A DNA stretch of 36,317 bases from a virus (Duplodnaviria; Caudoviricetes). Positions 1 through 36,317 of this stretch are shown here, in pieces. A program made the position numbers and the translations under genes. Location: IMG/VR virus record IMGVR_UViG_3300022936_000021, positions 1 through 36,317 of that record. One strand, written 5' to 3'. The notes below the pieces were generated by a model. It was not told where the DNA came from, made no database searches, and saw nothing but the letters and a program-made list of their open reading frames with translations. The stretch's first letter is position 1. Each line of letters opens with the position of its first letter.

Positions 1-130
1 CGGTAGTCAGAAGCTAAAGACCGTGAAATTGAAGCTATAAAAGCCGAAACAGCACAGCGGTCTATTGATGCAACCGACGAAATAAAAAAACTAAACGAGT
101 TAGTTGAGAAGCACGGTAACTCAGGTCTTA
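1..130. repeat. Terminal direct repeat (copy 1), circular assembly overlap
   Basis: 1-130 matches 36188-36317 except position 4 (T vs G at 36191); exact match is 126 nt. Confidence 0.95.
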
Positions 131-158
131 TCTATTTCTCAACTGGAAAGAAAAAGAA

Positions 159-527
159 ATGAACGTGTTTGCATTAAGTATTAGTTCAGTTTTAGACTTC
201 ATTGCTAATCACGCGATCGGTTTCTCTTTTTCAATATCAATCGTTACTATGCTTATATTTGGGGTACTTCTTGTTATTCAGACATTAGAATGGATTAACA
301 CACGAGACTTTTTAAATCGTTACCGTGGCTTTATCTGGGGCCTTCTGGTCGTATCTTTTCTCGCAATGATACCAGTTGCTTACTATCTTTACCTTCGTCT
401 TATAGGTGTTGATGCAGAATCCATCGAATCAATAAGGAATCTTGCTACAGTATCTGCTAGACTAGGTACACTAGCACAAGCTTTATCGCTAGCATTTATA
501 TTCTTTTATAGAGCAAAGGAGAAATAA
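159..527 (+). CDS. Membrane protein (about 3 TM), lysis region
   Basis: Three hydrophobic segments; ATGA overlap with the ORF that wraps the join. Confidence 0.7.
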   Translation: MNVFALSISSVLDFIANHAIGFSFSISIVTMLIFGVLLVIQTLEWINTRDFLNRYRGFIWGLLVVSFLAMIPVAYYLYLRLIGVDAESIESIRNLATVSARLGTLAQALSLAFIFFYRAKEK

Positions 528-592
528 TGGAATACCCACAAGCACCGACACCTCCACCAGTTGCACCAGATAACACAGAAGAGCCGAAATAA
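527..592 (+). CDS. 21-aa Pro-rich peptide MEYPQAPTPPPVAPDNTEEPK
   Basis: Strong AAGGAG SD, TAATG coupling to the upstream gene, ends just before the endolysin ATG. Confidence 0.55.
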   Translation: MEYPQAPTPPPVAPDNTEEPK

Positions 593-594
593 TA

Positions 595-1368
595 ATGGAG
601 CAGGTATATACTCCTAATGTTTTAGTTGCAGCGGTTCGTGCTTTTTGCTTAAAGTATATTGACGATGCAGGAAACGCACCTTCAAGGACTGCAACCGCAA
701 GATATTCATGGGAAGTTGAACGAAACGCAGGTCGTATTAAAACTACAACTATACCCGAGAACGTCTGGCTAGTAGGGTGGTTAGACTTTACTGCAGGAAT
801 GTACACAAGCTACGGCCACGTGTTCTTTATTAAAAGAAATGGCAATAACTACCAGATATACGACTCAGAAGTACAAAGTAGATCACGTGTAATAATGCAA
901 AACGGCAAGTTAGTAAACCTAGGATACTACAAGTCAATAGAAGAATTATTATCATGGTTTGGTGCATATAAGCCTAAGTATATAGGGTGGAGTACACACT
1001 GTGACGGAAGAGAATACGCAAAATTAAAGGAGAATAACATGGGCTTGATTCAGGATACACAAGAATGGTTTAGACGATGTAATGATACGCAGCTTAGGAT
1101 ACTTAATAGACCGCTTAGACGAGAGGTATTCGTTACCTTTGTTGGTGTTGATTTTTTGCATTTCGTCGAGGAGTGTTCAGACAACCCAGAAGCTGACTTA
1201 GTACAAACTTGGCAAGTAACTGGCAAGACCGCAGTTACAGATGATTGGGAGGGTCAGATATATAAACTACAGGATCAATTAAAATCTGCAGAAAAGCAGA
1301 TAGATGACTTAAAAGACAATTCAGAGTATATTAAAATTACAGACCTGTATATTAAAAAGGAGAAATAA
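595..1368 (+). CDS. Putative endolysin: CHAP/NlpC-P60-like Cys-His peptidase plus C-terminal domain and coiled coil
   Basis: FCLKYIDD, YGHVFF, IYDSE and YIGWS motifs; next to holin. Confidence 0.7.
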   Translation: MEQVYTPNVLVAAVRAFCLKYIDDAGNAPSRTATARYSWEVERNAGRIKTTTIPENVWLVGWLDFTAGMYTSYGHVFFIKRNGNNYQIYDSEVQSRSRVIMQNGKLVNLGYYKSIEELLSWFGAYKPKYIGWSTHCDGREYAKLKENNMGLIQDTQEWFRRCNDTQLRILNRPLRREVFVTFVGVDFLHFVEECSDNPEADLVQTWQVTGKTAVTDDWEGQIYKLQDQLKSAEKQIDDLKDNSEYIKITDLYIKKEK

Positions 1369-1369
1369 T

Positions 1370-1636
1370 ATGGAATTTTTATCAGCAGCAACAGCATTAT
1401 CAGTGGCAGCAGTGCTTCTAATCACAGAGCTACTAAAGCTCGTACCGGTTAGTTTTACCACTAAATATCCAGCATGGGTAAATGCTATCGTATCAGTAAT
1501 CGCAGCTATTGTTGTGGTATCACCTAGTTTGACGTTTGTAAGCGTATTGGAAACACTTGGACAGGCGCTATTCATTGCTGTCGTAGCCGCTATCTCATAC
1601 AATCAGTTTACGAGTAAGCTAAAAACTAATGTCTAG
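1370..1636 (+). CDS. Putative holin (3 TM, basic C-terminus)
   Basis: 88 aa, three hydrophobic helices, AAGGAG SD, directly after the endolysin. Confidence 0.75.
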   Translation: MEFLSAATALSVAAVLLITELLKLVPVSFTTKYPAWVNAIVSVIAAIVVVSPSLTFVSVLETLGQALFIAVVAAISYNQFTSKLKTNV

Positions 1637-1780
1637 CTGAAGATACCTAACTCCAGCTCAGCGAAAAGTTGTAAAACTTATCCGAGAGGTGAGAAAAAAT
1701 AGAGAATCTAAAAGGCTAATCAATAGAATCAAGACTAGATTCAGCAAAATAAGATAAACTATTCAAGGCAGGCAAAACAT

Positions 1781-1806
1781 AATCCAGGTATATCGCCTGG
1801 GTTTTT
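1781..1806 (+). terminator. Intrinsic terminator ending the late/lysis operon
   Basis: AATCCAGG/CCTGGGTT stem followed by T-run. Confidence 0.65.
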
Positions 1807-1814
1807 GCTATACT
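1806..1814 (+). promoter_or_regulatory. Extended -10 promoter, leaderless start
   Basis: TGcTATACT, 6 nt before ATG 1821, no SD. Confidence 0.6.
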
Positions 1815-1820
1815 TAGTAT

Positions 1821-2039
1821 ATGAAAATATACTCACGCTGTCCGCAATGCGGAATAGAAGGCTTAAAGATTAGGCAAATACTAAGAGAGCACCCTGATGC
1901 AGAGGTTATCAAGACTAACACTAAAGAACTCATGGAAGAACAGAGAAGTCTAATGAAAAAGGGCGGATTTATTGGTTATGCTGTAGGTATTATCGTAGAA
2001 AATGATGAGATAAGGAGCCTCAGAGATTGGAAACCTTAG
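1821..2039 (+). CDS. Glutaredoxin/thioredoxin-like CxxC protein
   Basis: N-terminal KIYSRCPQC, 72 aa. Confidence 0.5.
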   Translation: MKIYSRCPQCGIEGLKIRQILREHPDAEVIKTNTKELMEEQRSLMKKGGFIGYAVGIIVENDEIRSLRDWKP

Positions 2040-2269
2040 CTTTAGCCCTTGGCATTTACGGTATTACTCATCTTCTTGTATATAAAGACGGTCCGTTTAA
2101 CTCAATAAGTTATATCAGGGAACGATCGCTTGGCTTGATGGAATGCGTACCTTGTTTAACGTTTTGGGTTTGCCTCATACTATCTTTTCATTACGGATTC
2201 ATAATATCTGGCGCTATACTTGGTATAGTTATTTTACTTGACAAAATTACTACAAAGCTTATGCTGTAA
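2027..2269 (+). CDS. Membrane protein, DUF1360-like
   Basis: DGPF..IR and LMECVPCLTFW pattern flanked by TM segments. Confidence 0.55.
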   Translation: METLALALGIYGITHLLVYKDGPFNSISYIRERSLGLMECVPCLTFWVCLILSFHYGFIISGAILGIVILLDKITTKLML

Positions 2270-2282
2270 TAAAAGGAGTAGC

Positions 2283-2648
2283 ATGGATTTATCTAAAAAA
2301 GACACTGTCAGTAGCAAGATACCTGAAATTGATTCGGTATATGTTTACAAAACAAACGTTGAAGCATCATTGAATAAGAGAAACCAATTAGGTACAGGAT
2401 ACCGCTATAAGTCAAATAAAGCACTATTTAAGGCAGAAGAAGACGAGATATACACATATCACCAAACTATTGTAGTAGATAAGGTTATGCGCGGCATTAC
2501 GATCGTAACTAAATGCGATAAGGTAACTCCAGTTAAGCAATTATTCTCAGAAGTAAAAAAGAAAATCAAGGAAGACGAAGCTACAAAAAAGCTATTCTTC
2601 GCTACTAAATCTACACCTAGGGAAATCGGTGTATACTTTACTTACTGA
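2283..2648 (+). CDS. Hypothetical protein
   Basis: AAGGAG SD before ATG 2283. Confidence 0.65.
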   Translation: MDLSKKDTVSSKIPEIDSVYVYKTNVEASLNKRNQLGTGYRYKSNKALFKAEEDEIYTYHQTIVVDKVMRGITIVTKCDKVTPVKQLFSEVKKKIKEDEATKKLFFATKSTPREIGVYFTY

Positions 2649-2649
2649 T

Positions 2650-2895
2650 ATGGAAGTTATACGTGGTCGGGGCGTAACATTTCATTTCAACGGTAATCTT
2701 ATATATGTTCAATATGGTGGAGCAACATACAGTATAGAACACCTGTCTAGGCCGGACGGTAAAGTATATCCTAAAAGGGACTTGAAAACCATTATAAAGC
2801 GTGGTGATATTGAAAACATAGTAGACCTATATTCGTGTATAAACATGCGCTTTTACATAAAAAGGATCGGAGAATTACCATGCGAATTGCAGTAA
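2650..2895 (+). CDS. Hypothetical protein
   Basis: Tightly packed in the operon. Confidence 0.6.
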   Translation: MEVIRGRGVTFHFNGNLIYVQYGGATYSIEHLSRPDGKVYPKRDLKTIIKRGDIENIVDLYSCINMRFYIKRIGELPCELQ

Positions 2896-4073
2896 AATAC
2901 GCTGTTATACCCACAGGAAGTAGACCAACTGAATATGCAAATGTAATTGAGTGGTGTACAAATAACTCTGTTATACCTATCACAATTACAACCTCAGCTG
3001 AAGCAAGGAAGTATGCAATAGGAATTACTATTGATGATGATGGTCTAAACATATCAACGTGGTGGAACTTAGGGCTTGACTACGCATATAGCAAGGGTGC
3101 TGATATTGTTCTAATACTTAATGATGACGTTGTTATGCCAAGCAATTGGTTAACTCCTATTACTAAAGCTATCGAAGAGGGTGCTAGTGGGGCAAGTGGA
3201 GAACGTGGCAACGGTGTTATCAGTGGCTATGCCTTTGCGTTGAATGCTAAAGATGGGATTAGAGCTGATGAGAACTTAGTATGGTGGTACGGCGATGACG
3301 ATATTCAGCGCCAATGTGAAAAAACTAATGGCTTCGTATGTGTACCCAAGCTACCTGTCAAAAACCTATATGCTTTCATATCTTCACGCTCACGCAAGCA
3401 ACAGATAGAGCTTGATAAGACTTATTACTTCAATAAATGGCGCTTAGACGTTACTGTTGTGGTTGCTACTCATGGAACAGAAGAATGGCGCAGTATGGGC
3501 GATAAAGCTCAGTTGTCAGCCCAAGCTACTGGTGCAAAAGTAGTAAGGGTGCATCTTGACAAAGGAACAGTTGCAGAAGCTCGCAATGCCGGTCTTGCTC
3601 AGGTTACTACTAAATATGTAGTGTTTCTTGACGCAGATGATGACTTAGAGCCTGACTACTTCAACGATGTGCGACCTGCAGCAGATGTTACTGTTACAAG
3701 CATTAAATATCCTTACAGTAGACAGCCAACTATTCCAAAGGTGTGGCAGCACGAAAAAAAGAGGGACAAGCTACATGCTGGACCTTGTGTGGGCGCTTGC
3801 TTAGTAGATGGTAATTGGGTTCACGTTGGTGCTATATGCAGTACTGAGGCCGTTAGAGCTGTCGGTGGGTTTAGAGAGTATCCAGTATATGAAGACTGGG
3901 CTTTATTCTTAGCGATGCAGCAAAATGGAGCCACTTTTGATACTCACCCACAATCTGTTTACTCAGCTTCAGTTAGGACTCACGGTAACCACCGCAATAG
4001 TTCTATGCCAATCCGTCTCCGTAATCGAGTTCATGAAGAGATATATAATGATATTGTAAAAGGCTCAAAGTGA
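2880..4073 (+). CDS. Two-domain GT-A (GT2-like) glycosyltransferase
   Basis: WNLGL..LILNDD..WWYGDDD in domain 1; ARNAGL..VFLDADD..GGFREY..EDWAL in domain 2. Confidence 0.9.
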   Translation: MRIAVKYAVIPTGSRPTEYANVIEWCTNNSVIPITITTSAEARKYAIGITIDDDGLNISTWWNLGLDYAYSKGADIVLILNDDVVMPSNWLTPITKAIEEGASGASGERGNGVISGYAFALNAKDGIRADENLVWWYGDDDIQRQCEKTNGFVCVPKLPVKNLYAFISSRSRKQQIELDKTYYFNKWRLDVTVVVATHGTEEWRSMGDKAQLSAQATGAKVVRVHLDKGTVAEARNAGLAQVTTKYVVFLDADDDLEPDYFNDVRPAADVTVTSIKYPYSRQPTIPKVWQHEKKRDKLHAGPCVGACLVDGNWVHVGAICSTEAVRAVGGFREYPVYEDWALFLAMQQNGATFDTHPQSVYSASVRTHGNHRNSSMPIRLRNRVHEEIYNDIVKGSK

Positions 4074-4717
4074 AAATCGGAGTCACAATTATGGCTCATC
4101 CAAAGCGTAGGGAAAGCGCATACGCTCTATTTGAGATACTGAATAAACAAACTTTTGCAGATGTTTCTATTACATGGGACTCTGAAAACAGCGAGTGGGA
4201 GACAGGTTCGAGAGCTTGGGAATATCTAGGCGAGCTAGACACTGACTACTCTTTGGTATTACAGGATGATTGTATTATTAGTGAAAACTTATACAAGAAT
4301 CTAAATAACGCTATACAAAATATACCAAAAGAAGGTGTATTATCTTTGTACTTAGGAAAAGTAAAGCCCCATCGCGGTTCTGTTCAAATGGCGTTTAATC
4401 ATGCTATTAGCTTAGGATGTTCGTATATTACCTGCCGAAACCTTTTGTGGGGGCCAGCTATAGTTATTCCCACACACAGTGTACAAGCCGTTTTAAGCGT
4501 ATCAAAACCATTAGTTAATTACTTATACGATATTAGGCTTGGAATGGCCGGCAGTGCCTTAGGAATGCCCATATACTACACAACTCAGAGCCTTGTTGAC
4601 CACGATGATGACCTAGGAAGCTTAATCGGGCATGAAGTAAAAGAAAAAAGATGCGCTCATAAGTATCAACCAGATGTAATTGAGAATTGGAACAGTAAAA
4701 CTATAAAGCTTTTTTAA
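4070..4717 (+). CDS. Glycosyltransferase-like protein (actinophage type)
   Basis: IMAHPKR, LVLQDD, SLVDH motifs; GTGA overlap. Confidence 0.75.
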   Translation: MKIGVTIMAHPKRRESAYALFEILNKQTFADVSITWDSENSEWETGSRAWEYLGELDTDYSLVLQDDCIISENLYKNLNNAIQNIPKEGVLSLYLGKVKPHRGSVQMAFNHAISLGCSYITCRNLLWGPAIVIPTHSVQAVLSVSKPLVNYLYDIRLGMAGSALGMPIYYTTQSLVDHDDDLGSLIGHEVKEKRCAHKYQPDVIENWNSKTIKLF

Positions 4718-4718
4718 A

Positions 4719-4750
4719 AGTAAATAGCCGGTTTAATTACCGGCTAGATG
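4719..4750. terminator. Terminator hairpin between converging units
   Basis: TAGCCGGT (4725-32)/ACCGGCTA (4739-46); T-rich tail on the minus strand. Confidence 0.7.
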
Positions 4751-4811
4751 TTAATACTCAATGCACAAAAGGTTCTTCTTCTCTTCCGATCAGACTTTTC
4801 TATATTATCAC

Positions 4812-4925
4812 AAATAAATACAGCGCCATAATAGTGTAGGGGCGCTGTATTCACGTGGAGTTGTTTATTTAATGGCATAATGCGAATGCCGGAAAGTGCG
4901 CAAGCAATGTGGTGCTTGCTTGATA
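4812..4925 (-). ncRNA. Candidate small RNA (two hairpins plus terminator)
   Basis: TGcTATAAT at 4939-4931; stems GCAAGCA/TGCTTGC, GGCAT/ATGCC, 11-bp AATACAGCGCC/GGCGCTGTATT then T-rich tail. Confidence 0.5.
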
Positions 4926-4955
4926 TTAGGATTATAGCATAAGTTATTTAGTTTT

Positions 4956-5534
4956 TTACTTTGTTCCCTGCTTATCTTTGAAGGCGGTAAGTTCTTCTAT
5001 ACGGTTTGAGTTGTAAGCATAAGGCGTGCAGCCATAAGGACCGTGTTCATAGTGTTCATTCGCTATAGCTTGATTAACTTCGTCTATACGCTCTCTTATG
5101 CCGTATTGCTTGATGAAATCAGCAATTAAATCATAAGTAGCATCAATATCAATTGCTAGAAATTCTCCATCATCAGTTTCAATTGTTACCGCTTCTCTCT
5201 CAAGTAATACTTTAAGTTCTGAGTTTAAATAACCAGTTTTATTAGCATCAGACAGCGCTTTTGTTTCATCTTGCATATTTTCATAGCGAGAAACTTCTAA
5301 AGACGGCATCTGATATGGGTCGGACATTTTTTTATTCTTTAGCTCATCATCTTTACTAGAGTCCAACACTAGATTTTTAAAGTTGCGGTCTACTAAATCT
5401 GCAATCTCAGGATCGAGGCTTTTATCGTTATCAACAACTGTATAAAAAGGTACATTTGAAATACCAATATATGGTTTACAGGAGTGGCCCAATGCAGTTG
5501 GCTGTCCACATCTATCGCATAGTAGTTGTGCCAT
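4956..5534 (-). CDS. Hypothetical protein with N-terminal CxxC..HxC Zn-finger and RIDE/RIEEL motif
   Basis: CDRCGQ..HSC; ERIDEV..NRIEEL. Confidence 0.7.
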   Translation of the reverse strand: MAQLLCDRCGQPTALGHSCKPYIGISNVPFYTVVDNDKSLDPEIADLVDRNFKNLVLDSSKDDELKNKKMSDPYQMPSLEVSRYENMQDETKALSDANKTGYLNSELKVLLEREAVTIETDDGEFLAIDIDATYDLIADFIKQYGIRERIDEVNQAIANEHYEHGPYGCTPYAYNSNRIEELTAFKDKQGTK

Positions 5535-5887
5535 TACTTGCCCTCCAGTTTATTAAGTTGGTCTTGAAGGTCTATGATGCGACCAGCCTTATATTCTTCA
5601 GTTATATACTCGTCACGACTAATCGAAAATAACTTTACCTCTTCTAGCTTAGATAATATCAAAAGCCTATCAAAACGTTCCTTAGTGATCCAAACCCTAG
5701 TTTCGTTTGCTGTAATCTCTTTGTGATATTCATCAACTGCCTTAATCAATAGCTTTTCGATGGCTTGGTGAGTTATTTGAAATGGAGCTAAGCCATTATA
5801 ATCCCATTTACCATCCGTGAAGTTTTGATAGTCTTTTCTGGACTTAATTATAATTTCGGATATAGGGTCGTTAGTTGGATTGCTCAT
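5534..5887 (-). CDS. Hypothetical protein
   Basis: Coupled ORF in the leftward operon. Confidence 0.7.
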   Translation of the reverse strand: MSNPTNDPISEIIIKSRKDYQNFTDGKWDYNGLAPFQITHQAIEKLLIKAVDEYHKEITANETRVWITKERFDRLLILSKLEEVKLFSISRDEYITEEYKAGRIIDLQDQLNKLEGK

Positions 5888-5997
5888 AATAGCTCCAGAA
5901 GATTATCGTTTATAATTTGCTGCTGCTTGTTGGTGAGTGGTACAGAATCAATGAGCTCAATGTCAACGTCTGGCGTATCCTTAAACTTAACTAACAT
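5884..5997 (-). CDS. 37-aa hypothetical protein (MLVKFKDTPDVD...)
   Basis: Fills the gap, AAGGA SD, ATGA overlap. Confidence 0.55.
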   Translation of the reverse strand: MLVKFKDTPDVDIELIDSVPLTNKQQQIINDNLLELL

Positions 5998-6223
5998 AGC
6001 GTTCCTTTATTGATTGGATAGTCCAAATAGGTATCATTGCCATATCTGCCGCTTTTAAATGTTTTGTATTTTTGGCCAGTTCACTTATTACCGACTTAGC
6101 CTCTGCATTGATTAGATCAAGAAGGTTCATCCGTTCATCGTATTGAAATGGGTCGAACCATTCTTCAACCCTATATATCTGACATATCTTACCTTTTAGT
6201 TCTTTTTGCTTTGTATTACTCAT
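5987..6223 (-). CDS. Hypothetical protein
   Basis: Coupled ORF. Confidence 0.65.
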   Translation of the reverse strand: MSNTKQKELKGKICQIYRVEEWFDPFQYDERMNLLDLINAEAKSVISELAKNTKHLKAADMAMIPIWTIQSIKERYVS

Positions 6224-6681
6224 AACTCAATCTTCCTATTAAATTCGCCAAATAATTTACTAGCATGGTCGTTATATGCAGAAGCTGCGTCTCTTTCGGA
6301 TTTAAATAGTCCCAAGTATTTACCACTACACATAGCTTGCCATCGTTTAGCCTGTGCGTGCCATGTTACACCTTTGTAGATACTAGTCGCTTTGGCATAT
6401 TTACCTCTATTCATTGAGTTTTGTTGCCTAGTAACTATTCTCAAGTTTGAACGACTATTATTTAACCTATTGCCATCAATATGATCGGCGATACCGGGGT
6501 TGTGTATATCTAACCCGAGTATAAATCTTGCCATGTGAATATTGCGGTTTTTAGTTGAACGAATAGCATATCCGTCTTTATCTAGTCTCCAGCTATATTT
6601 AGTTAACCAAAGATAATCATCATCATCGATAACTATTTCTTTACCGTCGCTTGTGTAAATAATTAACATACTACAACTCAC
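6220..6681 (-). CDS. HNH-AP2 homing endonuclease
   Basis: HMARFIL..DHIDGNRLNN.RSNLR..QNSMN (HNH_3) plus YKGVTW..W.A..YLGLF..AA.AYN (AP2). Confidence 0.9.
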   Translation of the reverse strand: MSCSMLIIYTSDGKEIVIDDDDYLWLTKYSWRLDKDGYAIRSTKNRNIHMARFILGLDIHNPGIADHIDGNRLNNSRSNLRIVTRQQNSMNRGKYAKATSIYKGVTWHAQAKRWQAMCSGKYLGLFKSERDAASAYNDHASKLFGEFNRKIEL

Positions 6682-7081
6682 CTACCTTCTTGAGGGCTAG
6701 AGTGAGTTTTAGGTTGGCATTCAAAGCGACATCGTCAGTCAGCACGCCAATTAGTGGGTGATCGATATGCCCACCTTCGTCAGTAAATCCATAACCTGTA
6801 CCATAGCTTCCGTCATCAAACTTTTCAAGATAATAAAAATAATCTGTTTTATTATAAATTAATTTCGCTGGCAGCTTCTCTAGTAGGTAGTCGGAGGTGT
6901 AGAGAGGGTGCCATTCATCAACATCATCCACGTTGTCCTCGTGAAGCGGTATTACTCTCCAATGCTTCTCGCCTTGATTAAACTCATCTATAAAGGCATA
7001 GCATTTTTCCGTGCTGTCCCACATCGGTAATCGCTCATATACTTCCTTACATAGCTCAAATAGTTCGGTGTCGTTACTCAT
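6671..7081 (-). CDS. Hypothetical phage protein
   Basis: PLYTSDYLLEKLP motif; coupled ORF. Confidence 0.7.
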   Translation of the reverse strand: MSNDTELFELCKEVYERLPMWDSTEKCYAFIDEFNQGEKHWRVIPLHEDNVDDVDEWHPLYTSDYLLEKLPAKLIYNKTDYFYYLEKFDDGSYGTGYGFTDEGGHIDHPLIGVLTDDVALNANLKLTLALKKVGEL

Positions 7082-7344
7082 CTTGCTATTCCTCTCTCTA
7101 GTTCTTTAATTCTTGCTTTAATCTCTGACTCGGGTATTTGTTCTGAATGGCCAGTAAATGATTTTAATTCGTTGATTATTTCTGTATCAACGAGCTTCCT
7201 GACATGAGGCCCAAGGTAAACCGATGCTCTTAATTCAAACTCTTTAGCGTGCGGTATAGACATGTAGCCCATAGCGCTGGATGCTAAAGAGTTGCGTATA
7301 CCATTCCATATGCGTTCTATCTCGGTTAGTTTTGGTCTACTCAT
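7078..7344 (-). CDS. Hypothetical protein (RIKEL family)
   Basis: Likely start MSRPK at 7344 after GGAGG. Confidence 0.65.
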   Translation of the reverse strand: MSRPKLTEIERIWNGIRNSLASSAMGYMSIPHAKEFELRASVYLGPHVRKLVDTEIINELKSFTGHSEQIPESEIKARIKELERGIAR

Positions 7345-7714
7345 CCTGTGCCTCCAACTCCCTACGTTCCTTATCGATTTTGCCTGACTGGTATGTGAGA
7401 TACACTTCAATATCAACATCCTCCGGGTAGCGTGCGCTCACTGTTGTGAAGCCTTCGTCGGTCAGTTGGTCGAGTAGTTGATCGGAATGGAATAGGTACG
7501 TGTGGTCAATCTCTTGCTGAGGGTCTTTAACGTAGATGTGATTCATATCCTCATACGGTTCACTGAACACGAATAGACGTGTGTTGAAGTACGTTAGGAT
7601 AGCTTCTCGAGCCATAAGACGTACAAGTACTTGAGGACTCTTACGTTCAATTAGGTGCTCTTGTTGTTTAGGTAAGTTGATACCGTGTTCTGGTGAGCTT
7701 TCAGGAGATGCCAT
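7337..7714 (-). CDS. Hypothetical protein
   Basis: 125-aa ORF, TAATG coupling. Confidence 0.7.
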   Translation of the reverse strand: MASPESSPEHGINLPKQQEHLIERKSPQVLVRLMAREAILTYFNTRLFVFSEPYEDMNHIYVKDPQQEIDHTYLFHSDQLLDQLTDEGFTTVSARYPEDVDIEVYLTYQSGKIDKERRELEAQDE

Positions 7715-7908
7715 TACTTATCTCTTTCATCTTTAGGTTGGTTTAGTGTGACTTGATCATCGTATAGAGCCACGGCTTGCAATAAGTAGTTTCCATCTAA
7801 ACCTAGGGCAACGCCACCAACTAATTCATAGCCTTTAGAAACATAATCTTCGACTTTATCTATATCTATAACCATATAGCTTTTTATATATCGCCAAGTC
7901 TTACTCAT
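7714..7908 (-). CDS. DUF1737-like small protein
   Basis: KVEDYVSKGYELVGGVA..LQAV pattern. Confidence 0.55.
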   Translation of the reverse strand: MSKTWRYIKSYMVIDIDKVEDYVSKGYELVGGVALGLDGNYLLQAVALYDDQVTLNQPKDERDK

Positions 7909-8266
7909 CAGTCTCTCCCTCTCCGTTAGTCGTAGTGGTGAGGACTTCAAGACGTCCCTTAATTCGTATCTGCATTTTCTTCATAGATTGGTTAGCTATC
8001 TCTGATTTATCTAATGCTGACAGCTCATCAATCCTCGCAAGTTGCTCTACCTCTTTTACTCGTGTAGTAACGTAGGTATTTATTTCAGGAATAATGTCGC
8101 TGATAAACTGGTATATTGCAGTATCACCATCGTCGTGGTCATTCTTAAACAACGCTACCGCATTACGTTTTGCTTCATTGAATAGTAACCTAAGCTCAAC
8201 TTCTTCTAAGGGGTAGGACTCTCGTACTTGTCGCTCTAATTCACTTTGGCTATCTCGTTCGGTCAT
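7901..8266 (-). CDS. Hypothetical protein (ARIDEL family)
   Basis: LARIDELS..RIKGRL. Confidence 0.7.
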   Translation of the reverse strand: MTERDSQSELERQVRESYPLEEVELRLLFNEAKRNAVALFKNDHDDGDTAIYQFISDIIPEINTYVTTRVKEVEQLARIDELSALDKSEIANQSMKKMQIRIKGRLEVLTTTTNGEGETDE

Positions 8267-8670
8267 AGATTCACCCTTAGAGCCCAGCTACGCTCAAACC
8301 AGCCATCTCCGTCTAGCGATGACGTATCAATTGAGTTTTCTAAATTTTCACCGTGAACAGTCCCCTTGTAACCGCCGGCATCCATAAGTATTTTAGCCTG
8401 TGCAAGTGCAACAGATCTTTTTTGTTCACTTTTTATAGAGTCAATCTTTTTTATAAACGGCTCTGACAAGTCTAGCCCTGCAACGGATAACATTCTAATA
8501 TCATGCATTGCATCTTCTTTGAATTTTTCAAGCTTTTCTACATGCTTCACAACAAGTTCTGGTACATTTATTTTATCTTCTGCTAACAAAATTTGCATTA
8601 GTAATGATATTTCTTTACCGTCTAATCCCTGAACTATGTCTACTACTTCCAGCACCTTATCTACGTTCAT
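8263..8670 (-). CDS. Hypothetical protein
   Basis: ATGA-coupled ORF. Confidence 0.7.
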   Translation of the reverse strand: MNVDKVLEVVDIVQGLDGKEISLLMQILLAEDKINVPELVVKHVEKLEKFKEDAMHDIRMLSVAGLDLSEPFIKKIDSIKSEQKRSVALAQAKILMDAGGYKGTVHGENLENSIDTSSLDGDGWFERSWALRVNL

Positions 8671-8879
8671 CCGATGAACTCCTGCACTTCTCGCTGGTGT
8701 ACTTCGCCATGCAGCGCATCGTTTAGCTCATGATATTGCGCTGTGAGCAATCCTAAGCTACCTAGAACACGTTTAATCTCTGCACATAGGTGTTCAGGCG
8801 TTTGGTTTGCTAGAATCTCCTGACGGGTAAGTCCTGATACGTTTTCTTGGTATGCGTCTTCGTTAATGATTTCTGTCAT
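8667..8879 (-). CDS. Hypothetical protein, first gene of the leftward operon
   Basis: AAGAAAGGA SD and promoter upstream. Confidence 0.7.
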   Translation of the reverse strand: MTEIINEDAYQENVSGLTRQEILANQTPEHLCAEIKRVLGSLGLLTAQYHELNDALHGEVHQREVQEFIG

Positions 8880-8906
8880 TGTGTATCCTTTCTTTAAGAT
8901 ACTACT

Positions 8907-8935
8907 ATAGTATCACAGTCGAGTTAGTAAGTAAA
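8907..8935 (-). promoter_or_regulatory. Early promoter with operator-like motif
   Basis: TTTACT-N17-TACTAT overlapping TAACTCGACTGTGATA. Confidence 0.7.
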
Positions 8936-8974
8936 TAGTAGCAGCTAGGCTATTTTTAGACATACTTAATAGTA

Positions 8975-9439
8975 TCAGGATTCTTTATGTACGTAGTTCC
9001 TTAGCTTTACTTTGTTGCTACCTTTGACTCTCGTAAATAAATCGGCTCTATATAGCCAATACAGGTGTACTTCTTTAGTTGGTGGAACCCTATCTAATCT
9101 TCTTTTTTTACCTACCCATTTACTGAACTCATTAATAAGTTTTAGATAAAATAGTATTGTTTCTTCGTTGAGTATCACTAATTGTTCAGCACTTTTAGTT
9201 AAGTTGCAATCTCGACATGTAGCAAATAAATTATAGTAGTTAGCCTTGCCACCCCTATAAACTGGTAAGAGATGGTCTAAATGACCTGACATATCAATAG
9301 CATCACCACAAAAGAAACATTTATTATTTTGAACTTTTAGTCTCTTTTTCATATAGTAATTACGATCAAAATTTCTTTCTAACTTTCGTTCTTCACGTGT
9401 AGTACGTATAGAAACGGGTGATTGATTGAAATAATACAT
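8975..9439 (-). CDS. HNH endonuclease (McrA-like Zn-finger type)
   Basis: CFFC..HLDHLLP..GG..NL...CRDCN.TK. Confidence 0.85.
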   Translation of the reverse strand: MYYFNQSPVSIRTTREERKLERNFDRNYYMKKRLKVQNNKCFFCGDAIDMSGHLDHLLPVYRGGKANYYNLFATCRDCNLTKSAEQLVILNEETILFYLKLINEFSKWVGKKRRLDRVPPTKEVHLYWLYRADLFTRVKGSNKVKLRNYVHKES

Positions 9440-9443
9440 AATT

Positions 9444-9728
9444 CTATATTGTTTTATTCAGTTCTTGCTTCAATAACCAGCCAAATAACGACGAAGGTTT
9501 ATTGCCCTGTCTTGCCATACCTGCAATAGCTGTGTATTTACCCTCACCTAATGTTTTAAAGGCTTTGCAATACCAAGCAGTCATATCGTTAGGTTCGGTT
9601 GTTGATGTAAGCCCTGCTGCTATTGTTAATGCTCTAGTCTGAATATCCAAACTAGTTAACTTGTTACTAGTTACTAGTTTTTCTAGTTCCTGTTTCCTAG
9701 TAACTAGTTGTGAGAGGTCATTTATCAT
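9444..9728 (-). CDS. Small candidate replication-associated protein
   Basis: Contains clustered CTAG repeats; C-terminal WYCKAF..ARQGNKPSSLFGWLLK; position next to the control region; function is inference. Confidence 0.45.
   Translation of the reverse strand: MINDLSQLVTRKQELEKLVTSNKLTSLDIQTRALTIAAGLTSTTEPNDMTAWYCKAFKTLGEGKYTAIAGMARQGNKPSSLFGWLLKQELNKTI
9651..9710. repeat. Cluster of six CTAGT/ACTAGT short repeats (iteron-like)
   Basis: actagttaac ttgttactag ttactagttt ttctagttcc tgtttcctag taactagttg. Confidence 0.6.
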
Positions 9729-9814
9729 CTCTAAAAATCTCCAATACATGGTTAATAGATACGAACTTCTAATTGTTTCGCTTGATAGTCGGCCGACTGT
9801 TAATAAAAGGCACC

Positions 9815-9837
9815 AAAAAACCGCCTACAAGGGCGGC
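9815..9837 (-). terminator. Attenuator-type terminator in the leader of 9728
   Basis: GCCGCCC-TTGTA-GGCGGT-TTTTT on the minus strand. Confidence 0.75.
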
Positions 9838-9963
9838 ATTGGTTACGAAGTAATTCTCACTTATTATTTTAGCGTAGAATACTTACCATTGCAAGCCCTA
9901 TATAGAGTTTTCTAATTAGACTTACAAATGGATTTTGAGAATTCTTCGTAAGTCTTAAATATT

Positions 9964-9992
9964 AGTATACATCCATAAGCTTAATTTTTCAA
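9964..9992 (-). promoter_or_regulatory. Sigma70-type promoter
   Basis: TTGAAA-N17-TATACT. Confidence 0.75.
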
Positions 9993-9995
9993 CCA

Positions 9996-10030
9996 TAAAA
10001 TAAGCCGCCCCTGTGAGTGAGGGCGGCTTA
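9996..10030 (-). terminator. Intrinsic terminator
   Basis: Perfect 10-bp TAAGCCGCCC/GGGCGGCTTA stem plus TTTT on the minus strand. Confidence 0.8.
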
Positions 10031-10104
10031 ACGTCTTTATTATAAGCACCACAGTATTATTGTGACTAAAGACATAGGTACGACGATCGAGACCGTTCTT
10101 TCTA

Positions 10105-10206
10105 CAATACAAAAACACACCGTTTAATACAAGTAAATTGGAGGGATAATTTAACTTGCCGGTGTGCTTTAAAATAGGGTATAAGGTACATCTCAGTCGT
10201 GAGATA
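10105..10206 (-). ncRNA. Candidate small RNA B with ATCCCTCC loop
   Basis: Promoter TTTACT-N17-(TGc)TAATAT at 10240-10212; 5' hairpin; long hairpin CACACCG/CGGTGTG ending in a T-run. Confidence 0.5.
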
Positions 10207-10235
10207 GCTATATATTAGCATAAACATTTTTATAA

Positions 10236-10354
10236 GTAAATAAAAATCCACGCAGATAGGTGGGCGACCTGCGTGGATAGATCAGAAGCTGCACAATAGA
10301 TGCACAACTCCCTAAAGCAATCTAGAAATAAGAAAGGATCGTCGATTGCTTATA
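10236..10354 (-). ncRNA. Candidate small RNA A with GATCCTTTCTTATTT loop
   Basis: Promoter TTGAAA-N17-TATAGT at 10388-10360; stems AAGCAATC/GATTGCTT and ATCCACGCAG/CTGCGTGGAT plus T-tail. Confidence 0.55.
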
Positions 10355-10399
10355 GTGATACTATACCTTGTATACTCTTTATTTTCAATAGGATAGGGG

Positions 10400-10428
10400 T
10401 TGAATATATAACTCGACTGTGATATTAT
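10400..10428 (+). promoter_or_regulatory. Rightward early promoter with operator-like motif
   Basis: TTGAAT-N17-TATTAT containing TAACTCGACTGTGATA. Confidence 0.75.
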
Positions 10429-10452
10429 AAGTACATAAAAGAAAGGTATCAC

Positions 10453-10545
10453 ATGAAAATTACAGTGCAATATATCGAAGTAGGCAAGTTATGGCCGCTA
10501 GGAACTACAGATGGAGAAACATATACGATTGGAGTTAGGGCGTAA
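10453..10545 (+). CDS. 30-aa hypothetical protein
   Basis: AGAAAGG SD; TAATG coupling to the next ORF. Confidence 0.6.
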   Translation: MKITVQYIEVGKLWPLGTTDGETYTIGVRA

Positions 10546-10754
10546 TGGAAAATTATATTGAGTATAATCATGACCGTTGGTTTGTAGTTTACAAAGACGG
10601 TGTAATGCGTCAGAAATACAGGAAGAAGAGAACAGCTAATACTTTTGCACAACTTATAGGAGGTACTGTTAGGAGAATGGGTATATTTAATAACCAATTA
10701 GTACCTATGGAAAATATAAAAGTTACTACTATAAAAATGTCAGAGGATTTTTAA
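10545..10754 (+). CDS. Hypothetical protein
   Basis: Coupled ORF. Confidence 0.65.
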   Translation: MENYIEYNHDRWFVVYKDGVMRQKYRKKRTANTFAQLIGGTVRRMGIFNNQLVPMENIKVTTIKMSEDF

Positions 10755-11407
10755 TGAAAGAACCTAAATTTAATACTGCTTTAATTAATGTTATTAACAA
10801 ACTTAAAGCTCCTAAAGGACAATATAATAATTTTGGTAAATATAAATACCGTAACGCTGAGGATATTATCGACGCTGTAAAGCCTTTGCTATTTGAAGAA
10901 GGTCTTCGTATGAAGATTACGGATACTGTTCTGCTTATCGGTGATCGTTATTACGTTAAAGCTACTGTAGTAGTTACTGGTTATGGTGAATCGGATGAAA
11001 CAGATGGATATGCTCGTGAGGCCGAAGAACAAAAGGGTATGAACGATGCACAAATTACAGGCTCTACCAGCTCTTATGCTCGTAAGTATGCTCTTAATGG
11101 TATGTTCGATATTGACGATACTAAAGATGCTGATACTAATGAGTTTAAAGTACAGGCTGACAACACTCCTAAGCAAGTACGCAACCGCCAAGAAGAAGCA
11201 TCACAAGGCGCAGAAGCTATGGGTCAGAGTCTAAACATTCTCGACCAAGCCCGATTAGATATTGGAGAAGAACTTAAACGACAGGGATATAACCGTCCCG
11301 ATACAATGCTTTCATTTATTAAAGGTGTGATTGGTAAGGAAAAGATTGAGACTATTGACGATGCTACGTTAGTCGCTAACGCTTTAGACGATAATACGGA
11401 GGAATAA
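10754..11407 (+). CDS. erf: ERF-family ssDNA annealing recombinase
   Basis: LKAPKGQYNNFGKYKYRNAEDI; QITGSTSSYARKYALNGMF.IDDTKDAD. Confidence 0.95.
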   Translation: MKEPKFNTALINVINKLKAPKGQYNNFGKYKYRNAEDIIDAVKPLLFEEGLRMKITDTVLLIGDRYYVKATVVVTGYGESDETDGYAREAEEQKGMNDAQITGSTSSYARKYALNGMFDIDDTKDADTNEFKVQADNTPKQVRNRQEEASQGAEAMGQSLNILDQARLDIGEELKRQGYNRPDTMLSFIKGVIGKEKIETIDDATLVANALDDNTEE

Positions 11408-11709
11408 TGGAAAAGAGAACGCTTCAACAGAACCGTGCTTTACATAAATATCTGAGTAACTTATCAGACGCACTAAATGAAGCCGGATTAGACCAGCGTA
11501 AGGTTCTCAAACCATCCATTCAAATCCCGTGGACACCAGAAAGCGCAAAATCGTTTCTATGGCATCCAATACAAGAAGCAATGTTTAATAAAGAAAGCAC
11601 CGCCGAACTCGATCGTAAGCAAGTATCTGAGGTATATGAAGTACTCAACAGACACCTTGCTGAAAAGTTCGGCGTAACGACGGGATTTCCGTCAGAGGAG
11701 GATAAATGA
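11407..11709 (+). CDS. NinB/Orf-like recombination mediator
   Basis: RTLQQNRALH..STAELD..(S)EVYE pattern. Confidence 0.7.
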   Translation: MEKRTLQQNRALHKYLSNLSDALNEAGLDQRKVLKPSIQIPWTPESAKSFLWHPIQEAMFNKESTAELDRKQVSEVYEVLNRHLAEKFGVTTGFPSEEDK

Positions 11710-11921
11710 ATGATTTAAACGACAAACAAGTAGGACTTCTAATGAAATCAGCACTTGAGTTTAATGCTAGTATTTTGGTTATTGCTACTAGCTTTTATGG
11801 AAATATGGAATCTAAACGAAACCACATAAAATTTAGAGCAGCTTTAAAAAATGCAGAGAAGCAGTATATAGATCAATTTAAAGAAATTTTAGGCGAGGGA
11901 AGTGGATTGGATAATAAGTAA
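11706..11921 (+). CDS. Hypothetical protein
   Basis: Coupled ORF with GAGGAGG SD. Confidence 0.65.
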   Translation: MNDLNDKQVGLLMKSALEFNASILVIATSFYGNMESKRNHIKFRAALKNAEKQYIDQFKEILGEGSGLDNK

Positions 11922-12115
11922 TGAGTAAAAAATATCGAGTACTAAAGCAAATACCTGGAGCAGAGATAGGTAAAATACTAAGGGTTGTGCAGGGAAGATA
12001 TATGGAAGAAGCATCGGACGGAGACCTTTGCCACTTAGAGTCGTATTCAACAGTAATAGGTTCTTACTTTATAGACAATGCAGTGACTAACGGTTTTATA
12101 GAGGAGGTTAAGTAA
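11921..12115 (+). CDS. Hypothetical protein
   Basis: KYRVLKQIPGAEIG..FIEEV. Confidence 0.65.
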   Translation: MSKKYRVLKQIPGAEIGKILRVVQGRYMEEASDGDLCHLESYSTVIGSYFIDNAVTNGFIEEVK

Positions 12116-12231
12116 TGGATATTGAAACCGCACTACTCGACTTATACGCTCATAGAGCTAAGTACGCAGAAGCAGTAAGAAACAAACTATTAACAGACGA
12201 TCAAGTATATTTTCGCTGGCTATATAACTAA
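12115..12231 (+). CDS. 38-aa hypothetical protein
   Basis: GAGGAGG SD, TAATG coupling. Confidence 0.6.
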   Translation: MDIETALLDLYAHRAKYAEAVRNKLLTDDQVYFRWLYN

Positions 12232-12239
12232 GGAGAAAT

Positions 12240-12467
12240 ATGACAACACACAGCGACAAGATTAAAAAGACAATCATAGAGAAATATGGAGACTGGGACA
12301 CTTACCTGGCACTAAGATACCGTAATCCTAAAGCTAAGGAGGACCAGAAACGTGCAGCAAGCCTTGGCGGTAAAGCGAGTACTAATCGGCCGTTTAAGGA
12401 TGTAGAAAAAGCTAAGGAAGCCTATCGGAAAGGTATTGGCGCAAAGCATAATGGCGCAGGAAAATAA
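12240..12467 (+). CDS. KGG-like (stress-induced repeat-like) small basic protein
   Basis: ASLGGKAS..PFKDVEKAKEAYRKG. Confidence 0.55.
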   Translation: MTTHSDKIKKTIIEKYGDWDTYLALRYRNPKAKEDQKRAASLGGKASTNRPFKDVEKAKEAYRKGIGAKHNGAGK

Positions 12468-12999
12468 GATTTGTCCGAAGTGTTCTGAAAAGGGGCACTC
12501 GGGCTTTTATTGTAAGAACACTCCACGTAAGCCTATGAGAGATAGTGGAAAGCCTGCTAGATCAATAAAGGTAAAAGTACCCGTTAAGAAAAAGAAAGCC
12601 CCTACACGGAGCCAATTAGTGAAGAAGCTAGACGATATATATTCTAAATATGTTCGCTTAGATCAATCAGACGAGTTCGGATATTGTATTTGTGTTACTT
12701 CTGGCGAACGGATGTTCTGGAAAGAAGCTCAGAATGGTCACTTTTTCTCTAGGCGCTTTTACCCTACTAGGTGGAATGATGATAATTGTCACCCTCAAAG
12801 TATGAGAGATAACGTATTTCTAAAGGGAAATTACATAAACTATACCCGTTATATGATAGATAGTTACGGCCGGGATTTTGTAGACGAGTTAGAAAAACTA
12901 GCACATACGACTATAAAGGTTAAAAACGCTGAACTTATAGAGAAAATAGCTTACTATTCAACAGAGGTAGAACGATTAAAACATGAAAAAGGTCTATAA
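12451..12999 (+). CDS. NinG/Rap-like junction endonuclease
   Basis: LVKKLDDIYSKYVRL..GHFFSRR...TRWNDDNCHPQ..GNY..Y...M...YG. Confidence 0.85.
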   Translation: MAQENKICPKCSEKGHSGFYCKNTPRKPMRDSGKPARSIKVKVPVKKKKAPTRSQLVKKLDDIYSKYVRLDQSDEFGYCICVTSGERMFWKEAQNGHFFSRRFYPTRWNDDNCHPQSMRDNVFLKGNYINYTRYMIDSYGRDFVDELEKLAHTTIKVKNAELIEKIAYYSTEVERLKHEKGL

Positions 13000-13014
13000 A
13001 GTCAGTGGAAAGTA

Positions 13015-13043
13015 TTGACTTTTACTCGACCATGATATATACT
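13015..13043 (+). promoter_or_regulatory. Promoter with partial operator motif
   Basis: TTGACT-N17-TATACT; spacer contains ACTCGACCATGATA. Confidence 0.75.
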
Positions 13044-13049
13044 AAAGAC

Positions 13050-13355
13050 ATCCTAAGAAAGGATAACAAAGAAAAGCTGGCACTCAAGTAGTTATATCGC
13101 CACAGTGCATATCGACCAGCTAATCTTTACACTCGGCTACCCCTACCGCACAATACTACCTACTAAGGAGTGCAAGCCTCCCATGAGATAGCGTCAAGTT
13201 ATGCGGTAAAGGTAGCTGAGAAAACAATTAACAATTAAGCGTATGAAACCGGTAATAAGTTCGAGCGTGAATGAGGCTTGAGGGTGTTATAGGTCGTCAT
13301 TCTGAAACCCCTATGCGAAAGTTAAATGCTTACTGCCGGTATCATACGCTTAATA
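13050..13355 (+). ncRNA. Structured leader/ncRNA cluster of three long stem-loops
   Basis: AGCTGG/CCAGCT, CTCGGCTACC/GGTAGCTGAG, ATTAAGCGTATGA/TCATACGCTTAAT closing helices separated by A-rich linkers. Confidence 0.55.
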
Positions 13356-13373
13356 AAAAGAAAGTGGGACAAT

Positions 13374-13577
13374 ATGTCAGACAAAAACAAAACAAAGAAC
13401 GAAAAATGGTCTAAACTCCAAACTACAGGATTTTGGGTATTGATCGCAGGACTAACATTATTTTGGAGCGGTGTATACTTTGGAACACAAGCAACACTCG
13501 CTTCACAGGCTCATGAAGCTACGGTCAAAGCACAAGCTGTTGAAGACTATAAGCAAACGTTAAAAGACGAGCAGTAG
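13374..13577 (+). CDS. Single-pass membrane protein (67 aa; zero-frame product of a frameshifted gene)
   Basis: TM segment GFWVLIAGLTLFWSGVYFG; ends inside a pseudoknot. Confidence 0.75.
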   Translation: MSDKNKTKNEKWSKLQTTGFWVLIAGLTLFWSGVYFGTQATLASQAHEATVKAQAVEDYKQTLKDEQ

Positions 13578-13618
13578 CACCAAAGCCGTCACAGGCTACT
13601 GTAGAAGAAAAGACGGTT
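13559..13618 (+). promoter_or_regulatory. Putative -1 ribosomal frameshift signal (slip site plus pseudoknot)
   Basis: G TTA AAA (13559-65), 5-nt spacer, S1 13571-78/13595-602, S2 13584-90/13612-18. Confidence 0.7.
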
Positions 13619-13975
13619 GAACCTATACAAGAGACTGTTATTGTTCCAGAAGTTCATATAGAGCCGCTTAAGCCTGTTGTAGCTCAATCTAGCATAGAGC
13701 AAATAGTGAGGGAAGCAGCTCGCAAGTATGGTATCAGCGAGGACTATTTTGTGAGCATAGCAAAGTGTGAGAGTACAATGAACCCAACTGCAGTTAATAA
13801 GGCCTATTATGAGAATGGACACCCTAGCGGTTTGTTCCAGCACATTTCAGGTTATTATCCAGCAAGGGCTCAGAAATACGGTTACAGTACGGACGTATTT
13901 GACGCATATAGCAACGCAAACGTAACTGCAGCAATGTTTGCAGACGGTTTAACTAATTTATGGGAGTGTAAATAA
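13565..13975 (+). CDS. Pro/Glu/Val linker plus SLT/Rpf-like lytic transglycosylase domain (-1 frame)
   Basis: IAKCES (catalytic Glu), SGLFQ, D..SN; frame open from 13553 with no SD-led start. Confidence 0.8.
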   Translation, partial: RRAVAPKPSQATVEEKTVEPIQETVIVPEVHIEPLKPVVAQSSIEQIVREAARKYGISEDYFVSIAKCESTMNPTAVNKAYYENGHPSGLFQHISGYYPARAQKYGYSTDVFDAYSNANVTAAMFADGLTNLWECK

Positions 13976-14236
13976 ATGGACAGCACTATTGAGTTGATAA
14001 AAGAAATTGAACCTGAGATGCGTTGGCACAATGATGAGTTGTTAGTTTTCTTCTATGGTTTTCAAGTAGAGGACGTTATGCAGGCATTGTCAGATGATTG
14101 TGCCAGTATATTCGACGATGGAGGCTTAGAAGTCTACATGAAAGACGGTTATATTGTTATGGACATGGCAGAAGTATTTGAGTATTGCGGTGAAGACCCA
14201 CAGATTCTATTGAATAAAAAAGAAGAAGATGATTAG
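13976..14236 (+). CDS. Acidic hypothetical protein
   Basis: GGAG SD; FDDGG motif. Confidence 0.7.
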   Translation: MDSTIELIKEIEPEMRWHNDELLVFFYGFQVEDVMQALSDDCASIFDDGGLEVYMKDGYIVMDMAEVFEYCGEDPQILLNKKEEDD

Positions 14237-14249
14237 TATAATTACACAG

Positions 14250-14430
14250 TTACCGAAGTATCCCCTATAGATACGAGCCATAGCAATGCACCTGTTGCTG
14301 GTAACTTAAACAAACGCTGCTTAGTTCTTATTGGGGCACTTGAGCGGCGAGCTAGTATCTATATCTAACGATAGGTTGGGCTAGACCCTATAAAGTCCTA
14401 CTCTGTGACAAACTGATACTAGCTTCATGA
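14250..14430 (+). ncRNA. Candidate structured RNA (multibranch)
   Basis: TATAGATAC.AGC/GCT.GTATCTATA helix enclosing two G-U-rich hairpins; no intact ORF. Confidence 0.45.
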
Positions 14431-14440
14431 AAATTATAAA

Positions 14441-14470
14441 TAAGCACCCTTACCGGGTGTTTTTTATTTT
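14441..14470 (+). terminator. Intrinsic terminator
   Basis: AAGCACCC-TTACC-GGGTGTTT plus T-run. Confidence 0.8.
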
Positions 14471-14475
14471 GCTTA

Positions 14476-14504
14476 TTGCTATTTTTATCACAGTCGTGTA
14501 TTAT
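14476..14504 (+). promoter_or_regulatory. Promoter with inverted operator motif
   Basis: TTGCTA-N17-TATTAT; TATCACAGTCG in spacer; followed by AAGTACATA as at 10429. Confidence 0.75.
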
Positions 14505-14533
14505 AAGTACATACCAAATAAGAAAGGGTCACA

Positions 14534-14725
14534 ATGAATCAACTACAATTTGAAGCAAAGAAACTTATCGTAGAGGGAAGCAGCCTAGATGACTTTAACA
14601 TTTTTGTTGTCGGTTTCGATGAGAGTGAAGTACTTAGTCAGTTCAGCGTTAAAGAGAAGCTAGAGAGCGTCGATAAGAGCGATATTCTTGATTACTTACA
14701 CGCTTTAAAGTTGGAGGAAGAGTAA
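14534..14725 (+). CDS. Hypothetical protein
   Basis: AGAAAGG SD. Confidence 0.7.
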   Translation: MNQLQFEAKKLIVEGSSLDDFNIFVVGFDESEVLSQFSVKEKLESVDKSDILDYLHALKLEEE

Positions 14726-14853
14726 TGGACTGGGATGAGGGCACAGAATTGGCTAATATGTTGGCTTATAAGCAATACGAGGAAGAAAACAACATTTGTC
14801 TTATGTGCAATGAACCACTAGATGATTGCTTTTGTTTGGAGATGTTCTTATGA
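14725..14853 (+). CDS. 42-aa Cys-rich protein (CxxC..CxC)
   Basis: GGAGG SD; CLMCNEPLDDCFC. Confidence 0.6.
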   Translation: MDWDEGTELANMLAYKQYEEENNICLMCNEPLDDCFCLEMFL

Positions 14854-15083
14854 CAAAGTTATCTCAAACAGGTCAGATCCTAAAGTACCTAAAAGAACAC
14901 GGCTCAATGACCAATGCAGATATGTGGAATAGACGCATCCAACGAGGCTCAGAGCGCATTAGGGAGCTCAAAAGGGAAGGGTATATAATTGTTACTAACC
15001 ATGTTAAAGGCTCTACGTGGGAATATATCTATAAAGGTCATGAAGACGAGCAAGAAAAGAAGAAAAAATGGTGGCAGAAATAG
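14850..15083 (+). CDS. Winged helix-turn-helix DNA-binding protein
   Basis: QILKYLKEHGSMT..SERIRELKREGYII. Confidence 0.75.
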   Translation: MTKLSQTGQILKYLKEHGSMTNADMWNRRIQRGSERIRELKREGYIIVTNHVKGSTWEYIYKGHEDEQEKKKKWWQK

Positions 15084-15241
15084 ATCCTCGGAAAGTAAAG
15101 GTACATTGGACTCATCTTGTACGGATTAAGAGCCTTTACAAAGAGGGTTATACCGAAGAAGAGCTATCAATCGCATATAAGTTACCAATATGGTATATAA
15201 AAGGGCTTACAATACGAATTAAGAAGCCGGTAAGGATATAG
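15068..15241 (+). CDS. Small HTH-like protein (57 aa)
   Basis: IKSLYKEGYTEEELSIAYKLPIWYI. Confidence 0.55.
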   Translation: MVAEIDPRKVKVHWTHLVRIKSLYKEGYTEEELSIAYKLPIWYIKGLTIRIKKPVRI

Positions 15242-15340
15242 ATGCCTAAATCAAAGTTATCTAAGATTAAGCTATACTTCGAGAATGATAAGAGCATCCG
15301 AGATATTAAAAGAGAGATAAGAGAACGTTGCTATGAATAA
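15242..15340 (+). CDS. 32-aa hypothetical protein
   Basis: AAGGA SD; fills gap. Confidence 0.45.
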   Translation: MPKSKLSKIKLYFENDKSIRDIKREIRERCYE

Positions 15341-15458
15341 ATCAGACAAGAGACTTATGTGGACTATAGTAGTAGTTTCGTTAGTTATTTTCTCAGTATT
15401 TGCAGGGCTACTAGCAGTATCATTTATTGAGATTGCAGAGATGCAGAGAGGGCTGTGA
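15333..15458 (+). CDS. 41-aa single-TM protein
   Basis: LMWTIVVVSLVIFSVFAGLLAVSFI. Confidence 0.55.
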   Translation: MNKSDKRLMWTIVVVSLVIFSVFAGLLAVSFIEIAEMQRGL

Positions 15459-15667
15459 TGAGCTATAAGATAAAGGTAGTAAAGCAATATAAAGGTTTTT
15501 GGAAGAACATATGGCAATATGGATTCAGATGGTTTTTACAAAATGACACAGGAGGATTAGTAGATGCTGGCTCTAACTCTACTATCTGGGGAGCAAAGCG
15601 TAGTGCTAATAAGGCTCTTGAAACAGCCAAGTATGCTCCTAAGACTGTTTACGAGGAATCTAAATAA
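15458..15667 (+). CDS. Hypothetical protein
   Basis: TGATG coupling. Confidence 0.65.
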   Translation: MSYKIKVVKQYKGFWKNIWQYGFRWFLQNDTGGLVDAGSNSTIWGAKRSANKALETAKYAPKTVYEESK

Positions 15668-15852
15668 TGAACGATAAAGATATTACTATATTGATTAAAG
15701 ATACTGGGGACGATGAGCTTAATGCTATTCAGTTATTTGCTCTTGTGTTCAGAGATCTAGAAACAGAAGCTAAATGGCGTGTATTGGACTACGCAACAAA
15801 GAAGTTACGCGCACAAACTTACGGTAGTGAATATGTAGGGAAAGGTGAGTAA
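15667..15852 (+). CDS. Hypothetical protein
   Basis: Coupled ORF. Confidence 0.65.
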   Translation: MNDKDITILIKDTGDDELNAIQLFALVFRDLETEAKWRVLDYATKKLRAQTYGSEYVGKGE

Positions 15853-16328
15853 TGGATAACCTAACACAATCAGCAATAGACATAGCAAGCTTAGTGCATA
15901 AAGGAGAATTATTAATTCCTAATAATATAAATGAAAGCATGACAGACAAAGAGATTTTAGAACAAGCGATACAGAAGGCAATTGATGGTGGATTCACCCA
16001 AAGTAAGTATTTTTATATAGGTATTCCTCCAAAGGTATCAGTATGGATGGGAGGCGAAGGGAAATTATCAGTTTCGCAAGCGTTCTCTTCTGTTCCATCA
16101 AGCTTACGAGTAGTATTTAATTCTGGTATATCTATACATGAATATCCAATTGAAGCATTAATTTTCGATCATGACTTCGCTAAATGTTTATGGGGCGATT
16201 ACAATACCGACTACCTTCTTTATTACCAGTTTACAGCTATTGAACCGCACCTATTAGCATGGCAATACCACCTCCAACAAATGGTAATAGCCGAAGACCC
16301 AATAAAGTATTTAGGAGAAAATATCTAA
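15852..16328 (+). CDS. Conserved phage hypothetical protein
   Basis: EILEQAIQKAIDGG..IFDHDFAKCLWG..WQYHLQQMV..EDPIKYL. Confidence 0.75.
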   Translation: MDNLTQSAIDIASLVHKGELLIPNNINESMTDKEILEQAIQKAIDGGFTQSKYFYIGIPPKVSVWMGGEGKLSVSQAFSSVPSSLRVVFNSGISIHEYPIEALIFDHDFAKCLWGDYNTDYLLYYQFTAIEPHLLAWQYHLQQMVIAEDPIKYLGENI

Positions 16329-16480
16329 TGAAACCCAACGATGAATCAAACTTTGTAATTGAAATTACACCCCAATTGCACGATAGGATTAAATACGAAA
16401 TTGGCGATGCTTATATGGATATCTACCAACTACACTATTCACCTTATTGGAAAATGATGAACGATGAGTCAACTAATTAG
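16328..16480 (+). CDS. Hypothetical protein
   Basis: AGGAG SD, TAATG coupling. Confidence 0.55.
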   Translation: MKPNDESNFVIEITPQLHDRIKYEIGDAYMDIYQLHYSPYWKMMNDESTN

Positions 16481-16530
16481 TAATCGAGCACCTATATGGT
16501 GTTCCTTTGTTTTTATGGTAATATAGCGAT

Positions 16531-16920
16531 ATGAAAGCCAATACAGAGCAATTGGAACAAACTAGAGATGAAAAGGGACGTATTACAGGCGGCACTCCTC
16601 CTGCTGGCTTTAATGCTCACCCTGAGAATCGACACAACGGTGCATGGAAGAAAGAAGATACCCCACGCTTTAAGCTTGAACAGATGATGAAACTATCTGA
16701 GCCTGAATTAACAGATGTAATAGATGATATTGCAGCACCCCTCTTTGAACGTAAGCTAGCGAGCGCTATACGAGACGGTAATTGGTTAGTAGTCCGGGAA
16801 ATGATTGACCAGGTTTACGGCAAGGCTAAAGAAAGCGTAGACGTTACCACACAAGGTGAGAGTATTAACCCTTATTCAGCTCTTAGTACGGAAGAGTTGA
16901 GAAAGTTAGCAGGTAAGTGA
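16531..16920 (+). CDS. terS: Terminase small subunit
   Basis: RDEKGR..; MIDQVYGKAKESVDVTTQGESINPYSALSTEELRKLA; upstream of terL; leaderless TGgTAATAT promoter. Confidence 0.75.
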   Translation: MKANTEQLEQTRDEKGRITGGTPPAGFNAHPENRHNGAWKKEDTPRFKLEQMMKLSEPELTDVIDDIAAPLFERKLASAIRDGNWLVVREMIDQVYGKAKESVDVTTQGESINPYSALSTEELRKLAGK

Positions 16921-17204
16921 TGAAGTTTATTAGTAAGCTAGGTAAGAGAACATTTATACGCTTTGGCAGGTTCAATATTACATTGATGAACCACCACGCT
17001 AATTATGAAATGAAAGCTATTGATAATTATTACCACTTGTCTTTACCCTTCAATCCTTTAAACAAAAGACTATACGGATTCTATAAGTCACCAGACGGTA
17101 CTCCAAGCGGTGCGACATACTATCGACCTAAGAGAGATTGGGGTCTTATAGAGCCTCAAGACACTTCGTACAGGAAGTTAGTAGATGATACCTCCCGAAG
17201 TTAA
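16920..17204 (+). CDS. Hypothetical protein inserted between terS and terL
   Basis: TGATG coupling. Confidence 0.65.
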   Translation: MKFISKLGKRTFIRFGRFNITLMNHHANYEMKAIDNYYHLSLPFNPLNKRLYGFYKSPDGTPSGATYYRPKRDWGLIEPQDTSYRKLVDDTSRS

Positions 17205-17244
17205 ACAAGCCGCTAAGATAGAACTAGCTCGAAAGGAGAAGTGA
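17185..17244 (+). pseudogene. Relic duplicate of the terL 5' end
   Basis: MIPPEVKQAAKIELARKEK* versus TerL MIPEEVKHQARLELARRDF. Confidence 0.7.
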
Positions 17245-17411
17245 TGGAAGAAGATAGACTTAGAGCTATTCTTGTGACTGAGTTCGCAAAAGATATGTCA
17301 CTTGAGCAGATAAACAAAATACCAAATAAGTATGTACACAGAGTCGATAGTGTAATAGATAAAGCTGTTGAGCTTTTCATGAAGCTACAAGATGATACCA
17401 GAAGAAGTTAA
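17244..17411 (+). CDS. 55-aa hypothetical protein inserted before terL
   Basis: AAGGAG SD; ends overlapping the terL start. Confidence 0.6.
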   Translation: MEEDRLRAILVTEFAKDMSLEQINKIPNKYVHRVDSVIDKAVELFMKLQDDTRRS

Positions 17412-18795
17412 ACACCAAGCAAGGTTAGAGTTAGCTCGAAGAGACTTCTGGTCATTCGAGCAGCTTTTATATCCCGAACTATTCACCGATGAACGAAAGC
17501 TACTAAAAGAGATGGCTGAAACCTTACAAGCATTTAAAGAGGATGAAAGTAAGCACTACCTCGTAATGTCAGTCCCTCCTGGTCACTATAAGAGCTTCAC
17601 GGGTAAGAACTTCGCTATGTGGCTTATGGGTAACGACCCTAGTACTCGTATTATGGGGGTAGCTAACTCAGGCGACCTAGCATCAATGTTTTCTACGCAG
17701 ATTAGGGACACTATCCTTGGCGTTAACGTGGGGAAGGGCGGTGTACCATATCCTGAGATCTTCCCCGGTACTAAGATTAAGTATGGCTTCGCTACGAAAA
17801 GCAAGTGGGAATTAGAGGGGAGCTCAGAGCCTAGCTACCGTTCTATTACACCGGGTTCTTCTGTTACTGGTTCACGTTCTGACTGGTTTTTGATTGATGA
17901 CATTATCCGTAATTATCTACAGTCACTAAACGCCGATGAGCTACGTAAGCACTTTGACTTCTTTAAGAACACACTCTTTAGCCGTACTGACGGAGACAAT
18001 TATAAGTTTGTAATTATCATGCAGCGTTGGGCTACTAATGACCTAGCAGGTGAGATTATAAAGCTATACGGTGATGATGTGACTATGATTGACTACCAGA
18101 TCGAAAAGGAAGACGGCAGTATGCTAGAGCCTTCGATTATGAGCCGTGAGAAGTTTGAGGAAGTTAAGAAGACTCTCGACCCACGAGTGCTAAAGGCGAA
18201 CTACTACCAACAGCCCGTAGACATTGAGGGTCGTTTGTACGATGGCTTTCAAGAGTGGACTACATTACCTGATACGCCAGTTAAATATAGCAATATAGAT
18301 ATAGCAGATGAAGGGAAAGACAATGTCTGTGCGATAAACTGGTTTAAGGTTAAAACTGACGACGATATAAAAGTTTATATTACAGATATATATTATAGTT
18401 CTGAAAAGGCTGAAATTACAGAACCAGCAGTCGCAAAGATGATTACGGGTGATAAAGTGACAGAAGCAGAGTTTGAGTCTAACTTTGGCGGTAAGGGATA
18501 TGCTAGAAATGTAGAGCGTGAGATGAAGGCTTTAAACAACTTTGCTACAACTGTAGAGTGGGTTGCCCAGCACCAGAATAAAGAGGCACGTATACTTGCA
18601 TCTAGTGCATGGAACTCAAAGAATGTATTCATGCCGCCTAACTGGACAAGTAAGTACCCTGAGTTCGCTAGTGAGGTTCTAGGCTATATTGCAGGCGGTA
18701 AGAACGCACACGATGACGGCGTTGATGTTCTTGCTACGATATATGAACGAACGGCTAACTTTCAGCCAGTACAATGGGCTGCTCCTCGCTTTTAG
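17392..18795 (+). CDS. terL: Terminase large subunit
   Basis: VPPGHYKS Walker A, FLIDD Walker B, IMQRW, YYQQP, DIADEGKD, AHDDGVD nuclease motifs. Confidence 0.95.
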   Translation: MIPEEVKHQARLELARRDFWSFEQLLYPELFTDERKLLKEMAETLQAFKEDESKHYLVMSVPPGHYKSFTGKNFAMWLMGNDPSTRIMGVANSGDLASMFSTQIRDTILGVNVGKGGVPYPEIFPGTKIKYGFATKSKWELEGSSEPSYRSITPGSSVTGSRSDWFLIDDIIRNYLQSLNADELRKHFDFFKNTLFSRTDGDNYKFVIIMQRWATNDLAGEIIKLYGDDVTMIDYQIEKEDGSMLEPSIMSREKFEEVKKTLDPRVLKANYYQQPVDIEGRLYDGFQEWTTLPDTPVKYSNIDIADEGKDNVCAINWFKVKTDDDIKVYITDIYYSSEKAEITEPAVAKMITGDKVTEAEFESNFGGKGYARNVEREMKALNNFATTVEWVAQHQNKEARILASSAWNSKNVFMPPNWTSKYPEFASEVLGYIAGGKNAHDDGVDVLATIYERTANFQPVQWAAPRF

Positions 18796-18848
18796 CTATC
18801 ACACACTATCCCTATAATCAGGAATATAACGAAGAACGAGGAAGTTCA

Positions 18849-19166
18849 ATGAAAGAAATGAAAATTGACCAGGGCGAGATTGTAGAGATTCTTGTAGAAG
18901 ATACCCTTGCAGTTACAGCTCAAATCCTAGTAAGCCCAGCGATTGATGAGCAAGCAATCATAGAGAAGTCTGCCGCATTCACAGACGGTAGTGCTCAGAT
19001 TACTTTGGTTAACGAAGACACGGACAAAGAGCCGGGTGATTACGTATACCAAATCCGCCTTTACGATGAGGATGGTGAGTATATCGTACTAAGTGGTGAT
19101 TGTGAGACTGGCGATTGCTCAGTAGCTTCATTTATCATTTGCCCTGTTATCCCAGAGGGCAGCTAA
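18849..19166 (+). CDS. BppU-N-like adaptor protein
   Basis: IDQGE..ITL..EDT..PGDYVYQIRL. Confidence 0.55.
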   Translation: MKEMKIDQGEIVEILVEDTLAVTAQILVSPAIDEQAIIEKSAAFTDGSAQITLVNEDTDKEPGDYVYQIRLYDEDGEYIVLSGDCETGDCSVASFIICPVIPEGS

Positions 19167-20716
19167 TGGCGTACGTTATCCGAGTAAATCGAAACACTAA
19201 CTCCTATTCAGTGAGGCGTATTGTTCGTAAGGTAGTTGTTAATCGTGTAGGTAAGGCTGGTAAAGCCGCAACAATAGCAGTCGGTACTACCTCAACGCTT
19301 CCTGCTGGTTCGAGTGCAACCGTAAACAACACAGGTACATCTAACGCGGCTGTACTTAACTTTGGTATTCCAAAAGGTGATAAGGGTGACCAAGGCGACC
19401 CAGCTACAAATCTTGTCCAATCAGTCAACGGAAAACAAGGTGTAGTAGTACTCACAGCTACAGACGTAGGCGCAGATACAGCTGGAAGTGCTTCACAGGC
19501 TCTCTCACAGGCTAATGAGTACATAGACGAACAAATAGGCGACTTAGCGACCGTAGCTTCTACAGGCTCTTACAATGACCTGGAAGATAAGCCTACAATA
19601 CCAGTTGTTGACTATCCTGTTACAAGCGTAAACGGCCGAACAGGTGCAGTGACGGGTCTTGCTGAAAAAGCAGAACTTGACATGGTTGAGAACGAACTAT
19701 TCCAAGACCTAACAGACGGTGACGTCGCTACTCTAGCTTCTGCTAATTCATACACAAACGTAGGGCTTGCGACTAAGGCAGATGCCGCTGCTACTCAAAC
19801 GGCTTTGAATGGTAAACAAGATAATATCTCTCTTCCTCAATTTAGTGTATTAGCTAGAGCAACATCAGGAACTGGTGCTCCTACTGGTGGGATTACATAC
19901 TCAGCGGCCGCTTCTGCTTCAACGCTAGCTCAAAGAACATCTGCAGGAGCCTTGAATACCGCAACGCCAGTTGATGGCACTAACGCAACTACCAAGGCTT
20001 ATGTGGATGCAGCAGACGCTCTAAAGGCAGATTTTCCAACTATCAATACCCGTGTACCTGTTAGGGGTAGCTCTGGGAATCAGTCTTCAATTGCTTACTC
20101 TGCATCAGCCACTGGAGACAGTCTTGTCACGCGAACTACTCTCGGTGAAGTCGCGACTGCAACACCAACTATAGCTTCTGCGGCTGTACCGTTGTCTTAC
20201 TTAGAGAGTCGCATTCGCCAAGGTACTGGCTTCCCCAATGGTGTAGTATCTGCTCCTGTTGGCTCTATCTATATAGACACAGCAGTAACAAACGGGGCAA
20301 GCTCTTGGATTAAGAAGAGTGGTACGGGTAATAGTGGGTGGTCAGTATTAGAGGGAAAAATAAGCTACCTCGTTCCTATAGCAAGCTATCTAAGCGGATG
20401 GGAGGCCGTGTCCGGACGAAGGATAAGGATGACACGAGAAGGGGATATGGTCACTCTTTCAATACCTAGGTATTCACTCACCGGTGTAAACGCTACAGCA
20501 AACAACTTCTATCAACCACCTAGCGGATTTGTTTCAGCTTCTGACCTTAACGAAATGTATCTTGGAGCCGTAGCAACAGGTAGTGCAGCTTTAAATTCGT
20601 CTGGAGCTGTAGGTAGGGCTAGCGGTGGAGTATTACTTAGCCCTCAGAGGGTTGAGATTTCGGGAAGCATATCTTACCCTACTAATGACTCATGGCCAAC
20701 AACAATACCCGTTTAA
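19166..20716 (+). CDS. Fibre/spike protein
   Basis: Short collagen (KGDKGDQGD), SVNG repeats, ATTKAYVD, GTGFPNGVVSAPVGSIYID motif. Confidence 0.8.
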   Translation: MAYVIRVNRNTNSYSVRRIVRKVVVNRVGKAGKAATIAVGTTSTLPAGSSATVNNTGTSNAAVLNFGIPKGDKGDQGDPATNLVQSVNGKQGVVVLTATDVGADTAGSASQALSQANEYIDEQIGDLATVASTGSYNDLEDKPTIPVVDYPVTSVNGRTGAVTGLAEKAELDMVENELFQDLTDGDVATLASANSYTNVGLATKADAAATQTALNGKQDNISLPQFSVLARATSGTGAPTGGITYSAAASASTLAQRTSAGALNTATPVDGTNATTKAYVDAADALKADFPTINTRVPVRGSSGNQSSIAYSASATGDSLVTRTTLGEVATATPTIASAAVPLSYLESRIRQGTGFPNGVVSAPVGSIYIDTAVTNGASSWIKKSGTGNSGWSVLEGKISYLVPIASYLSGWEAVSGRRIRMTREGDMVTLSIPRYSLTGVNATANNFYQPPSGFVSASDLNEMYLGAVATGSAALNSSGAVGRASGGVLLSPQRVEISGSISYPTNDSWPTTIPV

Positions 20717-20728
20717 TAAAGGAATACT

Positions 20729-20965
20729 ATGAATATACAACTACCAGAACCAACATTTGACACAGAAACTTACGAACTACGTCGCAATGAAGATAATTCA
20801 ATTACTCGTATCGAGGGTAAAGTTGAAAATGATGAACCTAATCACGAATATAACATTGGCTTTCACTTGCAAGTCTTAGCTAACTCTCAGGCGCAACTTG
20901 AGAAGCTAAAGGCTTTCGAGCTTGAGAACCCACCTGTTGAGATTGAAGAGCCACAACAGTCCTAA
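20729..20965 (+). CDS. Small acidic protein, possible fibre chaperone
   Basis: AAGGA SD; directly after the fibre gene. Confidence 0.6.
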   Translation: MNIQLPEPTFDTETYELRRNEDNSITRIEGKVENDEPNHEYNIGFHLQVLANSQAQLEKLKAFELENPPVEIEEPQQS

Positions 20966-21021
20966 TTTGCGCTAATCAGAGCCTAAAAGATACAATAGTC
21001 ACTAATGAAAGAGAATAACAA

Positions 21022-23118
21022 ATGAAAGATAACTGGTTCAATAGGACATTCCGGACTAAGGCGTTAGCCCAATCTGCTGAAGACAAGTGGGGCTGGACTA
21101 AAGTTTATAGTGGCGATAGTATCTATGGTGAGTTTAAAGGCGGAGATTACGAAAACGCTTACCCATCTGTAACTAAGATTACTAACAAGATTATGGAAGT
21201 TAAGCCATACTCTGTTAATGACCAAGGTGATAAGATCGAAAACCCTACGGTTCTTGACCTAGCACTTGCTCGACCTAACGACCGAAACTCACCTGTAGAG
21301 TTCCGTGAAGCTTTGGGGCTAATGTACCTTGTACACCCTAAGTCCCATATTCTTGTGTATCGTAAACAGGGAGGCAACATTGTACCAGGCGGAAAGATTA
21401 CACCAAATAATATTGGTGGTTTCGCTTTTCTCGAGAACCCAGTCGTTACGACTATTAACGGAATTACTACTTACCAAGTAAATACAAGTTCAGGTGAGAG
21501 CCGTACCTACACAGACATGGAAGTTATTACGCTCCGTGGGCTTAACCCGTACGCCATTAACTCGGGTGGATACTCTCCTACTCTAGCCGCTAAACGCTGG
21601 ACTACGATTGATGATTACATTGCTAACTACCAGCAAGGCTTCTTCAAGAACGGGGCTATTCCAGCCGGTGAGTTCGTTATTACAGCCCCTACTCAAGAAG
21701 AGTTCAACAACATCGTTGACGCAATGCAAGCTAAACACCGTGGCTCAGGCAAAAACAATAACATCGTTTATAACTACCAGCCTATTGACCCCACTACAGG
21801 CAAACCAGCTCAGGCAGGTATTACGTGGACACCTTACGCACAGTCTAACAGCCAGCTAAGTCTCCAAGAGCTATTCGACCAAGCTAATAAGAAGATTGAC
21901 TCAGCGTTCGGTGTTCCGGCATCAGTTCGTGGTGTTGGCGAGAACAACAACTTTGCTACAGCCCGAACAGACCAGCAGAACTTCATGGAGAACGTCGTAC
22001 AGCCTACTCTTACTAAGATTTGGTCAGGATTCACACACGAACTTAACCGTATTACTGGTGGCTTAGGATATGCTCTAGAATACGACCTAGAGATTCCTGC
22101 ACTCGCTGACGAGGAAAAGGTCATTGAAGAGAAAGATAAGATTCGTGACGATCGTATCCAAGTATGGCTTGATAAGGGTTACACAATGTCCTCTATTAAA
22201 GAATACCTAGAAACTGGTGACGTGCTTGAACTCAAGAAAGATACTACACAAGTAGTCGTAACAACTCCCGAGGCAGCGACACGCACAAACCCAAAAGCTG
22301 AGATTAGGGATGAAAACGTAGAATACGACGTAGAACGTATCGAGGCAGAGCTTGTACCGTACGAGAACGACATAGCATCAGTTCTTACTAAGAAGATTGA
22401 AGAGCAGGTAAAGAATGCCCTCATGGAAGATGCTATTAGTGATGATGACATGACCGATGAGATTGTCGCTATCATTATCCTTCTAATGGCTCTTAGAGGC
22501 ACAGAGGCATACTCTGAGGGGACTTTACTCGCATTACAGGCTGGCATATCAATTGAAGACATTACAAGCTACAGCCCTGATTTCACCGATGCAGACCGAA
22601 AAGAGCTTAAAGAATATATCCAAGGCTTTAACGAGCAAACAGTAAAAGATATTTCAGATATTAAAGCTAATAACGACGAAGCAGTCATCAATACATTACT
22701 AGCAGGGTACATTGCTACTCAAGCATTCAGGATAGAACGATTTGCACAGAACGAGGCGTGGAAAGCTAGCGAGAAATCTAGCGACCAAGCCTACAAGAAA
22801 CTAGATGGAGAAATTAGCGGCTATTTTACTAAGCGGTGGATAATTCAACCAGGTGCATGTCCGCTATGTACACCTATGGCTAATGAGACAGTACGTGTAA
22901 CGGCTAAGTTCTCAAACGGCTTAGATTACCCACCAGTTCACGTTGCTTGCCGCTGTACTATTAAGCGTGAAGTTGTGAAGATGGACGCTAATATGTCTAT
23001 TAAAGAGATACATTGCGGAGATTGCGATCGATTCCTAGGCGAAACAGCGAAGTCAACTTACAATGATAAGTTGAAGTGCGGTACGTGTAAGGCTCTAGCA
23101 GTACCAGTAATCAAATAA
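21022..23118 (+). CDS. HK97-type portal fused to MuF/SPP1-gp7-like domain and C-terminal Zn ribbon
   Basis: RPN, FFKNGAIPAG, AFGVP..G, NFAT; CPLC..PPVHVACRC; CGDC..CGTC. Confidence 0.9.
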   Translation: MKDNWFNRTFRTKALAQSAEDKWGWTKVYSGDSIYGEFKGGDYENAYPSVTKITNKIMEVKPYSVNDQGDKIENPTVLDLALARPNDRNSPVEFREALGLMYLVHPKSHILVYRKQGGNIVPGGKITPNNIGGFAFLENPVVTTINGITTYQVNTSSGESRTYTDMEVITLRGLNPYAINSGGYSPTLAAKRWTTIDDYIANYQQGFFKNGAIPAGEFVITAPTQEEFNNIVDAMQAKHRGSGKNNNIVYNYQPIDPTTGKPAQAGITWTPYAQSNSQLSLQELFDQANKKIDSAFGVPASVRGVGENNNFATARTDQQNFMENVVQPTLTKIWSGFTHELNRITGGLGYALEYDLEIPALADEEKVIEEKDKIRDDRIQVWLDKGYTMSSIKEYLETGDVLELKKDTTQVVVTTPEAATRTNPKAEIRDENVEYDVERIEAELVPYENDIASVLTKKIEEQVKNALMEDAISDDDMTDEIVAIIILLMALRGTEAYSEGTLLALQAGISIEDITSYSPDFTDADRKELKEYIQGFNEQTVKDISDIKANNDEAVINTLLAGYIATQAFRIERFAQNEAWKASEKSSDQAYKKLDGEISGYFTKRWIIQPGACPLCTPMANETVRVTAKFSNGLDYPPVHVACRCTIKREVVKMDANMSIKEIHCGDCDRFLGETAKSTYNDKLKCGTCKALAVPVIK

Positions 23119-23147
23119 TTGCTACTCTCACATATTACCCAGATAAT
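23119..23147 (+). promoter_or_regulatory. Late-type promoter
   Basis: TTGCTA-CTCTCAC...CA-GATAAT with 17-nt spacer; repeated at 27381 and 34486. Confidence 0.65.
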
Positions 23148-23229
23148 AAAATCAGAACTTATACAACCACATAAGCTCATCCAAGGGCGTGCGAGTGCGG
23201 TTCGATACATTAAAAGTAAAGGAAGTGCT

Positions 23230-25152
23230 ATGAAGAAACCATTCATGCAACTTGCGAAAGACGGAACTCACGAGATTATCGTAGAGGGTGTCATTTCCGG
23301 CGAACTATGGTGGGGTGATGAATTTACTCCTGAAATGGTACGTGCTGAACTTGCTGAGCTAAATGGTCAACCTATTCGGGTTATCATTAACAGCCCAGGC
23401 GGTGAAGTATTCGCTGGAGCAGCCATCTACAACGCATTACGTGAATACGATGGACGCAAGACTGTAAGAATTGACGGAATAGCGGCATCAATGGCAAGTG
23501 TTATTGCCATGGTAGGTGATGAAATCATTATGAACCCCGGTTCAACGATGATGGTACACCGACCAATGGTAGGAGCTTACGGCAACGTAACTGAACTACA
23601 CAAAGCTATTGAAATGCTTGAAGCGATAGAGGAAACTATCCTACCTATCTACGAAAAGCGTACAGGACTTTCTAAAGACGAAGTGTTTGACTTACTCGAT
23701 AAGGAAACATGGATGTCCGCAGATAAGGCTGTAGAGCTAGGATTCGCAGACAAGGAGCAGGAAGAAGAACCTGTTGCATCAGCATTTGACAAGGTTAAGG
23801 CTATGCTTGGTAACGAGCAATTCGCATTCTCAATGTCAGCTGTACATAAGTCACTATCTGCATACGTAGATACAGCACCTAAGGGAGAAGCGAAAGTGGA
23901 TACCGAAGAAACTAAGACAGAAGACGTTATTACGGAAGTAGAAGCTGTCGAAGAAGTCAAAACGGTTGAAGAGACCGCGCCTGTTGAAGAAACAGAAACC
24001 GAAGTAGAAGCAGTAGCTGAAACAGAGGAAACAGTTGAGGAAGTGACCACTCCAGAGGCTGAAACTAAAGAGGTCGTAAAGGAAATTAAAATGACAAAAC
24101 CTACTGCAGCTGAAATGGTTGTTCCTGTAGCTAAAGTTGAGGAAGCAACAGCTAAAAGCGACGCTGTCTCACACGCTGATTACAAGCGATCATTCGTTAA
24201 CATGCTCTCTGCAGCATACAACGGTGAAAAAGAAGTAGCATCTGCTAAGGCTGAAGAGCTTAAAGCACAAATGGTTATTAACGGAACTACTGGTAGCGAA
24301 CTACTCGGTGGTGAAGTATTGGCACGAGACATCCGCCAGGCTTACGAGCTTACTGGTCGTGTTGGTAGCCTTGTTAATCGTATCGACATCGAAGGTGCTG
24401 AAACATTCAAGCAACTTGTTGAGTCTGCTGGTGCTGGATTCCGTCCTGTTGCCCTCGGTGGTACTAAGCAAGAAGACCAGCCTGTCTGGACACCTGTAAC
24501 ATTCGAGCCTAAGGAATGGGCACTTATCGTTGCATGGCTTGATGGTGTACAAAAGCGCTCACCTATCGCAATCTACGACCAAATTGTTCGTTACATTGCA
24601 CGTGAATATGCTAAGCTTGAAGACCGCATTGTTCTTACCTACGCAGGTGGTACAGTTGGTGGCGAAACATTCGCAGCGACTGGTCTTGTTCCAGCACTCG
24701 AAACCGCTGGCCGTGTTACTCCAGTAGCAAGCTACACAAGCGAAGACATCCTTCCAGCTATCGGTGCAGCTTACGGCTCAATCGAAAGCGACGAAGGTAT
24801 CGTTATGGTTGCTAACCGTGGTACTTGGGGTGCTCTTGCAACTGCTATCGATGCAAACGGTCTAGCAGTATTCACTACTGTTGGTGAGCAAGTTGCTGCC
24901 GGTGCACTTGGAACATTCCGTGTTGTTCTCTCAAACGAGCTAGAAGACGGTCAGGTTGTTGTTGGTAACTTCAACGACTACACCATCGTTACTCGTGGCG
25001 GTCTTTCAACACTCTTTAGCCGTGAAGCTACTGTAGGATCACTCAACCTGTTCACAAACGACGCAAGCGCACTCCGTGCTGACGTTGACATCACAGGTGG
25101 ACCAGTTCTACTTACAAGCTTCCAGCTACTTGAATTTCCATCAGCATCTTAA
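23230..25152 (+). CDS. ClpP-type prohead protease - acidic linker - major capsid protein fusion
   Basis: INSPGG, GIAASMAS, MMVHRP, ETWMSA..A.ELGFAD; Glu/Thr linker; HK97-fold C-terminus (VVGNF..Y, ALRA..D). Confidence 0.9.
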   Translation: MKKPFMQLAKDGTHEIIVEGVISGELWWGDEFTPEMVRAELAELNGQPIRVIINSPGGEVFAGAAIYNALREYDGRKTVRIDGIAASMASVIAMVGDEIIMNPGSTMMVHRPMVGAYGNVTELHKAIEMLEAIEETILPIYEKRTGLSKDEVFDLLDKETWMSADKAVELGFADKEQEEEPVASAFDKVKAMLGNEQFAFSMSAVHKSLSAYVDTAPKGEAKVDTEETKTEDVITEVEAVEEVKTVEETAPVEETETEVEAVAETEETVEEVTTPEAETKEVVKEIKMTKPTAAEMVVPVAKVEEATAKSDAVSHADYKRSFVNMLSAAYNGEKEVASAKAEELKAQMVINGTTGSELLGGEVLARDIRQAYELTGRVGSLVNRIDIEGAETFKQLVESAGAGFRPVALGGTKQEDQPVWTPVTFEPKEWALIVAWLDGVQKRSPIAIYDQIVRYIAREYAKLEDRIVLTYAGGTVGGETFAATGLVPALETAGRVTPVASYTSEDILPAIGAAYGSIESDEGIVMVANRGTWGALATAIDANGLAVFTTVGEQVAAGALGTFRVVLSNELEDGQVVVGNFNDYTIVTRGGLSTLFSREATVGSLNLFTNDASALRADVDITGGPVLLTSFQLLEFPSAS

Positions 25153-25174
25153 TTAAAGGTAAAGGGGTCATCCT

Positions 25175-25756
25175 ATGAAACAATCAGATATTGAGAAGTG
25201 GCTAGGGCGACCCCTAACACCTAGTGAGAGTGAAAACTTTCAAACGAACCTTAACACAGCTAAGGCATACCTCGAAGACCTGCTTTGCACGAGCTTATCG
25301 TGTGAGGCAGGCGAGAGAGTATACGAGTCACGAGACGGATATACAACTGTATTCACGGACTATTTCACAGGCGACCCAACCGTAACGGTTAATGGGAAAG
25401 CCTACGAAGTAAGTTCACGATTCTTTGATAACCGAAACTCACAGCTTAAAAACTCTATCGTCTTTAAGGATAAGTTCACGTGTAATGATGAAGTTAGTAT
25501 AGACGCAGATTGGGGCTTTAGCCCTATGCCAGCCGACTTAGGGCATCTACTAGCGCAATTGTTTGCAATATCCTCTAAGCCTTACAAGGTACAAGGAGAT
25601 ATTAAGAGCAAGCGAGTAGAAGACTTCCAAGTTACATTTGGCGAAAGGTCTGACGTAGACATACTTACTCAGGCTAATGCTTTAACAATTCAAAAGTACT
25701 CTCTCTGCTCAGTAGGCAATATACGTAGTGGCAAGGTTTGTCGAGTATGGATGTAA
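25175..25756 (+). CDS. Head-tail adaptor (gp6/gp15-like)
   Basis: WGFSPMPADL, IKSKRVEDFQVTF; position after capsid. Confidence 0.75.
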   Translation: MKQSDIEKWLGRPLTPSESENFQTNLNTAKAYLEDLLCTSLSCEAGERVYESRDGYTTVFTDYFTGDPTVTVNGKAYEVSSRFFDNRNSQLKNSIVFKDKFTCNDEVSIDADWGFSPMPADLGHLLAQLFAISSKPYKVQGDIKSKRVEDFQVTFGERSDVDILTQANALTIQKYSLCSVGNIRSGKVCRVWM

Positions 25757-26109
25757 CCGTCTTCGACATTTTCGATCTTCAAGACTACCAATTCCTTACA
25801 GTAGAGCGAGGTGGTGTATATGGTAATCGTATTACTGCTACCTATCAAGCTCAAGGAGTATTTAAGCTCCGCAATGAGATGATAATGGTTAATAATCAAG
25901 AGTTACGACAAAGTGCAGCAACACTTCACGTTCGACCAGATGAGAGTTTTATCACTTCAATCGCAGTCGGACAAGGAGTACGCTGTATGGGTCAAGACTA
26001 TGAGATTATCGGCCAGACTGGTGGTAAGAACTACGACAACGGTGTTTTAGAGCACTACACGCTAAGCTTACAAAATACCGACTACTCAGATTACACGGAG
26101 ACATCGTAA
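25747..26109 (+). CDS. Head closure/stopper protein
   Basis: Size and position; GQDYEII..LEHYTLSL. Confidence 0.65.
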   Translation: MDVTVFDIFDLQDYQFLTVERGGVYGNRITATYQAQGVFKLRNEMIMVNNQELRQSAATLHVRPDESFITSIAVGQGVRCMGQDYEIIGQTGGKNYDNGVLEHYTLSLQNTDYSDYTETS

Positions 26110-26444
26110 TGGCGTTTAAGTCTACATCTAATAGTTGGTTAAGGATCGAGACAGACCGCCTAGACCGTACTGCATCTATTATGGCGCAAGTTATGGTCAA
26201 TAGGGGTGTTATGCTCGCCCCTGAGCTAACAGGAGCTCTAAAGCGCTCAGGACGCGCCGTTAAGAAAGCCAAGGCCAGTTATTCTGCAACCTTTGGTGGT
26301 GCTAACGTAGGCGTTCCATATGCATTAAAGAGAAACTTTGAAAACAGAAAGAACCCTCAGACACTTCACTACTCAGAGAAATCTGGTAAGAGTGTTGAGA
26401 AAGAGGGTGTAGCTAAATACTACAGAATGGCAGGAGGTCAATAA
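26109..26444 (+). CDS. HK97 gp10-like neck/tail component
   Basis: APELTGALKRSG..VPYA. Confidence 0.7.
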   Translation: MAFKSTSNSWLRIETDRLDRTASIMAQVMVNRGVMLAPELTGALKRSGRAVKKAKASYSATFGGANVGVPYALKRNFENRKNPQTLHYSEKSGKSVEKEGVAKYYRMAGGQ

Positions 26445-26842
26445 TGGTTACTCTATCATTTCTAAAACTGTTATCTGAAAGCGGTTTTGGAACAATTGAC
26501 ACCGACCTCTTTTACCAGAAATTAACCCTAGACAAAAAGGGTGTATACATCGCCGACGTAGGTGACGTAATGGGGCGACATAGCCGGGACAGTCAAGGCT
26601 ATGAACTCCTTTCTAGAGGCACAAATGATGTTGACGGTTTAAAGAAGTTACAAGATATACGTAAGTTCCTTGTAGCAGAGTACCAGAACATATGCGAGCT
26701 TCCAGCAGTCCCACCAATAACAACAAGTGAATATAAAGGTGTGCATTTAACCAAGCCGTCTACGATTACTAACGTAGGATTAGACGCACAAAACAGGGTT
26801 ATCTACAGCATTACCGGAAGTATTCTATTTAAGGAGAATTAA
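26444..26842 (+). CDS. Tail terminator-like protein
   Basis: Position; GLDAQNRVIYS. Confidence 0.65.
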   Translation: MVTLSFLKLLSESGFGTIDTDLFYQKLTLDKKGVYIADVGDVMGRHSRDSQGYELLSRGTNDVDGLKKLQDIRKFLVAEYQNICELPAVPPITTSEYKGVHLTKPSTITNVGLDAQNRVIYSITGSILFKEN

Positions 26843-26843
26843 A

Positions 26844-27338
26844 ATGTTCCCAACAGTTTCAAACGCACTTACAGGCGAGACTGAAATCACCATCACTTAC
26901 GAAGGTGAAACACCAGTAACAATCCCATCAAACTTCATCGGTACTTGGACTCCAAGCTTTAGCCCACAGGTTCTTGAGAGCCCACGCCTTAGTGGTACTT
27001 CAAGCCGACCTAACGGACGCTTGGACAACCCAACAGCACAGGCTACGGTTTACCTAAACAGCTTCTCAGATATTCAATACATTATCCCAGCAGTTATGCA
27101 GGGTGATGTAGCAGTTATCGGTTCAACTGGCACATGCTATGTTTCAGAGCCAGCAGAAGTTCGTTTCCACAACCCTTGTGCAGAAGATGACAGCAACGAC
27201 ATTGTGCTTCCTAACGCATTTATTGCCATGGAAGATACAAACGAGCGTAACGCTACTGATGAAGTAGCCGTAATGTTCAACTTCTACCCACAAGCTGGTC
27301 CAGACGGACAAGTACGATACGGTGGTGAATCTAGCTAA
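26844..27338 (+). CDS. Major tail (tube) protein
   Basis: AAGGAG SD, high-expression codon usage, followed by terminator, upstream of chaperones/TMP. Confidence 0.75.
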   Translation: MFPTVSNALTGETEITITYEGETPVTIPSNFIGTWTPSFSPQVLESPRLSGTSSRPNGRLDNPTAQATVYLNSFSDIQYIIPAVMQGDVAVIGSTGTCYVSEPAEVRFHNPCAEDDSNDIVLPNAFIAMEDTNERNATDEVAVMFNFYPQAGPDGQVRYGGESS

Positions 27339-27359
27339 TCACTAGGTAAAAAAGTATAG

Positions 27360-27383
27360 AGACACCCTTCGGGGTGTCTTTTG
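27360..27383 (+). terminator. Intrinsic terminator with cUUCGg loop
   Basis: AGACACCC-TTCG-GGGTGTCT-TTT. Confidence 0.85.
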
Positions 27384-27409
27384 CTTTACTCACGTACTAC
27401 ACAGATAAT
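27381..27409 (+). promoter_or_regulatory. Late-type promoter
   Basis: TTGCTT-TACTCAC...CA-GATAAT with 17-nt spacer. Confidence 0.6.
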
Positions 27410-27452
27410 TAGAGCAGGGAAACTTATATATAATTTGACAACTAGGAGTTGT

Positions 27453-27875
27453 ATGACTGAAATCAGTATTCGTTTATCAAGCTTTAGCGATTTTACAGCA
27501 GTAAATGTTGAAGGCTTGGGTGTTATTAAGGTTAAAAAAGAAAGCTCTAACCAAGGAGCACGTCACTCGGAGATTATCCGTGACATCTTTAAACTACAAG
27601 ATCAAGGCAAAGCGCTTGAGCAGAAAATTAACTCTCTATTAGCAGAAGGTAAAGGGCAAGATGACCCTGAGTTCCTAAAGCTAGAGAAAAAAGGCTCAGA
27701 AGCTCTAGAGAAAATCTCAGAACTACGTACGGAAGACCAGAAGCTACGCAAGTCACGCCTCTCAGATGATGAGGGTGGAAAGCTAGTAGACATGCTATTC
27801 GATAGTGCGAGCGACCAGGACATCGCTAAACTACTTAACATTGAACCAGAGGCTCAGGATGACCAAACCAGTTAG
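27453..27875 (+). CDS. Tail assembly chaperone (G-like)
   Basis: AGGAG SD; between tail tube and TMP. Confidence 0.65.
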   Translation: MTEISIRLSSFSDFTAVNVEGLGVIKVKKESSNQGARHSEIIRDIFKLQDQGKALEQKINSLLAEGKGQDDPEFLKLEKKGSEALEKISELRTEDQKLRKSRLSDDEGGKLVDMLFDSASDQDIAKLLNIEPEAQDDQTS

Positions 27876-28239
27876 TTTCTTAGACAAGATGCCTGATGCT
27901 GAGCGTAAACAGGCCGTAGAACGTGCTGACAAGCGCTTAGAAAAGCAACAGTCTAAAAGAGGGCTCGATGTGCCTCCTATGTTCTTTATGGCCGCAGAGC
28001 TCGGTTATTACTATGGCTGGGAAGCATTGATGGCATTCCGGCGTGGCTATACGCAAAACCTAGAGGGTGAAAAGGAGTTGTTTACTATGCAAGAAGCAAC
28101 ACTTCTTTTAGAGGCTGCACAAAAAGTCTGGTACAAGAAGCTTACTGAGCAGGCACACGCTGGGGTTATTGGTAATTCTTTCACTGTAGGCGGAAGTTAT
28201 CAGGAAGCACTTAAACCATTAGAGGAAATGAGTAGGTAA
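27859..28239 (+). CDS. Tail assembly chaperone (T-like)
   Basis: Overlaps the previous gene; immediately before TMP. Confidence 0.6.
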   Translation: MTKPVSFLDKMPDAERKQAVERADKRLEKQQSKRGLDVPPMFFMAAELGYYYGWEALMAFRRGYTQNLEGEKELFTMQEATLLLEAAQKVWYKKLTEQAHAGVIGNSFTVGGSYQEALKPLEEMSR

Positions 28240-28240
28240 T

Positions 28241-30673
28241 ATGAATAATTCAACCGTTGGGTCTGTATCGTACGACGCTAGTATAAACCTAGCTAGTCTT
28301 AGTGCTTCTATTAAGCAAGCAGACAAAATGGTTGAAGACTCTGACAAGAGACGTTCAAGTACCTCTAATAAAGCAACTTCCGCAACAGATACTAGCTCAG
28401 CTTCTATGCTTAGATTTGCCGGCGGTGCTGCTGCGGCCGCCGCTGCTATTGCACTCGTTGCTACCAATGTATCAGGAGCGGTTAGTCGCTTCGACACACT
28501 GAACAATGCGCCTAAGGTTCTCATGAACATGGGTAACTCTGCACAAGAAAGCCAAGGGGCTATTGCTGCGCTACGTGACGGTATACTTGGATTGCCTACA
28601 AGTCTTGACCAAGCTGCATCCGCATTAACACGCATCTCTGCGGCATCTGGCCTAGGGGCTAAGAGCTCAGCGGCACTTACCTTGGCATTTAATAATATGG
28701 CATTAGCTGGTGGTAAAGGTTCTGCAGAAGCTGAACGTGCATTAGTACAGTTTACCCAGGCACTCGGCAAGGGGACACTACCAGCGCAAGAGTTTAACAC
28801 CCTTGTTGAAGTTATGCCTGCACAGATGGATCAAGTAGCTAAATCTATGCTAGGAGCTGGTGCAAACGCTTATACGCTCCGTGACGCTATGTCTGAGGGT
28901 AAGATTGGCATGGGCGCTTTCTCTGCTGAGATTATCCGGCTAAACCAAGAGGGTGGAGCTAACTTTGCTTCATTCTCACAACAGGCTAAAGATGCTACGG
29001 CTGGTATCGGCACAGGTGTGCAAAATATGCGAGCTGCGGTTACTCGTGGTATCACAGATATTATGGAGTCTATCGGCGGTTCTAGTATTCAGTCTGCTCT
29101 TGAGGGTATAGGGAAAGTATTTGAGAATGTCCTAGGCGGTATTGGGTATACTATTCGTACTGTTCAGGCTGGGTTTGCTCCATTCACAGGTGCTATTAGT
29201 GGTGCGGCTACAGCTACTAACGCACTATTCTCACAGTTTGCACCGTTAATGTCATTATTAGCTCCTGTTGCATCAGTTGCTGGAGGTTCAGCGATAGCAT
29301 TCGCTACTTTAGCAACCTCTGCCTTTATCGCAACTAAAGCAATGGCAGGCTTCAACTCAATACTTGTTCTTGTCTCTCGACACCCAGTTATCGCCGCACT
29401 TTCGCTTATTGCAGGACTTATTACCGGCATAGCTTCAGCTGCTGGAATGGGACAACTTACTGACGAGCTAGACAACGCTGCTGATTCATCCATTGATATT
29501 GGCAAGGCAATGGATGATGCACAAAAAAGTATCATGGGCTCAGCAGATGGAGCTGACGATCTTGCCAAGAAAATGGCAAAGATTAACGAGCAAGTACAAA
29601 AGGTACGAGAGAACTATCGTTATGCACTTGCAGAGTTGGTAAGTGAGAAGAACAAAAACATTGCCACTCTTACAAGCACTTTAAGCGAAGAGCAAAAGGC
29701 ATACGATAACTCTTACGCTCAAAGGCTTGCTTCATTCAGTAAGAACGAAAATGAACAGCTTACAACTCACGCGCAGAAGACACGTGCACTCCAAAATCAA
29801 ATTGACTTCCTTAGTAAGTACAATACTACGGCTAACCAGAAGCAATTGTCACAACTTCAATTCGCCCTTGCTAGAGAAAATGCAGAGTATCAAAAGTCTA
29901 CAGGGTTGCGACAAACTGAGTTTGACAAGCAAACCGAAAGTGAACGCGCTGAGTACGAAAAGCGACGCCTTGCTAACCAGGCACAACTAGATGCTGACCT
30001 AGGTCTACTAAATGCTCACCGTGATGAAGTTAACTCTGTTCGTGGTGTTATGCTCCGTGACCAAATCCAAAACCTACAATACCAGAGAGATGAACAGCTA
30101 AAATCCCTACGAGAACAGGCTACCAACTCACAGACTCAAGGTGGTATCGCAGGTACAGGCTTCTCTAACGCATTTACAAGTGCTCTAAAGAACATGGACG
30201 TAAAGACTACTGGTACTGAAAAAGGTAACGACTTTGTAGCTAAGTTTAACGATGCTATGAAGCTATCTGTAAGTAACCCTAAGAAGTTCTGGGAGCCTAT
30301 GGTTAAGTCATTCGATAACGTCCTAGGTCTTATGTCAGGTAAGCTTGAGATAAAGAACGGACAAATTGTAATGAAGTCCGGCGGAGGCGGAGGCTGGGCT
30401 GACGGTGGGTTCACAGGCACAGGTGGCAAATACGAACCTGCTGGTATCGTACACCGTGGTGAATACGTTATCCCTAAGGAGCAAGTTAACCAGGCTACAG
30501 GACTGCCAAAGGCAGGAGCAGCTGGTGGTGGTCAAAACATTACAGTTAACCTATCTATGAATGGTGTCATGACTTCAACAAGAGCTGATGAGCGTGCTAT
30601 TGCTAGTCGAATGGGTCAACTACTAAACGAAACATTAAGAGCTAAAGGTGCTCCAGTAATACAAGGAATATAA
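28241..30673 (+). CDS. Tape measure protein
   Basis: QFTQALGKG.L..QEFNTL tape-measure domain, Ala/Gly-rich TM region, coiled coil, GGFTG.GGKYEPAGIVHRGEYV. Confidence 0.95.
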   Translation: MNNSTVGSVSYDASINLASLSASIKQADKMVEDSDKRRSSTSNKATSATDTSSASMLRFAGGAAAAAAAIALVATNVSGAVSRFDTLNNAPKVLMNMGNSAQESQGAIAALRDGILGLPTSLDQAASALTRISAASGLGAKSSAALTLAFNNMALAGGKGSAEAERALVQFTQALGKGTLPAQEFNTLVEVMPAQMDQVAKSMLGAGANAYTLRDAMSEGKIGMGAFSAEIIRLNQEGGANFASFSQQAKDATAGIGTGVQNMRAAVTRGITDIMESIGGSSIQSALEGIGKVFENVLGGIGYTIRTVQAGFAPFTGAISGAATATNALFSQFAPLMSLLAPVASVAGGSAIAFATLATSAFIATKAMAGFNSILVLVSRHPVIAALSLIAGLITGIASAAGMGQLTDELDNAADSSIDIGKAMDDAQKSIMGSADGADDLAKKMAKINEQVQKVRENYRYALAELVSEKNKNIATLTSTLSEEQKAYDNSYAQRLASFSKNENEQLTTHAQKTRALQNQIDFLSKYNTTANQKQLSQLQFALARENAEYQKSTGLRQTEFDKQTESERAEYEKRRLANQAQLDADLGLLNAHRDEVNSVRGVMLRDQIQNLQYQRDEQLKSLREQATNSQTQGGIAGTGFSNAFTSALKNMDVKTTGTEKGNDFVAKFNDAMKLSVSNPKKFWEPMVKSFDNVLGLMSGKLEIKNGQIVMKSGGGGGWADGGFTGTGGKYEPAGIVHRGEYVIPKEQVNQATGLPKAGAAGGGQNITVNLSMNGVMTSTRADERAIASRMGQLLNETLRAKGAPVIQGI

Positions 30674-30674
30674 T

Positions 30675-31046
30675 ATGTACGAAATAACACTTACAGACAG
30701 CGCAGGTGCTCACGTATTACCTCCACTAGAGATACCTTTAACTCGTGTATATAACGAGAAAATGACAACAGTAGAGCCCTTGTCAGGTAATGTGTATGAT
30801 GACTACATTGCGACTAAACGAGCATGGTCACACACTTGGCGCTATTTGTCCAAAGAAGAATATGAACTGCTTGATGAGATCTACACTCGAATGAAAGATG
30901 AACGCACCTATCCAGACCTCACTATTACCGGTGAGAATGTTAATGATCTTACCGTTAAATACACTCTTGGTCCTAAGAATATAATTGACGATTGTGGAAT
31001 GGTTGAGGGCGTAAGTATCGGACTTATTGAAACTAGGCAACTATAA
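30675..31046 (+). CDS. Distal tail-like protein
   Basis: Position after TMP; KRAWSHTWRYLS. Confidence 0.65.
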   Translation: MYEITLTDSAGAHVLPPLEIPLTRVYNEKMTTVEPLSGNVYDDYIATKRAWSHTWRYLSKEEYELLDEIYTRMKDERTYPDLTITGENVNDLTVKYTLGPKNIIDDCGMVEGVSIGLIETRQL

Positions 31047-32602
31047 TGCAAATAGTAGGTACAGATTTTAATCAACTCGCAAACGGCGACATTAGGCCGC
31101 TTTCTTGGCGTCTCGACATGGCACTAGAGAAAGTATCCGATCCAGATATAAGCTGGTTCACTCTAGATGTATCTACATTAAACGGTGGAGATATTCTTGG
31201 TATTGATGGAGATGAGATATTCCTGCCTTGGAATTACTTTGAATATACTGATTACTCAGAGCGACTAATATACCAAGCAGTTTCTCGCGAGTTAGAGTTC
31301 CCCTATTCTGTTGTCTCGGCAATCGCTGACTTTCAGGTGAACAACTACGATAAATACTTTACTCCTCATGGTTCAAGCCCAGTTGCTGAGTTTATTCTAC
31401 CTAAACGGCCCGTCAGGCTTCTCCAGGGCTTCGGTAACACAGTTCTACCTCAATTTATGGGTCTGACATCAGGTATGCCAGAAGTAGACCGCTTAGCAGG
31501 TACGGCGACGTTTACGGCTATGGACTTCCTTACGTGGATTTACGACATGCCTATTAGAAATACAATAGCTATGCAAAATGCTCGCACAGACCAAGTATTA
31601 GCTAATATCTTTGAGCAGTTTGGCCTCGCGCCTAGCCAGTTCGACCTCGCTAGAGGGAGGAATGTTATCCCATTCTTATTCTTTGAAAGAGAACAAACAA
31701 CCGCAGGTGATATTATCCGCCCTATTATGCAAGCTGAAATGGGTATGTTATGGCTCGATGAGCAGGGCATTATCCGCTTTCGTCCACGGTTAGAGTTATC
31801 TGAAGACCCAGTATATGTATTTGATAGCGACAATATAGTTTCTCTTGATACAGACGGAGATGATACGATTATTAACCACATAATAGTAAATACAAATGTC
31901 CGTGAAGTGCAGGAATACCAGACTGTTTACTCTAAAAGCCTCAGCGACAATACATTAAATGTTGTACCTGCTGGTGGAACGTATGTAATGCAGGCAAACT
32001 TACAAGACCCTAACCTCACAATTCAAACGCCTACCTTCGGCGAGAACTCCAGCGTATCGTGGTTCACGGCCGAAATACCAAACGGTACTCCTGTTACTTC
32101 CGGTGTGGCAGTATCATCTGTAGAGTTAAAGACAAATACCTACGACATTACATTCTCTAACACTAATGGATTCGACGTTAACATTAGCCAGTTAAGCCTA
32201 TGGGGTCAGCCTGCTAAAGAGATTAGCGTAGAGCCTACTGTTTATGAACTTCGCGACCAAGACTCTGTAGATAAGTACGAAGATATAACCTATACGATTG
32301 ATAATAACTTCATTCAGAGTGTTTCCCAGGCTCGTTCTCTCGGCCAAACTATCCTAAATGAATACTCTGAATACGCAGACGTTATTACAATAGAGGTAAA
32401 GGGAAACCCAGCGTTACAGTTATCTGATATTGTAGATGTAGACTATGAAGAACACGCCGGTCTATATAGGATTATTAAGATCGAAAATAAGCTCCAGGAT
32501 AGCAAGTTTACGCAGATATTAAAGTTACGACTATATACTGACTATGAGTGGTTTCAACTTAACGTATCAACATTAAATGGCACAGACGTGCTAGCGCCGT
32601 AA
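31046..32602 (+). CDS. Tail tip/baseplate hub protein
   Basis: ATFTAMD, LWLDEQGIIRF, GNPALQLSDIV. Confidence 0.75.
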   Translation: MQIVGTDFNQLANGDIRPLSWRLDMALEKVSDPDISWFTLDVSTLNGGDILGIDGDEIFLPWNYFEYTDYSERLIYQAVSRELEFPYSVVSAIADFQVNNYDKYFTPHGSSPVAEFILPKRPVRLLQGFGNTVLPQFMGLTSGMPEVDRLAGTATFTAMDFLTWIYDMPIRNTIAMQNARTDQVLANIFEQFGLAPSQFDLARGRNVIPFLFFEREQTTAGDIIRPIMQAEMGMLWLDEQGIIRFRPRLELSEDPVYVFDSDNIVSLDTDGDDTIINHIIVNTNVREVQEYQTVYSKSLSDNTLNVVPAGGTYVMQANLQDPNLTIQTPTFGENSSVSWFTAEIPNGTPVTSGVAVSSVELKTNTYDITFSNTNGFDVNISQLSLWGQPAKEISVEPTVYELRDQDSVDKYEDITYTIDNNFIQSVSQARSLGQTILNEYSEYADVITIEVKGNPALQLSDIVDVDYEEHAGLYRIIKIENKLQDSKFTQILKLRLYTDYEWFQLNVSTLNGTDVLAP

Positions 32603-32610
32603 GGATAAAT

Positions 32611-32874
32611 ATGAATCTTATTGAAAGCATTACAACACCCTCTCAAGGATTTACTAGCAGCCTTAACGGTAGACTGGTTTTTGACGAGGGACGAGGAAAC
32701 ATTGTGGTTACTGAGCAGAACGGTCAAGAGCGCTCTAAGATGGCTATAGACGGCTTTACAGTGACTCGAACAGACAATACCCGTTATGGGAAGCTAGGAC
32801 AAGCTGATAGTGATGGACGTGATATTCTCGCTATTGCTAAACCAGGGATAAACCTTGTAGATAAAGGTATATAG
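32611..32874 (+). CDS. Minor tail protein
   Basis: Position; AIAKPG motif. Confidence 0.6.
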   Translation: MNLIESITTPSQGFTSSLNGRLVFDEGRGNIVVTEQNGQERSKMAIDGFTVTRTDNTRYGKLGQADSDGRDILAIAKPGINLVDKGI

Positions 32875-32879
32875 AACTA

Positions 32880-33524
32880 ATGGACGGCAGGGATTTTTTA
32901 ATCGAAACCGATTTCCCCACTGACCTCATCGTAGGCGTACAAAGAGGGTCTTTTAGCGTTCCTGCAGATGGTTCAATGCACGAGATATTAGTGCCACATA
33001 ACCTCTTATTTACACCACTCGCACTTGCTAAGTGGTCAACTAACCCCGACTTTGTTCCTAGTTATGACCAAGCTTCTGAACTTGCGCCAACGCCTATATC
33101 TGGGGTGTTTAGGACAAACGCTACGAATCTTAACGTCAGGTCTATTAACTTTACTTCTACTAGCTACACAATGTACTACTTAGTTATTTATCTTATGCCA
33201 TCAGATGTTAACGTATCAGCGCCTTATACAAATAATGACACGGGTGATTTTCTTATAAATACTGACTTTAACCTTAGCAAATTATTACCATTGCCGAATG
33301 TTTTAAATGCCGCATCTGGTACTGTAGATCACAACCTCAACTATTACCCAGCAACAGATGCATGGTGGGAATTAGACGGATGGATAAGTAAGGTAGACGC
33401 GGCACAGTTTGGATTAACAGATAGCCCACAAGTGAGAATAAGCACTACTTCTATTCAGTTTATTTCCGGTATTTCCATAATACCAACAAAGTGGCACTAT
33501 CGATCGTATGCGGAGGCTTTATAA
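32880..33524 (+). CDS. Minor tail protein with internal duplication
   Basis: DFLIETDF/DFLINTDF and PHNLLFTP/DHNLNYYP. Confidence 0.65.
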   Translation: MDGRDFLIETDFPTDLIVGVQRGSFSVPADGSMHEILVPHNLLFTPLALAKWSTNPDFVPSYDQASELAPTPISGVFRTNATNLNVRSINFTSTSYTMYYLVIYLMPSDVNVSAPYTNNDTGDFLINTDFNLSKLLPLPNVLNAASGTVDHNLNYYPATDAWWELDGWISKVDAAQFGLTDSPQVRISTTSIQFISGISIIPTKWHYRSYAEAL

Positions 33525-33946
33525 TGGAACCAAATGACGTACGGATTCAGACAGACTATGGGGTTCTTATGGGTGACAGCGAAAGCAATGTAATATCTAT
33601 AACTATACCTAATAACTTTGTGTTTGACCCCTCTAACCCACTCTTAGCAGAAGCTTTTATAGATGTAGGTACTAACAATGCGTATATACGAGCACGCGCA
33701 AATACAAGTAAGTACCCAGGATGGAGTGTGGGTACTTTCATGTATACTTTTATGCTTTACGACGTTCCTTCTGAGGGAATACCGCCATACGAGGGATTTC
33801 TCTTGTGTTCTTTAACAAGAGTTTCTCCTACAACTATGCGTCTTGCGGCATTTGCTGAGCAAGTTCCTGGAGGTCCACCTTATCGAACAAGAGAGTCAGT
33901 TACCATTACTTTCGTATTTAGTACGTTCCTCTCGCCTTTTATTTAG
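33524..33946 (+). CDS. Minor tail protein
   Basis: GGAGG SD, TAATG coupling. Confidence 0.6.
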   Translation: MEPNDVRIQTDYGVLMGDSESNVISITIPNNFVFDPSNPLLAEAFIDVGTNNAYIRARANTSKYPGWSVGTFMYTFMLYDVPSEGIPPYEGFLLCSLTRVSPTTMRLAAFAEQVPGGPPYRTRESVTITFVFSTFLSPFI

Positions 33947-34446
33947 ATGCCGCAATCACCTCGAAGTAATGCAATCGCTAATTCTTCTCCACTGAGAGGT
34001 TTTAAGTAGGCTAAACAAGTATCAATAGTCCCATCAATTGCTTCGGTTGTGTATAGCTCAGGTCGCGTGTCACGCTTTGCAATGATAGTAGCAGTTACCT
34101 TTCCTAATCGGTGTCCGAGGCTATGTCCCTCTAGTTTTGGTTGGATATTACGGAATACATAGCCAAACATATCATAGTTAGGGACTGGAGTTGGTTCAAC
34201 CGCAGCAGGCTCAGGAGTTGATTGTTGTTCTGATACCACTGGTTCTGATACTGGTGGTGTATTCGTAACAGATTGAACTACTTCTTGTTCTTTCGGAGCT
34301 TCTTTTGGCTTTTCCGTAGACTTATCAACAGTCGTGACTTTAGCTTCTTGCTTCACTTCTTCTTGTGGTTGGCTCATCAATGCTCCAGCGGTAACTCCGC
34401 TAATTAGAGTAATACTTGCAATTGTGATTAAAATCCTTCTTTTCAT
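33943..34446 (-). CDS. Moron: exported or membrane-anchored protein with Pro/Glu linker
   Basis: N-terminal signal/TM; own promoter TTGAAT-N17-TATTAT (34481-34453); antisense to tail genes. Confidence 0.75.
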   Translation of the reverse strand: MKRRILITIASITLISGVTAGALMSQPQEEVKQEAKVTTVDKSTEKPKEAPKEQEVVQSVTNTPPVSEPVVSEQQSTPEPAAVEPTPVPNYDMFGYVFRNIQPKLEGHSLGHRLGKVTATIIAKRDTRPELYTTEAIDGTIDTCLAYLKPLSGEELAIALLRGDCGI

Positions 34447-34485
34447 ACATATATAATACCAGATAACACCAAATAATTCAAGTAT

Positions 34486-34514
34486 TTGCTACTCTCACTT
34501 TATACACAGATAAT
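34486..34514 (+). promoter_or_regulatory. Late-type promoter
   Basis: TTGCTA-CTCTCAC...CA-GATAAT with 17-nt spacer. Confidence 0.65.
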
Positions 34515-34567
34515 GAAAGTATGAACAGGAGTAATCTTATGAATAAAACTTACAGAGGCGGAGTCTA

Positions 34568-35071
34568 ATGGCTAGCGGTACAGGCAACCTTCCAACCCCG
34601 GGCATGAGCTTTAGCCCTTTTGCTATTCTTACTGCTGAGGAACAGAATCAATTAGTAGCTAATATCGAGTCACTCGCCACTGGGGCTGGAATTGGTGATG
34701 CCGCTATCACACCTTCAAAGATAAGTTTTGCAGCTTTATCAACTACTGAGAAATTAGTCGGAACAACTGACACCGGGGCTTCTATTTATGAGCGCGTATT
34801 TAACGGTACTATTACCGTAGGTGCATCGACAAGGAACGTAACTGCTATTACAGTAACAGGAGTCAATGATTTGATCGGATGGTCTGGTTCATTCACTGCC
34901 GGAACAAGGAAATACGCATTAGGTTCAACCTGGGGAACAGTCACAAACACAGACCTTACAGTTACGTCAGCTGTCTATCTTGATGGATCTACGCTTAACT
35001 TGATTACACTCGTAGACCAAAACAGAACAGCTGCACCATATAAAATTATTTTAAGATACACGAAGGTATAG
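34568..35071 (+). CDS. Short tail fibre/receptor-binding-like protein
   Basis: FSPFAILTAEEQNQLVANIE N-terminus; STTEKLVG..IYERVF..YTK. Confidence 0.65.
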   Translation: MASGTGNLPTPGMSFSPFAILTAEEQNQLVANIESLATGAGIGDAAITPSKISFAALSTTEKLVGTTDTGASIYERVFNGTITVGASTRNVTAITVTGVNDLIGWSGSFTAGTRKYALGSTWGTVTNTDLTVTSAVYLDGSTLNLITLVDQNRTAAPYKIILRYTKV

Positions 35072-35073
35072 AC

Positions 35074-35406
35074 ATGGCACGAGACACTGGCGCTGCTACA
35101 TTCACATCAGGCAATGGAAATAAAACTATTAACATTGGAATGTCAGGTGTGACATGGATGCAAATTGACTTTGGTGGTACTACAATCCGCCACTCTACTG
35201 GTTATATAGGTGGAGGCAGCCAATACTCCTATCCTGATAACGTTTCATCGTTAGTAAATGATAAAGCAATTGTAGTAAAAAATAATGCAGGAACTGTAAT
35301 TCTTGAAGGTACATGGACAAGTTTTACCGGTACAAGTGTTAATTTTAATATAACTACTGCCCCGGCAACTATGCCTCAAATGTTACTAAACTTTGGTAAC
35401 AGCTAG
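35074..35406 (+). CDS. Putative virion protein
   Basis: Gly/Thr/Ser-rich beta-type sequence. Confidence 0.6.
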   Translation: MARDTGAATFTSGNGNKTINIGMSGVTWMQIDFGGTTIRHSTGYIGGGSQYSYPDNVSSLVNDKAIVVKNNAGTVILEGTWTSFTGTSVNFNITTAPATMPQMLLNFGNS

Positions 35407-35407
35407 G

Positions 35408-35872
35408 ATGGATAAGAAGAGCAAACTTATACTAGCTTTATTGCTTTTTATTGTTGTTCTTCTTGCGCTTTTTGTAGCGTTCATATCGTACAAAGTAGCA
35501 ACAATTGAAAGCTCTATAAATAATCTTGCCAGTCAGAAGCAGGTTTTACCAAAAGTTATCAATGGAACTAATGGTGTAGATGGTGTTAATGGAGTTAGTA
35601 TCAAGGGCGAGATTGGAGATAACGGTAGAGACGGTAAAGACTCTCACAGCACAAATACAGTGATAGAAAGAAACTTCTATACTCCAGTAGTTGGTCCAGA
35701 AGGAAAGCCTGGTAAAGATGGAGCTAGCAGTGAGTTGAGGCTTAACCCAGAGACAAAAGACCTAGAAGCTAAATCTAACAAAGATAAGTTTTGGAATACG
35801 TTAATACCTTGCTCAGATTTAATGCGTGTTTGTCCTGGTGAAATTATAGAAGAAGCTATAGGTAAGAAATGA
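35408..35872 (+). CDS. Membrane-anchored collagen-like protein
   Basis: N-terminal TM, short coiled coil, Gly-X-Y runs, C-terminal Cys pair. Confidence 0.7.
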   Translation: MDKKSKLILALLLFIVVLLALFVAFISYKVATIESSINNLASQKQVLPKVINGTNGVDGVNGVSIKGEIGDNGRDGKDSHSTNTVIERNFYTPVVGPEGKPGKDGASSELRLNPETKDLEAKSNKDKFWNTLIPCSDLMRVCPGEIIEEAIGKK

Positions 35873-36144
35873 TATGGTTTGCTCAAACTCCTACAATCAA
35901 CATAAGCGACTATCTAATCCAAGTGGGGGGGCCTCTTGGACTTATAGTGATTGGATTAGTAATAGCTTTGGTTTATTACGTGAAGAAGTCAGACAGGCTA
36001 GAGAAGGCTTTAAACGACGAGAAGGACAAAAGACTTTCGGACGCACAAGAGTATTCTCGTTTAACTCTACAGCCGTTCCAACAGTTTACGGACTTTGTGA
36101 GGAATCTTTATGATGGGCGTGATAGTAGAAGTAAGGGAAACTAA
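35869..36144 (+). CDS. Single-TM protein, holin-accessory-like
   Basis: GGPLGLIVIGLVIALVYYV followed by charged helix. Confidence 0.65.
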   Translation: MIWFAQTPTINISDYLIQVGGPLGLIVIGLVIALVYYVKKSDRLEKALNDEKDKRLSDAQEYSRLTLQPFQQFTDFVRNLYDGRDSRSKGN

Positions 36145-36145
36145 T

Positions 36146-36317
36146 ATGTGGTTTATCTTCAAGACCCAAAAGCAAAAAGAACGCGAACGGGAGTCAGAAG
36201 CTAAAGACCGTGAAATTGAAGCTATAAAAGCCGAAACAGCACAGCGGTCTATTGATGCAACCGACGAAATAAAAAAACTAAACGAGTTAGTTGAGAAGCA
36301 CGGTAACTCAGGTCTTA
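36146..36317 (+). CDS. 67-aa charged protein wrapping the join (continues to TGA at 160-162)
   Basis: MWFIFKTQKQKERERESEAK...STGKKKK when circularised. Confidence 0.65.
   Translation, partial: MWFIFKTQKQKERERESEAKDREIEAIKAETAQRSIDATDEIKKLNELVEKHGNSGL
36188..36317. repeat. Terminal direct repeat (copy 2)
   Basis: Matches 1-130 with one mismatch. Confidence 0.95.

Follow-up and report, generated by a model that had tools for sequence, protein, structure and literature searches.

The question raised by this locus is whether a short membrane-protein gene and the headless wall-enzyme domain that follows it in another reading frame are a broken gene, two genes, or a single gene read through a programmed ribosomal frameshift. 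The window (the whole stretch of DNA analysed, 36,317 bases, which is also the whole virus record) is the genome of a tailed phage whose genes include those for terminase, portal, a ClpP-type protease fused with the major capsid protein (23119-25152) and tape-measure protein. On the forward strand, a 0-frame ORF (13374..13577) encodes a 67-residue anchor composed of a basic N-terminus (19 residues, net charge +3), one transmembrane segment predicted by hydropathy scan (residues 20-36; 13431..13481) and a 31-residue tail, with a predicted N-in, C-out topology. The -1 frame is open from 13553 and after the shift encodes a Pro/Glu/Val linker followed by an SLT-like domain of lysozyme fold (13565..13975), giving a predicted fusion of 200 residues (64+136). 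At the junction are the slip site G_UUA_AAA (13559..13565; its conserved core is the hexamer 13560-13565, NYA_AAA), a 5-nt spacer and a predicted H-type pseudoknot (13571..13618) with stem 1 at 13571-78/13595-602, stem 2 at 13584-90/13612-18 and an A-rich loop 3 of 9 nt; the 0-frame stop (13575-77) sits within stem 1. An earlier note on this DNA had placed the ORF, the open frame, the slip site, the spacer and both stems at exactly these positions. Its overall reading, that a programmed -1 ribosomal frameshift joins the anchor to the wall-enzyme domain, is upheld by conservation and we give it a probability of about 90%, whereas its analogy with an arterivirus heptamer did not hold.

An assembly error or a decayed gene, suggested by the fact that the frames would join with one extra base, has a negligible probability in view of the identical split in 33 relatives (domain identity 55-83%), the gap-free junction in contigs from five runs (X1, X2, X3, X7 and X9) and the predominance of synonymous changes in both frames. 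Logan contigs from eight runs were compared with the window: X1, possibly the source run, covers the region with zero differences; X2 and X3 (one study) as well as X7 and X9 align gap-free over both the slip site and the pseudoknot; and X5, X8 and X11 cover only the upstream parts. No indel, the error that the earlier note had considered, was found, and contigs from three further studies cross the junction gap-free. In the close contigs, the anchor has seven listed changes, each of them silent in the 0 frame, and none of the listed changes falls in the slip site or the stems; of the 13 codons that differ in the SLT stretch of a related contig, 12 keep their amino acid in the -1 frame. Judged by these substitutions, we take it as demonstrated that coding selection acts on both frames. 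An independent assembly consists of a single 36214-base contig running round the locus, and the window genome is therefore likely complete, being circular or terminally redundant.

Searches of viral, metagenome and genome collections yielded 53 distinct loci after de-duplication (near-identical loci inflate the raw counts), of which 34 are split (33 relatives plus the copy in the window), 11 are single ORFs and 8 were set aside: six are truncated at a contig end, one is unclear, and one is an unrelated match in Vibrio. Eight of the first nine relatives examined were already split, and across the full set the homologues are mostly split, not single ORFs. The direction of the shift is -1 in all 34. 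An in-frame NYA_AAR/NNA_AAR pair lies in the junction overlap of 33 of the 34 split loci, compared with an NYA_AAR-type pair at the end of 4 of 59 other window ORFs. The slip pairs in these 33 loci are TTA AAA (21), TCA AAA (8), GTA AAA (3) and GTA AAG (1), and the base preceding the hexamer is G in 22, T in 8 and A in 3. Moreover, the slip hexamer was found in 22 of 24 split loci of a second set that carries other enzyme domains. It is the A run at the junction that could suggest fusion through transcriptional slippage instead; this is very hard to credit when the run has just 4-6 A and keeps to the codon phase of the 0 frame at 33 of 34 loci, and when it is followed at 4-9 nt by a pseudoknot, which is a ribosomal signal (PMC4066793).

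The arterivirus-type heptamer proposed in the earlier note is not what the family conserves, given the variation of its first base and the presence of UUA, UCA or GUA in the P site. Tandem slippage on X_XXY_YYZ was therefore rejected as the family rule: G_UUA and the eight U-starting loci allow or resemble it, but UCA (8) and GUA (4) do not, since these codons cannot usefully re-pair one base back. The conserved signal is the bacterial NYA_AAA hexamer, likely acting by a single tRNA-Lys slip. The NYA_AAR motif is absent in L045 (whose contig contains an N), L136 and L138; in these three and in L036 and L147, all of them split, there is either no slip site or one at an unsuitable distance from the pseudoknot. 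By eye, several of the five have U_UUA followed by AC, AG or GA where the slip site is expected, perhaps a P-site variant. The tree implies three changes between split and single forms; a single origin is not rejected (AU p 0.16), and we claim no direction for the changes. Two identical single-ORF copies lie 38 kb apart in a Saccharibacteria MAG (G004:C2:105345 and 143268) and are either a tandem prophage or an assembly duplication.

The pseudoknot is conserved along with the slip site. It was searched for by a script that accepted perfect stems, a spacer of 4-9 nt and a score of E <= -16; the geometry limits and the threshold were set after the first loci had been seen, and the scoring adds up stacking energies and does not give the free energy of a pseudoknot. 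In the window, the 75 nt that follow the slip site were shuffled 200 times with dinucleotides preserved, and no shuffle folded as stably into a pseudoknot of that geometry; when the -1 frame was recoded synonymously 100 times, the threshold was reached 10 times. Plain nested folding of 13566-13625 is unremarkable (z = -1.2), which is what a pseudoknot would lead one to expect. A qualifying pseudoknot is present in 28 of 33 loci, each matched by at most 3 of 200 shuffles, and no perfect pseudoknot was found in 5 of 33 first-set and 7 of 24 second-set loci. Among non-redundant loci, 23 of 27 have a pseudoknot at E <= -16 behind the slip site, built from many different stem sequences; the same threshold was reached at 8 of the 634 other NYAAAA sites of the flanking DNA, in 167 of 2700 synonymous recodings and in 61 of 506 two-locus chimeras. 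Each of the five core pairs per stem shows 4-5 pair types in both stems, a tabulation that leans towards pairing because the script picked the stems. Across loci, A makes up 51% of loop 3, and stem 1 contains the 0-frame stop in 18 of 23. RNAalifold on a plain MAFFT alignment returned 0 pairs because loop lengths vary and the stems are out of register. Six of the 11 single-ORF genes reach the threshold somewhere when the position is left free; therefore, only the fixed position behind the slip site is informative. There, at a spacing of 4-9 nt (the range searched), the predicted pseudoknot supplies the 3' stimulatory structure of a -1 signal. We demonstrate the split, the hexamer, the covarying stems and, as described below, the fold.

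It could also be supposed that the SLT domain is made without frameshifting, from its own start or by reinitiation at GTG 13706. Gene callers annotate such starts, and 20 of 33 loci have a GTG or TTG codon in the -1 frame, 20 or more codons ahead of the glutamate. However, these codons scatter in position and are lacking altogether in 11 of 31 testable loci, no ATG lies between the slip site and the domain in any of the 33 loci, and the window codon is GTG in 5 of the 33, leaving the independent start that the earlier note had entertained unsupported. Separate initiation would, moreover, leave the conserved slip site and pseudoknot unexplained and yield a product without an export signal, and we regard it as highly improbable. 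In the output of gene callers, the split genes appear as an orphan membrane peptide plus a headless SLT fragment, an annotation that the frameshift reading corrects.

The SLT-like nature of the -1 domain, also claimed in the earlier note, is supported by the PF01464 profile (31.3 bits against a cut-off of 21.3) and by a structure model (pLDDT 90) with a lysozyme-like fold. Together with this fold, the domain has the ES glutamate and a GLxQ motif, as SLT/GH23-like lytic transglycosylase domains do. The predicted catalytic glutamate lies in a CES motif (fusion residue 133; 13769..13771, forward strand), is invariant in 65 aligned sequences and aligns with the catalytic MltC glutamate that is Gln in entry 4cfo. 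The best structure matches are Slt (Z 11.0, rmsd 2.8, 90 aligned), EtgA (10.5) and MltE (10.3), with RpfB below the Slt matches (Z 7.6, rmsd 3.9, 80 aligned); the best Foldseek E value is 1.1e-3. The Rpf profile PF06737 gave no match for the window domain and a match below cut-off for a cellular homologue. Among cellular proteins, the nearest relative found is a Saccharimonadia DUF348-G5-SLT (RpfB-like) protein, whose C-terminal domain is 47% identical over 132 aa. The phage enzyme is probably a wall-remodelling domain of host type that was captured and would be displayed sparingly. Genes for DUF348-G5-lysozyme-like proteins were seen in Saccharimonadia chromosomes at L165:1498-2664 and L167:718-2685, both on the reverse strand, the latter directly upstream of rsmA/ksgA; rpfB occupies this position upstream of rsmA/ksgA in Actinobacteria.

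A DNA pattern describing only the pseudoknot had 7 matches, all 7 accompanied by a slip site, a membrane ORF and a -1 tail. Two were already known and five carry other lysozyme-like domains, namely SLT_3 (PF18896) and a domain like the C-terminus of aggregation-promoting factor (Apf-C-like; NF052397), both above cut-off; the cassette is therefore portable. A second, weaker DNA pattern gave 29 matches, none of which carried a cassette. Protein searches with the SLT_3 and Apf-C-like domains retrieved 38 loci, comprising 24 split (all -1), 13 single and 1 other. With the two seed loci removed, NYA_AAR is found out of sample in 20 of 22 loci and the pseudoknot in 15 of 22, some of these loci being near-identical. 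These results demonstrate that one predicted anchor-frameshift cassette carries three exchangeable enzyme domains. Among 401 Saccharimonadia genomes, 133 have a match to the Apf-C-like domain, the cellular matches being single ORFs in 22 of the best 25 examined and unclassified in 3. By sequence, this domain has no solved relative. The segment 13355-13643 of the window, which spans the anchor, slip site and pseudoknot, matches contigs from other studies at 97% or more and diverges from them sharply on both sides; this block is likely exchanged as a unit, in keeping with enzyme swapping behind a fixed cassette. No close relative of the window phage, nor of any of the three enzyme domains, was found among the cultured phages searched. 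Gene 24 of Streptomyces phage Ibantik is annotated as a single CDS.

The surroundings of the split gene bear on what its products might do. It follows the genes for Erf, a NinB-like protein and NinG. A candidate lysis pair at 595-1636 consists of an endolysin-like gene (Atlas feature score 0.86, a lead only) and a holin-like gene (PHROG match, E 0.009), and the location outside the lysis cassette given in the earlier note is borne out at this lead level. Holin-endolysin pairs combine a single-pass membrane protein with a muralytic enzyme, and the resemblance of the fusion to this logic is one attraction of regarding it as a lysis helper or superinfection-exclusion factor, with the anchor as a single-pass holin or DNA-entry blocker and the enzyme acting late or locally. 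A lactococcal lysin on two overlapping genes is, in addition, cited as frameshifted (PMC10885494). We consider this role unlikely, since the gene sits among Erf, NinB and NinG genes and is not adjacent to the candidate holin in the late region, the phage has a separate candidate lysis pair, and there is no holin family among the 25 anchor matches listed. Two glycosyltransferase genes (GT2 and GT25-like; 2835-4717) stand behind the candidate lysis cassette.

A sigma-70-like promoter match (10 of 12 positions; 13015..13043, forward strand), a consensus match only, is a candidate start of the transcription unit; promoter-like sites in total are at chance level (22 vs 23.8). Two leader hairpins are predicted on the same strand, a long one at 13234..13354 that ends 20 nt before the start codon (z = -7.0, 0/200 shuffles) and a second one at 13132..13220 (z = -5.3, 0/200 shuffles). 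The leader fold is not uniformly conserved, an upstream window with z <= -5 (best of 8 windows) occurring in 6 of 25 relatives scanned, and the hairpins have no Rfam match. A conserved leader RNA family was not established by these scans. In the region 12900-14600, Rfam gave nothing at gathering level and 4 weak chance matches. A look-up of RNA data listed none that contains the region, an outcome with no bearing on whether it is expressed. A structured intergenic stretch at 14240-14470 (-54 kcal/mol, a value that has no shuffle control) includes a terminator-like site (14442-14462) that may close the transcription unit.

The alternative that survives best accepts the frameshift and regards it as a mere throttle that keeps a dangerous wall hydrolase scarce, the short product having no job. 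This is a serious possibility, to which we nevertheless assign somewhat less than even odds. The 0-frame stop follows 0-5 codons after the slip site, which leaves the short product with hardly any sequence of its own, and single-ORF versions occur (11 of 53 loci, and 13 of 32 loci counted in the second set). However, all 33 split loci measured encode a basic N-terminus (12-35 aa), one hydrophobic stretch and a short tail (24-42 aa), whereas in the nine single-ORF forms measured 0-9 residues precede the hydrophobic stretch; these forms therefore represent a different architecture and not mended versions of the split gene. Scarcity could, moreover, be achieved more simply through weak initiation. 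The anchor itself matched no Pfam family above cut-off (29 aligned members) and had no Atlas match.

We propose that in the programmed frameshift the pseudoknot would stall the ribosome at the conserved UUA-AAA site, where the NYA-reading tRNA would free its third base and tRNA-Lys would re-pair from AAA to the overlapping A_AA, a single slip of the IS3/IS1222 type. Ribosomes that do not shift would terminate 0-5 codons later. The outcome would be many copies of the bare 67-residue anchor, with a smaller share of the anchored cell-wall enzyme of 200 residues. The fixed ratio, early expression and membrane complex proposed in the earlier note are putative. With its predicted N-in, C-out topology, the fusion would expose small, measured doses of a muralytic domain resembling the one in the Saccharimonadia RpfB-like protein, for non-lytic wall remodelling, a role that we find evenly balanced between likely and unlikely. 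The bare anchor might act as a scaffold in the manner of lambda G/GT, which we suggest tentatively and by analogy. In the single slip on NNA_AAG known from IS1222, which has been studied in E. coli, the A is freed for tRNA-Lys by a first tRNA prone to wobble (PMC5009743). Six tetramers tested in E. coli with the IS3 pseudoknot gave 0.26-5.6% frameshifting, A_AAA being the lowest; A_AAA is also a common motif among IS elements (PMC4066793). A low yield is thus to be expected, but host tRNAs may differ.

The phage cassette shares with the IS3/IS1222 signals an A_AAR core after an NNA codon, a short spacer and a downstream H-type pseudoknot (PMC5009743; PMC4066793). It differs from them in having AAA and not AAG in 32 of 33 loci, in a first codon confined to UUA, UCA and GUA (once CCA), and in a product that is a predicted membrane-anchored wall enzyme, theirs being a transposase. 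Lambda gpG/gpGT similarly yields from one gene a short 0-frame product and a rare C-terminal extension, at 30:1 (PMC5009743), but the cassette does not lie between tail genes, encodes a non-structural membrane protein, and has as its extension an enzyme with three exchangeable subfamilies. The tape-measure gene of the window (28241-30673) is 14 kb from the split gene, which does not occupy the G/GT position. Two overlapping ORFs do stand ahead of the tape-measure gene, in the usual tail-chaperone position (27381-28239), the second being in the +1 frame with its own ATG overlapping the end of the first. The Ig-like extensions of phage capsid and tail proteins are also mobile C-terminal domains on part of the copies, yet they use +1, -1 or in-frame fusion indifferently (PMC5009743), whereas the cassette is always -1, with one signal and a membrane carrier. 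With the Saccharimonadia RpfB-like proteins it shares the catalytic subfamily, the cellular DUF348 and G5 domains being replaced in the phage by anchor, frameshift and linker. Finally, the lactococcal lysin, listed by PRFect among known frameshifts (PMC10885494), is likewise a phage wall hydrolase over two overlapping frames, so that a frameshifted wall hydrolase has some precedent; it is by title a lysin, whereas the split gene lies outside the candidate lysis cassette.

In the literature consulted, phage frameshifts are mostly those of tail chaperones and virion proteins, and 2397 of the 2476 joined genes of SEA-PHAGES are tail chaperones (PMC10885494). A terminase frameshift (PMC9030533) was considered as a prior report and set aside as a different gene. 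Within the literature searched, which took in few subscription journals, there was no report of a split anchor/wall-enzyme family; the candidate lists of frameshift surveys could contain it. We regard the -1 signal as real, conserved and of a known type, with an apparently undescribed use. It would represent a widespread non-structural use of frameshifting by phages, with a compact signal and natural variation across more than 50 loci, and would offer a natural series for single-tRNA slippage at NYA_AAA with a 40-50 nt pseudoknot.

The split gene also occurs in the chromosomes of Micrococcaceae, within integrated prophages of low GC; a search of 401 genomes of this family found it in 2. Phage-like islands with the split gene were seen in Paeniglutamicibacter (G001:C12, ~516000-574000) and Arthrobacter (G002:C44, ~146000-190000); these islands have 48-56% GC within chromosomes of 64-70% GC. 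In the five genomes that yielded L001 and L070-L073, the window terminase found no counterpart, and these prophages are therefore not close kin of the window phage overall. Because the window has 41% GC, Saccharibacteria are the likelier guess for its host. The signal would need to function in both Saccharibacteria and Micrococcaceae, and the cultured Arthrobacter and Paeniglutamicibacter carriers make the system testable without CPR culture. Replication in Actinobacteria has been predicted for phages of Saccharibacteria (bioRxiv 10.1101/2022.11.22.517103), and a Schaalia prophage attaches to TM7x and infects it weakly (PMC13578794); neither text uses the word 'frameshift'. It is conceivable, and in our judgement improbable, that the cassette is a portable display device with which phages moving between Saccharibacteria epibionts and actinobacterial hosts show a captured RpfB-type domain on the infected cell surface, at a set ratio to the scaffold anchor, loosening or reawakening the wall of the partner. 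If this were true, translational recoding would steer a two-species symbiosis.

Several further features were observed around the split genes of these relatives. On the Saccharibacteria MAG contig L071, the split gene adjoins a tRNA-Gly gene. In L070, ARAGORN calls a 91-nt tRNA-Val(TAC) at 3983-4073, ~590 nt upstream of the anchor, and makes no such call near the other split genes. A membrane-anchored gene, which we take to be CAP-like, lies directly 3' of the split gene in both L071 (5091-5606) and L072 (5352-5882). At the edge of the Paeniglutamicibacter island there is a recombinase-like ORF, presumably of the serine-recombinase type.
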